Below are positions 1 through 64,000 of a DNA stretch of 64,000 bases, piece after piece. The notes beneath the pieces were generated by a model, which worked only from the letters and a program-made list of their open reading frames with translations, searched no databases and was not told where the DNA came from. The stretch comes from Alphaproteobacteria bacterium (GTDB lineage Bacteria > Pseudomonadota > Alphaproteobacteria > Bin95). A program made the translations under genes and the position numbers. Within the stretch, counting starts at the first letter, position 1. Each line of letters starts with the position of its first letter. Location of the stretch: NCBI GenBank assembly GCA_964291285.2, contig OZ219787.1:576001-640000 (forward strand), in the 5' to 3' direction.

Positions 1-1317
1 GAACACGCCGAGCAGCCGGGCGCCGAGCGCGCCGTCCACCGCGCGGTGGTCGCAGGAGAGCGTGCAGCTCATCACGGTGGCGACCGCGAGCGCGCCCTTC
101 TTCACGACCGGGCGCTGTTCCCCCGCGCCGACCGCGAGGATTGTCCCTTGCGGCGGGTTGATGACGGCGTCGAATTGCCGGATGCCGAACATACCGAGAT
201 TGGAGACGCTGGTGGTACCGCCCTGGTATTCCTCCGGCATCAGCTTGCCCTCGCGGGCGCGGGCGGCGAAGTCCGCCATCTCGGTGGAAATCTCGGCGAG
301 CCCCTTCGCCTCCGCCCGGCGCACGACCGGCGTCACCAGCCCGTTGGGTATCGAGACGGCCACCGACACATCGACCTGCTGGAATTTCAACAAGCCATCT
401 TCGGTCCAGGCGGCATTGGCGTCCGGCACGCGGCAAAGCGCCGTCGCCAGCGCCTTGATGACGAAATCGTTGACCGAGACCTTGACGCCTTCCGGCGCGC
501 GCAGATTGATCTCCCGGCGCGCCTCCAGCAGCTCGTCGATCTCGCAATCGACCGTCAGGTAGAAATGCGGGACCGTCTGCTTGGACTCGGTCAGCCGGCG
601 CGCGATGACCTTGCGCATGTTCGAATGCCTGATGCGCTCGAAGGGCGGCAGGCCCGGCAACCGATCCGGTTCCGCCGGAGCTGAAGGCGCCGCCATGTCC
701 TGCCGGAGTTCGCGCTCGATGTCCCGCTTGACGATCCGGCCCTCGGGCCCGCTGCCGGCCACGCCTTCCAAGGGAAGCTCGGCCTCGCCCGCCATCCGCC
801 GCGCCAGCGGGCTTGCAAAAATCCGCCCGCGGACCTCATCCGCCTCGGCCGGAGTTGCCCGCCCCGCGGCCCGGCGCACATCGTCGCGCGTGATCCGGCC
901 GTGCGCGCCGCTGCCGGTGAGCGTCGAGAGCTCGATGCCGGCGAGAGCGGCCATTCGGCGGGCGAGCGGCGTGGCCTTCACTTCCCCGTCCGGCCGGACG
1001 GGTGCCGCTTCGGCTTCGGGCGACGGAACGGGGGGCGCGGACGGCGCCGCGGCCGTCTCTTCGCCCAGTTTCTCGCCTTCCTCCACCAGCAAGGCGATTA
1101 CGGCGTTGACGGCGACGCCTTCGCTGCCTTCCGGCACCACGATACGCCCGACAATGCCTTCATCGACCGCCTCGACTTCCATCGTCGCCTTGTCGGTCTC
1201 GATCTCGGCGATCACATCGCCCGGCTCCACCCTGTCGCCCTGGCCCACCAGCCACTTGACGAGATTGCCCTCCGTCATCGTCGGCGACAAAGCCGGCATC
1301 AGGATCTCGGTCGCCAT
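1..1317 (-). CDS. pdhC: Pyruvate dehydrogenase E2, dihydrolipoamide acetyltransferase (3' end runs off the window)
   Basis: Hand translation from ATG at 1317: [19 protein letters not shown]...ETDKAT lipoyl motif, subunit-binding domains, PHFYL, SNLGMFGI, DHRAVDGA catalytic motif. Not in the ORF track because it has no stop inside the window. Confidence 0.95.
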   Translation of the reverse strand, partial: MATEILMPALSPTMTEGNLVKWLVGQGDRVEPGDVIAEIETDKATMEVEAVDEGIVGRIVVPEGSEGVAVNAVIALLVEEGEKLGEETAAAPSAPPVPSPEAEAAPVRPDGEVKATPLARRMAALAGIELSTLTGSGAHGRITRDDVRRAAGRATPAEADEVRGRIFASPLARRMAGEAELPLEGVAGSGPEGRIVKRDIERELRQDMAAPSAPAEPDRLPGLPPFERIRHSNMRKVIARRLTESKQTVPHFYLTVDCEIDELLEARREINLRAPEGVKVSVNDFVIKALATALCRVPDANAAWTEDGLLKFQQVDVSVAVSIPNGLVTPVVRRAEAKGLAEISTEMADFAARAREGKLMPEEYQGGTTSVSNLGMFGIRQFDAVINPPQGTILAVGAGEQRPVVKKGALAVATVMSCTLSCDHRAVDGALGARLLGVF

Positions 1318-1331
1318 TCCAGGCCTTCCCT

Positions 1332-2687
1332 TCAGGCGTAGCAGACGGCCCGCGTCGCGGCGGCAATGCGCGCCGCGTCCGGCAGGGCCAGCGCTTCGAG
1401 ATTGGCGGCATAGGGCATCGGCACGTCTTCCCCGGTCACGCGCGCGACCGGGGCGTCCAGCCAGTCGAAGGCGTCCTCCATCGCAATCGCCGCAATCTCC
1501 GAGCCGATACCGGCCACGGGCCAGCCTTCCTCGACGGAGACGATGCGGTTCGTCTTGCGGATGGACGCCGCAACGGTCTCCCGGTCGAGCGGTCGCAGCG
1601 TGCGAAGATCGATGACTTCCGCACCGATGCCTTCCGAGGCCAGCATGTCGGCCGCCTCGAGCGCCGTGGCGCACATGCGCGAGAAGGCCACGATGGTTAC
1701 GTCCCGGCCGGGGCGCAACACTTTCGCGCGGCCGATGGGCACAGTGTAGGCGGGATCGGTGGGCACCTCCCCGCGCTGGCCGTAGAGAATCTCGTTTTCC
1801 AGGAAGATGACCGGGTTCGGGTTCCGGATCGCCGTCTTTAGCAGGCCCTTCGCATCCGCGGCCGAAAACGGCGAGACGACGATCATGCCCGGGACATGCG
1901 CATACCAGCTGGCATAGCATTGCGAATGCTGCGCGGCGACGCGCGAGGCCGCCCCGTTCGGGCCCCGGAAGACGATCGGGCAACCCATCTGGCCGCCGGA
2001 CATGTAGAGCGTCTTCGCGGCTGAATTGACGATCTGATCAATGGCCTGCATGGCGAAGTTGAAGGTCATGAACTCGACCACGGGGCGCAGCCCGCCGAAG
2101 GCCGCGCCGACGCCGAGCCCCGCAAACCCGTGCTCGGTAATCGGCGTGTCGCGGACCCGGCGGGGCCCGAACTCGGCGAGCAGGCCCTGCGTCACCTTGT
2201 AGGCGCCTTCATATTCCGCGACTTCCTCGCCCATCACGAAGACCGACTCGTCGCGGCGCATTTCCTCCGCCATGGCGTCCCGGAGCGCCTCGCGCACGGT
2301 CATCTCCACCGTCTCGCCCCGGTAATCGGCCTCGGGCACAGGCTCCGGTTTCGACGCCTCGCGCCTGGGTTGAGCCGGCGCCGGAAGCGGCGGGTCCGCA
2401 AGCGGGGGCGGCATTTCAGCGACCGGAACGGCGTCCGCGCTTTCGCCCTCGCCTCTCAGCCACAGGATCGTGGCGTTGACCTCGATGCCTTCGGCCCCTT
2501 CCGGAACGGCGAGGCTGGCGACAATGCCTTCGTCCACCGCTTCGACTTCCATCGTCGCCTTGTCGGTCTCGATTTCCGCCAGCACGTCGCCGGGGCTGAC
2601 GCGGTCGCCCTCTGCGACGAGCCATTTGGCAAGCGTTCCTTCCGTCATGGTCGGCGACAATGCCGGCATGGTCACGGCGACAGGCAT
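1332..2687 (-). CDS. pdhB: Pyruvate dehydrogenase E1 beta subunit with N-terminal lipoyl domain
   Basis: ETDKATME lipoyl motif, then [37 protein letters not shown]. Confidence 0.97.
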
Positions 2688-2691
2688 CGCG

Positions 2692-3723
2692 TCATGTCTC
2701 CAGAAGGACGTCGGTATGCAATTCGGAGGGTGCGGGCTCCGGGCTCGCCTCGGCGAACTGCGCGGCGTCAGCGACGACCTCCCTGATCTCGGTGTCGATC
2801 GCCTTCAGCGCGTCCCCGTCCGCATGGCCTTCGCTCTCCAGCACATGGCGCAGCCTCTCGATGGGGTCGCGGTCGCGGCGCATCCGGTTGACCTCTTCGC
2901 GTGTGCGGTATTTCGCGGGGTCCGACATCGAATGCCCGCGATAGCGGTAGGTCTCCATCTCCAGAATGACCGGCTTGCCGCTGCGCGCCTCGGCCACCGC
3001 TTCGCTCGCGGCCGCATGGACGGAGCGCACATCCATGCCGTCCACCAGCCTGCCCGGAATCCCGAAGCCGCCGCCCCGCGCGTGGAGGCCGGACCCGGCC
3101 GCCGCCCGCGAGACTGCCGTGCCCATGCCGTATTTGTTGTTCTCGATCACGAACAGCACCGGCAACTCCCAGAGCGCGGCGAGATTGAGCGACTCATAGA
3201 CCTGCCCCTGGTTGGCCGCCCCGTCGCCGAAATAGACGACCGACACGCCGTCCTCGCCCCTGTAGCAGTGCGAGAAGCCGAGGCCGACGCCGATGGGCAC
3301 CTGCGCGGCGACGATGCCATGCCCGCCGAAGAAGTTCTTCTCCCGCGAGAACATGTGCATGGAGCCGCCCTTGCCGCGCGAATAGCCCCCCTCGCGGCCC
3401 GTGAGCTCCGCCATGACGCCGCGCGCATCCATGCCCGCCGCCAGCATGTGTCCGTGGTCCCGATAGCCGGTGACGACGGAGTCCCGCTCGCCGAGGCAGG
3501 CCTGAATGCCGACGACCACCGCCTCCTGGCCGATATAGAGGTGGCAGAAGCCGCCGATCAGGCCCATGCCGTACATCTGCCCCGCCCGCTCCTCGAAGCG
3601 GCGGATCAGCAGCATGTCCCGATACCAGCGCAGCAGCTGGCCGGAATCCGGGGCCGCGCCGTTGGCGCGCCCGTTCCGCTTCGGCGCTGCGCCGCCCCGT
3701 TTCTTCGACGGCTGCCTGCTCAT
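2692..3723 (-). CDS. pdhA: Pyruvate dehydrogenase E1 alpha subunit
   Basis: [30 protein letters not shown] motif, [11 protein letters not shown]; start chosen at MSRQ (3723). Confidence 0.97.
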
Positions 3724-3751
3724 GTCCGGCCTCCGCGTTCCAGGAACCCGT

Positions 3752-4075
3752 TCACCCCGTTTCCGCATCCAGCAGGATGACGATCTCGTCCGGCCGCCCG
3801 ACATGCAGCAGGGCGCGGACATATTCGTCGAGCAGGTCGGCATCGGCCGGGTCCTGCTTGAGCTGGGCGGCGCGCAACTCCAGGCGGTCGCGATGCTGCA
3901 CGAGCACATCGTGCCGGGCCTGGACCTCGGTAATCCTGCGCTCGATCTCCATCAGCGACAGCGCGCCATGCTCTCCCACCAGGGCGTGGTAACCGAAGTA
4001 AACGGCAATGCAGGCAGCCGCCACCGGACCGACCGCCAGCTTCAACAGACGCTGCGTTTCGCTGCGTGTCGACAT
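3752..4075 (-). CDS. ftsB: Septum formation initiator (FtsB/DivIC family)
   Basis: Single TM (YFGYHALVGEHG), coiled coil, DLLDEYVR..L..GRPDEIV; usual position upstream of pdhA. Confidence 0.8.
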   Translation of the reverse strand: MSTRSETQRLLKLAVGPVAAACIAVYFGYHALVGEHGALSLMEIERRITEVQARHDVLVQHRDRLELRAAQLKQDPADADLLDEYVRALLHVGRPDEIVILLDAETG

Positions 4076-4213
4076 GATGCGGCAAGGAAACACGATGCGC
4101 CCGCCGGGTCAATCCGGAGACGCGCGCGCCTGCGATTTTCTGGCCGGCCCGCGCGATTCATGCTTCCCTCCCCCGCACCTAATGCCCTGTAGCGGTTTTC
4201 GGGAAATGTCCGC

Positions 4214-5224
4214 ATGATCGAGCTCTCGATTTACAGTTCCATCGCCAATCCGCCCCGCGGCGACAACCTCGACCGCTGCATGGCGGAGGCCGTGCGGGAG
4301 GCGGAAGCGGCGGAGGCGGCCGGGTTTGCCGGCTTCTTCGTCGGAGAGCATCACCAGGACAAGGACGGCTTCCTGCCCTCGCCTTTCGTGGTGCTGGCGG
4401 CGGTTGCGGCGCGCACAAGCCGCATCCGCGTCGGGACCGCCGTGCTGCTGCTCCCGCTGCACCACCCGATCCGGGTCGCCGAGGACGCCGCGACGCTCGA
4501 TGTCATCTCCGGCGGGCGAACCGTGCTCGGCGTCGGCCTCGGCTACCAGGACGCGGATTTCCGCGCCGCCGGCGTCGAGAAGCGCGAGCGGGTGCCCCGC
4601 TTCGAGGAGGCCGTGGCGATCCTGCGCCAGGCCTGGACCGGCGAGCCGATCCGGCACCGGGGCCGGTCGTTCGAGATCGACGGCGTGCGCGTGACGCCGT
4701 CCCCATTGCAGAAGCCGGGCATACCGGTCTGGGTCGGGGGATGGGTGCCCGCGGCCGTGGAGCGCGCCGGGAGGCTGGGCGATGCGCTGGTGCTGGGCCC
4801 CTCCTTCACGCTGGAGGAGAACCGGGCGCTGGCGGACCGCTACCGCGCCGCCGCCGAGGCCGCCGGACGGGTGCCGCAACTCGTGCTCATGCGCGACGCC
4901 TGGGTCGCGGACAGCTTCGAGCAGGCAGCACGGATCTACGGCCCGGAAGTCTCCGACGCCTACGGCTATTACTGGCGCAACGGCGCCACCGCCTTCCGCG
5001 GCTTCGCGTCGGAGGCCGAGCTCCGGTTCGAGAATGTCTGGAAGGACCGGATCATCGCCGGCGCGCCGGAAACCTGCATTGCCGAATTCAGGCGCTGGTC
5101 GGAGGCCCTGGGCGTGAACAGCTTCATCCTCCGCCTCCGCCACGCCCATTCCGGCGGCCCGCCGCACCGCGAGATCGTAACGGCCATCGAGCGCTTCGGC
5201 CGCGACGTGATCCCCTATCTGTAG
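4214..5224 (+). CDS. LLM-class flavin-dependent oxidoreductase (luciferase-like)
   Basis: GEHH, SPFVVLAAVAARTSRIRVGT, HPIRVAEDAATLDVISGGR motifs. Confidence 0.9.
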   Translation: MIELSIYSSIANPPRGDNLDRCMAEAVREAEAAEAAGFAGFFVGEHHQDKDGFLPSPFVVLAAVAARTSRIRVGTAVLLLPLHHPIRVAEDAATLDVISGGRTVLGVGLGYQDADFRAAGVEKRERVPRFEEAVAILRQAWTGEPIRHRGRSFEIDGVRVTPSPLQKPGIPVWVGGWVPAAVERAGRLGDALVLGPSFTLEENRALADRYRAAAEAAGRVPQLVLMRDAWVADSFEQAARIYGPEVSDAYGYYWRNGATAFRGFASEAELRFENVWKDRIIAGAPETCIAEFRRWSEALGVNSFILRLRHAHSGGPPHREIVTAIERFGRDVIPYL

Positions 5225-5310
5225 CCGCTCGGGAAAGGCCCGGCCGCCTTGCGCGGCACACGGTCCCCGCCGCATACTGGCGTCCCGGTCAGGGTAGCGA
5301 ATTCAGGGTC

Positions 5311-5838
5311 ATGCTCGACCTGCCGAACCTGCTCAGCCTGTCGAGAATAGCGGCTTTGCCGCCGCTTGCGCTGCTGCTTGCAACGGGCGAGAACTGGTGG
5401 GCGGCGGCGTTGTTCGTCGCCGCAGCCGCAACGGACTTCTTCGACGGCTACCTCGCCCGGCAGCAGGGAAAGGTGACCGCCTTCGGGACCATGATCGACC
5501 CGATCGCGGACAAGGTTCTGGTGAACGGGACGGCGCTGCTGCTGGCGGGCCTGGGCGGTCTCGGGGTCTGGGGCACACTGGCCGCCGCGCTCATTCTCGT
5601 GCGCGAATTCGTCGTGTCCGGCCTGCGCGAAGCGGCAGGCAGCGGCGCGCTGCCGGTCACCCGCATCGCGAAATACAAGTCGGCGGCGCAGATGGCGGCG
5701 CTGACCCTGCTGATCGCCAGCCCCGAACTGCCCCCGGCGACGCATGGGGCCGGCGTCGTGCTGCTTTGGGTCGCCGCCCTGCTCACGCTCTGGACGGGCG
5801 CCGGCTATGTCCGCAAGGCGCTGGGCGCATCCGGATGA
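5311..5838 (+). CDS. pgsA: CDP-diacylglycerol--glycerol-3-phosphate 3-phosphatidyltransferase
   Basis: LPNLLSLSRI, TDFFDGYLAR...G..IDPIADK CDP-alcohol phosphotransferase motif. Confidence 0.9.
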   Translation: MLDLPNLLSLSRIAALPPLALLLATGENWWAAALFVAAAATDFFDGYLARQQGKVTAFGTMIDPIADKVLVNGTALLLAGLGGLGVWGTLAAALILVREFVVSGLREAAGSGALPVTRIAKYKSAAQMAALTLLIASPELPPATHGAGVVLLWVAALLTLWTGAGYVRKALGASG

Positions 5839-6347
5839 AGGCGCTCGGCATTGCAGGCTGGAGCGGCAGCGGCAAGACCACGCTCGTGCTCAGGCTCATC
5901 CCGGCGCTCAGGCAGCGCGGCGTTTCGGTCTCCACCGTCAAGCATGCACACCATAATTTCGACGTGGACAAGCCCGGCAAGGATTCCTGGGAACACCGGC
6001 AGGCGGGCGCCCGGGAAGTGCTGGTGGCGTCCGGCCGGCGCTGGGCGCTGATGCGGGAGTTGCGAGAGGAGGCCGAACCTCCCCTGGCCGAACTGCTCGC
6101 CCGGCTCTCGCCCGTGGACCTCGTGCTGGTCGAGGGCTACAAGCGCGAGCCGCATCCCAAGCTGGTGGTTCACCGAGCGACCGTCGAGGCCGGGGCTCTC
6201 TGGCCGGACGACCCCGATGTCCTTGCGGTCGCATGCGATGGGGAGACCGCGGAGCATGTGCGGGCGGACGGCCTCCCCGCCCTCGACCTTGACGATCCGG
6301 ACGCCATCGCCGATTTCATCGTCGAGCGGCTGGAGTTGCTGGTTTGA
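5835..6347 (+). CDS. mobB: Molybdopterin-guanine dinucleotide biosynthesis protein B
   Basis: GWSGSGKTT P-loop, KHAHHNFDVDKPGKDS, LVEGYK. Confidence 0.93.
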   Translation: MKALGIAGWSGSGKTTLVLRLIPALRQRGVSVSTVKHAHHNFDVDKPGKDSWEHRQAGAREVLVASGRRWALMRELREEAEPPLAELLARLSPVDLVLVEGYKREPHPKLVVHRATVEAGALWPDDPDVLAVACDGETAEHVRADGLPALDLDDPDAIADFIVERLELLV

Positions 6348-6595
6348 AGATCCTCTATTTCGCCTGGTTGCGCGACAAGGCCGGCATGTCGGAATGGCAG
6401 GTGTCGCCCCCGCCCGGCATCGCCACTGTCGGCGCGCTGATCGACTGGCTGGCGGCGCAGAACCCGAGCCAGGCAGAGGTCTTCGCCGACCGCTCGGTCG
6501 TCCGCGTCGCGGTCAACCAGGACTTCGCCGAAGCCGACACGCCCGTCGGCCCCGGCGACGAGGTGGCCTTCTTTCCCCCCGTTACCGGAGGTTGA
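6344..6595 (+). CDS. moaD: Molybdopterin synthase sulfur carrier subunit
   Basis: KILYFAWLR start, C-terminal EVAFFPPVTGG. Confidence 0.95.
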   Translation: MKILYFAWLRDKAGMSEWQVSPPPGIATVGALIDWLAAQNPSQAEVFADRSVVRVAVNQDFAEADTPVGPGDEVAFFPPVTGG

Positions 6596-6600
6596 CACGG

Positions 6601-7047
6601 ATGATCCGGGTCCAGCGCGAGTCCTTCGATGTCGGGCGCGAGATCGCCGCGCTTACCGCCGGCAACACGCGCATCGGCGGCGTCGCCAGCTTCGTCGGGC
6701 TGGTGCGCGACCTGGGCGGGCTGCGCTCCATGACCCTGGAGCACTATCCCGGCATGACGGAGCGCCAGCTGGAGCTGATCGACGCCGAAGCGCACCGGCG
6801 CTGGCCGCTGGAGGCGTCCCTGATCGTCCACCGCTACGGGCGGCTGGAGCCGGGTGAGCCCATCGTGCTGACGATCACCGCCTCGGCCCACCGCCAGGCC
6901 GCCTTCGACAGCTGCAATTTCCTGATGGATTGGCTCAAGACCGAAGCGCCCTTCTGGAAGCGCGAGGAAGGCGAAGACGGCGAACGCTGGGTCACCGCTC
7001 GCGCCGACGACGATGCAGCGCGCGAGCGCTGGCAGGAGACAGGCTGA
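6601..7047 (+). CDS. moaE: Molybdopterin synthase catalytic subunit
   Basis: [31 protein letters not shown]. Confidence 0.95.
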
Positions 7048-7073
7048 CCGTTTCCTTCCAATGGCATTTGTAT

Positions 7074-7110
7074 ATTGGAATTACTTATTGTATTGATAAT
7101 AATATTGCAT
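7074..7110. promoter_or_regulatory. Putative OxyR-type operator upstream of catalase
   Basis: ATTG-N7-TTAT-N7-ATAA-N7-GCAT in an AT-rich island, matching the spacing of ATAG-N7-CTAT-N7-ATAG-N7-CTAT. Confidence 0.55.
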
Positions 7111-7190
7111 TGGAATTGTCGTCGCGCCCCCGGAATCATGCTCGCAACGCTTCGGCGGAACGACATCGATACGAGGAGGCGCAACAGGAA

Positions 7191-8720
7191 ATGCGCGGTT
7201 CCAACGACCTCACCACCGAGTCCGGAGCCCCGGTGGCCGACAACCGGAACAGCCAGAGCGCGGGCCCCGGCGGCCCGCTCCTGCTTCAGGACCGGCATCT
7301 GATCGAGAAGCTCGCCCGCTTCAACCGCGAGCGCATACCGGAACGGGTGGTTCATGCGGTGGGTTCCGGCGCCTGCGGCGTCTTCGAAGTCACCAATCCG
7401 GACGCCGCCCGCTGGACCCGGATGCGCATGTTCGCCAGGGCCGGCAAGCGCACCGAGGTCTTCGTGCGGTTCTCCACATTCGCCGGCTCCAGGGGCGCGG
7501 CCGATACCGTTCGCGACCCGCGTGGTTTCGCCGTCAAGTTCTACACCGAGGACGGCAATTGGGACCTCGCCGGCAACAACACGCCGGTGTTCTTCATCCG
7601 GGACCCGCTGAAATTCCCGGACTTGATACACTCGCAAAAGACCGACCCGCACAGCAACCGGCAGGAAGCAGACAGCGCGTGGGATTTCTTCTCCCATTCG
7701 CCGGAAGCCACGCACCAGTTCACCTGGCTGTTCGGCGACCGGGGCCTGCCGCGCAGCTGGCGGCACATGAACGGCTACGGTTCCCACACCTTCCAGTGGG
7801 TCAACGCCGCCGGCGAGCGCGTCTGGGTGAAGTTCCACTTCAAGACCGACCAGGGCGTCGAGTGCCTCACGGCGGAGGAAGCGGCGCGGATTGCGGGCGA
7901 GGACCCCCGGCATCTGCAGCACGACCTCTACCGGGCCATCGAGCGGGGCAACTACCCGTCATGGACCCTCAAGGTGCAGGTCATGCCGGAGATCGACGCG
8001 GCCGACTACCGGATCGATCCCTTTGACCTCACCAAGGTCTGGCCCCGGAAGGACTATCCCCCGATGGAGGTCGGGCGGATGACGCTCAACCGGCTTCCCG
8101 ACAACTATTTCGCCGAGGTGGAACAGTCGGCCTTCGACCCCGGCCACATGGTGCCGGGCGTGGGGCCAAGCCCGGACAAGATGCTCCAGGCGCGCCTGTT
8201 CGCCTATGGCGATGCCCACCGCTACAGGCTTGGCGTCAACCACACCCGCCTGCCGGTGAACAGCCCGCGCGGCCGGCTCTTCGCCCAGGGAACGAATTAC
8301 GGGCGCGACGGGGCCATGCGCTTCGACGACAATGGCGGCCGGTCAGCGAACTACGAACCGAACAGCTTCGGCGGCCCGGTTGCGACGGGCGAGCCGCTTT
8401 ATGCCGGCATGGAGACCCGCGGCCTCTCCGGCAGCTACCAGCCGGAAATGCGCGGCGTGGACGACTTCATGCAGGCGGGCGACCTGTACCGGCTCATGTC
8501 GGAGGACGAAAAGGACCGTCTCATCGCCGCCATCGCCGAGTCATTGGCGCAGGTGCAGCGCACCGAAATCGGCGACGCCATCGTCTGCCGCTCCCTCGCC
8601 CATTTCCGCCGTGCGGACCGGGAATACGGGCGCCGGGTGGCGGTCGCGGTCAAGGCCAGGCGCGGCGGCGTGCGCACCGCCTGCTTCCGCGCCGGCGAAG
8701 CGGCGAAGGATCAGTCGTAG
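7191..8720 (+). CDS. katA: Monofunctional haem catalase (small-subunit type)
   Basis: [49 protein letters not shown]; GAGGAGG upstream. Confidence 0.95.
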
Positions 8721-9586
8721 ACGGCGGTGGCGATGGTGCCGAGATTGCCTTCCGGCGTCACGGACCAGAGCGTCTGGCTGGCGCCGTCGCCGCCCGGCTT
8801 GCCGGCGACATGGAAGGGCGCGGTGTCGAACAGCGGCGCCCGGGCCTGGAAATCGTAGCGGGCCACGCGCCGTCCCGGCATCTCAGCCATGCCGAGCTCC
8901 AGCATGTGGGTCGTGGTCAGCGGCCCGTGGACGATCAGGCCCGGATAGCCCTCGACCTCGGTCACATATTTGCGGTCGTAGTGGATGCGGTGGCCGTTGA
9001 ACGTGATCGCCGAATAGCGGAACAGCATCACCGGGTCCGGCTCGATTTCCCGGATGAAGGCGTGGTCGGTCGGGGCATTGCCCGTCCTGCCGCTGTTGCC
9101 GCGGCTGTCGGCGGCTTCGGCCGGCGGGTTGTCGCGATAGACGATGTCGTGCTCTTCCTCGATGCAGAGGCCGCGCGGGCTCTCGATCCCGTAGGCAATG
9201 GTGACGATGACCAGCATGCCGGTGCGCCCGTCCTTGATCGCCACATCCTTGATGCGCGCCTTGCGGACGATCTCCTCGCCGATCAGCACGTCCTGCCGGT
9301 AGGTCGTGCGGCAGCCGCCGAACATGCGCCGGGGCAGCGGCGTCGGCGGCAGGAAGCCGCCGCGCTCGGGGTGGCCGTCCGCGCCGATGCCCGACGCCGG
9401 CACGCGCGGGTAGAAATAGCACCAGTGGCCCATCGGCCCGATGGGGTCGCCCATCTGCGGCACATCCGGCTTGTCGAGCAGCGCGGCGAGGCCGTGGATC
9501 TGCATCGGCGAGGCGAAATCGCGGCTTTCCTCGGTGTTGCCGATGGAATCGCGCAAATATTCCAGGTCCGCGGCAGTGTGGGTCAT
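8711..9586 (-). CDS. Double-hotdog (R)-specific acyl-CoA hydratase (mesaconyl-C4-CoA/itaconyl-CoA hydratase-like)
   Basis: [20 protein letters not shown] and [18 protein letters not shown]...[13 protein letters not shown] motifs. Confidence 0.8.
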
Positions 9587-10710
9587 GGCGAGAATTCCTC
9601 CCGGATCAGGGCGCCGTGTTCGTCCACCTCCGGGATCGGCCCGTATTCCCGAGGCTCTCCATCGAAATAGACCGCCGGCGCAACATGGCTGACAGGTCCG
9701 CCGGGCGTGCCGACTTCCGCGCGGCGGAGCGCCGGGTGCTCCGACAGGTCGGCCACCGTGTTCACGCTGCCGAACGCGACATCCGCCGCCGCCAGCCGGG
9801 CGCGCAGGGTCTCGCGGTCGAGCGCGCCCAGGATCCCTTCGAGCACCGCCTCGACCTCGTCGCGGTTCTCGACCCGGGCCACCTGGGTGGCGTATTTCGG
9901 CGCGGTCGCCAGGTCCGGTCGCTCCAGCACCGTCCCGGCGAAGCGCCGCCATTCGCGGTCGTTCTGGCAGGCGATCATCACCCGGTGGCCGTCGGAGGTC
10001 TCGAAGGCGCCGTAGGGCACCAGCGCCGGGTGGCGGAGCGCCATGCGCGGCCATGTCCGGCCGGCATATTCGTGCCACATCAGCGGCGCCGACATCCAGT
10101 CCGCCATCGAGGCGAACAGCGAGGCCTTGACCGCGGAGCCCCTGCCGTCGATGCCGCGCTTGATGAGCGCCTCCAGCACGGCGGCATGGCTGAACATGCC
10201 GGTCGCGATATCGCAGGCGGACACGCCGATCCGTCCGGGCTCCGCCTCCGATCCCGTCACCGACGCCACGCCGCTCTCGGCCTGCACCAGCATGTCGTAG
10301 GCCTTCATGCGGTCGTAGGGCGGCCCGGTCTCGCCATAGCCGGAAATATCGACCGTGATGAGGCGCGGATAGCGGGCGCGCAGCTCTGCGGAACCGAAAC
10401 CGGCGCGTTCGGTTGCGCCCGGCGCCAGGTTCTGTACCCAGACATCGGCGGATGCGAGGATGCGGTGGAGCAGCGCGCGGTCGTCCTCATCCTTGATGTC
10501 GATGACGAGCGACTGCTTGCCCCGGTTCAGATAGACGAAATAGGTGGAACTGCCGCGCACATAGTTGTCGTAGCCGCGCGCGAAATCGCCCTCCTTGCGT
10601 TCGAGCTTGATCACGCGCGCGCCGGCGTCCGCCAGCCGCGCCGTCAGGAAGGGCGCGGCGACGGCCTGCTCCAGGCTCACCACCAGCAACCCCTCAAGCG
10701 GTCGGTTCAT
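9583..10710 (-). CDS. CaiB/BaiF family (class III) CoA transferase
   Basis: PLEGLLVVSLEQAVAAP, GDFARGYD, NRGKQS, ISGYG, AYDMLVQAESG; 4-bp overlap with the hydratase. Confidence 0.92.
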   Translation of the reverse strand: MNRPLEGLLVVSLEQAVAAPFLTARLADAGARVIKLERKEGDFARGYDNYVRGSSTYFVYLNRGKQSLVIDIKDEDDRALLHRILASADVWVQNLAPGATERAGFGSAELRARYPRLITVDISGYGETGPPYDRMKAYDMLVQAESGVASVTGSEAEPGRIGVSACDIATGMFSHAAVLEALIKRGIDGRGSAVKASLFASMADWMSAPLMWHEYAGRTWPRMALRHPALVPYGAFETSDGHRVMIACQNDREWRRFAGTVLERPDLATAPKYATQVARVENRDEVEAVLEGILGALDRETLRARLAAADVAFGSVNTVADLSEHPALRRAEVGTPGGPVSHVAPAVYFDGEPREYGPIPEVDEHGALIREEFSP

Positions 10711-10816
10711 GTCGGCCCCTCCCTACCGGCGCAAACGCAGGATAGGCAGTCCCGCCCCGCCTGCAAACCGGCGCGCAGGCCGCCGGTCCGGCTGCGCCGC
10801 GCCCTGCAACCGATTC

Positions 10817-10844
10817 GCCGCCCCGGACCGCAGTCCGGGGCGGC
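10817..10844. repeat. Perfect 12-bp GC-rich hairpin (REP-like or terminator-like) just past the HTH gene stop
   Basis: GCCGCCCCGGAC-CGCA-GTCCGGGGCGGC. Confidence 0.7.
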
Positions 10845-10866
10845 AAGGAGGTACGGAGCGGACCGG

Positions 10867-11310
10867 CTACCCGGAAGGAGGGAACACGGGGGCCTTCCAC
10901 CGCTTCCGCCTGCGGCGCACCGCGAGGCGGCGGCTGCGCTCCATGCGGTGGCGCCGGAGGAATCTGCACAAGGTCGGGCCGGAGAGCCGCACGCCCTCGG
11001 CGGCCAGCGCCTCGCTCAGCGCCCGGCTGGACAGTTCGGGCCGCGCCTCAAGGATACGGACGATCCGCTCGCGCTCCGCCTCCACCCGCGAGGGGCGCCC
11101 GCCGCGCGCGTCCTCCCGCACATGCCCGCGCTCGCGAAACCGTCTCACCCAGCGGCTGACGCTCGTGGCGGCCAGCCCGAACCGCGCCGCCGCCGCCTTG
11201 ACGCTCAGGCCCTCTTCCAGCACCGCCGCCACCGCCCGGCCCCGCAGTTGCGCGGCGACCGCCCGGCCCCGCCGGGACTCCGTCAGCGCACCTTCCGGTT
11301 CGTTCGCCAT
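10867..11310 (-). CDS. Stand-alone IS630/Tc1-like (paired-like) double HTH protein, no DDE domain (copy 1)
   Basis: LRGRAVAAVLEEGLSVKAAAARFGLAATSVSRWVRRFRERGHV..GG..RERIVRILEARP..LAAEG..TLCRFLRRH; purine-rich RBS; only ~157 bp to the next gene downstream. Confidence 0.8.
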   Translation of the reverse strand: MANEPEGALTESRRGRAVAAQLRGRAVAAVLEEGLSVKAAAARFGLAATSVSRWVRRFRERGHVREDARGGRPSRVEAERERIVRILEARPELSSRALSEALAAEGVRLSGPTLCRFLRRHRMERSRRLAVRRRRKRWKAPVFPPSG

Positions 11311-11524
11311 CCTTCCCGCTCCTCTCCGACTGCGCCCGCCATGGGCCAACTCCACCGACAGAACGGCGCCCCGCCGCCGTTTTTGCGCGCGCATCTCCCC
11401 CGTCTACCGCCCGGCCCCCGGCCGCCGGCAGTTTCTTTCCAAATTCGTGCCGGAAGGGACGCCGCCATGCGCCCGATCCGATAGCCCGTCAGGTCATCCC
11501 TCGCTCGACTTCCTGCTTTGCGAT

Positions 11525-11559
11525 GGAACATATATAGAATATATGGGGATAAAGTCAAG
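11525..11559 (-). promoter_or_regulatory. sigma70 promoter overlapped by a LexA (SOS) box, copy 1
   Basis: Minus strand CTTGAC-N16-CTATAT; GAAC-ATATATA-GAAT at 11526-11540 resembles the alphaproteobacterial GAAC-N7-GAAC box. Confidence 0.7.
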
Positions 11560-11573
11560 GCCGGAGACGCCGC

Positions 11574-11634
11574 CCCTTCGACAGGCTCAGGGCAGGCTCC
11601 TCCGCCATGCCCGGAACAAGGCCGGGCGTGGCGG
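11574..11634. repeat. REP-like elements: CCCTTCGACAGGCTCAGG motif and a 13-bp hairpin
   Basis: ccccttcgacaggctcagggcaggctc, then ccgccatgcccgg-N7-ccgggcgtggcgg (11602-11634, one G-U pair). Confidence 0.55.
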
Positions 11635-11679
11635 GAAGAAGACAGGGGCCCGCATGGAGACCGCTGGCGCAAACACCCG

Positions 11680-12455
11680 CTACCCCTTGCGCCCCCGCAG
11701 GTCCGAAACGGCGACGGAACGCGCCCTCGCGCGGCATTCCCTGTATGCCGTCCTGCTTCCCTTACCGCCGCCAAAGCGCTCCCGGCAGTCCCTCTCCAGA
11801 CGCCTCTTTTCCATAATCAGCAGGTTGTTGTCTCCGAGCGAGCCGCAAACGCCGTCTCCGTTCCAGCCTTTGCCGCCCCCGGTTGCCGGATGCCCGATGC
11901 AACTCTCCTCAACCTGCTTGCCCGCTCGCCAGTTGCAGGTGACGCCCCTGCCGTTTTTCCACCCGTATGTGCCCCGGCCGTGGAAACGACTGTCCCTGAA
12001 CTGCCCGATATAGCGGGCGCCGTTCCCGCCGATATACACTCCACAACCCTGTATCCCGCGAGGACCGAAATCCCTGTCGCTGGCATAAATGTCGCCATTT
12101 GCCAGATACAGCCTTCCCTTTCCGCGAATTTCCCCATCGACGAACCAGCCTTCGTAGCGGTCGCCGGCAGCGGCCTTGCGCCGGGCTGCGCGCTGACCTT
12201 CGCCGGGTCGGACAGGACAGCGGCGAATGTCGAGGAGCCGCGCTCGTAGTCCCGCTGCCTCGTATCGAGATTGAGGGAACGCCTGCCGGTGACATCGTCC
12301 ACCTTCGTCAAGGCGCCGGCCGTCTCGTGAAGAAGCGTGTCGGTCGCCTTGGCGGCTTCCCCGACCGTCGAGGCAAATTCCCCAATGCCTTCGCAGGCGG
12401 AAAGCGCAAGAACGGCAAGCCCGGCAAGCATCGCCCGGGATATCCGGCAAACCAT
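11680..12455 (-). pseudogene. Frameshifted lipoprotein / MORN-repeat gene
   Basis: Lipobox N-terminus (LALSAC) in one frame; MORN repeats (GDRYEGWFVDGEIRGKG, GARYIGQFRDSRFHGRG) in another; frame switch near 12160-12185. Confidence 0.65.
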
Positions 12456-12483
12456 GGAATCCCCCTCCAGAAAGCCCCTCGGC

Positions 12484-13980
12484 CTAGCGCCCCCACCTCT
12501 TGCGCTGCTTCACGTTCCTGTCCGTGAGGGTGCCGCAGACGCCTTCGCCCCGGTAGCGCGCGCCGATGCCCGTCACCCGGTGGGCCTTGCAGCTTTCCAC
12601 GACCCGCTGGCCGTCCCGCCAGTCGCAGGTGGCCGCCACGCCCTCGGCCCACTCATAGGTGCCCCGGCCATGGAAGCGGCCGTCGCGGAACTGCCCCAGA
12701 TAGCGGTCTCCGTTCGCGCGGACATAGAGGCCGCAGCCCTGGAAGCCCCGGCTGTCGAACTCGCCGTCGCCGCCATAGACGTCGCCATTGGCGAGATACA
12801 TCGTGCCGCGCCCGCGAATCCCGCCGTCGGCGAACTCGCCCACATAGCGGTCCCCGTTGGCGAAGGTGAGGACGCCCCGTCCGTGCGGCCTGCCATCCAT
12901 GTGCTGGCCTTCATATTTCGCCTCTTCGCGGTCCGCCCCCTCCGGAGCCGCCGCTGCTGCCTTCTGTCCTTCCCCGCGCCCCGCCGCGCCGGCCGGAACC
13001 GGCAGGGCGCCGCGCCAGGACGCCGTGCGGAAACAGACGGCCGCGGCCCGGCCGGGAAACGTTCCGTCCGCCGGATGCTCGACACAGCTTCCCTCGACCT
13101 CCGCATCGCCCCGCCATTCACAGGTCTTCATGAGCCCGTCCGGCCAGGCGTAGCTGCCGAGGCCGTGAAATCTGTCGCGCCGGAACTCTCCGGCGTAATA
13201 CTCCCCATTGGCCCAGATATAGGCTCCGCATCCGTGGAATTGGTCATCGCGGACGTCGCCGACATAGCGGTTTCCGTCCGCCATCGTCCAGTCGCCGAAT
13301 CCGTAAAATCTCCCGTCCCTGAAATCCCCCTCGTAACGTTCGCCCCCGGGGCTGTCGTAGATGCCTTTTCCGTGCATCTTCCCGTCGCGCACTTCCCCGA
13401 TATAGCGGTCCCCGTTCGCCATGGACGAGACGGCGTTGCCCTGGAATTTTCCATCCAGGAAATCGCCGTCATAACGCTCGCCGTCAGGCCAGAAATATAC
13501 GCCCCGTCCATGGAACTTCCCGTTCCGGAACGCGCCGACATAGCGGTGGCCGTCGGGCGAATGCCACTCGCCCTGTCCGTCGGCGACGCCTTTTCGCCTC
13601 TGGCCCCGGAATTCCGGCGCCGCTTCGCCTCCCCCCGCCGTTCGCGGCGCCGGACGCGGCAGCGGGACGCCCAGCGCCGTCCGCCGCGGCAGGTCGGGCT
13701 TCGCTTCCACGACCGGCTCGATCTTTTCGGGATCTACGGGAGCCGTGGTCAAAATCCGGGCCTGCCGGTCGCGCTCGACCTGTTTGGTCCTGTGATGGAC
13801 GGCGTGTTTCCGGGCGGCCTTTCCCGCCTTCGCCACCGGCGCCTTTTTCTCCTGGAACTGGGCGCGCAGACCAGACCCGAATTTGTCGAAATCAGACCCG
13901 ATTTTCCGGGCCGCCTCGCAGGAAGAAAGCACGAAAACCACGAGGCAAGCAGCGAGGACCCTGACTGCGAGGTTTTTCAT
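12484..13980 (-). CDS. MORN-repeat lipoprotein
   Basis: Lipobox LSSC; more than ten G-x-R-Y-x-G-x-F-x-DG-x-x-HG-x-G repeats. Confidence 0.88.
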   Translation of the reverse strand: MKNLAVRVLAACLVVFVLSSCEAARKIGSDFDKFGSGLRAQFQEKKAPVAKAGKAARKHAVHHRTKQVERDRQARILTTAPVDPEKIEPVVEAKPDLPRRTALGVPLPRPAPRTAGGGEAAPEFRGQRRKGVADGQGEWHSPDGHRYVGAFRNGKFHGRGVYFWPDGERYDGDFLDGKFQGNAVSSMANGDRYIGEVRDGKMHGKGIYDSPGGERYEGDFRDGRFYGFGDWTMADGNRYVGDVRDDQFHGCGAYIWANGEYYAGEFRRDRFHGLGSYAWPDGLMKTCEWRGDAEVEGSCVEHPADGTFPGRAAAVCFRTASWRGALPVPAGAAGRGEGQKAAAAAPEGADREEAKYEGQHMDGRPHGRGVLTFANGDRYVGEFADGGIRGRGTMYLANGDVYGGDGEFDSRGFQGCGLYVRANGDRYLGQFRDGRFHGRGTYEWAEGVAATCDWRDGQRVVESCKAHRVTGIGARYRGEGVCGTLTDRNVKQRKRWGR

Positions 13981-14060
13981 GGAACCGCGTTCGCTGCCTC
14001 CCGCAACATACCTCTAGCTGCGGCGTCCCGGCATCGTCAAGTCGGCCGGACGCCGGGCCG

Positions 14061-15002
14061 TCAGCCCGAAGCGGCGCGCAGGCGAACAAGAGCGTAGAGC
14101 GCGTCGATTACCGGGGTTTCGATGCCGGCCATGCGGCCGAGTTCTCGCACCGACCCCAGGGTCGGGTCGAGTTCCGGGGGCCGGCCGCGCTCGATGTCCT
14201 GGAGCAGGGACGGGCGGTGGGTATCGAAGCCTGCCGTCTTGTTTATGCGGTCCTCGGTCGAGATCGGGATTTCGACCCCGAAGGCGCGGGCGACGGCCTT
14301 GCATTCCTCCATCGCGCCGCGGACGACATGGCGCGCGCCCTCGTCCCGCGCCGTCTCGCCGACGGATGCGCTGGCGAGGGCGGCAACCGGAGCGATGGAG
14401 ACATTGGCGAGCAGCTTGAGCCAGATGTCGGTGCGGATGTCGGCGCTGACCGCAACCCCGATGCCGGCTCCGCGCAGGAGGTCCGCGAGCGCGGCAAGCC
14501 GGGGCGAATGGCTCCCGTCCGGCTCGCCCATCCGGTATTCCGCGCCGCCGGTGTGGTGGACGGTGCCGGGGGCGGAAACCTCGGCCGCGACGAAGGTGAT
14601 GCAGCCGATGGCGCGCCCGGGCGCGATTGCGGCCTGTATGCGCCCGCCCGGATCGACGCTCTCGATGCGCCGGCCGTCCAGCCCGTGGAAATACCAGTAG
14701 GGCAGCCCGTTCATGGCCGTCACGACGGCCGTCTCCGGTCCGAGCAGCGCCGAGACGCCCGTCAGGGCCCCGGGGAGCTGGTGGCTCTTCAGCGTGATGA
14801 AGACGGCGTCCTGCGGGCCGAGTTCGGCTGCATCGGCGCTCGCCGGCAGCCGGACCGTGCGCCCGCCCATGCTGAGGCCGCGCGCGCGTATGGCGTCGAG
14901 ATGCGCCCCGCGCGCCACGACCGAAACATCCGCGCCCGCGCCGGCCAGCGAAACCGCGAGGTGGCCGCCTATGGCGCCCGCGCCGTAAACCGCAATCCGC
15001 AT
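14061..15002 (-). CDS. Ketopantoate reductase (ApbA/PanE) family oxidoreductase
   Basis: GAGAIGG, LKSH, MNGLPYWYF, IWLKLLAN, SLLQDIERGRPPE. Confidence 0.88.
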   Translation of the reverse strand: MRIAVYGAGAIGGHLAVSLAGAGADVSVVARGAHLDAIRARGLSMGGRTVRLPASADAAELGPQDAVFITLKSHQLPGALTGVSALLGPETAVVTAMNGLPYWYFHGLDGRRIESVDPGGRIQAAIAPGRAIGCITFVAAEVSAPGTVHHTGGAEYRMGEPDGSHSPRLAALADLLRGAGIGVAVSADIRTDIWLKLLANVSIAPVAALASASVGETARDEGARHVVRGAMEECKAVARAFGVEIPISTEDRINKTAGFDTHRPSLLQDIERGRPPELDPTLGSVRELGRMAGIETPVIDALYALVRLRAASG

Positions 15003-15052
15003 GAGGCCCCCTTCCCCTTGCAGACAGGTTTACGACCGGAGGGCGTCCGCCT

Positions 15053-16135
15053 TCAACCGGGGCGCGCGGGCGCGGCCGTGAAATGGGGCACGTAGTCCCG
15101 GTTGTGCCTGAGGAGCCGCTCGTCGGTGCCGAGCGCATAGTGCTTCGACATGTCAGGGCTGTAACGGCTGGCCGCGGGCATGCGCCCGATGGCCTCCGCC
15201 ATGGCGCGGATATGGTGCGGGCCGGTGCCGCAGCAGCAGCCGAAATAGCGCAGGCCCAGTTCGTGGCACTTGCTGGCGAAATCGCCCATCTCGTAGCGGG
15301 TGCACTGGAAGGGGTCGAGCCCGACCGGGAAGCTCAGGCCCCCCGGCAGCGCTTCGGGAAACGGCATGGCGTCGTCCACCAGCGCGCCGAAGGCCGGCTG
15401 CAGGGCGGTGGTCCGGTAGGCGACGGCCCAGGTGCAGAGCCGTGCCGGGTCCACCTCCCCGGCGACCTCGCGGAGGAGCGGATACATGGTCGCCGGACCC
15501 CGGTGGCAATTGAAGCCGACCAGATGCGCGCCCTCGTCCAGCGAAATGCGGCAGGCTTCGGCCAGCGAGCCGTCGAAATCCCGGAGCTTGCCCGAGCGGT
15601 GGATCGCAAAGCCGAGCACGAGCGGCAGGCCCGCCTGCCGGCAGACGTCTATGGCGATCTTCGCTTCGCCCAGATGCGACAGCGTCTCGCAGACGATGTA
15701 ATCGACGCCTTCTTCCGCCGCCCAGCCGATCTGTTCCTCAAACATCTCGCGCGCGGTTACGTACGTCGCCGGGTCGTCCGGGTCGTATCTGTTGGTGTTG
15801 CACGTGCCGCCGGCGAGGAGCGTGCCGGGATGGCGCAGGGCGACCTTGCGGGCAATGGCGATGGCGTCGCGGTTGAGCCGCTCCAGCAGGTGCTCCCTGC
15901 CGATCAGGCGGAGCCTCTCGCGGTGGCCGTAATAGGTGAAGGCGAGCACCACGTCGGAGCCGCAGCGCACGAATTCCTCGTGAAGCTGCTCGACGACTTC
16001 CGGATGGTCGATCACCACTTCGGGCACATAGGCCCCCGCCTGCAGGTAGCCGCGCCGCTCCATCTCGAACAGGTAGCCGCTGCCGTGGATGACCGCCTGT
16101 CCGGCGGCCAGGCGTTCCATCAGCGCTCCGGCCAT
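15053..16135 (-). CDS. Homocysteine S-methyltransferase, betaine-homocysteine methyltransferase-like
   Basis: GYLFEMERRGYLQAGAYVPEVV, GFNCHRGP, GCCCG Zn ligands, HHIRAMAEA. Confidence 0.88.
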   Translation of the reverse strand: MAGALMERLAAGQAVIHGSGYLFEMERRGYLQAGAYVPEVVIDHPEVVEQLHEEFVRCGSDVVLAFTYYGHRERLRLIGREHLLERLNRDAIAIARKVALRHPGTLLAGGTCNTNRYDPDDPATYVTAREMFEEQIGWAAEEGVDYIVCETLSHLGEAKIAIDVCRQAGLPLVLGFAIHRSGKLRDFDGSLAEACRISLDEGAHLVGFNCHRGPATMYPLLREVAGEVDPARLCTWAVAYRTTALQPAFGALVDDAMPFPEALPGGLSFPVGLDPFQCTRYEMGDFASKCHELGLRYFGCCCGTGPHHIRAMAEAIGRMPAASRYSPDMSKHYALGTDERLLRHNRDYVPHFTAAPARPG

Positions 16136-16301
16136 GACCGTCCTCCCCTGTCTGCTGCCGGTGGGAAAGCCTGACAGGGCCGGCACGCGCCATTGGCCCG
16201 ATTTCCGACGCGAATACGCCCGTTTGCGTCACCGGCAGTCGCGACGAAGCTGGTTGCGCCCGGCCCGTGGTCCCCCGAAATGTGAATTTATATTTTCTAT
16301 T

Positions 16302-16331
16302 TTGACATCATGAGGAATATTCATTTATCGT
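16302..16331 (+). promoter_or_regulatory. Putative sigma70 promoter for the DUF1353 gene
   Basis: TTGACA-N18-TATCGT in an AT-rich island, with a GAATATTC palindrome in the spacer. Confidence 0.45.
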
Positions 16332-16444
16332 TTACGCCTCTTCAGCCGCCGCTTCCGGGAGGATGCTATCGATGTCCGGCGCTTTCGGTCCCGTCCCCGC
16401 GGAAGGCCGCGCCCGTCTCAAGTCCTGATTTGCGGAGCGCCGGC

Positions 16445-16909
16445 ATGGCCCCCAGGCAACCCATCGTCGCACCGCATGCAGCGGAAAACACCTATGAGCT
16501 CAGGCGCGATTACCGACTGGAAATAGAGGGCGTCGCCGTCGTCGTTCCCAAATTCTTCACATTCGACGGCGCCAGCATGCCCGCCCCCGCCTGGATGTTC
16601 ACCTACACGCCCTTTCATCCGGACGTGATGCTGCCGTCCCTGATCCATGACTGGATGTACTACAATCACCAGGAGAACCGGGAAATTACCGACGACATAT
16701 TCTTTACCCTGCTGAAGAACAACGGAGTCAGCAATTTCATGGCGAATGCGATGTGGGGCGCCGTAAGGGCAGGGGGAGACTTCTTCTGGGACAATGATGA
16801 CGACGATCTCGAAATGCTGACTGCGCTGTGCAGAAAGGCGCGGCAACGGCCGAATTTCGACGGATACAAATTTCCGGAAGACGTGATCGCCCAAGCTTCC
16901 GGAAACTAG
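16445..16909 (+). CDS. DUF1353-like protein
   Basis: VVVPKFFTFDGASMP, SLIHDWMY, DDIF...L, MWGAVRAGG pattern. Confidence 0.75.
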   Translation: MAPRQPIVAPHAAENTYELRRDYRLEIEGVAVVVPKFFTFDGASMPAPAWMFTYTPFHPDVMLPSLIHDWMYYNHQENREITDDIFFTLLKNNGVSNFMANAMWGAVRAGGDFFWDNDDDDLEMLTALCRKARQRPNFDGYKFPEDVIAQASGN

Positions 16910-17556
16910 CCGGCGCCGGCCGCCAGGTCGAGGCAGGCCCGCAGCGCCTCCACCGCCGCCTCGAAGGATGGCGCCGCCGGATAACCACCGGTTTCGATAG
17001 CAGCATATTCATCCGGCAGGCCCTTGCGGCCCAGCGCATGGCGAAGCGTGGCGCCGTGGATGCGCAGAATGTTCAGGAAGTCCGGCGTCCCGAACAACCG
17101 CGGCGCAGCGCGAGACACGACCGCGAAATCGTATATGTCGCGAGCAGCAAGTCCGGCCGCCCTGTGGTGAAATTTTCGCGCGATGATTTCCTCGTCCGGC
17201 ATCACCCGCACCACACCCGCCACACCGGGCACGGCCAGGCGTTCGTCCTCGACAGCATCCGGCAATACCTGCATGGACACGATGAAATCGACTTCGTGGG
17301 TTCCATATTCGAGGCGAACGACATTGGCTGTTTCCCGGTAGGGGACCTGCAAATCGTTCAGCCTGGGGCTGAGCAGGCCGAGAAACTGGATGTCTTCGAG
17401 GAAGATGTCGATGTCATGGCTGATGCGGTGTCCATGACGCAGGGCCAGAACGGTTCCGCCTCCCCAGCGCCAGTCATCGCGGGCGAGGCCGGCGCGGTCG
17501 AGAATCCCGACGGCGTCCGCCAGCCAGCCAGCCCAGGGCGCAGCGTTGTCAGACAC
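16906..17556 (-). CDS. AbiEii/AbiGii-family nucleotidyltransferase toxin
   Basis: WRWGGGTVLALRHGHRISHDIDIF, EEIIARK, ARDIYD; GTG start overlapping the upstream ORF. Confidence 0.85.
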   Translation of the reverse strand: MSDNAAPWAGWLADAVGILDRAGLARDDWRWGGGTVLALRHGHRISHDIDIFLEDIQFLGLLSPRLNDLQVPYRETANVVRLEYGTHEVDFIVSMQVLPDAVEDERLAVPGVAGVVRVMPDEEIIARKFHHRAAGLAARDIYDFAVVSRAAPRLFGTPDFLNILRIHGATLRHALGRKGLPDEYAAIETGGYPAAPSFEAAVEALRACLDLAAGAG

Positions 17557-17833
17557 CTCGTTGCATCCGGTCGAGCGCGGCGATGTCGAGGCCGAAGAGT
17601 TCGACCAGCCGCCGTTCGACCGCCGCCGCGGTGAGGCCCACATCGGCCGCAAGCGGCGCGAGACCCGTTGCCGGCGTCTCCAGCAGGGCCTGCCTCACCC
17701 GCGCGACCTCCGGGCCCTCCGGCGCGGCGCCGCGCAGAATGGCCGCGAGGCGCTCCGGCGCCAGCCGGCCGTGACTGACCGAGCCGTGCCGGGCATAGCT
17801 GCGCAGGGCCGCTCCGCTGGACATGGGTTCCAT
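17549..17833 (-). CDS. Small hypothetical protein, putative partner/antitoxin of the AbiEii gene
   Basis: ~94-aa ORF overlapping the toxin start by 8 nt; no recognisable family. Confidence 0.55.
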   Translation of the reverse strand: MEPMSSGAALRSYARHGSVSHGRLAPERLAAILRGAAPEGPEVARVRQALLETPATGLAPLAADVGLTAAAVERRLVELFGLDIAALDRMQRGV

Positions 17834-17886
17834 TATAGGGCCTCCATGGGGGAAGTCCGCACCCAGGCAGGCAGCCGGAGGCCCCC

Positions 17887-18717
17887 ATGACATCGTTTCG
17901 CGAGATTTCGGAAACCGGGGCGGAGGGCGAAATCGCCGTCGTCTATGACGAAATCCGCGGAACCTGTGCCGTGCCCTATGTGTCGTCGCTGTTCCGGCAT
18001 CTGGCCGCCTATCCGGGCCTCCTGCCCTGGGCCTGGCGGGCGCTGCGGCCGGCGCTTCTTTCCGGGGCGGCGCAGCAGCTCGCCTGGCAGCGCGTCGATG
18101 TATCCGGCCTGCCGCCCTTGCCGCCCCTTTCCCGCGCGGCGCTTGCCGGCCTCGGGGTCGATGCGGGCGGCCTCGATGCGATCCGCACCGTCTGCCGCAG
18201 CTTCGCGCGCGTGAGCCCCGTCAACCTCGTCGCCGCCGCCTCGCTCGCCGGGCTGCTCGGCCAGCGCCCGTCCGGTGCGGAACCCGCGGTCCCGCTTGAG
18301 CCGGCCGAATTGCCGGCGCCCTTGCCTGCCATGCCCGGCATGGTTCCGGAAACCGCGATGACGCCCGCGACCCGAACCGCGCTCGCGGCGTTCGAGACGG
18401 ACCTTGCGGGCGAGGTCTTCGTGCCCGGGCTCTACCGCATCCTGGCGCACTGGCCGGGCTTCCTCGCCCATCTCGCCGCCTCGCTCGGGCCGCTGCTGCG
18501 CGACCCTGCCGTGCTCGACATCTGCGAAGGCATTGCCGGGCGGATAACCGCGCTTGCCCCCTCGGTGCTGGCGGCGCTCGAGCCGCCGGCGGAGCCCGCG
18601 CCGCTCACGCCCGGCGAGACCCGGTCCGTCCTCTCGGCGATCCGCGCCTATCGCGGCACGAGCCCGCAAATGGTCGGCTTCGGCACCCTCATCCTCCAGT
18701 CGCTGCCGGACGATTGA
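17887..18717 (+). CDS. DehI-like (group I haloacid dehalogenase fold) protein
   Basis: Internal duplication: E..AEGEIAVVYDEIR...VPYVSSLFRHLAAYP and VPGLYRILAHWP. Confidence 0.6.
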   Translation: MTSFREISETGAEGEIAVVYDEIRGTCAVPYVSSLFRHLAAYPGLLPWAWRALRPALLSGAAQQLAWQRVDVSGLPPLPPLSRAALAGLGVDAGGLDAIRTVCRSFARVSPVNLVAAASLAGLLGQRPSGAEPAVPLEPAELPAPLPAMPGMVPETAMTPATRTALAAFETDLAGEVFVPGLYRILAHWPGFLAHLAASLGPLLRDPAVLDICEGIAGRITALAPSVLAALEPPAEPAPLTPGETRSVLSAIRAYRGTSPQMVGFGTLILQSLPDD

Positions 18718-18797
18718 GCGCGCAGGCGCCGGGTCGAGGCGCGGGCAAGGAGCCGCTATCCTGACGGCATGACATGCCATCGACAGGCCGCGCGCCG

Positions 18798-19715
18798 ATG
18801 ACGGCGCTTTCGGCGCGGGAGGTGCGCGAGGCGGCGGCGCTTGTGCGGGAACGGCGGGCGGCGACGGACCGTGCGCTCAAGCGGCGGGGGCTGACGGTGC
18901 TCGCGGTCGGGCTCTCCTTCGGGCTGGCGCTGCTGCTCGCCTGGGCCGGCGGCTGGCGAATGGAGGAGAGCCGCCTCCAGCTTCTCGTCGTGGTCGGCAC
19001 CGCCTCCTTCGCGGCGATGCTGGTCTGGGCGCTCGCGCCCTCCCGCCGTCAGCTTCTCAGCGAGAAGAGCGCGCTCGCGCCGCTGGTGCTGGAGACGCTG
19101 GGCGATTTCGACTATGCGCCCGGCGGGCGCATCGCAGAGGACATGCTCGCGCGCTCGCGCCTCTTCGGCCGCTGGTCGGACTACAGCGGCGGCGACCTTG
19201 TGCGCGGCGAGCATGAGGGCCTGCCCTTCGGCTATGCCAGGGCGGCGCTGACAAGGGGCGGTCCGGCGAAGCTCGAATCGCTGGTGACCAGCGGCAAGGT
19301 GAAGGAGGTGTTCCGGGGCGCGGTGCTCGCCGTGGAAGGCCTGCCGCCTGCCGCCGGCATGGCCTTCGCCGTCACCGACCGGGGCCGGGCGATGGACTGG
19401 CTGGCCGACCTCAGCGCCGAAATGCCGGAGCTGCGCCGGCGCGAATCGGGCGCGCTGGAGGTCTGGGCCGCAGCCCCGGAGGATGCCGGCCGGCTGGCCC
19501 GGCCCGAACTGGCGGAGGCGCTGGCGGCGCTCTGCCAAGCGGCGGACGCCGGGTCCGCCGAACTCAGCCTGCATGGCACCGCCGCGCTGGTGAAGCTCCA
19601 CACCCGCCGCCCGATCCTGCCCGGCATCGCCGAGGACCCCGTTGACGAGGCCCGCGACCTGCACCGGGAGATGGCGGCCGCCCTCACCCTTGTCGCCGCC
19701 CTGGTGCGTGCTTAG
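18798..19715 (+). CDS. Hypothetical membrane protein (two N-terminal TM helices, DUF3137-like)
   Basis: Two hydrophobic segments then SRLF...DYSGGDLVRG and EVFRG; high GC3. Confidence 0.55.
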   Translation: MTALSAREVREAAALVRERRAATDRALKRRGLTVLAVGLSFGLALLLAWAGGWRMEESRLQLLVVVGTASFAAMLVWALAPSRRQLLSEKSALAPLVLETLGDFDYAPGGRIAEDMLARSRLFGRWSDYSGGDLVRGEHEGLPFGYARAALTRGGPAKLESLVTSGKVKEVFRGAVLAVEGLPPAAGMAFAVTDRGRAMDWLADLSAEMPELRRRESGALEVWAAAPEDAGRLARPELAEALAALCQAADAGSAELSLHGTAALVKLHTRRPILPGIAEDPVDEARDLHREMAAALTLVAALVRA

Positions 19716-19748
19716 GCTTCGGCGGCGGTGGCAGGAGGGGGAACGCCG

Positions 19749-20939
19749 ATGCAGTTCAGCCGGGCCGAGGAAGACTTCCGCGAGGAGGTGCGCGCCTTCA
19801 TTCGCGACGAGCTGCCGCCGGATGTGCGGCACAAGGTGGTCTCCGGCATGGAGATCGCCAAGGACGACTACATGCGCTGGCACCGCGCGCTCCACGAACG
19901 CGGCTGGGTCGCGCCGACCTGGCCGGAGGAGCACGGGGGCGCGGGCTGGACGCCGGTGCAGCGCTACATCTTCGACGAGGAGGCCGGGCTGGCGGGCGCG
20001 CCCAGGCTTTCCGGCTTCGGGCTCGGTATGGTGGGGCCGGTGCTGATGGCCTTCGGGTCCGAAGAGCAGAAGGCCGAGCACCTGCCGAAGATCCTCTCCG
20101 GCGAGCGCGTCTGGTGCCAGGGCTATTCCGAGCCGGGCTCCGGGTCGGACCTTGCCTCGCTCAGGACGCGCGCCGTGCGGGACGGCGACGATTATGTCAT
20201 CAACGGCCAGAAGATCTGGACCTCGCTCGCCCACCATGCCGACTGGATCTTCTGCCTGGTGCGCACGAGCGAGGAGCCGAAGAAGCAGGACGGCATCTCC
20301 TTCCTGATCTTCCCGATGACGGCGCCCGGCATCGAGGTCCGCCCGATCGTCACGATGAACGGCCTGCGCCATGTAAACGAGACCTTCTTCACCGATGTGC
20401 GCGTGCCGGCCTCGAGCCTGGTGGGCGAGGAGGGGCGGGGGTGGACGATCGCCAAATACCTGCTCCAGCACGAGCGCATGAGCGGCGGCGGCGTGGGCGA
20501 GCTCAAGACGGCGCTCAAGCGCGTCAGGGACATCGCCGCCGGGGAAGCGTCCGACGGCGGCCGGCTGATCGACAATGCGGACTTCAGGCGGCGCTGCGCC
20601 GACATCGAAATCCAGCTTCTCTCCGTCGAGCAGGTGATGCTGCGGGCGCTGGCCGCCTATTCTGCGGACCGGGAGCTCGGCGCGCTCACCTCGATGATAA
20701 AGATCAGGCGGAGCGAGGTGCAGCAGGCGATCTCGGAACTGGGCGTCGAGGCGGCGGGCTATTACGCGTTGCCGATGGACGTGAACGCGCTCCGCCACGG
20801 CTGGAACGAGGAGCCCGTCGGCGACGAGGCCTTCAACGGCCTGCTTCCGGGCTATCTCTTCCTGCGCGCCGCCTCGATCTATTCCGGCTCCAACGAGATC
20901 CAGCGCAATATCGTCGCCAAGCACCAATTGGGGCTCTAG
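19749..20939 (+). CDS. Acyl-CoA dehydrogenase (PimC-like)
   Basis: WCQGYSEPGSGSDLASL, NGQKIWTS, IYSGSNEIQRNI. Confidence 0.93.
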   Translation: MQFSRAEEDFREEVRAFIRDELPPDVRHKVVSGMEIAKDDYMRWHRALHERGWVAPTWPEEHGGAGWTPVQRYIFDEEAGLAGAPRLSGFGLGMVGPVLMAFGSEEQKAEHLPKILSGERVWCQGYSEPGSGSDLASLRTRAVRDGDDYVINGQKIWTSLAHHADWIFCLVRTSEEPKKQDGISFLIFPMTAPGIEVRPIVTMNGLRHVNETFFTDVRVPASSLVGEEGRGWTIAKYLLQHERMSGGGVGELKTALKRVRDIAAGEASDGGRLIDNADFRRRCADIEIQLLSVEQVMLRALAAYSADRELGALTSMIKIRRSEVQQAISELGVEAAGYYALPMDVNALRHGWNEEPVGDEAFNGLLPGYLFLRAASIYSGSNEIQRNIVAKHQLGL

Positions 20940-21398
20940 ATGGTCCAGAGGTCGTTTCCCGTCACCTGGGACGAGTTGCACCGCGATACGCGGGCGCTGG
21001 CCTGGCGGCTGAGCGAGGCCGGCCCGTTCCGGGGCGTAGTCGGCATCGCGCGGGGCGGGCTGGTGCCGGCGGCCATCGTGGCGCGCGAACTGGAGCTGCG
21101 TTTCGTCGAGACCGTCTGCATCTCTTCCTACGACGACCGCGACCAGCGCGACCCGGTTGTGCTGAAAGCGCTCGAAGGCGAGGACGGCGAGGGCCTGCTG
21201 ATCGTGGACGACCTCGTGGATACGGGCGTCACCGCCCGCATCGTGCGCGCCATGCTGCCCAAGGCGCATTTCGCGACCGTCTATGCCAAGCCGGCCGGGC
21301 GGCCGATGGTCGACACCACGATAACGCAGGTGAGCCAGGACACCTGGATCGTCTTCCCCTGGGACGACGACGTGCCGATCAGCGAGCAGACCGCGTAA
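20940..21398 (+). CDS. gpt: Xanthine phosphoribosyltransferase
   Basis: [22 protein letters not shown] motif, [10 protein letters not shown]. Confidence 0.92.
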
Positions 21399-21414
21399 AG
21401 AAGCGCCCGGGGGA

Positions 21415-22269
21415 ATGGAAGAACTCGCAACCGGTTACGGCCTGATCGAAGGCCCCGTCTGGGACCCGGCCCGGCACTGCCTCTACTACTCCGACGTGCC
21501 GAACGGCGGCGTGTTCCGCCTGGACCGGGACGGCGGCGTCTCGGTGCAGTTCCCGCACCGCCGGGGCATCGGCGGCATGGCGCTGCACGAGGCCGGCGGA
21601 CTGGTGGTGGGCGGGCGGAACCTTGCCTTCAAGAGCTTCGCCGGCGGCCCGAGCCGGGTGCTGCTCGACAGTGACGTGACGGAGCACGCCATCGGCTTCA
21701 ACGATTTCACGACCGATCCGCAGGGCCGGCTGTGGGCGGGCTCGCTCGCCTTCCGGGTGTTCGGCGGGGAGGAGCCGCGGCCCGGCCACCTGCACCGGGT
21801 CGATCCCGACGGCAGCGCGCACACGCTCTCGGACGGGGTGATGCTGACCAACGGCATGGGCTTCTCGCCGGAGGGAACGCAGCTCTACCACGCGGACGCC
21901 CGCGCGGAGCTCATCCGCGTCTATGACGTGGACGAGGCGGGCGGCGTCTCTCCCTGGCGCGCGTTCGCGCGGATACCCGGCGACGTGCCGGACGGGCTTG
22001 CGGTGGCGGCCGACGGCACGGTCTGGGTGGCGCTCGCGCATGGCGGCCGGGTGGCGGTGTTCTCGCCGGAGGGCGAGGAAATCCGCTCGATCCCGGTGCC
22101 CCTGCCGATGGTCACCAGCGTCTGTTTCGGCGGCCCGGACCTCCGCGACCTCTACATCGTCACCGGCTCGCGCGGCGGCCCGCACGAGAATTGCGGCGCG
22201 GTGTTCCGCACCCGCGTCGAGGCGCCGGGCCTGCCGCTGGCCGACTGCCGGGTGCGCCTGCCGGAGTGA
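21415..22269 (+). CDS. SMP-30/gluconolactonase/LRE family protein
   Basis: EGPVWD, FND...DPQGRLW, NGMGFSP, PDGLAV, TSVCFGG. Confidence 0.92.
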   Translation: MEELATGYGLIEGPVWDPARHCLYYSDVPNGGVFRLDRDGGVSVQFPHRRGIGGMALHEAGGLVVGGRNLAFKSFAGGPSRVLLDSDVTEHAIGFNDFTTDPQGRLWAGSLAFRVFGGEEPRPGHLHRVDPDGSAHTLSDGVMLTNGMGFSPEGTQLYHADARAELIRVYDVDEAGGVSPWRAFARIPGDVPDGLAVAADGTVWVALAHGGRVAVFSPEGEEIRSIPVPLPMVTSVCFGGPDLRDLYIVTGSRGGPHENCGAVFRTRVEAPGLPLADCRVRLPE

Positions 22270-22303
22270 CCGGCGGGCGACGATACGAACGAAAGGACCT
22301 GCC

Positions 22304-22969
22304 GTGCGCACCACCGCTCCCAGCAACCGCTCCCGCCTGCGCCGCAAATATGAGCGCGGGCACTACGACAAGGAGAGCCTCTACGAGATCCTGGACGCCT
22401 GCCTGCTCGCGCATGTGGGCTATGTGCTGGACGGCGCCCCGGTGGTCACGCCGACGCTCTACTGGCGGGAAGGGGACCACATCTACTGGCACGGGTCCTC
22501 GGCGAGCCGGATGCTGCGCAAGTCCGCGGGTTACGAGGTCTGCCTGACGGTCTCGGAACTGGACGGCCTAGTGCTGGCGCGCTCGGGCATGCACCACTCG
22601 GTGAACTACCGCTCCGCGATGCTGTTCGGCACGGCGCGCAAGGTGACGCGCCGCGAGGACAAGATCGAGCGCATGCGCGTCTTCGTCGAACAGATGTTCC
22701 CGGGCCGCTGGGAGCAGTTGCGCGAGATCAACGAGCAGGAGGTCAAGGCGACCACCATCCTCGGCATGCCCATCGATGAGGCGGCCGCCAAGGTCCGCGC
22801 CGGCGGTCCCGTCGATGACGAGGAGGATTACGGCCACCCCGTCTGGGCCGGCGTCATCCCGTTTGCGCCCAAAACGCCCGGCGCGCCGATCCCCGACGAC
22901 CGCCAGGACCCGGACACGGCCGTGCCGGACCATGTGCGGCATTACCGGGTGGCGCGGACGGTTTCCTGA
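22304..22969 (+). CDS. Pyridoxamine 5'-phosphate oxidase-like flavin-binding protein
   Basis: RGHYD, YWHGSSASRM, DGLVLARSGMHHSVNYRS, WAGVIP; GTG start inferred. Confidence 0.88.
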   Translation: MRTTAPSNRSRLRRKYERGHYDKESLYEILDACLLAHVGYVLDGAPVVTPTLYWREGDHIYWHGSSASRMLRKSAGYEVCLTVSELDGLVLARSGMHHSVNYRSAMLFGTARKVTRREDKIERMRVFVEQMFPGRWEQLREINEQEVKATTILGMPIDEAAAKVRAGGPVDDEEDYGHPVWAGVIPFAPKTPGAPIPDDRQDPDTAVPDHVRHYRVARTVS

Positions 22970-23084
22970 CCGCGCGGTCCCGCCCGGCCCACGCGCCTTG
23001 ACCCCGAAATGGCGGGGTGCCACCGTCCGGCGTCGATGCGGGAGCCAAACACACCGGCTCGCAAAACAGAGGGAGTACCCGAAC

Positions 23085-24233
23085 ATGAGAAGAACCGCGA
23101 CGTTTCTTGCCGCGCTTGCCGCCGCCGCAATGGCGGGCGGTTCCGCCGGCCATGCCGGAGAGGTCAAACTGCCGGACACGCTCGTGACCACGGCCTACAA
23201 CACGGGCACGACCGGCTACAGCCAGATGATCGCCGTCGGCGGCATGCTGAAGAAGCGCTACAACGTCAATCTCCGCGTGCTGCCCGGCAAGAACGACGTG
23301 GCGCGGCTCGCGCCCGTGAAAGCCGGCAAGGCCCAGTTCACCGCGACCGGCTCCGACAGCGTCTACGCGCAGGAGGCGGTCTTCGCGTTCGGCGGTGAAA
23401 AATGGGGGCCGTCGCCCGTCCGTCTTCTCATGCTCAACCGCGGCAAGGGCTGCACGACCTTCGCCGTCGCGAAAGACGTGGGCGTGAAGACCATGGCGGA
23501 CCTCAAGGGCAAGCGTATCGGCTGGGTGCGGGGCTCGCCTGCGCTGCAGAAGGCCGTCGAGGCGCTGCTCGGCTTCGCTGACCTGACCATGAACGACGTG
23601 CAGCTGGTCGAGGTCGGCGGCTGGGCGGCCTCGATCAACGGCATCATCGACGGCGACATCGACGCCTCGATCACCTCGTCGAGCTCGACCTTCATGAAGA
23701 AGATGGAAGCGAGCCCGCGCGGCGTCTACCACCCGCCGCTGCCGCACTCCGACAGCGAGGGCTGGGCGCGCGTGCAGAACGTCGTGCCCTGGTACGTGCA
23801 GGGCATCTGCACGCACGGCCCCGGCGTGCCGGGCGGAAGCCAGGAATCCATCGCCAGCATCTATCCCATCCTGATCGGCACCACGGCGGTCTCCGATGAG
23901 GTCGCCTACAGCCTGACCAAGGCGATGGTGACGCATTTCGACGACTACAAGGACGGCGCGCCGGCGGCGGACGGCTGGGCGCTGGACCGCCAGCTTTACA
24001 ACTTCTACCTGCCGATGCATCCGGGCTCCATCGCCTTCTACAAGGAGGCGGGCACCTGGACCGCCGAGGGCCAGGCGAACCAGGAGGACAAGCTGCGCCG
24101 CCAGGATGTCCTGAAGACGGCGTGGGACGCCCATGTGGCGAGCGGGCCCGCCGACTTCGTGAAGGAATGGCAGGCGTCCAGGGCGAAGGCGCTGAGCGAC
24201 GCCGGGTTCGAGCCGGTCTTCACCACCTGGTAA
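23085..24233 (+). CDS. TAXI-family TRAP transporter solute-binding protein
   Basis: Signal peptide, TAYNTGTTGY, DLKGKRIGW, PMHPGSIAFYKEAG. Confidence 0.85.
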   Translation: MRRTATFLAALAAAAMAGGSAGHAGEVKLPDTLVTTAYNTGTTGYSQMIAVGGMLKKRYNVNLRVLPGKNDVARLAPVKAGKAQFTATGSDSVYAQEAVFAFGGEKWGPSPVRLLMLNRGKGCTTFAVAKDVGVKTMADLKGKRIGWVRGSPALQKAVEALLGFADLTMNDVQLVEVGGWAASINGIIDGDIDASITSSSSTFMKKMEASPRGVYHPPLPHSDSEGWARVQNVVPWYVQGICTHGPGVPGGSQESIASIYPILIGTTAVSDEVAYSLTKAMVTHFDDYKDGAPAADGWALDRQLYNFYLPMHPGSIAFYKEAGTWTAEGQANQEDKLRRQDVLKTAWDAHVASGPADFVKEWQASRAKALSDAGFEPVFTTW

Positions 24234-24303
24234 TCCGGACCCGGACGGGGCGGCCGCCGGCCGCTCCGTCCGGCTTTCGACCTGAACGGGGGGCGCCGGA
24301 GCC

Positions 24304-26316
24304 ATGTCCGACAAACCGGCCGCGGAAACCGGCGGCGAGGTCCAGGACCTCGAACTGTCCCGCTATCGCAGCCCGGGGCGCTGGTGGGTCTCGGTCGCCT
24401 TCCTGCTGACCGCCATATCCGTCGCGCTGGCGGCCAACCAGATATTCCGCCTGAACTTCTTCAAGAACGTCACCGGCCACGTCCTCGTCGATCAGCAATA
24501 CATGTATCTGATCCTCGGCTCGATGCTGGCGATGCTGTTCATCTTCATGCCGGCCTACAAATCGGCGCCGCGCCGCAGGGTCCCGCTCTACGACGTCGCG
24601 GCCTTTGCGCTGACGCTCGTCATGACCGCCTATTTCACCTGGCACGGCGAGGCCATCAACGAGGAGATCTGGGCCGAGACCTTCCTGGCGCCCTGGCACG
24701 CGCCCTGGTTCGCCGTGGCGCTCTGGCTGCTGATCCTCGAGGGCGGGCGGCGCGCGGGCGGCTGGCCGGTGTTCGGCGTGTGCCTGATCGCCTCCTTCCT
24801 GCCGGTCTATCTGAACGTCATCGTGCCGGACGCCGCCGTCGAGCGCACGGTGATGGAGACGGCCTCCTACCACGTCTATTCGGAAGAGAGCGTGCTCGGC
24901 ATCCCGATGCGCGCCTTCACGACGCTGGTCTTCGGCTTCCTGCTGTTCGGCAACGCGCTGGTCTATACCGGCGGCGGCCAGTTCTTCATCAATCTCGCCT
25001 TCGCGCTTCTCGGCCATGTGCGCGGCGGCCCCGCCAAGGTCGCGATCTTCTCCTCCGGCCTGTTCGGATCCATGTCGGGGGGGCCGATCACCAACGTGCT
25101 GACCACCGGCGCGCTCACCATCCCCGCCATGAAGCGCATCGGCGTGCGTCCGAAGACCGCCGGCGCCATCGAGGCCTGCGCTTCGACCGGCGGCACGATG
25201 ATGCCGCCGATCATGGGCGCCACCGCCTTCGTCATGGCGGACTTCCTCGACGTGTCCTACCTGACGGTCGCCATCGCCGCGCTGGTGCCGTCGCTGCTCT
25301 ACTATCTGGGCCTGTTCATGCAGATCGACGGCTATGCCGCGCAGAACAGGCTGGTCGGCCTCGACCGCTCGGAACTGCCGACGCTCGGGGCCGTGTTCAG
25401 GGACGGCTGGTACTATGTGGCCGCCTTCGGCGTGCTGATCTACCTGCTCGTCTTCCTCTGGCGGGAGGCGCAGGCGCCGTTCTACGCCACCCTGCTGCTG
25501 CTGGCCGTCAACCAGTTCAACCGGAACCACCGGCTGAGCTGGGAGACCTTCAAGACCTACATCTACTCGACGGGCGGCCTGCTGGCGGAACTCGCCGGGC
25601 TGCTCGCCGCGGTCGGCCTCGTCGTTGGCGCGCTGCAGGCGACCGGCATGACGGGGTCGATCACCAACGACCTCGTCAACCTCGCCGGCGACACGCCCTT
25701 CGTCCTGCTCCTCATGGGAGCGGTAACGAGCTTCATCCTCGGCATGGGGATGACGGTGACGGCGGCCTACATCTTCCTCGCCATCATCCTGGCGCCGGCG
25801 CTCATCAAGATCGGCATGAACCCGATGGCGGTGCACATGTTCGTGCTCTACTGGGGCATGCTGTCCTTCATCACGCCGCCGGTGGCGCTGGCGGCGTTCG
25901 CGGCGGCGTCGGTCGCCAAATGCGAGCCGCTGGAGACCGGCTTCGAGGCGATGCGGATCGGCGCGGTGATCTACGTCATCCCGTTCTTCTTCGTCTTCAA
26001 CCCCGCCCTGCTGCTCCAGGGCGCGCCGGGAGAGACGGTCGTCGTCCTGATTACCGCCGTGTGCGGCATCCTGCTGGTCAGCGCGGGCCTCCAGGGTTAC
26101 CTGCTTGGCGTCGGCGATGTCGGCCGCGGGCCGCCTGGATGGATCGCGCGCCTGTCGCTGGCGCTCGGCGGGGCCACGCTCGCCGCGCCGGGCGGCGGCA
26201 TGATCGGCATCGGGCACACGGAACTCACGCTGATCGCCGTGGCCGTGGCGGCGCCCGGCGTCCTGATCGCCTTCGCCCGCGCCCGCGCCCGCTCCCGCCG
26301 CGCCGCCGTCCCGTGA
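24304..26316 (+). CDS. TRAP transporter fused permease (4TM/12TM)
   Basis: GGPAKVAI, EACASTGG.MMPPIMGA.AF, LGMGM.VTAAY, ITPPVALAAF. Confidence 0.93.
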   Translation: MSDKPAAETGGEVQDLELSRYRSPGRWWVSVAFLLTAISVALAANQIFRLNFFKNVTGHVLVDQQYMYLILGSMLAMLFIFMPAYKSAPRRRVPLYDVAAFALTLVMTAYFTWHGEAINEEIWAETFLAPWHAPWFAVALWLLILEGGRRAGGWPVFGVCLIASFLPVYLNVIVPDAAVERTVMETASYHVYSEESVLGIPMRAFTTLVFGFLLFGNALVYTGGGQFFINLAFALLGHVRGGPAKVAIFSSGLFGSMSGGPITNVLTTGALTIPAMKRIGVRPKTAGAIEACASTGGTMMPPIMGATAFVMADFLDVSYLTVAIAALVPSLLYYLGLFMQIDGYAAQNRLVGLDRSELPTLGAVFRDGWYYVAAFGVLIYLLVFLWREAQAPFYATLLLLAVNQFNRNHRLSWETFKTYIYSTGGLLAELAGLLAAVGLVVGALQATGMTGSITNDLVNLAGDTPFVLLLMGAVTSFILGMGMTVTAAYIFLAIILAPALIKIGMNPMAVHMFVLYWGMLSFITPPVALAAFAAASVAKCEPLETGFEAMRIGAVIYVIPFFFVFNPALLLQGAPGETVVVLITAVCGILLVSAGLQGYLLGVGDVGRGPPGWIARLSLALGGATLAAPGGGMIGIGHTELTLIAVAVAAPGVLIAFARARARSRRAAVP

Positions 26317-26331
26317 TGCCGGCCGGGCGGG

Positions 26332-27522
26332 TCAGTCCCCGCCGCCGGCCACGAGCGCGGCGTAGCTCTCCGGGTCGGTCGCGGCTTCGGAGCCGACCAG
26401 CAGCACGCGGGACTCCCCGTCGAGGCCGAGCGCGGAGCGCAAGTCGTCGCTTCGGGCGGCGGCGATGAGGGCCGCGAGCCCGGCGACCGCGCTTTCGCCG
26501 GCCTCGATCTCCGGGTCGCCGCCGGCCGGGCGCGCGAGCAGGCGCATGGCGGGGCCGGTGAAGCTCTCCGGCACCGTCAGGAAGTCGCTTGCCTCCTCCG
26601 ACAGAATCTCCCAGGCCAGCGCCGAGGGCTCGCCGCAGGAGAGGCCGGCCATCAGCGTCTCCTCTTCGATGCGGATGTCCGTCCTGCCCCCGGCCCGCGC
26701 GCTCGCGAACAGGCAGGCGGCAAGCTCGGGCTCCACCACCACGATGCGCGGCGCCTCCCTGCCCCAGTGCTGGCGGAGGCCCGCGGCGACGGCGGCCGCC
26801 AGCCCGCCCACGCCCGCCTGCAGGAAAGCATGGGTCGGCGGCCGGTCCAGCGCATCGCGCACCTCTTTCACCATCACGCCGTAGCCCGCCATCACGTCGC
26901 GCGGCACCTCCGTGTAGCCCGGCCAGGAGGTGTCCGAGACCGCGAACCAGCCGTTCGCTTCCGCCTCCTCGCGGGAGAGCCTAACCGAGTCGTCGTAATT
27001 GCCGTCGATCCGCACCACTTCGGCGCCGAGCGCGCGCATGGCCTCCGCGCGGGCCTCGCTCACCCCGGCATGGATATGGATGCGGCAGGCGGCGCCGAAC
27101 CGCCGGCAGCCCCAGGCCAGCGCGCGGCCGTGATTGCCGTCCGTCGCCGCCACCAGAGTGACCCGGGACGCAAGCGCCGCATGCCTGCCCTCGCGGATAT
27201 CCGCCGCCGGAACGGGCCGCCCGAGCGCTGCCGAAACCTCCCGTTGCAGCACAAGCAGCGCCGCATAGGCCCCGCCCAGCGCCTTGAAGCTGCCGAGCCC
27301 GAAGCGCGGCCCCTCGTCCTTGTAGAGCACCCCGGCGATGCCCAGCGCCCCGGCGAGCGCGTCCAGCTCCAGCAGCGGCGTCGGCGCGTAGCCTTCCCAC
27401 GCGGCAATCTCGCCGACCGCCCCGGCAAAGTCCGCGGCCGAAATCACACGGCTTGCGGCGTCCCCGCTCCGGCAGAGCCCCGCGGCATGGCCCATCCGCG
27501 CGCCGTCGAACCCGTCCAGCAT
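26332..27522 (-). CDS. Diaminopropionate ammonia-lyase
   Basis: YKDEGPRFGLGSFKALGG PLP lysine, ATDGNHG, SDTSW, QAGVGG, MAGLSCGE. Confidence 0.9.
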   Translation of the reverse strand: MLDGFDGARMGHAAGLCRSGDAASRVISAADFAGAVGEIAAWEGYAPTPLLELDALAGALGIAGVLYKDEGPRFGLGSFKALGGAYAALLVLQREVSAALGRPVPAADIREGRHAALASRVTLVAATDGNHGRALAWGCRRFGAACRIHIHAGVSEARAEAMRALGAEVVRIDGNYDDSVRLSREEAEANGWFAVSDTSWPGYTEVPRDVMAGYGVMVKEVRDALDRPPTHAFLQAGVGGLAAAVAAGLRQHWGREAPRIVVVEPELAACLFASARAGGRTDIRIEEETLMAGLSCGEPSALAWEILSEEASDFLTVPESFTGPAMRLLARPAGGDPEIEAGESAVAGLAALIAAARSDDLRSALGLDGESRVLLVGSEAATDPESYAALVAGGGD

Positions 27523-27648
27523 CCGGCCCGTCCCCTAGCTTGCGAGGTCGCCGGCATGGCAGCAGCGGCCGCACTTGTCGAGGCCCCTTTGCCGCCGGCC
27601 CCGGACATGCTGCACTCCGCCGGCTCAACGAGACCCGGGAAGACGGCG

Positions 27649-28851
27649 ATGGAACAGCTCAGGACGATCCGCAACGGCGCGAAGGCCGTCCCCACATTCT
27701 CCGCCGCCGAGATGGAGCGCCGGCTGGCCGCGCTGCGCGCACATATGGCGGAGAAGCGGATCGACGCCTGCCTGTTCACCTCCTATCACAACATCGCCTA
27801 TTTCAGCGATTTCCTCTATTGCGCCTTCGGCCGCCCCTTCGGCCTCGTCGTCACCCATGACGGCCAGACGACGATCACGCCGAATGTGGACGGCGGCCAG
27901 CCGGCGCGCCGCAGCTTCGGCGACAATCTCGTCTATACCGACTGGCACCGGGACAATTATTTCGCCGCCGTGAAGACCCTGATCCCGGACGGCCGGCGGG
28001 TCGGCGTCGAGTTCGACCACCTGACCGTGGAGAACTTTCGCAAGCTGCAGGGCGCGCTGCCGGCCTCGGAACTGGTCGATGCCGGCAAACCCGCCATGGC
28101 CATGCGCATGGTGAAGTCCGCCGAGGAGATCGCCTGGATAAAGGAGGGCGCGCGCATCGCCGACATGGGCGGGGCGGCGGCCGTGGAGGCCATCGCCGTC
28201 GGCGTGCCGGAACATGAGGTGGCGCTTCATGCCACACAGGCCATGGTGCGCGGGATCGCCCGCAGCCAGCCGCATGTCGAACTCATGGACACATGGTCCT
28301 GGCTCCAGTCCGGCCCCAACAGCGACGGCGCCCACAACCCCGTCACCTCGCGCCGGATCGAGCGCGGCGACATCATGGTGCTGAACTGCTTCCCGATGAT
28401 GGCCGGCTATTACACGGCGCTCGAACGCACGCTGTTCGCGGAGGAGTGCTCCAACGCGCATCTGCGGCTCTGGCGGATCAATGTCGAGGTCCACGAGGCG
28501 GGCCTGGCGCTCATCCGCCCCGGCGCGCGCTGCCGCGACATCGCCGCCGAACTCAACGCCATCTACGAGGGCTACGGCCTTCTGGAGAACCGCAGCTTCG
28601 GCTACGGCCACAGCTTCGGCATCCTCTCCCACTATTACGGCCGCGAGGCCGGCCTGGAACTGCGCGAGGACGTGGACACCGTGCTTGAGCCCGGCATGGT
28701 GCTCTCGATGGAGCCGATGATGACCATCCCCGAAGACCGACCCGGCGCCGGCGGCTACCGCGAACACGACATCCTGGTGGTGACGGAGGACGGCGCGGAG
28801 AACATCACCGGGTTTCCCTACGGGCCGGAGCACAACATTGTGGGCGGTTAG
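27649..28851 (+). CDS. Creatinase (creatine amidinohydrolase, M24 fold)
   Basis: IRNGAK..PTFS, YCAFGR, DGAHNPVT, FGYGHSFG.LSHYYGREAGLELRED, GGYREHDIL. Confidence 0.92.
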   Translation: MEQLRTIRNGAKAVPTFSAAEMERRLAALRAHMAEKRIDACLFTSYHNIAYFSDFLYCAFGRPFGLVVTHDGQTTITPNVDGGQPARRSFGDNLVYTDWHRDNYFAAVKTLIPDGRRVGVEFDHLTVENFRKLQGALPASELVDAGKPAMAMRMVKSAEEIAWIKEGARIADMGGAAAVEAIAVGVPEHEVALHATQAMVRGIARSQPHVELMDTWSWLQSGPNSDGAHNPVTSRRIERGDIMVLNCFPMMAGYYTALERTLFAEECSNAHLRLWRINVEVHEAGLALIRPGARCRDIAAELNAIYEGYGLLENRSFGYGHSFGILSHYYGREAGLELREDVDTVLEPGMVLSMEPMMTIPEDRPGAGGYREHDILVVTEDGAENITGFPYGPEHNIVGG

Positions 28852-29031
28852 GGCGGCCCCGTCGCGGGCGGCGGACCCTATGGCCGCCATCCGGTGGCCA
28901 TAGCCGCTTTCCGGGACTGGACGAAAGTCCGCTTCATCGACGAGGCGGGCGACCTCGGAACGCTGCCTTCCCCGGTCTTCACCGAAACCTCTTCCATCCA
29001 CGCAGGTTGGGAGTCGCCATTTCGCCGCCAA

Positions 29032-29054
29032 AGATATACAATGTAGATATACAA
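29032..29054. promoter_or_regulatory. Putative MazE autoregulatory operator
   Basis: AGATATACAA direct repeat (29032-29041, 29045-29054) with an internal TACA-A-TGTA palindrome, directly before the AAGGAGG RBS. Confidence 0.6.
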
Positions 29055-29066
29055 GGAGGCATTCCT

Positions 29067-29306
29067 ATGGGCACGAACCTGCAGGTCGGGAAGTGGGGAG
29101 GCAGTCTGGCCGTGCGTATCCCCAAGGCGGTTGCAGAGCAATGCGGGATATCGGAAGGGGCCGCGATGGAGATGGACGTGCAGTCCGGCCGGATCGTGAT
29201 GTGGAAACGGCGCTACGACCTCGAAGACATGGTGAACCGGATCACGCCCGAGAACCTGCATCCGGAAGAGGATACGGGACCCTCGCGAGGCAACGAGCGG
29301 TGGTAG
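29067..29306 (+). CDS. mazE: AbrB/MazE antitoxin
   Basis: KWGGSLAVRIP, YDLEDMV..ITPENLH.E.DTG...GNE.W. Confidence 0.92.
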   Translation: MGTNLQVGKWGGSLAVRIPKAVAEQCGISEGAAMEMDVQSGRIVMWKRRYDLEDMVNRITPENLHPEEDTGPSRGNERW

Positions 29307-29935
29307 CCGGCGACTACATCCCGGACAGGGGGGACCTTGTGTGGCTGGAGTTCACGCCGCAGGCGGGCCGTGAGCAGGCCGGGCGCCGCCCCGCCCTGGT
29401 TCTGAGTCCGCGGAACTATAACGACAGAAGCAGTCTGGCGCTGCTCTGCCCGATCACTTCCAGGGTCCGGGGCTATCCCTTCGAGGTGCAGCTTCCACCA
29501 TCGGGCCCTGTCACCGGCGTCGTGCTTGCGGATCAGCTGAGAAGCCAGGACTGGCGGGCGAGGCACGCGAAATTCGCGGCGCGCGCTTCGCCGCAAACAC
29601 TATCCGAGACGCAGGAAAAAACCGGCGTTCTCATGTTCCCCAACCTTCCCGAATCAACTCAATCGATAAAGAGGGCGGAGCTTCTCAGGGCTGCGGATGC
29701 GTTTGCCGGCATGTTCGAACTGGTTTTCGACCATGACTGGCCGACTACCCGGGACAATCTGGCGAATCCCGCCCATCTCATCGATGAGCGAGGGACTTTC
29801 ATCCGACCTCTGATGGAGGACGAAAGCAACAATTGGGCCAATCGCGGCGCTTTGCTCGGCGCCTATCGCAAACTCCTGCGGTGCATGGAGGATTGCGGTA
29901 TCCAGCGGGAGGAGCTGTGGGAAACCCGCACATAG
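29300..29935 (+). CDS. mazF: MazF/PemK endoribonuclease toxin with ~100-aa C-terminal extension
   Basis: YIPDRGDLVWLEFTPQAGREQAGRRPALVLSP..YN, CPITS, YPFEV, LADQ...DW.AR; the frame stays open to 29935. Confidence 0.88.
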   Translation: MVAGDYIPDRGDLVWLEFTPQAGREQAGRRPALVLSPRNYNDRSSLALLCPITSRVRGYPFEVQLPPSGPVTGVVLADQLRSQDWRARHAKFAARASPQTLSETQEKTGVLMFPNLPESTQSIKRAELLRAADAFAGMFELVFDHDWPTTRDNLANPAHLIDERGTFIRPLMEDESNNWANRGALLGAYRKLLRCMEDCGIQREELWETRT

Positions 29936-30045
29936 TGTCGAGGACCCGTTCCGCATGGCGCGGTCTTCCGAACCGGAATCGGAGTAGCGTCTCAATCCCG
30001 GACCCCGCCGGACGATTCGGCGCCTCGGCCATAAGGCGCACTCTT

Positions 30046-30234
30046 TCAGGGAATCAATTTCAGTGCCGCGACAGCCACGCTGACAACAGCGATCATTGCG
30101 CCGATCATCCGCCAGTCACGGTTGTTGATATCCCGCGTCAGTCGCGCCTCAAGCTGCCCCATCCTGTCGACCACCCGCGTCTCAAGGGACGCCAGGTCGG
30201 CTTTGGTCGCGAACTGTTCGGTTTCGGCGCTCAC
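30046..30234 (-). CDS. Small coiled-coil protein with C-terminal TM helix (DUF1640/CCDC90-like)
   Basis: FATKADLASLETR...LEARL, hydrophobic C-terminus; GGAGG upstream of GTG. Confidence 0.65.
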   Translation of the reverse strand: MSAETEQFATKADLASLETRVVDRMGQLEARLTRDINNRDWRMIGAMIAVVSVAVAALKLIP

Positions 30235-30383
30235 GCCGTCTCTCCCTCCAACGCCCACCCTCTACACCATATGGACGTACGGCCAAAGCCATCAAATGCC
30301 GTTTGCTTATCTACGCCATTCCGCCTGCGCATCCCTGATGCCGCAATCGCCGACGCCCTTCGCTCATGCCGGCCGGCGCAGGC

Positions 30384-30728
30384 TCACGATGCCGGAGAAC
30401 GCCCCGTCTGTCCTTCGACTCCATCTTCACCAAGCGCCCTGACCACGGCCTCCGGGTCCCGGTCGATGACGGTGAGCAATACCCGCGCCGCCCTGTCGGG
30501 AACGCGCCGGCCCTGTTCCCACTCCTGGAGAGCGCGCGCGTCGAGGCCGAAACGCTCGGCGAATTGCCGCCGGCTCAGCCGGAACCGCTTGCGCAGCGCC
30601 GCAATCCGGCCCGCGGCGGGGTCGTCCACAATCCGGCATGGCAGGGCCGTCTCGCCGCGGACATGGCCGAGAACCTCGCCCAGAGCCGTTTCGATCTCGA
30701 GCCCGAGCCCGGTGCGTTCCACCGTCAT
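30384..30728 (-). CDS. HigA-like XRE HTH antitoxin
   Basis: LSRRQFAERFGLDARALQEWEQGRRVPDRAARVLL; 4-bp overlap with the toxin. Confidence 0.88.
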   Translation of the reverse strand: MTVERTGLGLEIETALGEVLGHVRGETALPCRIVDDPAAGRIAALRKRFRLSRRQFAERFGLDARALQEWEQGRRVPDRAARVLLTVIDRDPEAVVRALGEDGVEGQTGRSPAS

Positions 30729-31057
30729 TGTCCCGTTGCCTCCTTCTTGATCGCGGCGACCAGGCGCGACAACGCTCTCGTGTCCGCCGGCGTGAGGTCT
30801 TCGCGATCCGCCTTCGCGTAGGCCGTCAGCAGGTAGATGGCGCCGGGGCTGGCATGGTAGAAATAGACGGTGCGGATGCCGCCCCGCTTTCCGCGTCCCG
30901 AGCCGGCCCATCGCAGCTTGCGGATACCGCCGGTGCCCCGAATGACGGGCGCCGCATCGGGGGCGGCGACGATACTCTCCTCCATCTCCTTGCGGGCCTC
31001 TTCCCCAAGCAGCTTGCGAATCGCCCGTTCGTAAGTGCGGGTGGAGAAGACCTGCAT
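30725..31057 (-). CDS. RelE/HigB2-like toxin
   Basis: IRGTGGIRKLRW...GRGKRGGIRTVYF, LLTAYAKAD.EDL; toxin-first order. Confidence 0.9.
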   Translation of the reverse strand: MQVFSTRTYERAIRKLLGEEARKEMEESIVAAPDAAPVIRGTGGIRKLRWAGSGRGKRGGIRTVYFYHASPGAIYLLTAYAKADREDLTPADTRALSRLVAAIKKEATGQ

Positions 31058-31189
31058 CGTGCCTCAATATGCGGCAATGCCGCTGTCGAAGCAAGCGCTG
31101 CGGCTCGTCGCGCGATTTCGCTGCCTGCATTCCGCTGCCGGCGCCCGCCCGCTTGCGCGCCCTGCCCCGCGCCGCTCTAATGCGGGCCC

Positions 31190-31714
31190 ATGAAATACAT
31201 CCTTGAAGACCGGCGGGTGGAGGCGCATGAGAGCGCCTTTATCGCGCCGAACGCGGTGTGCATCGGCAGCGTGCGGGTGCTGCGGAACGCCTCGATCTGG
31301 TGGAACGCGGTGCTGCGCGGCGACTATGAGCCCATCGAGGTGGGCGAGGAGACCAACGTCCAGGACGGCTCCGTGCTGCACACCGACCCCGGCTCGCCGC
31401 TCGTGCTCGGCCGCAACGTCACCGTCGGCCACATGGCGATGCTGCACGGCTGCCTCGTCGGGGACGGCACCGTGATCGGCATCGGCGCGGTGGTGCTGAA
31501 CGGGGCGAAGATCGGCAGCAATTGCGTCATTGCCTCCAAGGCGCTGGTGCGCGAGAACGCCGAGATCCCCGACAATTCCATGGTGGTCGGCATTCCCGGC
31601 AGGGTCATCCGGCAGGTGACGCCGGAGATGTCCGCCTTCTTCGCCGAACAGAACCAGTGGTATGTGACCAACCGGGCCCGCTTCAAGGAAAGCCTCCGGC
31701 CCCAGGACGACTGA
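31190..31714 (+). CDS. Gamma carbonic anhydrase family protein
   Basis: VLRGD, NVQDGSVLH, TVGH.AMLHGC hexapeptide repeats. Confidence 0.92.
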   Translation: MKYILEDRRVEAHESAFIAPNAVCIGSVRVLRNASIWWNAVLRGDYEPIEVGEETNVQDGSVLHTDPGSPLVLGRNVTVGHMAMLHGCLVGDGTVIGIGAVVLNGAKIGSNCVIASKALVRENAEIPDNSMVVGIPGRVIRQVTPEMSAFFAEQNQWYVTNRARFKESLRPQDD

Positions 31715-31738
31715 CCGACCGACCAGCGAGTGACCGAC

Positions 31739-32962
31739 ATGACCGACGACAGCAACCGCGCCCTGGCGGGCGTCCGCGTGCTCGACCTGACGCAATTCGA
31801 GGCGGGCCCCTCCTGCACCGAAGCGCTGGCATGGCTCGGCGCCGACGTGGTGAAGGTCGAGCGGCCGGGCTCCGGCGAGCAGGGCCGCTTCGCCTCCACC
31901 GACCGGCCGGGCGTGGACAGCTACTATTTCATGCTGCTGAACGCGAACAAGAAGAGCGTCACCGTCAACCTGAAGAGCCCGGAAGGGCTGGAGACGGTGA
32001 AGGCCATGATCGCCCGGGCCGACGTGATGATCGAGAATTTCGCGCCCGGCGCCATCGAGCGCCTCGGCCTCGGCTACGAGGTGGCGAAGGAGATCAACCC
32101 GCGCATCATCTACGCCCAGGTGAAGGGCTTCGCGCGCGGCGGGCCCTACGAGAAGTTCCTCTCCTTCGACATGATCGGCAAGGCGGTGGGCGGCGTCATG
32201 GCGATCACCGGCGACCCGGACGGGCGGCCGATCAATCCCGGCCCCACCATCGGCGACACCGGCACCGGCCTGCACATGGCGATCTCGATCCTGGGCGCGC
32301 TCTACCAGCGCGGCCGCACCGGCAAGGGCCAGCATATCGAGGTCGCGATGCAGGACGCGATGATCAACTATTGCCGGCTCGCCTATGCCGTGCAGGCCAC
32401 GACCGGCGCGGCCGCGCCCCGGCGCGGCAACGAGGTCATCATGGCGGGCAGCGCGCCCTCGGACGTGTTCCTCTGCGCGCCCGGCGGGCCCAACGACTAT
32501 GTCTATATCTACACGACCCGCGCCTCGAACCTCCACTGGGAGCGGCTCTGCGAGGTGATCGGCAGGCCGGAGTTGAAGGACGACCCGCGCTTCGCCACGG
32601 CGCCCGCGCGCTCGGCCAACCAGAAGGACCTCGACGAGGCGATCACCGCCTGGACCAGCCAGCGCAGCAAGGAAGAGGCGATGGAGGCCATCGGCGCGGC
32701 CGGCGTGCCGGTCGGCGCGGTGTTCGATTCCAAGGAGCTCTCGGACAGCGAGGACATGCGCGCGCGCGGAATCTTCCAGACGGTGAAGCATCCCGAGCGC
32801 GGCGATTTCCTGATGCCGGGCTGGCCCGTGAAGATGTCCGGCAACGACGTGCCGGTCCAGTGCTCCCCCACGCTCGGCGAACATACCGACGAGGTGCTGT
32901 CGGACTGGCTCGGCCTCTCCGGCGGCGAGGTGGCGGCGCTGCGCGACAAGGGTGCCGTCTGA
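31739..32962 (+). CDS. Class III CoA transferase (formyl-CoA transferase-like)
   Basis: DLTQFEAGPSCT, YFMLLNANKKS, ENFAPG, GDTGTG. Confidence 0.9.
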   Translation: MTDDSNRALAGVRVLDLTQFEAGPSCTEALAWLGADVVKVERPGSGEQGRFASTDRPGVDSYYFMLLNANKKSVTVNLKSPEGLETVKAMIARADVMIENFAPGAIERLGLGYEVAKEINPRIIYAQVKGFARGGPYEKFLSFDMIGKAVGGVMAITGDPDGRPINPGPTIGDTGTGLHMAISILGALYQRGRTGKGQHIEVAMQDAMINYCRLAYAVQATTGAAAPRRGNEVIMAGSAPSDVFLCAPGGPNDYVYIYTTRASNLHWERLCEVIGRPELKDDPRFATAPARSANQKDLDEAITAWTSQRSKEEAMEAIGAAGVPVGAVFDSKELSDSEDMRARGIFQTVKHPERGDFLMPGWPVKMSGNDVPVQCSPTLGEHTDEVLSDWLGLSGGEVAALRDKGAV

Positions 32963-33012
32963 GCGGCCTGCGCCCAATCACAACCGATAGAACGTAAGGA
33001 ACCCTCCGTCCC

Positions 33013-33744
33013 ATGTCAGACAATATCGCCGAGCAGCTGGCGCCGACCGGCGTGCTGCGCGCGGGCATCAACATGTCCAACTTCCTGCTGGTCACGGGCC
33101 GGACCGAATCCGGCGACCCCGACGGCGTGTCGCCCGACATGGCGCGCGCGCTGGGCGAGCGGCTGGGCCTGCCGGTCAAGATGGTGCCCTTCGCCACCCC
33201 CGGCGAACTGGCGGACGCAGCCGCCGACGACGCCTGGGACATCGGGCTGATCGGCGCCGAGCCGCAGCGCGCGGAGAAGATCGCCTTCTCGCTTGCCTAT
33301 TCCGAAATCGAGGCGACCTACCTCGTGCCGCCCGGCTCGCCGATCCGGTCGGTCGAGGAGGTGGACCGGCCCGGCATCCGCATCGCCGTCTCGGCCCGCA
33401 GCGCCTACGAGCTCTGGCTCTCGCGCAACATCCGCCATGCCGAACTGGTGCTGGCGCACGGCCTCGGCGCCGCCTTCGAGATGTTCGTCGAGAAGGGCTA
33501 CGAGGCGCTCGCCGGCCTGCGTCCGGGGCTGATCGGCGATGTCGAGAAGCTGCCCGGCGCGCGCATCCTGGACGGGCAGTTCTCCGCCGTGCAGCAGGCC
33601 ATCGGCGTGCCCCGCTCCCGGCCGGACTCCGCCGCGGCCTTCGTCGCGGCGTTCGTCGAGGAGGCCAAGACGAGCGGCCTGGTGGCCAGCCTGATTGCCC
33701 GCCACGGCGTCGAGGGCCGCCTCATGGTGGCCGCGGCGGGATAG
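33013..33744 (+). CDS. Orphan type-2 periplasmic-binding-fold protein
   Basis: LAPTGVLRAGIN, DRPGIRIAV...SAYEL.L; no evident signal peptide. Confidence 0.8.
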   Translation: MSDNIAEQLAPTGVLRAGINMSNFLLVTGRTESGDPDGVSPDMARALGERLGLPVKMVPFATPGELADAAADDAWDIGLIGAEPQRAEKIAFSLAYSEIEATYLVPPGSPIRSVEEVDRPGIRIAVSARSAYELWLSRNIRHAELVLAHGLGAAFEMFVEKGYEALAGLRPGLIGDVEKLPGARILDGQFSAVQQAIGVPRSRPDSAAAFVAAFVEEAKTSGLVASLIARHGVEGRLMVAAAG

Positions 33745-33773
33745 CGCCGCGCCGGTTCGGAAGGGCCCTGCCC

Positions 33774-34703
33774 ATGCGACCGACGGCGGCCCTGCGCAGA
33801 CCGGGGGCGTTCGCCCTGGTCCTGGCGGCCGGGCTCTGGACGGCGGCTGCGCACCCGGCCGGGGGCGAGGATCGGCTGACAGCGGTCGTATCGGCCTTCC
33901 CGCCGGAGATGGCCGTCTTGCGGGCGGAGCTTGAGGACGCCGCCTCGCAGTCCGTGAACGGCGTGGAGTTCGTCACGGGCCGGCTCGAGGGCCGCAAGAC
34001 CGTGCTCTTCCTCAGCGGCATCAGCATGGTCAACGCGGCGATGACCGTGCAGCTTGCGCTCGACCGCTTCCCCATCGACCGGATCGTCTTTTCCGGCATC
34101 GCCGGCGGCGTCGATCCGGGCCTCGACATAGGCGATGTCGTCGTCGCCGAACGCTGGGGGCAGTATCTCGAAGCCGTGTTTGCGCGGAAGGCCGGGGACG
34201 GCTGGGAGAAACCGCCCTTCTTCGAATATCCCTACGCCAATTTCGGCATGATGTTCCCGCGCTCCGTCACCGTGGCCCGCGCCGGTGCGGCCGGGCCCGA
34301 AACGCGTTTCTGGTTCCCGGTGGACGAATCTCTCCTCGACGGCGCGCGGCGGGCGGCGGCGGGCGTGGCGCTCGAGCGCTGCGCCGGGGAGGGCGAATGC
34401 CTGCCGCAGGCCCCGAAGATCGTCATCGGCGGCTCGGGCGTGTCGGGCGGCGCCTTCATCGACAATGCGGAGTTTCGCGACTACGCCTTCCGCACCTTCG
34501 GCGCGCGCCTGCTCGACATGGAGAGCGCGGCCGTCGCCCATGTCGCGCTGGCGAACGGTGTGCCCTTCATCGCCGTCCGCAGCCTGTCGGACCTTGCCGG
34601 CGGCAGCGGGCAGGCGAACCGGCTGGAAGTGTTCTTCCGCCTCGCGGCCGGCAATGCCGCCCGCGTCGTCAGGGCCCTGCTCCGGGAAATGCCGGACGGC
34701 TAG
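33774..34703 (+). CDS. 5'-methylthioadenosine/SAH nucleosidase family protein with signal peptide
   Basis: SAFPPE, SGISMVNAA, FSGIAGG, DMESAAVAHV, RSLSDLAG. Confidence 0.85.
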   Translation: MRPTAALRRPGAFALVLAAGLWTAAAHPAGGEDRLTAVVSAFPPEMAVLRAELEDAASQSVNGVEFVTGRLEGRKTVLFLSGISMVNAAMTVQLALDRFPIDRIVFSGIAGGVDPGLDIGDVVVAERWGQYLEAVFARKAGDGWEKPPFFEYPYANFGMMFPRSVTVARAGAAGPETRFWFPVDESLLDGARRAAAGVALERCAGEGECLPQAPKIVIGGSGVSGGAFIDNAEFRDYAFRTFGARLLDMESAAVAHVALANGVPFIAVRSLSDLAGGSGQANRLEVFFRLAAGNAARVVRALLREMPDG

Positions 34704-34869
34704 TGCGGCCCCCGTTCCGACAAAGCCGTATTTCGGTCCGAGTCCGAAATCGTCGCCCCGGATCGTCGCTGGCGCACCGTCCGGGGTGACGGTAGTGTGC
34801 GTTGCTCCAAAGGCGGTCCGGACCGAACGGACTCCGCTCCAATGCTGCAAGGCGAAGGAGAAACGCGGC

Positions 34870-35073
34870 ATGCGCGCTCTCGATATTTCCGACTGCATCA
34901 ACGAGACCTGCCCCTGGTCCGGCAAGCCGGTGCAGGCCGATTCGCTCGTCGAATTCGACGGCCGCGTCGTCGGCTTCTGCAACACCGGCTGCCGCGACAA
35001 GTTCGAAACCGCGATTCGCCATTTCGAACAGGCGAAGGCCGCGAAGACGGGCGGCGGGCGCCACGGATCGTGA
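34870..35073 (+). CDS. Small YHS/TRASH-like metal-binding protein
   Basis: INETCPWSGKPV...VGFCNTGCRDKF; AAGGAG RBS. Confidence 0.75.
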   Translation: MRALDISDCINETCPWSGKPVQADSLVEFDGRVVGFCNTGCRDKFETAIRHFEQAKAAKTGGGRHGS

Positions 35074-35302
35074 ACGATGCCCGATGCTTGTTCGTACTGT
35101 CAGAAATAACTTTCTATAGAACTCGATTTCTGGCGGTCTGCGATACAACGGAGCGGCAAGAAGGAAGCGGCATCCGCGGCATCGCCCTCGCCCCCGTCCC
35201 CTGAGCAACCGGATAGATGGGTAACAGTTTTCTGTGTTCGTTCGGTCTCCGCCCGGCCGGCGGACAAAGCCCGGCAACCGTCCGCGCAAGCCGCGAGGCC
35301 CT

Positions 35303-35351
35303 CTCCCGCCTGCGCGGGGGCAGACCTCCGGCACCTCCCACCAGGCGGGAG
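35303..35351. repeat. Inverted repeat (REP-like) downstream of HTH copy 2
   Basis: CTCCCGCCTG (35303-35312) and CAGGCGGGAG (35342-35351). Confidence 0.55.
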
Positions 35352-35392
35352 GGTAGTTAGAGGGGAAGGAGGAAGAAGCGGGAGCGGCGCCG

Positions 35393-35833
35393 CTACCGTT
35401 CGGTCCACCGCTTCCACTGCTTCCGCCGGGGGCGGGCGATGCGGCGGGTGCGCTCCAGGCCGTGGCGCTTCAGGAAATTCTGCACTGTGGCCGCGTGGAA
35501 CGGGAACCCCTCCGCGGCGAGCGCGTCGCGCAGTTCGTACATGGAAATCGCCGGGCGCGCCTCAAGGATGCGGAAAATGCGCTCCCGGTGCGGCTCGATC
35601 CGCGAGGCACTGCCGCCCATGCGCTTGCGCCGTACATGGCCCTGCTCGCGGAAGCGCTGCAGCCAGCGGCAGACGCTGGACACCGCCAGCCCGAACCGCC
35701 GGGCGGCGGCCGACGCGCTCATGCCCTCCTCCACCACCGCCATGACCGCCCGGCTCCGCAGCTCCTCGCCGACCGGGCGGCCTCGCCCCGGCCGCCGCAG
35801 CGCGCCCGCCGGTCCGCTCATCGATCCATCCAT
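35393..35833 (-). CDS. Stand-alone IS630/Tc1-like (paired-like) double HTH protein, no DDE domain (copy 2)
   Basis: GRPVGEELRSRAVMAVVEEGMSASAAARRFGLAVSSVCRWLQRFREQGHV..MGGS..PAISMYELRDALAAEG..TVQNFLKRHG; AAGGAGG RBS. Confidence 0.82.
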   Translation of the reverse strand: MDGSMSGPAGALRRPGRGRPVGEELRSRAVMAVVEEGMSASAAARRFGLAVSSVCRWLQRFREQGHVRRKRMGGSASRIEPHRERIFRILEARPAISMYELRDALAAEGFPFHAATVQNFLKRHGLERTRRIARPRRKQWKRWTER

Positions 35834-35926
35834 CTTCGTGCTTCCTCCTTGTTCCGCCGCGCCCGCGCGACTTCCATCAACGTCCCAACCCGAACCCGAT
35901 TTCCCGGCTCTCCGGCCGCCCAGCCG

Positions 35927-36021
35927 GACCGCGACAAACGGCAGCGGACGACAGCGAATGTTGCAGCCGGAATGAGCGTCCCCGACCCCTCCGGCCACCC
36001 AGGCAGACCGCGACAAACGGC
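35927..36021. repeat. 16-nt direct repeat in the leader of HTH copy 2
   Basis: GACCGCGACAAACGGC at 35927-35942 and 36006-36021. Confidence 0.8.
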
Positions 36022-36155
36022 CGCCGGCGCGCGCGGCCGGGTTTGCCGCCGCGGGGTGGCGGGTTCGCGGCAGAGGTCCGGAAAAGGCGGCTTGCGCGGC
36101 TGCGCCAGCCCATCAGGTCCAGATCATGGCCCTTTCACTCCGTCAGGGATGTAAA

Positions 36156-36190
36156 GGAACATATATAGAACCAATGGGAGGAATGTCAAG
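36156..36190 (-). promoter_or_regulatory. sigma70 promoter overlapped by a LexA (SOS) box, copy 2
   Basis: Minus strand CTTGAC-N16-CTATAT with a perfect TTGACA; exact GAAC-ATATATA-GAAC at 36157-36171. Confidence 0.78.
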
Positions 36191-36273
36191 CGCATTGCCG
36201 CCGCCCCGGCCGCCCCGTAGCATGGAAACGGACGCCGCCGCCCCGACCGGCAGACCCCGAGGAGACGACGCAT

Positions 36274-37062
36274 ATGCCCTTTCTCACCGAGCAGCACGGC
36301 CATGTCGTGACGGCGACGCTCAGCCGCCCCGAGGCCCGCAACGCCTGGGGGCAGGACTTCTATGACGGCATCGCCGAGTGCTTTCCCCGCTGGGCGGACG
36401 ACGACGGCGTGCGCGCGGTGGTGGTGACCGGCGACGAGGACGGGCGCGCCTTCTCGGCCGGGGCCAACCTGAAGGACCCGAACACCCATGCGATGCCGCC
36501 GGTTGCCGAGTTCGTCAAGAATTTGTCGAAGCGGGAGCGTTTTCCGTTCGACGTCTTCATGGACTTCCCGAAGCCGATCGTCGCCGCGGTCAACGGCTAC
36601 GCCATCGGGATCGGCTGCATCCTGACCTTCTGCTGCGACCTGGTCGTGGCGAGCGACCGGGCGGAGTGGCGGCTGCCGCAGACCGCGCTCGGCATCCTGC
36701 CCGCATACGGCGGCTCCGTGCGCCTGGCGCGGCTCGTCGGCAAGGGCCTCGCCATGCGGCTTGCCATGGGCTTCCCGCTCGACGGCGAAGAAGCGCACCG
36801 CATCGGCCTCGCCCAGTGGCTGGTTCCGCACGGGGAGCTGATGGGCAAGGCGATGGACGTGGCCGGCCATGTCGCCGCGCTGCCGCCGCTGGCCGTCCGG
36901 CTCACCAAGGAATCGCTCAACCGCGGCATGGACATCCCGAACCTCAAGGACGCCGCCCTCGTCGACCTCTACCGCTTCATGACGCTGGAATTGACCGAGG
37001 ACAAGGAAGAGGCCCACAGCGCCTGGCGGGAACGGCGCACGCCGAACGTCCGGGGCGTCTGA
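36274..37062 (+). CDS. Enoyl-CoA hydratase/isomerase family protein
   Basis: RPEARNA, AFSAGANL, KPIVAAVNGYAIG, LGILP. Confidence 0.9.
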   Translation: MPFLTEQHGHVVTATLSRPEARNAWGQDFYDGIAECFPRWADDDGVRAVVVTGDEDGRAFSAGANLKDPNTHAMPPVAEFVKNLSKRERFPFDVFMDFPKPIVAAVNGYAIGIGCILTFCCDLVVASDRAEWRLPQTALGILPAYGGSVRLARLVGKGLAMRLAMGFPLDGEEAHRIGLAQWLVPHGELMGKAMDVAGHVAALPPLAVRLTKESLNRGMDIPNLKDAALVDLYRFMTLELTEDKEEAHSAWRERRTPNVRGV

Positions 37063-37085
37063 CCGGGAGAAGGAGGACGGCCGCC

Positions 37086-37922
37086 ATGCCTTTCGAGATA
37101 CGCCCGCTGCCGGGGGTGACCGGCGCCGAGGTGATCGGGTTCGACATCGGCCGCGACGGCGCGGACGGGGCGGCCCGGCGGCGCTTGCAGGACGCCTGGA
37201 CCGACCGGGTGGTGCTGGTGTTCCGCGACATGGAGATCGACGAGGCGGGCTTCATGCGCCTCGCCGGCCTTTTCGGCGAGAACGTCCCGCAGCCGGTGCA
37301 GCGGCCGGAATACCGCGTCGAGGGCTTCCCCTTCATCCGGCTGCTCTCGAGCTGGCATCGCGATTCGCTCGGCGACAACAAGCCGCTCAATGTCGGCGGC
37401 ACCTGGCACACGGACCACTCCCACCTGCCCGACCCGCCCCGCGGCACGGTGCTGCGCGCCATCCGCCTGCCCGGCGAAGGCGGCGACACGAGCTTCACCA
37501 ACCAGCGCGCCGCCTACGAGGCGCTGGACGAGGAGACGCGGCGCGAGGTGGACCCGCTGGTCGGCCTCCACATCTACAACAGCCGCTACGCGCCGCGCCG
37601 CATGGCGACGATGACGCCGGAGGAGGAGCGCGAGGCGCCGAGCGCCCGCCATCCGCTGGTGCGCCCGCACCCGGTGAGCGGGCGGAAGGCGCTCTATTTC
37701 AACCCGATCCGCGTCGAGCGCTTCGACGGCATGGACGCCGCCGCCTCGCAGGCGCTGATGGACCGGCTGGTGGCACATTGCGAGCAGGACCGGTTCGTCT
37801 ACCGCCACCGCTGGCGCGCGGGCGACGTGCTGATCTGGGACAACGCCCAGGCGCTGCACATGGTCCGCCACGACTACGACCCCGCCCGGGAGCGGGTCAT
37901 GCACCGCACGCTAGTCGGCTGA
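37086..37922 (+). CDS. TauD/TfdA family Fe(II)/2-oxoglutarate dioxygenase
   Basis: WHTD, GGDT.F, HPLVR.HP.SGRK.L, WDN...H. Confidence 0.92.
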   Translation: MPFEIRPLPGVTGAEVIGFDIGRDGADGAARRRLQDAWTDRVVLVFRDMEIDEAGFMRLAGLFGENVPQPVQRPEYRVEGFPFIRLLSSWHRDSLGDNKPLNVGGTWHTDHSHLPDPPRGTVLRAIRLPGEGGDTSFTNQRAAYEALDEETRREVDPLVGLHIYNSRYAPRRMATMTPEEEREAPSARHPLVRPHPVSGRKALYFNPIRVERFDGMDAAASQALMDRLVAHCEQDRFVYRHRWRAGDVLIWDNAQALHMVRHDYDPARERVMHRTLVG

Positions 37923-38600
37923 GTGCTCCTGCAGCACGCCGTCTTCCAGCCGCACCATCCGGTCCAGCTGGCGGGCGAGGTCGATATTGTGGGTGGCGAC
38001 CAGCGCGGCGACGCCGGCCTCGTGCGCGAGCTGGAGAAAGGTCTGGATGACGAGGCGCCCATTGGCCTCGTCGAGATTGCCGGTCGGCTCGTCGGCCAAT
38101 AGCAGGCGGGGCGCGTTCGCCGTGGCGCGCGCGATCGCGACGCGCTGCTGCTCGCCGCCGGAAAGCCGCGCCGGACGGTGGGCCGCCCGGTTCGACAGGC
38201 CGACCATGGCGAGCAGCGCATCCGCGCGCTCGCGCGCCTCGCGCTTCGACCGGCCGGTGACGAGCTGCGGGATCACGAGGTTCTCGCGCGCCGAGAATTC
38301 CGGCAGCAGCTGGTGGAACTGGAAGACGAATCCGAGATGCCGCGCCCGCATGGCGCTGAGCCGCCTGTCGCTGAGGCCGGAGGCGCTTTCGCCGGAAATC
38401 CGGACCTCGCCGGCGTCCGGGCGGTCCAGCAGGCCCGCGATCTGGAGCAGCGTCGTCTTGCCGGAGCCGGACGGCCCGATCAGCGCCACGGTTTCGCCCT
38501 CGCTCACGGCGAGGTCGATCCGCCGCAGCACCGGCAGCCTCGTGTCGCCCTGCACGAAGGTGCGCTGCACGCCATCGAGCTCCAGCGCCGCCCTACTCAT
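37911..38600 (-). CDS. lolD: Lipoprotein-releasing ABC transporter ATP-binding subunit
   Basis: GPSGSGKT, FQFHQLLPEF, LSGGEQQRV, DEPTGNLD. Confidence 0.92.
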   Translation of the reverse strand: MSRAALELDGVQRTFVQGDTRLPVLRRIDLAVSEGETVALIGPSGSGKTTLLQIAGLLDRPDAGEVRISGESASGLSDRRLSAMRARHLGFVFQFHQLLPEFSARENLVIPQLVTGRSKREARERADALLAMVGLSNRAAHRPARLSGGEQQRVAIARATANAPRLLLADEPTGNLDEANGRLVIQTFLQLAHEAGVAALVATHNIDLARQLDRMVRLEDGVLQEHSAD

Positions 38601-39840
38601 AGCGCAGCGCATCCGCCGGGTCCTGCCGCGCGGCCCGCCAGCAGGGATAGAGCGGCGCCAGGATCGAAAGGACAAGACTCATCGCCACCACCGCCGCCAC
38701 CTCGGTCGAGTCCACCCTGGCCGGCAGCCGGGACAGGAAATAGATCTCCGCCTGGAACAGGTCGGTCCCGGTGAAGCCCTCGATCCACCGGCGGAGGCGC
38801 TCGATGTTCGTCGCGCAGACAAGGCCGAGACCGAAGCCGACGGCGGTGCCGATGATGCCGACGGACGAGCCCGTGAGGAAGAAAATGCGCATCATCGAGC
38901 CGCGCGTCGAGCCGATGGCTCGCAGGATGGCGATGTCGCGCGCCTTGTCCTTCACCAGCATGATCATACTGGAAAGGACGTTGAACGCCGCTACCATGAT
39001 GATGAGCGTGAGGATGAGGAACATCACGTTCCGCTCGACCTCGAGCGCGCTCACGAAGCTCGCATTTGACTGGCGCCAGTCGAACACCTGCACGCCGGGA
39101 TCGGTGGCCACGAGGATGCGTGCGCCGACATCGCGGACATCTTCCGGATCGGCGATCTTCACCTCGATATTGGTGATCCCGTCGCCGATCTTGAAGAAGC
39201 GCTGTGCCGTTTCCAGCGGCATATAGACGTAGCTGTTGTCGTATTCGTACATCCCGACATGGAAAGTCGCGAGCACACGGAACGCCTTGGTCCGGGGTAT
39301 GGCGCCGAACGGCCCGGCAGCGCTCTTCGGCGCCACCATGGAGATACGCCCGCCGGGCCCGACCCCGAGACGGGCGGCCAGCCGGTCACCGAGCACCACG
39401 CCGGAGGGGTCCCCGAACGCATCCAGCGCGCCGGATCGCAGATTGTCCGAAATGATCGCGAGCGAACGGAGGTCTTCCGCCCTGATGCCGCGCGCCAGCG
39501 CTCCCGACGCCACGCCCTCGCGCACGATCATCGCCTGCCCTTCCACGGAAGGATGGGCGCTCGTGACCCCTTCGACCGACCGCACCTGCCCGCTGAGCCT
39601 GTCGAAATCGCCGAGCGGCCCGCGGTCTATCGCCATCACCGCGATATGGCCGTTCAGTCCCAGAACGCGGTCGAACAGCTCGGCCCGGAAGCCGTTCATC
39701 ACCGCCATCACGACGATCAGCGTCGCGACGCCGAGCGCAATGCCGATCAGCGAAATGATCGCGGTCAGCGAGATGAACCCTTCCTGCCGCCGCGCGCGCA
39801 GATAGCGGAACGCGACGGTGCGCTCGAACGCCGAGAACAT
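38593..39840 (-). CDS. Lipoprotein-releasing ABC transporter permease (LolC/E)
   Basis: GVATLIVVMAVMNGF, VAAFNVLSS.IMLV.DK..DIAILR, DPADALRYE. Confidence 0.93.
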   Translation of the reverse strand: MFSAFERTVAFRYLRARRQEGFISLTAIISLIGIALGVATLIVVMAVMNGFRAELFDRVLGLNGHIAVMAIDRGPLGDFDRLSGQVRSVEGVTSAHPSVEGQAMIVREGVASGALARGIRAEDLRSLAIISDNLRSGALDAFGDPSGVVLGDRLAARLGVGPGGRISMVAPKSAAGPFGAIPRTKAFRVLATFHVGMYEYDNSYVYMPLETAQRFFKIGDGITNIEVKIADPEDVRDVGARILVATDPGVQVFDWRQSNASFVSALEVERNVMFLILTLIIMVAAFNVLSSMIMLVKDKARDIAILRAIGSTRGSMMRIFFLTGSSVGIIGTAVGFGLGLVCATNIERLRRWIEGFTGTDLFQAEIYFLSRLPARVDSTEVAAVVAMSLVLSILAPLYPCWRAARQDPADALRYE

Positions 39841-41156
39841 CAGGCGAGCCGCGCCAATGCCGACTCCACCGAAATCTCCTCGCGCTCGCCGGTGGCGCGG
39901 CATTTAAGCTCGACGCTTCCCTTGTCGAGGCCGCGCGGGCCGACGATCACCTGCCAGGGCAGGCCGATCAGGTCCATGTCCGCGAACTTCACCCCGGCCC
40001 GCTCCGAACGGTCGTCATAGAGCGGTTCGCGATGGGCAAGCCTGGCATAGAGGTCGTCGCAGGCGCTGTCGCAGCGCGTATCGCCCTGGCGCAAATTCAC
40101 GATCCCGACTCCGTAGGGCGTGACCGATTCCGGCCAGACGATGCCCTGCTCGTCGTGGCTGGCCTCGATCACCGCGCCCGCCAGCCGCGAAACGCCGACG
40201 CCGTAGGAGCCCATATGCACCGGAACCTCTTCGCCCCCGGCGGATGTGACGCTGGCGCCCAGCGGTTCGGAATATTTGGTGCCGAAATAAAAGATGTGGC
40301 CGACCTCGATGCCGCGCCCGACATAGCGCCGTTCGGGCGGTACCCCGGCCTCGAAGGCGGCCTCGTCATGCTTCTCGTCGGTGCGCGCATAGGGCCGGGT
40401 GAACTCCTCGACCACGGCCCGGACCGCGTCCGGGTTCTCGTAATCGACCTCGCGGGCGAGCATGTCGAACTCCACGCAGTCCCGGTCGCACCAGACGCTG
40501 CTCTCCCCCGTGTCCGCGAGGATGAGGAACTCGTGGCTGAGATTGCCGCCTATGGGTCCTGACTCCGCTTCCATCGGCACGGCTTTCAGGCCGAGCCGGG
40601 CGAATGTCCGGAGGTAGGAGACGAACATCTTGTCGTAGGAGAGGCGCGCGGCTTCGAAGTCGAGGTCGAAGGAGTAGTTGTCCTTCATCAGGAACTCCCG
40701 CCCCCGCATCACGCCGAAGCGGGGCCGGACCTCGTCCCGGAACTTCCACTGGATGTGGTAGAGCATCTTGGGCAGATCGCGGTAGCTGCGGATATGGGTC
40801 GCGAAGATCTCGGTGATCTGCTCCTCGTTAGTCGGCCCGTAGAGCATGTCGCGGTCGTGCCGGTCCCGGATGCGCAGCATTTCCGGGCCATAATCGTCGT
40901 AGCGGCCGGAGCGACGCCAGAGGTCCGCCGACTGCACCGTCGGCATCAGCACCTCCTGGGCCCCCGCCCGGTCCTGCTCCTCGCGGACGACCTGCTCGAT
41001 CTTCTTCAGCACGCGGAAGCCGAGCGGCAGCCACGAATAGATGCCCGCCGAGGCCTGCTGGACCATGCCGGCGCGAAGCATGAGGCGGTGCGAGACGATC
41101 TGCGCCTCGGAGGGCACGTCCTTCAGGGTCGGCAGGAAAAGGCGGGTTCGGCGCAT
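39840..41156 (-). CDS. proS: Proline--tRNA ligase (short form)
   Basis: [36 protein letters not shown]. Confidence 0.97.
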
Positions 41157-41219
41157 GGCTGGAGTGCTCGACTGACGGTCCCGGGAAGCGGCGCCAATCT
41201 ACCGCGTCCGCTTGAGCAT

Positions 41220-41774
41220 TCAACAGCCCGCCGGCGCAACCGCTTCGCGCATCCAGGGCGGATCGAGCGCCGCGATGCGGGCATAGACCGGGCAGCCGGG
41301 ATCGTGCGCGCCCGGCAGATAGCCGGTACTCATCAGGAATTCGCCGACGATCTCCCCGCCCATGAACTTGAAGGTCTTTCTGAACAGCCTGACCCAGTCT
41401 TCCTTCGGCAGAGGATGGTGCTTGTCGATCCAGGAGGCGAAGGATCCGTATTCGGACTGGATCGCGACGACACGGCGCGCATTTTCGATCACGGCAGCGA
41501 CCTTGAGACGGTTGCGGATGATTCGCGCATCCCCGAGCAGCCGCGTCCGGTCCTCCTCGTCGAAACCGGCGACGACCTTCGGATCGAAGCCTCGGAACGC
41601 CTCGAAGAACGCCGCCCGCTTCTTCAGGACCGTGAGCCAGGAAAGGCCCGCCTGGTTGATCTCCAGTGCCAGACGCTCGAACAGCACGGCATCATCGCGG
41701 GTCGGAAAGCCGTATTCCTCATCGTGATAGGGGCCGTGCCAGGGATGGCCGGGTGCAATGCTGCAATAGCTCAT
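41220..41774 (-). CDS. tag: DNA-3-methyladenine glycosylase I
   Basis: YHDEEYG, LEINQAGLSW, IIRNRLK, N-terminal Cys and C-terminal H...C Zn ligands. Confidence 0.92.
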   Translation of the reverse strand: MSYCSIAPGHPWHGPYHDEEYGFPTRDDAVLFERLALEINQAGLSWLTVLKKRAAFFEAFRGFDPKVVAGFDEEDRTRLLGDARIIRNRLKVAAVIENARRVVAIQSEYGSFASWIDKHHPLPKEDWVRLFRKTFKFMGGEIVGEFLMSTGYLPGAHDPGCPVYARIAALDPPWMREAVAPAGC

Positions 41775-41781
41775 CGCGAGA

Positions 41782-42018
41782 TCACGGCTTGCGGAATGTC
41801 AGCCATTCGCTGTCGATCAGCAGGAAGGCAAGCAGGGTCAGCAGTCCGGCGACCACCGTGGTCACAGCTGCTTTCATGCCCAGCCTCGCCCTTTCCGGTG
41901 CACCGGGATCGTTGCCGCGCTCGACCTCGCGCGCCCGCCGGACGCCGACGGGTAGCGTCATGAAGAAAACCAGCCACCATACGATGACAAAGACGACGAC
42001 CCCGGACAGCCACGACAT
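41782..42018 (-). CDS. DUF1467 family small membrane protein
   Basis: WWLVFF.TLPVGV...G.DPGAP; conserved position after mce. Confidence 0.8.
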   Translation of the reverse strand: MSWLSGVVVFVIVWWLVFFMTLPVGVRRAREVERGNDPGAPERARLGMKAAVTTVVAGLLTLLAFLLIDSEWLTFRKP

Positions 42019-42422
42019 CAGGCCTGCTCGATCTCGATCAGCGTGCCGCAGAAGTCCTTCGGATGCAGGAACAGGACCGGTTTGCCATGCGCCCCGATTG
42101 CCGGCTCGCCGCTGCCAAGGACCCGGGCTCCCGATTCCTTCAGCGCGTCCCGGGCCGCCAGGATGTCGTCCACCTCGTAGCAGATATGGTGCATGCCGCC
42201 GGCGGGGTTCTTCTGCAGGAACCCCGCAATCGGGGACTCGTCGCCGAGCGGTTCCAGCAGTTCGATCTTCGTGTTCGGCAACTCGACAAAGACAACGGTC
42301 ACGCCATGGTCCGGCAAGGCTTGCGGAGCCGAGACATAAGCCCCCAGCGCACCCCTGTAAGCGCAGGCTCCCGCCTCCAGGTCCGGCACGGCAATGGCGA
42401 CATGGTTCAGGCGGCCGATCAT
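42018..42422 (-). CDS. mce: Methylmalonyl-CoA epimerase
   Basis: [36 protein letters not shown]. Confidence 0.95.
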   Translation of the reverse strand: MIGRLNHVAIAVPDLEAGACAYRGALGAYVSAPQALPDHGVTVVFVELPNTKIELLEPLGDESPIAGFLQKNPAGGMHHICYEVDDILAARDALKESGARVLGSGEPAIGAHGKPVLFLHPKDFCGTLIEIEQA

Positions 42423-44104
42423 CGCGAATGTCCTCCATCGATGCGCATGACATGGACCTCGACAAGCGGCCGGCGGTTGTACTGCTCCCGGACATGCCGG
42501 CGCATCGCCCTGCGAGCCGCTTCTTCCACCGTACCGTCGTCGCGGCGCTGGATGCCGGTCAGCCTTCCGATAGCCTGGTTGCAACGGCTGACCAGTTCGG
42601 AGGCAAGGTCCACGACCTCGTCCTCGGCCACAATGCCCCGGCTGGATACCGACGGCTCGACAAGAGTCCTGCCTCCGCCGTTCAGCACGATCGACGCCGT
42701 GACGACGCCCTGTTCCGAAAGGCGCCGCCTCGCCCGGACATGTTCCGATTCGAGCGGCACCAGACGACCGCCGTCCAGTCCGAGTCGCCCTACCCGAACG
42801 TCGCCGAGACGCTCCACCCTGTCCCCGGCAATCCGCAACAGCACGCCGTCCTCGATCTCGGCAACAGTCCCGACACCGCACTCGCGCGCGAGTTCCGCAT
42901 GGGCGCGAAGGTGGTGCAATTCGCCATGGACCGGAACCGCTGCCTTCGGCCTTATCCACTCATACATGCGCCGGAGTTCTGCCCGGCCCGGATGCCCCGA
43001 TACATGCACGAATGCGTCCCTGGAAGTCACAATCTCGACGCCCATTCGCAGGAACCGGTCCCGCAGTCTGGCGACGCCCCGCTCATTGCCGGGAATGGTA
43101 CGGGACGAGAAGACCAGCGTGTCGCCGCTCTCCAGCGCAACATGCGGATGGGAGCCGGACGCGATCCGCGCAAGGGCGGCGCGCGACTCTCCCTGGCTCC
43201 CCGTGCAGATCATCGCCGTGTTGGAACGCGGCAGGTAACCGGCATGTTGCTCCGATACGAAGGCAGGAATATCCGCCAGATAGCCGCACTGGCGGGCTAT
43301 GTCGTCCATGCGCTTCAACGACCGGCCCACCAGCGCCGTGGACCGTCCATTGGCACCGGCGGCCCGCGCCACTGTATCGAGCCGCGCCACGTTGCTTGCA
43401 AAACAGGCGAAGACGACACGGTTGCTTCGGGAGGCGATCAAGCTCGTCAGACTCTCCAGAAGATCCGCTTCCGAACCGCTTGCGCCGTCTATGGTGGCGT
43501 TGGTCGAGTCGCAGATCATCGCTGCGATGCCTTCATCCCCGAGACGGCGGAAGAGACTTTCGTCCACCGGCGCCCCGACGACCGGGCCGGGATCCAATTT
43601 CCAGTCTCCGGTATGGAAGACCGAGCCTGCCGCGGTGCGCAGCACGAGCGCGTTCGGCTCCGGAATGGAGTGGGCCAAAGGCAGATATTCGAGTTCGAAC
43701 GGCCCGACCGTAAAACGCACGCCCGGCTCGTGCTCGACGATGGGCACTTCGCCCTCGGCGCCTTCGTCCCGCAGCTTGCGGCGCAGGAAGGCGGCGGAAA
43801 ACGGCGTGACATGCACCGGCGCCCCCAGATCCGACCAGAGATGAGGAACGGCGCCTATATGATCCTCATGCGCGTGGGTAATGACGATCGCGTCGAGCCG
43901 ATTCCGAACCGCTTCGGCAGCGGCTGTATCCGGGACGATGACCTCGATTCCCGGTGTCATTTCGTCGCCGAACATGACGCCGAGATCGACCATGATCCAG
44001 CGTCCGGCATGTCCGTAAAGCGCACAGTTCATGCCGATGTCCCCGACGCCGCCCAGCGGGACGAACAGGATTTCGTCTGCGGCGGGAACCGGCAGGTGCA
44101 TCAC
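42419..44104 (-). CDS. rnj: Ribonuclease J
   Basis: [35 protein letters not shown]. Confidence 0.95.
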
Positions 44105-44877
44105 GAGGCGCTTCCGTTACGCCGGTGAACTTCCAGCAGGCCGCGAAGCGTCAGGTCGCTGTCTATGTGGTCGATAACGTCGGTTGCACCGGCAAACAGC
44201 GGAGCCAGACCGCCCGTGGCCACGACTGCCATGGGTTCGCCGGCCTCTTGCTCGATCCGCTGCACCACACCTTCGATCATGCTGACATAGCCCCAGAAAA
44301 CACCGGACTGCATGGCGGCAACTGTATTGCTGCCGACTACCCGTTCCGGCCGGCCGACCGCAATCAGCGGCAGCTTGGCGGCGGCCTGATGGAGAGCCTC
44401 CAGAGACAGGTTTACGCCGGGAGCGATAACGCCCCCGCAATAGTTGCCTGCAGTATCCACGACATCGAATGTCGTTGCGGTCCCGAAATCGATGACGATC
44501 AGCGGGCCGGGATAGGCGCTGTGCGCCGCAACGGCATTGACGATCCGGTCGGCTCCGACTTCCGACGGGTTATCGACCTTCAACGCCATCCCGAGATCGA
44601 TGCCGGGATCGCCGATGACGAGAGGAGACACACCGAAATAGCGCTGGCAGAGATGGCGCAGGTTGAACAGCGACGCCGGCACGACGGTCGCTACGATGCC
44701 TGCATCGACAGCCTCGGCATCGACACCTTCGAGGTCCATCAATTGCATCAGCCAAACGGCGTATTCGTCGGCGGTGCGGTGCGGATCGTTGCCCGCTCGC
44801 CACAGGCCCTTGCGGGTTTCGCCGTCGTAAACCGCGAAAACGATATTGGTGTTGCCGGCATCGATTGCGAGCAGCAT
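44101..44877 (-). CDS. coaX: Type III pantothenate kinase
   Basis: IDAGNTN, VGADR, DFGTATT. Confidence 0.95.
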
Positions 44878-45608
44878 CAGGCCTCCAGCGGGAAAACTTC
44901 TCCGGCGGCAACGCGGCGTTCTACTCCGGCGGCGTCGCAGACGACAAGCGATCCGTTCTCATCCACCGTCCGCATCACCCCTTCCACGGCGCCCTGCCCC
45001 TCTCCGACCCGAACGGTGCGGCCGATCCAGGCCGCCCGCCCCAGCCACTCGTCGCGCATGGCGGGGAAACCGCCGACCAGCCATTGCCGGTAACGCTGCA
45101 GCACGGCTCCGACAACCCGCTCCAACGCCGTCTCCACCGGCATATCGGGGCCTATGCAGGTCGTCGGGCGGTCAAGCGCCGGCGCCCCGGCCAGATTGAG
45201 TCCGATGCCCACGGCCATCCAGTCCAGCCTGCCGCCTTCGGAACCCGCCTCGACGAGAATGCCGGCCAGCTTGGCATCTTCGACCAGAACATCGTTCGGC
45301 CACTTGATACACGCATCCGCCCCCCACTCCCGGGCACAATCCGCAACCGCGAGACCGGCCGCCAGGGCCATGGAGCCGGCTTCGGCAGGAGAGCGGTCGG
45401 GGTGCAGCAACAGGCTCACCATCAGATTGCCGTGCGGACCTGTCCAATTTCGTCCGCTGCGGCCCCGGCCACTCGGTTGTACCGCGGTCCAGACTGCAAG
45501 CGGTCCGCGCCGGCCCACTTCCACCAGGCGCCTTGCTTCGTCGTTTGTGCTTCCGAGAACCGAATAGGCGAACAGGTCAATGCCTGCCACCGACAGTTTC
45601 TGGTTCAT
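44877..45608 (-). CDS. birA: Biotin--[acetyl-CoA-carboxylase] ligase
   Basis: STN, GRGRSGR.W, KWPND, KLAGIL.E, GIGLN. Confidence 0.93.
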
Positions 45609-47041
45609 CCTGCGAACAATGTGCTGGCGGCGGTTCCGGCAAAATCGGTAATCGTCCATGGGACGACAACGAACAGGACGACCACTGCAGCACTCAAGCC
45701 CGCTACCACACCGATTTCCGAGGGCAGCGGGCGATCCATGTCTTCAACCGCCTCGTCGAAATACATCACCTTCACGATGCGCAGATAGTAATAGCAGCCA
45801 ACGACGCTCGCGAGCACACCGAAGACCGCCAGCGGCACCAGCCCGGCGTTTACGGCAGCCATGAACACGTAAAACTTGCCGAAGAATCCGGCAAGCGGCG
45901 GAATCCCTGCCATAGAGAACATGAGGGCGGCGAAAATTCCCGCCACCAACGGACGAGACTTCGAAAACCCGGCGAGATCGGAAATATTCTCGACTGCGCT
46001 TCCGTTCTGACGCATCGCCAGGATACAGGCGAAGACGCCAACATTCATGAAGAGGTATATGGCGAGATAAATCAGCACCGCGCGGACGCCTTCTTCGGTG
46101 CCCGTTGCAACGCCGACCAGCGCATAACCCACATGCCCGATGGACGAATACGCCATCAGGCGTTTGATGTTCTCTTGCGCAATCGCGGTAAAGGCGCCAA
46201 TCGCCATAGACAGGATCGCCACCACGACAATGATCTGTTGCCACTTGTCGGCAAGATCTCCGAAGGGCTCCATCAGGACGCGGACAAACAGGGCCAGGGC
46301 CGCAATCTTCGGCGCGACGGAAAACAGCGCCGTTACAGGTGTCGGGGCCCCTTCATAGACATCCGGAGTCCACATGTGAAACGGCGCAGCGGACACCTTG
46401 AAACAAAGGCCAGCCAGCAAAAACACCAACCCGACGACGAGGCCAAGAGAAGGCTCGCCGCCCCCGCCCACGGCGGCGGCAATCGCATCGAAGCCCGTTG
46501 CTCCAACGAAACCGTAAACCATCGTGCAACCGTAGAGCAGCATGCCCGACGAAAGCGCGCCAAGGACAAAGTACTTCAGCCCGGCTTCGCTCGAACGCAG
46601 GGTATCGCGACGAAAGGCAGCCAGCACATAGAGCGACAGGCTTTGCAACTCCAACCCGAGATACAACGCGATCAGGTCGTTGGCCGACACCATCATCAGC
46701 ATGCCGAGGGTCGCGAACAGGACCACGATCGGAAATTCGAAGCGGTCGAGTGACTCTCGCTCGTTGAATGTGAAGGACATGACGATGGCAAGCGCGCTAC
46801 CAAGCAGGACCAGAACCTTCACATAGACGGCAAATGCCCCGGTGACGAAAAGCCCGCCGAGGCCCACCACGCGGTCCGTCCCGCCCGCCAGCACGAGCAG
46901 GAGTGTGACCGCCAGGGACACGACGCAAAGCCAGGAGACCGTTCGACCCCGCTCCAGCCCGAATACGCCGGCCATAAGCAATGCCATGGCAAGGCATGCC
47001 AGAACGATTTCGGGAACGGCGAGGGCATAGGTCATATCCAT
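45605..47041 (-). CDS. nuoN: NADH-quinone oxidoreductase subunit N
   Basis: [32 protein letters not shown]. Confidence 0.96.
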
Positions 47042-47045
47042 GGCT

Positions 47046-48575
47046 TCAATGACCTTTCGCCGCAACGGCCGCCGTTTCGCCCATTGCGTGCATGGCTGCC
47101 TGATGCTGGTCCACGAGGTTCTGCACGGACATCTGGATCGGATCAAGGAACGAAGACGGGTAGATCCCCATCCATAGCACCAGCACCACAAGCGGCGCGA
47201 ACACCGCGATCTCGCGCGGATTGAGATCCAGCATCGTCTGGAGCTCGACCCGCTCCAGCTTGCCGAAGATCACACGACGATAGAGGTACAGCATATAGGC
47301 GGCACCCAGAATGACACCCGTCGCCGCAAGGAAGCAGACCCAAGTGTTTACTTCGAACGCCCCAAGCAGCACCAGGAACTCCCCGACGAAACCGCTAGTG
47401 CCCGGCAGCCCGACAGATGCCAGGGTGAACACCATGAATACCGCCGCATAGGCAGGCATGCGGTGAACGAGGCCGCCGTAACGGGCAATTTCGCGCGTAT
47501 GCAGCCTGTCGTAAACGACCCCGACGCAGAGGAACAGCGCGGCCGATACAATGCCGTGGCTCAACATCTGGAAAATGGCACCGGCAATACCCTGGTTGGT
47601 CGCCGTGAAGATACCGATGGTCACGAAGCCCATATGCGCGACGGAAGAATAGGCGATGAGCTTCTTCATGTCTTCCTGCGCCAACGCCACCAGCGAGGTA
47701 TAAATCACGGCCACACAGCTCAGCACGAAGATCAGTGGAGTGAAAAACTCGCTCGCTTCCGGAAACATCGGCAGCGAAAACCGGATGAAGCCGTATCCGC
47801 CCATCTTTAACAGCACACCGGCCAGAATAACCGAGCCGGCGGTCGGCGCTTCGACATGCGCATCCGGCAGCCAGGTGTGTACAGGCCACATCGGGATCTT
47901 GACGGCAAAACTGGCAAAAAAGGCGATCCAAAGCCAAATCTGGAGGTCGGGAGCAAAGGAATAGACGAGCGCCTCGACAATGCTGGTGGAGCCTACCTCC
48001 AGATACACGGCCAAAAGGGCGAGGAGCATCAATACGGAGCCGAGCAGGGTAAAGAGAAAGAACTTGAACGCCGCGTAGATACGCCTGGCTCCCCCCCAGA
48101 CCCCGATAATGAGGAACATCGGGATCAGCACGCCCTCGAAGAAAATATAGAAGACAACGAGATCCAGGGCACAGAACATTCCGACCATGAGAGTCTCGAG
48201 GACCAGGAATGCAATCATGTACTCCTTTACCCGGACCTGAACGGCTGTCCAGCTGGAAAGAATGCATATTGGGGTCAGAAATGTAGAAAGCAAAACAAAG
48301 AACAGGGAAATACCGTCGATACCCATCCGGTATGCGATATTGAATTCCGGCAGCCACTCCACATGCTCTACGAATTGAAAGTCGGCAGTTCCCGGGTCGA
48401 ACCTGAACCAGAGAAACAACGACACAACGAAGGTCGCCAACGAGGTCCATAACGCGGCCATGCGCGCATTTCTGATCGCATCCTCACCCGTCCCACGGCA
48501 AAGCAGCAGGATCGCGAGTACGCCGACAAGCGGCAGAAAGGTAACGATCGAAAGCAGGCCGACTCCTGAGCTCAT
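47046..48575 (-). CDS. nuoM: NADH-quinone oxidoreductase subunit M
   Basis: [25 protein letters not shown]. Confidence 0.96.
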
Positions 48576-48579
48576 GCCT

Positions 48580-50517
48580 CTAGAACCCCGCCGAGAACAG
48601 ATACCAGGAGACCAGGGCGACCACGCCTACCATCATCGCGAAAGCGTAATGGTAGATGTACCCGGACTGGAAAATGCTGGCGCGGCGAGCGAGTGCCCTG
48701 GTGACTGCGGCCAGTCCGTCCGGTCCGAAGCCGTCAATTAAGAAGCCGTCTCCGCCCTTCCAGCAGAGCCGGGCCAGAAACCTCGCCGGCCGCACGAATA
48801 CGACGTCGTAGATCTCGTCGAACCACCACTTGTTGAACGAGAGCTGGTATGCCGGCTCGAAATGCTTCCTGAGCGCGGCCGGGGCATCCGGCTTCTGGAT
48901 GTACATGTACCAAGCAACCAGAATACCGATCACCGCAGCCGCGAGCGGCAGCTTCTTGATGTACCAAGGAGCGTGGTACCCGTCCATCATTGCCGAATTC
49001 TGTTCCAAGATGAGGACGGACGTCCCCCAGAACCGGTCCCAGTCCTCGCCGACGAATGCGTCGACAAAAACGAACCCCGTCACGATCGCTCCAGCCGCAA
49101 GGATGTAGAGCGGCACCAGCATGACGGCCGGTGATTCATGGACATGCGCCATGACCTTTTCATCCGCACGAGGCGCGCCCATGAAGGTCATGAACAGGAG
49201 CCTCCAGGAATAGAAGGCCGTCATCACGGCGGCCAGAATTCCGAAGGTAAAAGCGTAGGCGCCGATGCTGCTATGCGCGCCCCAGGCGCTTTCCAGGATG
49301 GAATCCTTCGAGAAATAGCCGGAGAAGACCGGCAGTCCGGCAAGGGCGAACGAACCGATCCACATCAGGACATGGGTCTGCTTGACGTGTCGCCATATTC
49401 CACCCATGCGGCGCATGTCCTGCTCCCCCGACATGGCGTGAATGACGCTGCCGGCGCCCAGGAACAGCAGCGCCTTGAAGCAGGCATGGGTCATGAGATG
49501 GAAGATCGCCGCCGGATAGGCGGAAACACCGATGGCAAAGAACATGTAGCCGAGCTGGCTGCATGTGGAATAGGCGATCACCCGCTTTATGTCTGTCTGC
49601 GTCAGCGCGCAGGTCGCGGCGAAAAAGGCGGTTGTCGCACCGATGAAGGTAATGAAGGCCAGCGTGTCCGGTGCGAATTCGAACAGGGGCGACAGGCGCG
49701 CGCACATGAAGACGCCCGCCGTCACCATGGTCGCGGCATGGATCAGTGCGGATACAGGCGTCGGGCCTTCCATGGCATCGGGCAACCAGGTGTGCAGTCC
49801 GATCTGGGCCGATTTGCCCATCGCGCCGATGAACAGCAGGAAACACAGCAATTCGATGGCCGGCAGTTCCATGCCGAGGAAACTGACGTTTTCGCCGGCA
49901 TAGTCCGGAACGGCCGCGAAGATCGACGAAAACTGGACCGTTTCGAACACGAGCCAGATGCCGAATATTCCCAGCGCAAAGCCGAAGTCCCCCACCCGGT
50001 TCACAATGAACGCCTTGATGGCGGCGGCATTGGCCGCCGGGCGGTCGTACCAGAAGCCGATCAGGAGGTAGGAGCAGAGGCCGACGCCTTCCCAGCCGAA
50101 GAAGAGCTGCACGAGATTGTCGGCCGTCACCAGCATCAGCATGGAGAAGGTAAAGAGGCTCAGATAGGCCATGAACCGCGGCTTGTGCGGATCGTGGCTC
50201 ATGTAGCCGATCGAATACCAGTGGACGCAGGCCGACACGCCGTTGACGACCACCAGCATGACTGCGGAGAGCGTGTCGAAACGAAGCGTCCAGTGCGCCT
50301 CGAACCCGCCGGACCTGATCCAGTCAAGGACATGCACCGTTTCGGTAACGCCGCTGCCATAGGCGATGTCGATGAAGATGACGATCGAGCACGCTGCCGC
50401 CGCCGTCACAGCAAGGCATGTCACCAGCTGCGACGGACGGTCTCCCATAAGGCGTCCGAACAGGCCGACGACGATTGCCGCCAGAAGCGGGAGAAATATG
50501 GAGGCCAGATACAACAT
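48580..50517 (-). CDS. nuoL: NADH-quinone oxidoreductase subunit L
   Basis: [27 protein letters not shown]; TTG start. Confidence 0.96.
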
Positions 50518-50537
50518 TCGCGTTCGACTGCCCCGCC

Positions 50538-50849
50538 TCAGCCCTTCATCAGATTGACGTCTTCGACGGCGATCGATCCGCGGTTGCGGAAATAGACCAC
50601 CAGGATCGCGAGGCCGATGGCGGCTTCGGCGGCCGCAACAGTGAGCACGAACATGGCGAAGACCTGCCCCGTCATGTCTTCGAGAAATCGGGAAAACGCG
50701 ACCAGATTGATGTTAACCGCGAGCAGCATGAGTTCGATCGACATCAGGATGATGATGACGTTCTTGCGGTTGAGAAAAATACCGAAGATGCCGAGCGTGA
50801 AGAGGATCGCGGCAAGGGTCAGATAGTGCGCAAGGCCGATTTCCAGCAT
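50538..50849 (-). CDS. nuoK: NADH-quinone oxidoreductase subunit K
   Basis: [19 protein letters not shown]. Confidence 0.96.
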
Positions 50850-51457
50850 TACCGGCCTCCCCTTGCCGGAACCTTGACGACCTCGATGGTATCTTCCCGC
50901 CGACGGTCGAGCTGCGTCGCGATCCGCTGCCTGTGGACCCCCGTACGTCTGCGGTGCGTAAGCACGATTGCACCGATCATGGCGACCAGCAGCACGAGAC
51001 CCGCAGCCTGGAAGAGATAGATGTAGTCGGTGTAGAGGACGTGGCCCAACGCATGTGTATTGGTCATTTTTTCGCCGGGAACCGGCAATGATGTCTTCCC
51101 GGCTCCCTCGGAAAGCACCCAGCTGCCGCCGACCAGCGCCAGTTCGGCGAGCAGCACCACTCCGACGACGGCGCCGACCGGCAGATATTGCAGGAAGCCT
51201 TCGCGCAGTTCCGCGAAGTTGATGTCGAGCATCATCACCACGAACAGGAACAGGACCGCCACGGCGCCGACATAAACCACCACCAGGAGCATCGCGAGGA
51301 ACTCGGCCCCCAACAGGACGAACAGGCCCGCCGCGTTGAAGAAGGCAAGAATCAGGAACAGAACCGAATGCACCGGGTTCCGGGATGAAATGACCATGAC
51401 TCCGGCGGCGGTCGCTACCGCTGCGAAGACATAGAACGCCAGTGCTTGAACGACCAC
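50849..51457 (-). CDS. nuoJ: NADH-quinone oxidoreductase subunit J
   Basis: [24 protein letters not shown]. Confidence 0.96.
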
Positions 51458-51472
51458 TGCCTGCTCCCTGTC

Positions 51473-51961
51473 TCAGCGGTAAGGCGCGTCGAGGGCGAGA
51501 TTGTCGGCAAGCGACGCTTCCCAGCGGTCGCCGTTCGCGAGGAGCTTTTCCTTGTTGTACATGAGCTCTTCGCGCGTCTCCGTTGCAAACTCGAAGTTCG
51601 GGCCTTCGACGATGGCATCGACCGGACAGGCCTCCTGACAGAAGCCGCAATAGATGCACTTCGTCATGTCGATATCATAACGCGTCGTACGACGGCTGCC
51701 GTCTTCGCGCGGCTCCGCCTCAATGGTGATCGCCTGCGCGGGACAGATGGCTTCGCAGAGCTTGCAAGCAATGCACCGTTCCTCGCCGTTCGGATAGCGG
51801 CGCAAGGCGTGCTCGCCCCTGAAGCGCGGACTGAGGGGCCCTTTTTCGTAGGGGTAGTTCAGTGTCACCTTCGGTTTGAACATGTACTTCAGCGTGAGCC
51901 ACATGCCGGAAACCAGTTCCGTCAGCAGGAAGCTGCGCATGCCGCGGTCGAGAGCTGCCAT
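51473..51961 (-). CDS. nuoI: NADH-quinone oxidoreductase subunit I
   Basis: Two CxxCxxCxxxCP 4Fe-4S motifs. Confidence 0.97.
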
Positions 51962-51981
51962 CGTTCAATACTCCCTGCGCT

Positions 51982-53025
51982 TCACGACCGCGCCACGACG
52001 GGCTCGGGTACCCAGTCGAATGCCACAAGCGCACCAGCCGTCACCACCACCCAAAGCAGGGACAGCGGCAGGAACACCTTCCAGCCGAGCCGCATCAACT
52101 GGTCGTAGCGGTAACGCGGGAAGGTCGCCCGCACCCAGAGGAAGGTGAACAGCACCAGTGCCGTCTTGAGCGCGAACCAGACGATACCCGGAATCCAGGT
52201 GAACGGCTCATAGGGAATGGGCGGCAGCCAGCCGCCCAGAAAGAGCACAACCGCCATCGCGCTCATCAGGATCATGTTCGCGTATTCGCCGAGGAAGAAG
52301 AGCGCGAACATCATCGCCGAGTATTCGACATTGTAGCCCGCGACGAGTTCGGCCTCCGCCTCCGGCAAATCGAAGGGTGCGCGGTTGGTTTCAGCCAGAG
52401 CGGACACGAAAAACACGATGAACATGGGCAGCAGCGGCAGCCAGAACCAAGAGAACAGCCCGGCCGACCCTTCTTGCGCCTGGACGATAACCGATAGATT
52501 CGGGGAGCCGGCGCACAGGAGCACGGTCACGATCACGAAGCCTATCGAGACCTCGTAGGAGACCATCTGTGCCGCAGACCGCAAGGCGCCCAAAAACGGG
52601 TAGCGGGAATTGCTGGCCCATCCCGCCATCAGGATGCCGTAAACGCCGAGCGACGAAATGGCGAAGAGGTACAGCACCCCCACATTGATGTCCGCCAGAA
52701 CCCAGCCGAGGTCAAAAGGAATCACTGCCCAGGCGACCAGCGCCAGCATAAAGGTCAGCATCGGCGCCAGAAGGAAGACCACGCGGTTGGCGCCGGCGGG
52801 AATAATCGTCTCCTTGGTCAGCAGTTTCAGCCCGTCGGCGATCGGCTGGAACAAACCAAAGGGACCGACGACATTCGGCCCCTTGCGCATCTGCATGGAG
52901 GCGATGACCTTGCGCTCGGCCAGTATGAGATAGGCGATGCAGCCGAGAAGCGGCAGAACGATCAGCAGGATGTAGCCGACGATCGCCGCTGCGGGCCAGA
53001 CATAGGCGGTCCAGACGCTAACCAT
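51982..53025 (-). CDS. nuoH: NADH-quinone oxidoreductase subunit H
   Basis: [23 protein letters not shown]. Confidence 0.97.
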
Positions 53026-55057
53026 TGCAGACTTCCGCGGCGAGGAAGGTCTCTGTGCAGACCGCCATCGTCTCCGAGGCGCGCGAGATCGGGTCGGTCA
53101 TATAGTAGTTGGCGACCGGACTGGCGAACGGCGCATCGTCGATCCGGCCCGCCGGAACCGCACCGCCCCATGCCGCCGCCACGATTTCGTCCTGCGTATC
53201 GAACACGGAATTGGCACGTGCCATGCGCGCACGCAATGCCGACAGCGAATCGTAAGGCAGCGGCCTGCCGAGCACGTCGGAAAGGGCGCGCAGCACCGCC
53301 CAGTCCTCGCGCGCCTCGCCGGGCGGGAAGGTCGCCCTCTCGCTGCGCTGGACCCGCCCCTCCAGATTTACCCAGGTACCCGGCTTTTCGGTGTAGGCCG
53401 CCCCCGGCAGGATGACATCGGCGCGCGCCGCGCCGGCATCGCCATGATGGCCCTGATAGATCACGAAGGCATCGCCCAGGCCGGACAGGTCGATCTCATC
53501 GGCGCCGAGCAGGAAGAGCGTATCCACGGCCCCGGACAGCATGCCGCCGGTATCCGCGCCGCCCTCGCCCGGCACGAAGCCGAGGTCGAGGCCGCCAACC
53601 CTCGACGCGGCCCGGTTCAGCACATTGAAGCCGTTCCAGTCCCTTGAGATCAGTCCGTTCAGTTCCGCCATACGTTGCGTCGCAGCAAGCACGGCCGCGC
53701 CATCCGGCCGTGCAAGGGCGCCGGCGCCGACAATGAGCATCGGACGCGACGCATCCTTCAGCACGGCGCAGAACCGGTTCCTGCCGGCGGCCGCGCCGCG
53801 CAAGGTCTGCCCGCCCGTTCCGAGATGGTCATAGCGATAGCCGAGTTCATGCGCCTCGCCTATCACGCCGACCTGCAAGCCGCCGGCCAGCCACCGCTTG
53901 CGGACCCGCGCATTGAGGACCGGCGATTCCCAACGCGGATTGCAGCCGATCAGTAACAGCGCATCGGCCTCTTCGATACCCTGGACGGTCGAGTTGAAGA
54001 GATAGCTAGAACGCTGGCCGGGAATGGCGGCAGCGCCGTCCTGCCTGCAGTCCAGATGCGGCGAACCGAGGGCCTGCATAAGATCCTTGAGCGCCTGCAT
54101 CGACTCGGCATCGACCTGGTCGCCGGCAATCGCGCCGATATCGGTGCCGGTCCGACCCTCCATCCTTTTCCGGATTGCCTCGAACGCTTCGCTCCAGTTC
54201 GCCGGATGCAGCCGGCCGTTGCGGCGCACATAAGGCCGGTCCAGACGCTGGCGCCGGAGTCCGTCATGCGCGAAGCGGCTCTTGTCGCCCAGCCACTCCT
54301 CGTTCACCTCTTCATTAAGGCGCGGCAGAATACGCAACACTTCCGAGCCCCGTGAATCGATGCGAATGTTCGCACCGAGCGCATCGAAGACATCGATGCC
54401 TTCGGTCTTGCGAAGCTCCCAGGGACGGGCATTGAAGGCATAGGGCTTCGAAGTAAGCGCGCCTACCGGACAGAGGTCGATGACATTTCCGGAAAGCTCG
54501 CTTTCCACCGCACGCTCGAGCGTGGTGATCTCCATATGCTCGCTGCGCCCGACCGCCCCGATCGACGGCACGCCGGCCACCTCCTCGGCGAAGCGGATGC
54601 ACCGGGTGCAATGGATGCACCGCGTCATCGTCGTCTTGATGAGCGGCCCCATGTCCTTGTCCGGCACGGCGCGCTTGTTTTCCTCGAAGCGGCTTGTGTC
54701 TGCTCCGTAGAAGAGGGCTTGGTCCTGGAGGTCGCACTCGCCGCCCTGATCGCAGATCGGGCAGTCGAGCGGGTGGTTGATGAGCAGGAACTCCATCACG
54801 CCCTTGCGCGCCTTCTGCGTCATTGGGCTCGAGGTCAGCACTTCCATATTGTCGCCCGCCGGCATGGCGCAGGACGCGGCCGGCTTTGGCGGACCGGGCC
54901 GGATTTCGACCAGGCACATGCGACAATTACCCGCGATCGACAGGCGCTCGTGATAGCAGAAGCGTGGCACTTCCTTGCCGGCAGCCTCTATCGCCTGCAG
55001 CACCGTGCTGCCGGGCGGGACCTCGACCTCAATCCCGTCGACGGTAAGCTTCGGCAT
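53018..55057 (-). CDS. nuoG: NADH-quinone oxidoreductase subunit G
   Basis: [36 protein letters not shown]. Confidence 0.97.
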
Positions 55058-55075
55058 ATGCTCCGCCCTCCGGGG

Positions 55076-56359
55076 TCAGGCCGCCGCGGCCCGGCTTCGG
55101 TAACTCAGGATGCGCTCCTCCATTTCGTGCCTGAAATGGCGGATCAGTCCCTGGATCGGCCAGGCGGAACCGTCGCCATGCGCGCAGATGGTGTGCCCTT
55201 CAATTTCCTTCGACACATCCAGCAGCATGTCGATTTCCTCTACCCGGGCCCGCCCGGAAGCCATCCGCTCCATCACGCGCATCATCCAGCCCGTGCCCTC
55301 CCGGCACGGCGTGCATTGTCCGCAACTTTCGTGCGCGTAGAAGCGCGCAAGCCGCGCGATCGCCCGCACCACGTCCGTGGACTTGTCCATCACGATCACG
55401 GCCGCAGTGCCAAGCCCGCTCTGCGCGTCCCGGAGCGCGTCGAAATCCATCAGCACCTCGTCGCAGATGCTCTTCGGCAGGATCGGCGTGGACGACCCTC
55501 CCGGAATGACCGCCTTGAGATTGTCCCAGCCGCCGCGCACACCGCCGGCATGCGTCTCGATGAGTTCCCTCATCGGGATGCTCATCGCCTCTTCCACATT
55601 GCACGGCCGGTTCACGTGGCCGGAAATGCAGAACACCTTGGTGCCGGTGTTGTTGCTGCGCCCGAAGCTGGAGAACCAGGATGCGCCCCGGCGCAGAATG
55701 GTCGGTGCCACCGCGATGGTCTCGACATTGTTGACCGTCGTCGGGCAGCCATAGAGGCCCGCCATGGCGGGAAAGGGCGGCTTGAGGCGGGGCTGGCCCT
55801 TCTTGCCCTCCAGACTCTCGATCAGCGCGGTCTCCTCGCCGCAGATATAGGCGCCGGCGCCCCGATGGAGAAACACGTCGCAGTCGATGCCCGAACCGCA
55901 GGCATTCCGGCCGATCAGGCCAGCCTCATACGCCTCGTCTATGGCATGCTGCAGGTGCCGCGCCTCGTTGTAGAACTCGCCGCGCACATAGATATAGGCG
56001 GCACCCGCGCCCATCGCCGCGCAGGCGAGGAGGCACCCCTCGACCAGCTTGTGCGGGTCCCAGCGCATCATGTCGCGGTCCTTGCAGGTGCCAGGCTCGC
56101 CCTCATCGGCATTGACCACGAGATAGGCCGGGCGCCCGTCGTTCTCCTTGGGCATGAAGGACCATTTGAGTCCGGTGGGGAAACCTGCCCCGCCGCGCCC
56201 CCGCAGGCCCGATGCTTTCACTTCCTCAACAAGCCACTCACGCCCCCTGGCGATCAACTCGGCCGTGCCGTCCCAGTCGCCGCGGGCACGGGCGCCCTTC
56301 AGCGTCCAGTCATGCTCGCCGTAGAGATTGGTGAAGATGCGGTCCCCGTCGCTCAGCAT
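55076..56359 (-). CDS. nuoF: NADH-quinone oxidoreductase subunit F
   Basis: [24 protein letters not shown]. Confidence 0.97.
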
Positions 56360-56952
56360 CGGGCGTCAGCCTCCAGCAGAGTCGTCTTGCCGCCTTCCGG
56401 CGCGGAGTTGAGGCGTTCCGCCATGGTCCCGACAGGCGGCTGGCGGCCTTCCGCCAGCGCATCGAGCAGCGCGGCCGTCCGATCCGCGTCCAGATCCTCG
56501 TAGTAGTCGTCGTTGACCTGAAGGATGGGCGCATTGACGCAAGCCCCGAGGCATTCCACTTCCAGCAGGGTGAAGAGCCCCTTCTCGTCGGTCCCGCCGA
56601 AATCGATCCCGGTCTTTTCCTTGCAGACCCGGACGACCTCGTCGGACCCGCGCAGCCAGCACGGCGTGGTCGTGCAGACATGCAGGCGGTACCGGCCCAC
56701 CGGCTCGCGGTAGTACATCGTGTAGAAACTGGCGACTTCCCAGACGCGGATCGCCGGCAGGTCCAGGAACTCCGCGACATATTCGATAACCGCAGGAGAG
56801 GTCCAGCCGAGCTGCCTCTGCGCCAAGTCCAGCAGCGGCATGACGGCGCTTTGTTGCCGGCCCTGCGGGTATTTGGCGACCACGGCCTTCGCCGCCTTCA
56901 GATTGTCGGCCGTGAAGGCGAAGCTTTCGGCCGATCCGGCGCGCACGCTCAT
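56353..56952 (-). CDS. nuoE: NADH-quinone oxidoreductase subunit E
   Basis: CTTTPC, ECLGAC 2Fe-2S ligands. Confidence 0.96.
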
Positions 56953-58127
56953 CGATCGATCTCTCCGAACACGATGTCCATGGCGCCCAGGATCGCAACG
57001 CTGTCCGCAAGCATATGGCCGCGCGACAGGAAGTCCATGGCGGCAAGATGTGCGAAACCCGGCGCCCGGATCTTGCAGCGGTAAGGCTTGTTGGTGCCGT
57101 CCGACACCAGATAGACGCCGAACTCGCCCTTGGGCGCCTCCACGGCGGTATAGGTCTCGCCGGCCGGCACGCGGTAGCCCTCGGTGTAGAGCTTGAAGTG
57201 GTGGATCAAGGCTTCCATCGACTGCTTCATCTCACCGCGCTTCGGCGGGGCTACCTTGTTGCTCTCGGTGACGACCTCTCCTTCGGGCATGTCCCGCACG
57301 CACTGGTCGATGATGCGGAGTGACTGGCGCATCTCCTCCACCCGGACAAGGTAGCGGTCGTAGCAGTCGCCGTTCTTGCCAATGGGGATGTCGAAGTCGA
57401 TCCGGTCGTAAACATCGTAGGGCTGCGTCTTGCGCAGATCCCATGGAACGCCGGAGGCCCGCAGCATCGGCCCGGAGAAGCCCCAGTCGAGCGCGTCCTC
57501 CACCGACACGCGGCCGATATCCACGGCCCGCTGCTTGAATATGCGGTTCTCGTTGAGCAAGGTCTCCATGTCGGCGACGAATTTCGGGAAGGCGGCGGCC
57601 CATTCGGCAATATCGTCCAGCATGCCCTCCGGAAGGTCCTGGTGGACGCCGCCCGGCCGGAAATAGGCGGCATGCAGCCGCGCGCCGCTGGCGCGCTCAT
57701 AGAACTCCATCAGCAATTCGCGCTGTTCGAAGCCCCAGAGCATCGGCGTCATCGCGCCGACATCCATTGCGAAGGCGGTCAGGTTCAGCAGGTGGTTCAG
57801 GATGCGCGAGATCTCGGAGAACAGCACCCGGATATACTGGCCCCGCTCCGGCACTTCGATGCCGAGCAGCTTCTCGGTCGCCAGCGCGAAGGCATGTTCC
57901 TGGTTCATCGGCGCGACATAATCGAGCCTGTCGAAATACGGGACCGCCTGAAGATAGGTCTTGTGCTCGATGAGCTTCTCGGTGCCGCGGTGCAGCAGGC
58001 CGATATGGGGGTCGATGCGGTCCACGACCTCACCGTCGAGCTCCATGACCATGCGCAGCACGCCATGGGCCGCGGGATGCTGAGGGCCGAAATTCAGCGT
58101 GTAGTTCCTGATCTGGGCTTCGGCCAT
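56949..58127 (-). CDS. nuoD: NADH-quinone oxidoreductase subunit D
   Basis: [25 protein letters not shown]. Confidence 0.97.
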
Positions 58128-58720
58128 CAGGCGCCCTCCCCCTTTTCGTCGCCGGGCAACGGCCCTTCCCAGGGGCTGAGATAGTCGAAGGACCGGAACT
58201 CCTGCGTCAGGGAGACGGGCTCATAGACCACTCGCTTCTGTTCGTCGTCATAGCGGACCTCGACATATCCCGTAAGCGGGAAGTCCTTGCGCATGGGATA
58301 GCCTTCGAAACCGTAGTCGGTCAGCAGGCGGCGCAGGTCCGGATGGTCGGAAAAAAAGATGCCGTAAAGATCCCAGGCCTCGCGCTCGAACCAGGAGGCC
58401 GAGTTGAACAGGCCCGATACCGAGGGCACAGGCGTGTTCTCATCCGTGGACGTCTTGATCCGGACACGAAGATTGTGACGGTGGCTCAAAAGGTTATAGA
58501 CGATCTCGAACCGCTCCAGACGCTCCGGATAATCGACGCCGCAAAGGTCCACGAGACATTTGAAATGGCAGTTCGCGTCGTCGCGCAGGAAGGCGAGCAC
58601 CTCGACCAGCGCGTCGCGGCCGACGCGAAACACCAGTTCCGACCCCGCATGTTCCAGAGCGGCCTTCTCGCCGACCACCGCCTCGACATGTTCGGCGAGG
58701 TCTTTCAGGGCTTCGTCCAT
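58127..58720 (-). CDS. nuoC: NADH-quinone oxidoreductase subunit C
   Basis: [26 protein letters not shown]. Confidence 0.96.
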
Positions 58721-58733
58721 CTGCCGGTCCGGT

Positions 58734-59270
58734 TCAGCGCGTTATCGTGCCGGTACGCTGGATCTTCTTCTGCAGCAGCAGCACGCCGTAAAGCAGCGCT
58801 TCGGCCGTTGGCGGGCAACCGGGCACATACACATCGACCGGCACCACGCGGTCACACCCCCGGACCACCGAATAGGAATAGTGATAGTAGCCACCGCCAT
58901 TAGCGCAGGAGCCCATCGAGATCACCCAGCGCGGCTCGGCCATCTGGTCGTAAACCTTGCGGAGCGCCGGCGCCATCTTGTTGGTAAGCGTCCCGGCCAC
59001 GATCATGACATCGGATTGTCGCGGGCTCGGGCGGAATACGACGCCGAAACGGTCGAGGTCGTAGCGCGAGCATGCAGTGTGCATCATTTCCACGGCGCAG
59101 CAGGCAAGCCCGAAGGTCATGGGCCACAACGACCCCGAGCGCGCCCAGTTCACCAGCTTGTCGAACCGGGCGACCACGTAGCCCCGGTCCTGAAGCTCGT
59201 CGCTCACTCCGCGCAGCAACCCATCCTGTTCCGCTCCCGGCCCCAGCGCCGGCTGGCCGATCACTCCCAT
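58734..59270 (-). CDS. nuoB: NADH-quinone oxidoreductase subunit B
   Basis: [21 protein letters not shown]. Confidence 0.97.
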
Positions 59271-59626
59271 TCAAGCGCTCCCTTGCGCCATTCGTAGATG
59301 AATCCGACCGTCAGCACGCCCAGGAAGATCACCATCGACCAGAATCCCAGCATGCCGATGCCGCCGAGGGAAATCGCCCAGGGAAACAGGAACGCCACCT
59401 CAAGATCGAAGATGATGAACAGGATGGCGACCAGGTAGAAGCGCACATCGAAGCGTCCCCGCGTATCGGTGAACGCCTCGAAGCCGCATTCGTAGGTCGA
59501 AAGCTTTTCGGAGTCGGGCTTCTGCCGGGCCACGATCATCGAAGCGACGACGGCGCCTGCCGCCAGCGCCCCGGCGACAGCCGTAAAGATGAGTATCGGG
59601 ACATACTCTACGAGCAGCGCATCCAT
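59261..59626 (-). CDS. nuoA: NADH-quinone oxidoreductase subunit A
   Basis: YECGF, FIIFDLE, GALEWE. Confidence 0.97.
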
Positions 59627-59745
59627 CGTCCTGGGCCCGTCTCCATGTTTCCCAAGCCCGAACCGGGCGCACCATAGATTACCGGAGGCGCGGCCGCAAA
59701 GCCCCGCCGGGGCCTTCCGGACATGCAGCCGCCGGCGGGTACGGG

Positions 59746-59822
59746 TGGCGGGAGTGACGGGACTCGAACCCGCGGCCTCTGGCGTGACAGGCCAGCGCTC
59801 TAACCGACTGAGCTACACCCCC
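59746..59822 (-). tRNA. tRNA-Asp (GTC)
   Basis: GGGGGTG acceptor stem pairs with CACTCCC-G-CCA; anticodon arm CTGGC-CT-GTC-AC-GCCAG; GGTTCGAGTCC T arm; 77 nt. Confidence 0.97.
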
Positions 59823-59897
59823 GCAGGTGCAACGACATCCGTCTAAACAAGACGCGCAGCAGGGTCAAGAACGGGGCCGCCGGAGCTCTTCCGTTCC

Positions 59898-60995
59898 TTA
59901 CAATACCCTTTCGGACTCCGGGTCGATCAGGTGCATCTGGCTCTTGTCCACCGTGAAGTCCATCGAGGAACCCACGCCCGATACGCTCTTCGGCTCGCAT
60001 CTGGAACAGATTTCCGTCTCGCCGATATCGAAAAATACCATCGTGTCCATTCCCATCGGCTCCACGACCTTGACGCCCGCGCTGAAATCCTCGAAGTCCG
60101 CATGGCTGTGGGTGCGCCGGTTGGTCACATGCTCCGGGCGGATGCCGAGCATGAGGTCGTGACCCGAAAACGGCGCGTAGCGCTGCTCGCGCTCCGTCGG
60201 CACCGTTAGCGAAATGCCGCTGCCCAGGCGAAGCGACAATCCGCCTGCCGTCTTGTCCAGTTGGCAGGGCATGAAGTTCATGGAAGGCGACCCGATGAAG
60301 CTCGCGACGAATTGCGTGCGCGGCGCGTTGTACATCTCGTCCGGCGTGCCGACCTGCTCGATCACGCCGTGGTTCATCACCACAATGCGGTCCGCCAGGG
60401 TCATCGCCTCGATCTGGTCATGCGTCACATAGACCACCGTGGTCTGGAGCCGCTGGTGGATCTTCTTGATCTCGGTGCGCATTTGTACGCGCAGCTTGGC
60501 GTCCAGGTTGGACAGGGGCTCGTCGAACAGAAACACCCTCGGCTGCCGCACGATGGCGCGCCCCATGGCCACCCGTTGCCGTTGGCCGCCGGAAAGCTGG
60601 CGCGGACGTCGATGCAGCAATTCCCCGATATTCAGGATCTCCGCCGCCAGGGCGACCCGGGAGTCGATTTCCCCCTTGTCAGTCCTCCGCAGCTTCAACC
60701 CGAACGCCATGTTGTCGTAGACGCTCATATGCGGATAGAGCGCGTAGTTCTGGAACACCATCGCAATATCGCGGTCTTTGGGCGGAACCTCGTTCACCAC
60801 CTTGCGTTCGATCGCGACTTCGCCGCCGGTGATGTCTTCCAGTCCGGCAATCATCCGCAAGGTGGTGGTCTTTCCGCAGCCGGACGGACCCACGAGCGCA
60901 ATGAATTCGCTGTCCTCGATATCAAGGTTGATCCCGCGCACGGCCGGCACATCCCCGTAGTATTTCCACAGGTCCACCAGCTGGATATCAGCCAT
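59898..60995 (-). CDS. Carbohydrate ABC transporter ATP-binding protein (MalK/UgpC family)
   Basis: [35 protein letters not shown]. Confidence 0.95.
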
Positions 60996-61027
60996 TTGGT
61001 TTCCTCCCGGCTTCGATTGGCCGACGG

Positions 61028-61927
61028 TTACTTGATTGCGCCTGACGTCAGGCCGGAGACGTAGTAGTCCATGAAGAAGGAGTAGAGCACGACGATGGGA
61101 ATCGTTCCTGCAAAGCACGCCGCCATCAGCGAACCCCAGTAATAGACGTCGCCGCGGATCAGTTCGGTGAACACACCGACACCGATGGTCTTGGCCTCCT
61201 GCGCCTGGATGAACACCAGCGAATACAGAAACTCGTTCCAGCTCAGCGTGAACGCGAACAGCACAGCGCAGATGATTCCAGGCATAGCCATCGGCAACAC
61301 CACACGCCATAACGCCCCGAGCCGCGAACACCCGTCGAGGTAAGCGCATTCCTCCACCTCCACCGGGATGGTCTTGAAGTAACCCAGGAGCAGCCAGATG
61401 ACGAACGGCGTCAGGAACGTGGGATAGGTGATGATGAGCGACCAGTAAGTGTCGCGAATCGGCACGATGTCGTCAATGAAGTTGATGACGTCGATCAACG
61501 GAATGAACAGCAGCGGCTGCGGAACGAGATAGGTCACGAATACGGCGATGCCGAATACCTCGACACCCTTGAATCTCAGCCGCGCGAGCGCGTAGGCGGC
61601 AAGAATACCGATGGAGACCGAAATGACGGTCGACGCGACCGAAACGATAATCGTGTTCACCAGCCAGTCTTCAAAGAAGGCCGTCTTTTCCGCCAGATAG
61701 ACGTAGTTGTCTACCGTCATTCCCGTCGCCCAAAACGGCGTCTGGCCGAGATTGGCAATCTCCTGATCCGATTTGATCGACGTGATCAGGATAATGTACA
61801 GCGGGAACAGGGCGAATGCCACAAACGGAATGAGCGCAAGGTAGTTGTAGGTCGCCTTTCGCCGGCGCCAGACCGGAGTCCTGTTTCGCAGGGTTTCGTC
61901 AAGCGCCGGGTCCGTCGCTGCATCCAT
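61028..61927 (-). CDS. Carbohydrate ABC transporter permease (MalG-like)
   Basis: IPVEVEECAYLDG EAA loop, SWNEFL; start uncertain (61927 or 61951). Confidence 0.92.
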   Translation of the reverse strand: MDAATDPALDETLRNRTPVWRRRKATYNYLALIPFVAFALFPLYIILITSIKSDQEIANLGQTPFWATGMTVDNYVYLAEKTAFFEDWLVNTIIVSVASTVISVSIGILAAYALARLRFKGVEVFGIAVFVTYLVPQPLLFIPLIDVINFIDDIVPIRDTYWSLIITYPTFLTPFVIWLLLGYFKTIPVEVEECAYLDGCSRLGALWRVVLPMAMPGIICAVLFAFTLSWNEFLYSLVFIQAQEAKTIGVGVFTELIRGDVYYWGSLMAACFAGTIPIVVLYSFFMDYYVSGLTSGAIK

Positions 61928-61940
61928 CGTCGCGGTGCGG

Positions 61941-62906
61941 CTAGAGTTCATAGGATGTATCCCGCCTTACGAGTCGGAGCAGTCCGATGACGATCATCAC
62001 CAGAATGGGGAACAGGAACAACGATATCGCCGCCCCCAGTCCGATTTCATGATTGCTGATTCCGGTGACGTACGAATAGGTCGCAAACAGGTGGGTCGAG
62101 TTGATCGGCCCTCCCCGTGTCAGAACGAACACTATATTGAAGTCCGCCAGGGTGAAAATGGTCGAGAACAGGATGATGATCGCCAGGATCGGGCGCAGGA
62201 GCGGGACGGTGATCTTCCAGAACTTGTCCCACGCGGTCGCGCCGTCTATGTCGGCCGCCTCGTAGAGATGTTCGGGAATGGATACCAGCCCGGCCAAGAT
62301 CGTAATTATGAAAAAAGGAAGCCCGCGCCAGATATTCACGAAAATGCAAGTGTAAAGCGCCAGGTCCGGATTCCCAAGCCAATGATACGGCCCGATACCC
62401 AGCGCGTAGAACGGCCACACATTTTCAAGAATCCAGTTTATATGGCTGTAGGTAGGATCGAAGATCAGCCACCAGCCCAGCGTCGTCAACGCCGTGGGTG
62501 CTACAAACGGGATTAACAGGGAACCTCGTAAAAACTTCTTGAGCCTCAGGGCCTTCAGCAGGAGCAAGGCGGCAGCCATTCCCAGCACGATCTTGAATGC
62601 GACCGAGAAAAATGCAAACAGAAGCGTATTCCGTATAGTTATCAGGAAAATATCGTCTTCGGTAAGGATATACTGAAAATTTTCGAGCCCGATGAACTCA
62701 GATTCTTCACCAATAAAGGCATCGCTCAAACTGAAATAAACCGCTAGGCAAAACGGATAAACCACCAGCGCAATCATGATGAAGGCAGCCGGCAGGATAA
62801 AGCCGTAGCCATCGATATCGGGGCCGGCCATCTTTCGCAACGCCCTGAGCAAGGGGCGCGCAGGCGGACGAACCAGGTCTTCGCGGCCTTGATTCACTGC
62901 TTCCAT
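61941..62906 (-). CDS. Carbohydrate ABC transporter permease (MalF-like)
   Basis: FIGLENF, LYEAADIDGA, LTRGGP. Confidence 0.92.
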   Translation of the reverse strand: MEAVNQGREDLVRPPARPLLRALRKMAGPDIDGYGFILPAAFIMIALVVYPFCLAVYFSLSDAFIGEESEFIGLENFQYILTEDDIFLITIRNTLLFAFFSVAFKIVLGMAAALLLLKALRLKKFLRGSLLIPFVAPTALTTLGWWLIFDPTYSHINWILENVWPFYALGIGPYHWLGNPDLALYTCIFVNIWRGLPFFIITILAGLVSIPEHLYEAADIDGATAWDKFWKITVPLLRPILAIIILFSTIFTLADFNIVFVLTRGGPINSTHLFATYSYVTGISNHEIGLGAAISLFLFPILVMIVIGLLRLVRRDTSYEL

Positions 62907-62932
62907 GGCCAGCCTCCGATGCGGCAGACAGG

Positions 62933-62958
62933 CCGGTCCGGCATCATTGCCGGACCGG
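62933..62958. other. 11-bp hairpin between the binding-protein and permease genes (mRNA stabiliser or attenuator)
   Basis: CCGGTCCGGCA-TCAT-TGCCGGACCGG. Confidence 0.6.
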
Positions 62959-62981
62959 TTCGTCTGTCGGCTCAAACAGCC

Positions 62982-64000
62982 TCAGTATTTGCGGTTGAGG
63001 CGCTTGTAGACCCGCTTCATCTGGGTTTCGAGCTTGGCGACCGCCTCTTCCGGAGACAACCGGTCGGTTGCGCATTCGGCCAGGGTGTCGGGCAGCAGAT
63101 ACTGGTCGTAGACCGTCTGAGCCGCCGCAGTCGGCACTCCCGGCCAGCCGAGCGAATGCGTGTACTGGCCGATCTCGGTCGCGAAGGCATATTTCGGGTC
63201 CGACGAATAGAGCGGGTGATCCGCGAACTGCGCCAGAACCGGCTGGTTGTAGCCCTTGCTCGCAATCAGGAGCCTGTTCTGATTGTCCTTCTGGAAGTGG
63301 TATTTCAGGAACTCCTTCGCGAGCTCCTTCTCCTTGGCGAACTTCCAGACGCCGATGCCGTTGAAGGACGCGGCCATATGCCTGCCCGCCGGCCCCTTGG
63401 GCGGAATCACATGCTCGATCTGCTCCGCAATCAGGTTCTGCGTGCCCGGAATCAACGCATTCTCGCGCACGGCCGCCCGATAGGCGCTGACCGGGTTGAG
63501 GATCATCGAGCACTTGCCGGAGATCACGCAGACATTGTTGTTGCGGTCGTCCCAGGCCAGCACTTCCTCTTCCATGCAGTCCTTGTAGAGCGCGCGAACG
63601 AACTTGAACGCTTCGACCGTCTCCGGCGTGTTGACCGCAACGGTCCGGCTGTCCTCGGCGACCAGCTTGGCCCCATGCGACCAGAGAATGCCGCGATTGA
63701 TCCAGTTGGCGTCGGCGGAATGCCCGAGCTGGATGCCGAGCGGATGGCCCTTCGCCTTCAGCTTCATGCCGACCCGGTGCACGTCCTCCCAAGTGTCCGG
63801 CACCTTCTCGCCGACCTCGGCGATCAGGTCCTTGCGATACACAAGGGGGAAGGAGATGAAATACCAGGGCAGAGCCGCCTGTTCGCCCTTGCGGCCCTTG
63901 CCCATGGTGTCGGCGGTCCAGCCGCCGCCCGCCGCGCCGATCTCCTCGTAGACGTCGCTGATGTCCTCGAGGTGGTCGGAGTAGAGGTGCGGATTGGAAT
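62982..64000 (-). CDS. Carbohydrate ABC transporter extracellular solute-binding protein (5' end outside the window)
   Basis: LPWY, YRKDL, PDTWED, WDD..NN; first gene of the ABC operon, frame open toward the window end. Confidence 0.88.
   Translation of the reverse strand, partial: SNPHLYSDHLEDISDVYEEIGAAGGGWTADTMGKGRKGEQAALPWYFISFPLVYRKDLIAEVGEKVPDTWEDVHRVGMKLKAKGHPLGIQLGHSADANWINRGILWSHGAKLVAEDSRTVAVNTPETVEAFKFVRALYKDCMEEEVLAWDDRNNNVCVISGKCSMILNPVSAYRAAVRENALIPGTQNLIAEQIEHVIPPKGPAGRHMAASFNGIGVWKFAKEKELAKEFLKYHFQKDNQNRLLIASKGYNQPVLAQFADHPLYSSDPKYAFATEIGQYTHSLGWPGVPTAAAQTVYDQYLLPDTLAECATDRLSPEEAVAKLETQMKRVYKRLNRKY

Follow-up and report, generated by a model that had tools for sequence, protein, structure and literature searches.

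A genus-wide alphaproteobacterial family of HTH-only proteins, probably transposase-derived and SOS-controlled

Two short ORFs in a 64-kb stretch of an alphaproteobacterial genome (hereafter the window; all coordinates without a contig prefix are positions in it) encode similar small proteins that resemble the DNA-binding part of a transposase. Are these ORFs decaying fragments of insertion sequences, or do they belong to a conserved family of DNA-binding proteins repressed by LexA, as a first-pass annotation of the window proposed? We addressed this question by sequence analysis of uncultured genomes, which is the basis of all our claims. The two ORFs, here called copy 1 and copy 2, and the ribosome binding site (RBS) of copy 2 are as follows.

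10870-11310, minus strand: copy 1 ORF, HTH-only paired-like protein of 147 aa (stop codon at 10869-10867)
35396-35833, minus strand: copy 2 ORF, HTH-only paired-like protein of 146 aa (stop codon at 35395-35393)
35843-35850, minus strand: RBS of copy 2, aaggagga, 5' of the ORF

The proteins align without gaps, with 66 of 114 residues identical (58 %, BLASTP E 4e-31), close to the 69 of 118 counted by hand in the first-pass annotation, and both contain the basic tail ER.RR.A..RR..WK described there. The gene following copy 1, a CoA-transferase gene in the same orientation, starts at 10710, a distance of 156 nt (about 157 bp in the earlier count). Neither locus has a DDE_3 match, in agreement with the claim that no DDE ORF follows, and pairwise comparison agrees that the upstream DNA of the two copies aligns poorly apart from shared motifs.

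The description of these loci as two dispersed cassettes turned out to be an undercount. With copy 2 as query, tblastn finds 46 matches in the 6.1-Mb genome, 37 of them at 47-100 % identity, and the search for further HTH-only copies that had been suggested resulted in about 45 HTH-only paralogues, the window's two included. Matches are present in 14 of the 16 other genomes of the genus (2-41 each); outside the genus, weak matches are limited to 4 of 24 genomes, with 1-3 in each. The family is genus-wide, with roughly 20-45 copies per genome. A related-locus search returned five loci, all in records matching genomes already in the genus comparison.

The members examined share the HTH-only organization. 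The 45 frames examined end 0-36 residues past the match with a single exception, C3:2006590, where the open frame continues through a tandem repeat of the domain and has no DDE match. None of the 32 DDE_3 matches in the genome falls inside a family locus. Proteins of the family measure 135-160 aa and their public homologues 80-256 aa, the latter named only 'helix-turn-helix domain-containing protein' or 'transposase'. Within 4 kb of the 45 loci we found no recurrent partner gene apart from overlapping frames of the gene itself; members of the CoA-transferase family lie near 5 of the 45 loci at no fixed position.

The first-pass annotation also pointed to a strong inverted repeat after each stop codon, and both repeats are real.

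10817-10844, minus strand: copy 1 3' hairpin with a perfect 12-bp stem (10817-10828 pairing with 10833-10844; pair I7)
35302-35353, minus strand: copy 2 3' hairpin, -37.8 kcal/mol, starting 42 nt past the stop

Strong 3' hairpins follow nearly every paralogue. Because they have no common sequence and the genome is 68 % G+C, we consider them uninformative and rejected them as a hallmark of the family. The conservation of copy 2 with its orthologue in the related genome G007 stops near 35328.

Profile searches, an AF2 model and Foldseek agree on the paired/Tc1-like HTH suggested earlier. The family profile matches the Prd paired domain 1pdn (E 1.3e-5, both subdomains), Pax8, Pax5, Pax6 and the PAI subdomain of Sleeping Beauty, and the matches to PDB profiles span positions 18-111. 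The AF2 model has two three-helix bundles and a tail (pLDDT 73.7), for which Foldseek ranks Pax5, Pax6 and Prd first, followed by SETMAR and Mos1. Pfam PAX scores 31.1 bits with copy 2 (cut-off 22) and gives no match with copy 1 at E 0.1. Of the recognition helices, positions 50-52, 55, 56 and 59 are the most variable of the folded core, and positions 116-124 are conserved. The in silico evidence supports HTH-only proteins with a paired/Tc1-like bipartite (PAI+RED-like) HTH and a basic tail.

From which transposase the module derives is less clear-cut. The NCBIfam IS630 model aligns to positions 3-120, and IS481 and IS630 transposase models both match the N-terminus with equal scores. The IS481 model aligns over only its first 123 of 284 positions (54 bits against a cut-off of 224), and the family frames contain no catalytic part of the IS481 rve-type integrase core. 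The IS630/Tc1 derivation claimed by the first-pass annotation is thus likely but not exclusive, an IS481-like origin being the alternative suggested by these matches. PHROGs matches are to the N-terminal parts of transposase families, and PADLOC returned only weak Csa3/CARF HTH matches (E above 5e-4). A direct link to the resident IS630 (1169 bp, with an A7 slippery site) was considered and rejected: tblastn gives E 2.2 or worse, and the ends of this element are unlike the leader element described below. The earlier proposal that the proteins are inhibitors binding IS ends finds no support, as the resident IS630 is unrelated in sequence.

Like the N-terminal region of IS630/Tc1-mariner transposases, the family has two three-helix HTH subdomains, a GGS-type linker and a basic stretch; unlike these elements it lacks the DDE domain, frameshift site, inverted ends and TA duplication. 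The likeness extends to Sleeping Beauty, whose PAI and RED pieces are matched by the family profile, and to SETMAR, which is matched by profile and, together with Mos1, by Foldseek. Pax and Prd proteins give the best profile and fold matches (Foldseek probability 1.00 for Pax5 and Pax6) and likewise carry a transposase-type DNA-binding module without a catalytic domain, whereas the present family is bacterial, has about 40 paralogues and no homeodomain or octapeptide, and is 22-25 % identical to them. IS1 InsA and IS3-family OrfA are HTH-only IS products that regulate transposition. They too are small and comprise nothing but the DNA-binding part of a transposase, but are encoded inside intact IS, 5' of the catalytic ORF, while genes of the HTH family stand alone with their own promoter and leader.

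Are the genes maintained by selection? Across 15 orthologue pairs dN/dS is 0.24-0.50. Against this genome (G000) it is 0.37-0.49, three to four times the value of the neighbouring crotonase gene (0.11-0.15), and the constraint is therefore weak. These ratios support in silico that the genes are under purifying selection and are not decaying, as the first-pass annotation had claimed. That claim stands in part: a selfish or mobile component is conceivable because the cassettes are insertion-polymorphic. Three cassettes are present in some species and absent in others, among them the segment containing copy 1.

10791-11670, minus strand: copy 1 segment of 880 nt, absent from the same site in the related genomes G007 and G009 (empty site)

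Copy 2 has syntenic orthologues in G007 and G014, and in G006 its site holds 384 nt of unrelated DNA with no readable junction. Two of the three insertion-polymorphic cassettes are flanked by imperfect target duplications of 36-38 nt. Using blastn-short, flanking direct repeats were found for two insertion-verified cassettes and for a few others resembling REP/MITE copies, with no match at 31 of 37 cassettes. When empty and filled sites were compared at three loci, no TA duplication was seen, and no convincing terminal inverted repeats were found at the three insertion junctions; copy 2 contains one 13-nt complementary pair, which is not conserved in G007.

One explanation for this mobility is that the cassettes are left over from an extinct or trans-acting IS as selfish, non-autonomous DNA. 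The ancestral element would have had an SOS-controlled promoter and an ORF-A-like HTH product that regulated or targeted transposition, and the copies would have persisted and spread without a host function. The copy number, which ranges from 0 to 43 within one genus, fits this explanation, as do a cassette found at two different positions of the same neighbourhood in different species, the dN/dS above that of the neighbouring gene, and an IS-rich genome in which IS have disrupted several cassettes. Members of the distant MPKAYSPDLR... type resemble the usual IS630 ORF-A proteins and also have a GTTC-N7-GTTC-like repeat, and two distant profile matches (P0252 and P0241) exceed the IS630 model cut-off. 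Presence or absence of cassettes at three otherwise conserved sites fits selfish DNA and host function alike. Against selfish remnants, however, neither a DDE partner nor a frameshift site, inverted ends or TA duplication was seen at the three junctions, and the inserted segments do not resemble one another at their ends. The paralogues are old, because they are mutually only 47-75 % identical, yet 42 of 45 frames are intact (two have an internal stop and one is truncated), and orthologues are positionally stable across species with dN/dS below 1. No longer, fused homologue was found in our search, which is weak evidence. On balance we regard a purely selfish spread as rather unlikely, and continue with the reading that the cassettes form a family of probably SOS-controlled genes.

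What, then, controls these genes? The identical 15-mer TTCTATATATGTTCC reported upstream of both ORFs is confirmed at 11525-11539 and 36156-36170 on the minus strand, with ATGGG at +18 and GTCAAG at +29 relative to it in both copies. Only 0.01 occurrences of the 15-mer are expected by chance, and two were reached in none of 100 shuffles. The promoter region of each copy reads as follows.

36184-36189, minus strand: copy 2 -35-like TTGACA, read from the sequence
36157-36171, minus strand: copy 2 GTTC-TATATAT-GTTC, a perfect LexA-type direct repeat overlapping the AT-rich -10 region
11553-11558, minus strand: copy 1 -35-like TTGACT, read from the sequence
11526-11540, minus strand: copy 1 ATTC-TATATAT-GTTC, which departs from the LexA-type repeat at one position

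Neither locus yields a promoter call in a strict sigma-70 consensus scan. When 64 modules are aligned and counted position by position, the -35 consensus is cTTGACa and the half-sites are G58 T61 T61 C63 and G48 T60 T50 C45. The conserved half-site positions of the box fall outside a -10 hexamer, and conservation spans the whole 17 nt of the box, spacer included. The second half-site is degenerate in many copies, and in about 12 of the 37 closer paralogues of this genome the module is absent or cut off by an IS. Part of the conservation of the box reflects inheritance, since the paralogues arose by copying of whole cassettes.

Genome-wide, 12 of the 16 sites of TTC[TA]7GTTC are upstream of family members. 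The exact GTTC-N7-GTTC with an AT-rich spacer occurs at 20 sites, 10 of them upstream of family members; among the other exact GTTC-N7-GTTC sites one is 5' of lexA and others adjoin SRAP, MmcB-like, Peptidase_S24 and DNA-methylase genes. SRAP and MmcB-like genes are classic SOS members. The recA box is GTTC-N7-ATTC, with one mismatch. We also looked at 40 loci from six other genomes, picked by rank and not by box: the core box has at most one mismatch in 26 and is exact in 9. The conserved box therefore appears to be, as the first-pass annotation had recognized, the alphaproteobacterial LexA-type direct repeat overlapping the -10 region; the same motif 5' of lexA and beside other SOS-type genes supports this in silico.

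It is conceivable that the direct repeat is instead the operator of another repressor, either the family's own proteins in auto- or cross-regulation or a second S24-peptidase/HTH protein. More sequence is conserved (17 nt including the spacer) than LexA needs, a box of this kind lies next to the gene of a separate Peptidase_S24 protein, and canonical SOS genes vary more in the 15-mer than family members do. Nevertheless, GTTCTATATTGGTTC in the lexA promoter is the very box of the paralogue C3:1818856, and SRAP and MmcB-like genes bear the GTTC-N7-GTTC repeat as well. The spacer conservation is accounted for by the -10 element, and the motif equals the alphaproteobacterial SOS box GTTCN7GTTC published for Caulobacter (PMC9578287). 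We hold a repressor other than LexA to be improbable. Most copies have a promoter of their own with a LexA-type operator, and DNA damage therefore probably switches on the whole family in this genus.

The 5' leaders of the genes, 200-370 nt long, contain a conserved module with an invariant CATGACCTGA that was missed by the first-pass annotation.

36113-36127, minus strand: copy 2 invariant leader element ATGATCTGGACCTGA, with the GAYCTG hexamer twice; reads as a mini-ORF M-I-W-T-stop and is preceded by a purine-rich tract
36082-36110, minus strand: weakly terminator-like hairpin of the copy 2 leader, with CTTTTCC after it
35910-36029, minus strand: two 41-nt direct repeats in the copy 2 leader, 79 nt apart and 85 % identical (family D2)
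11489-11497, minus strand: copy 1 invariant leader element ATGACCTGA

In most copies the order is TTGACA, GTTC-TATATAT-GTTC, CATGACCTGA, hairpin, strong RBS and ORF, with CATGACCTGA about 25 nt from the presumed transcript start, which is predicted to lie about 7 nt past the TATATAT. The leader module with ATGAYYTG is found in 55 of 59 loci examined. The genome has 49 sites of ATGAYCTGA. Family leaders account for 20, and the other 29 come near the number expected by chance, roughly 25 by a hand estimate. Could the cassette serve mainly to make its leader RNA, as a small RNA or attenuator induced by damage and carrying the invariant AUGACCUGA, with the HTH ORF secondary or expressed by read-through only? 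In favour, CATGACCTGA or its GAYCTG-duplicated form is invariant in all 55 loci with the module and more conserved than the box, and in 61 of 64 modules its distance from the box is held at 42-49 nt. The stable hairpin that follows varies in sequence and in the copy 2 clade has a U-run. Against it, Rfam has no match at E up to 1 over 35200-36300, RNAalifold finds no consensus pair in 55 leader segments (the MAFFT alignment being poor across the variable hairpin), and no terminator is called in the copy 2 leader by a strict scan. The ORFs, moreover, are uniform in length, have strong RBSs and show dN/dS below 1. We hold this reading to be highly improbable.

We thus return to the protein-coding family under LexA control. 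The explanation that we favour, and hold to be moderately probable, is that both loci are members of a large genus-restricted, stand-alone family of HTH-only, transposase-derived DNA-binding proteins, mostly encoded in self-contained LexA-operator cassettes with a proposed release upon damage. LexA bound to the -10 region would keep the family genes off, and DNA damage, through RecA-stimulated LexA cleavage, would release some 20 or more paralogues together. The proteins may then bind DNA as sequence-specific regulators. We speculate that the conserved RED-like recognition helix reads a shared half-site while the variable PAI-like helix reads a paralogue-specific one, and that the first candidate targets are the family's own leaders, with GACCTGA and the variable neighbouring sequence.

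Extending this further, the family might be a radiated bacterial counterpart of Pax domestication, in which 20-40 LexA-released paired-like proteins per genome recognize bipartite sites (a GACCTGA half and a paralogue-specific half) and form a damage-triggered network, the cassettes entering sites with 36-38-bp duplications unlike IS630 transposition. We offer this extended version as an unlikely one.

In having GTTC-N7-GTTC within core promoters, as at lexA, SRAP and MmcB-like genes here, the arrangement resembles the alphaproteobacterial SOS regulon, including that published for Caulobacter (PMC9578287); it differs in that half of this genome's best boxes belong to the HTH family. A literature search at the level of titles and listings found no description of a multi-copy transposase-derived HTH-only family in an SOS regulon. 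To our knowledge, no characterised SOS regulon is dominated by one transposase-derived DNA-binding family.

The invariant leader element and the unusual 36-38-nt flanking duplications are two problems of interest in their own right. The cassettes appear to carry a strong, probably damage-inducible promoter that lands 5' of host genes; with copy 1 lying 156 nt 5' of a CoA-transferase gene in the same orientation, cassettes could rewire their neighbours to DNA damage. If LexA control is true, a single transposase-derived DNA-binding family would predominate by number in the SOS regulon of this genus. The family would then be a clear bacterial case in which the DNA-binding module of a transposase was put to new use with the catalytic part gone, as happened when Pax arose, and was then amplified to dozens of paralogues.

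The window is C3:576001-640000 of the source genome, G000 (6.13 Mb, 68 % G+C, five contigs), and its two HTH-only paired-like ORFs lie as follows:

35833..35396, minus strand, copy 2 ORF, 146 aa, RBS aaggagga
11310..10870, minus strand, copy 1 ORF, 147 aa

The first-pass annotation had reported that they align without gaps and share an upstream 15-mer. Both observations were borne out by BLASTP (66/114 identities, gapless, E 4e-31) and by TTCTATATATGTTCC, which is exact at 11525-11539 and 36156-36170 (0.01 expected by chance); the ATGGG and GTCAAG spacings are also as described at both copies. The box, a putative LexA operator, reads GTTC-TATATAT-GTTC in copy 2 and ATTC-TATATAT-GTTC in copy 1. 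Elsewhere in the window, at 23081-23095, a third exact GTTC-N7-GTTC (GTTCTTCTCATGTTC) overlaps the RBS and start codon of a plus strand gene with a signal-peptide-like N-terminus and is probably a chance match.

Copy 1 lies 156 nt upstream of a CoA-transferase-like gene in the same orientation (9583..10710, minus strand; interval 10710-10869), and read-through from the cassette promoter could extend its control to that gene. The stretch 11817-13980 (minus strand), which borders copy 1 on the upstream side, holds two ORFs that resemble lipoproteins and repeat the unit GDRYxGEFxDGxxHGxG, MORN-like by eye; genomes G007 and G009 have part of it, and five others lack that part.

The family is far larger than the two dispersed cassettes first proposed. 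A search with copy 2 as query gave 46 matches within its genome, of which 37 have 47-100 % identity. We inspected 45 frames, since one of the 46 rows fell in the frame of another; all but one end 0-36 residues past the match, the exception being a tandem repeat of the domain (a distant member with such a repeat has 232 aa), and two have an internal stop. Where a start could be chosen the ORFs measure 134-160 aa, with GGAGG-type RBSs in front. A search of 40 related genomes gave 2-41 matches in 14 of the 16 other members of the genus and none in two, while outside the genus 4/24 genomes had 1-3 weak matches. Public homologues are metagenome-assembled 'Alphaproteobacteria bacterium' records, mostly of 110-180 aa (maximum 214), annotated just as 'helix-turn-helix domain-containing protein' or 'transposase'. 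Among 1.84 billion representatives, a profile search reached E <= 1e-30 for only 7 and E <= 1e-10 for 842, most of them 110-170 aa once long multi-stretch matches, which we read as compositional, were set aside. No recurrent partner gene was found near the 45 loci, and literature searches found no description of such a family.

The proposed paired/Tc1-like HTH holds. Pfam HTH_23 and HTH_28 are above cut-offs in both copies, as are HTH_32 in copy 1 and PAX in copy 2 (31.1 bits, cut-off 22); HTH_Tnp_Tc3_2 and HTH_Tnp_IS630 are below theirs. A 67-sequence profile matched Prd 1pdn over positions 18-111 (E 1.3e-5), then Pax8, Pax5, Pax6, Sleeping Beauty PAI and RED pieces and SETMAR. The AlphaFold model (pLDDT 73.7, pTM 0.42) predicts helices at 23-34, 40-47 and 51-64 and at 80-92, 98-107 and 114-124, a poorly predicted linker (GGS...) between the sets and a basic tail last. 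Foldseek ranked Pax5, Pax6 and Prd on top (E about 1e-3, probability 1.00), with SETMAR and Mos1 next. The best matches are the paired domain of Pax/Prd, with the DNA-binding pieces of Tc1/mariner elements matched as well. Descent from IS630 is likely, with IS481 as a possible alternative: the first ~120 positions of both NCBIfam models align (IS481, E 1.4e-14; IS630, E 5.4e-14), far under cut-offs, and two distant representatives pass that of IS630. Across the 67 sequences, a set skewed toward copy 2 relatives, variability in the folded core peaks at positions 50-52, 55, 56 and 59, where the first recognition helix begins; 116-124 in the second are nearly fixed.

The source genome is very IS-rich. 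Its 32 DDE_3 hits include an IS630-family element of 1169 bp in many near-identical copies (G000:C3:199529-200697 and at least 8 further copies; A7 slippery site GTTCAAAAAAACTTC), unrelated to the family by tblastn. The copy inspected has other multi-copy repeats on both flanks, the left one ~740 nt in at least 40 copies. None of the 32 hits falls inside a family locus. Three cassettes (promoter, box, leader and ORF) are insertion-polymorphic:

10791-11670 of the window, copy 1 insert, 880 nt; absent from G007 and G009, with 5-10 nt between the flanks there
C3:2039293, insert of 1252 nt; ~38-nt imperfect target duplication at L093 1842-1879 / 3132-3169
C2:573275, insert of 1018 nt; 36-nt duplication, 31/36 identical, at L112 2269-2304 / 3323-3358

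The copy 1 segment is also missing in five more genomes as part of a larger absent stretch. Its nearest relatives are paralogues elsewhere at about 85 % identity, so copy 1 came to its site from a diverged source. The 1252-nt insert is common to G000 and G006 and its site is empty in five genomes; the 1018-nt insert is common to G000 and G011, with an empty site in at least nine. In species with the site empty, each of these two targets occurs there just once. No TA duplication or inverted ends were found at the three inserts, whose ends are mutually unlike, and to our knowledge a 36-38-nt target duplication fits no familiar IS family. Movement by homology-facilitated illegitimate recombination after transfer, or by a novel staggered-cut mechanism, is possible.

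Copy 2 orthologues, analysed in five related genomes (82-89 % protein identity), lie beside the same crotonase gene, with both flanks in G007 and G014 and one in G012, G016 and G010. Their dN/dS is 0.24-0.50 (15 pairs, Nei-Gojobori), not near 1, whereas that of the crotonase gene is 0.11-0.15 (8 pairs), which indicates purifying but relaxed selection. It is possible, if somewhat unlikely, that the cassettes are selfish IS remnants. Their insertion polymorphism and a dN/dS above that of the crotonase gene speak for this; against it, no DDE_3 hit falls in a family locus, no TA duplication or inverted ends were found at the inserts, and copy 2 is under purifying selection.

Listing the best match upstream of every paralogue revealed a common module, defined from an alignment of 64 modules from seven genomes:

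-18..-13, cTTGACa
-3..-1, T-rich positions
first GTTC, kept in 58, 61, 61, 63 of 64
TATATAT, between the two GTTC
second GTTC, kept in 48, 60, 50, 45 of 64 (frequently GTTT, ATTC or GTCT)

Neither GTTC block falls within a -10 hexamer, and their conservation therefore takes more than promoter function to explain. The AT-rich stretch presumably serves as an alphaproteobacterial -10; a strict consensus scan called no promoter at either copy, as the final T is missing from the -10 candidates. Genome-wide, 12/16 sites of TTC[TA]7GTTC are upstream of family members. Exact GTTC-N7-GTTC occurs 111 times, near the chance number, and 20 times with an AT-rich spacer, ten of these preceding family members. 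The box lies 200-370 nt upstream of the ORF. In 40 loci from six other genomes, picked by match rank and not by box, the core box occurs with at most one mismatch in 26 (exact in 9) and the module, under a looser criterion, in 37. Seven distant members (36-45 % identity, MPKAYSPDLR-type N-termini) carry a similar ATTC/GTTC-N7-GTTC only 17-70 nt upstream of the ORF, flanked by TTTACA-like -35 and TCTAAT-like -10 elements.

In about 12 closer paralogues of the source genome the module is absent or an IS lies between box and ORF. At G000:C3:950064-951843 (L022) a family-type promoter with ATTCTATATATGTTC precedes an IS1595-family transposase gene (Pfam DDE_Tnp_IS1595 and Zn_ribbon_IS1595), behind which lies a family member; either an IS occupies the leader of a cassette or the box controls the transposase gene itself. 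Module-less paralogues share another motif, (C/T)TGTGGATA(A/T)CTT...CCCxGGGGT, upstream of G000:C2:1422186 and C3:2197732 (~279 nt) and of C1:1203867 and C3:301623; it contains TGTGGATAA, which we take to be the reverse complement of a DnaA-box-like sequence.

The GTTC-N7-GTTC repeat of the family box also occurs at SOS-type genes. The lexA gene carries GAACCAATATAGAAC, an exact GTTC-N7-GTTC with AT-rich spacer, 54 nt before its ATG, reverse-complement identical to the box of paralogue C3:1818856, and recA has GTTC-N7-ATTC. Other AT-spacer sites adjoin SRAP, MmcB-like, Peptidase_S24 and N6_N4 DNA methylase genes (Pfam). The methylase gene at G000:C1:958219 (L019) is preceded by cTTGACatgcccctcatatGTTCGTTTTAAGTTCC in the promoter and box layout of the cassettes. 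Table 1 of a review lists the Caulobacter SOS box as GTTCN7GTTC, the direct repeat of the family box (PMC9578287). With the repeat at lexA itself, use of the box by another repressor seems improbable.

The first-pass annotation, right on the spacing of box and -35, missed a conserved leader element, found 42-49 nt past the box start in 61/64 modules. It is a purine-rich tract followed by ATGACCTGA, or a form with GAYCTG doubled, in 55/55 loci having the module (59 inspected); copy 2 has the doubled hexamer, ATGATCTGGACCTGA. ATGAYCTGA occurs at 49 genome sites, 20 in family leaders; the other 29 are close to the hand-calculated chance number of roughly 25. The element can be read as a two- or four-codon mini-ORF with an SD-like GAGG only ~2 nt before the AUG. 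Downstream is a hairpin, stable but variable in sequence; in the copy 2 clade CTTTTCC or CTTTTTC comes after it, resembling a weak attenuator. We leave the element unexplained because Rfam gave no match, RNAalifold no consensus pair on the poorly aligned leaders and a strict scan of the copy 2 leader no terminator. It could be a protein-binding site, a start-stop/attenuator device or a small-RNA seed. A cassette centred on its RNA, for all the constancy of the leader element, is very improbable beside an ORF under purifying selection. Several genomes share a REP/MITE-like palindrome (CCCTCATCCTGAGTAGCG ... GCGTATCGAAGG ... CTACTCGGGATGAGGG): it occurs at the flanks of G000:C1:1203867, in L014 and at the copy 2 orthologue of G007 (L007), where it lies within a ~170-nt stretch of the leader absent from G000.

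Taken together, we favour, with reasonable though not strong confidence, a genus-restricted, transposase-derived family whose paired-like DNA-binding proteins are encoded on self-contained cassettes, the majority LexA-repressed. A LexA operator over the -10 region would repress most cassettes, DNA damage is predicted to induce these together, and their own leaders would be the first candidate targets of the family proteins.
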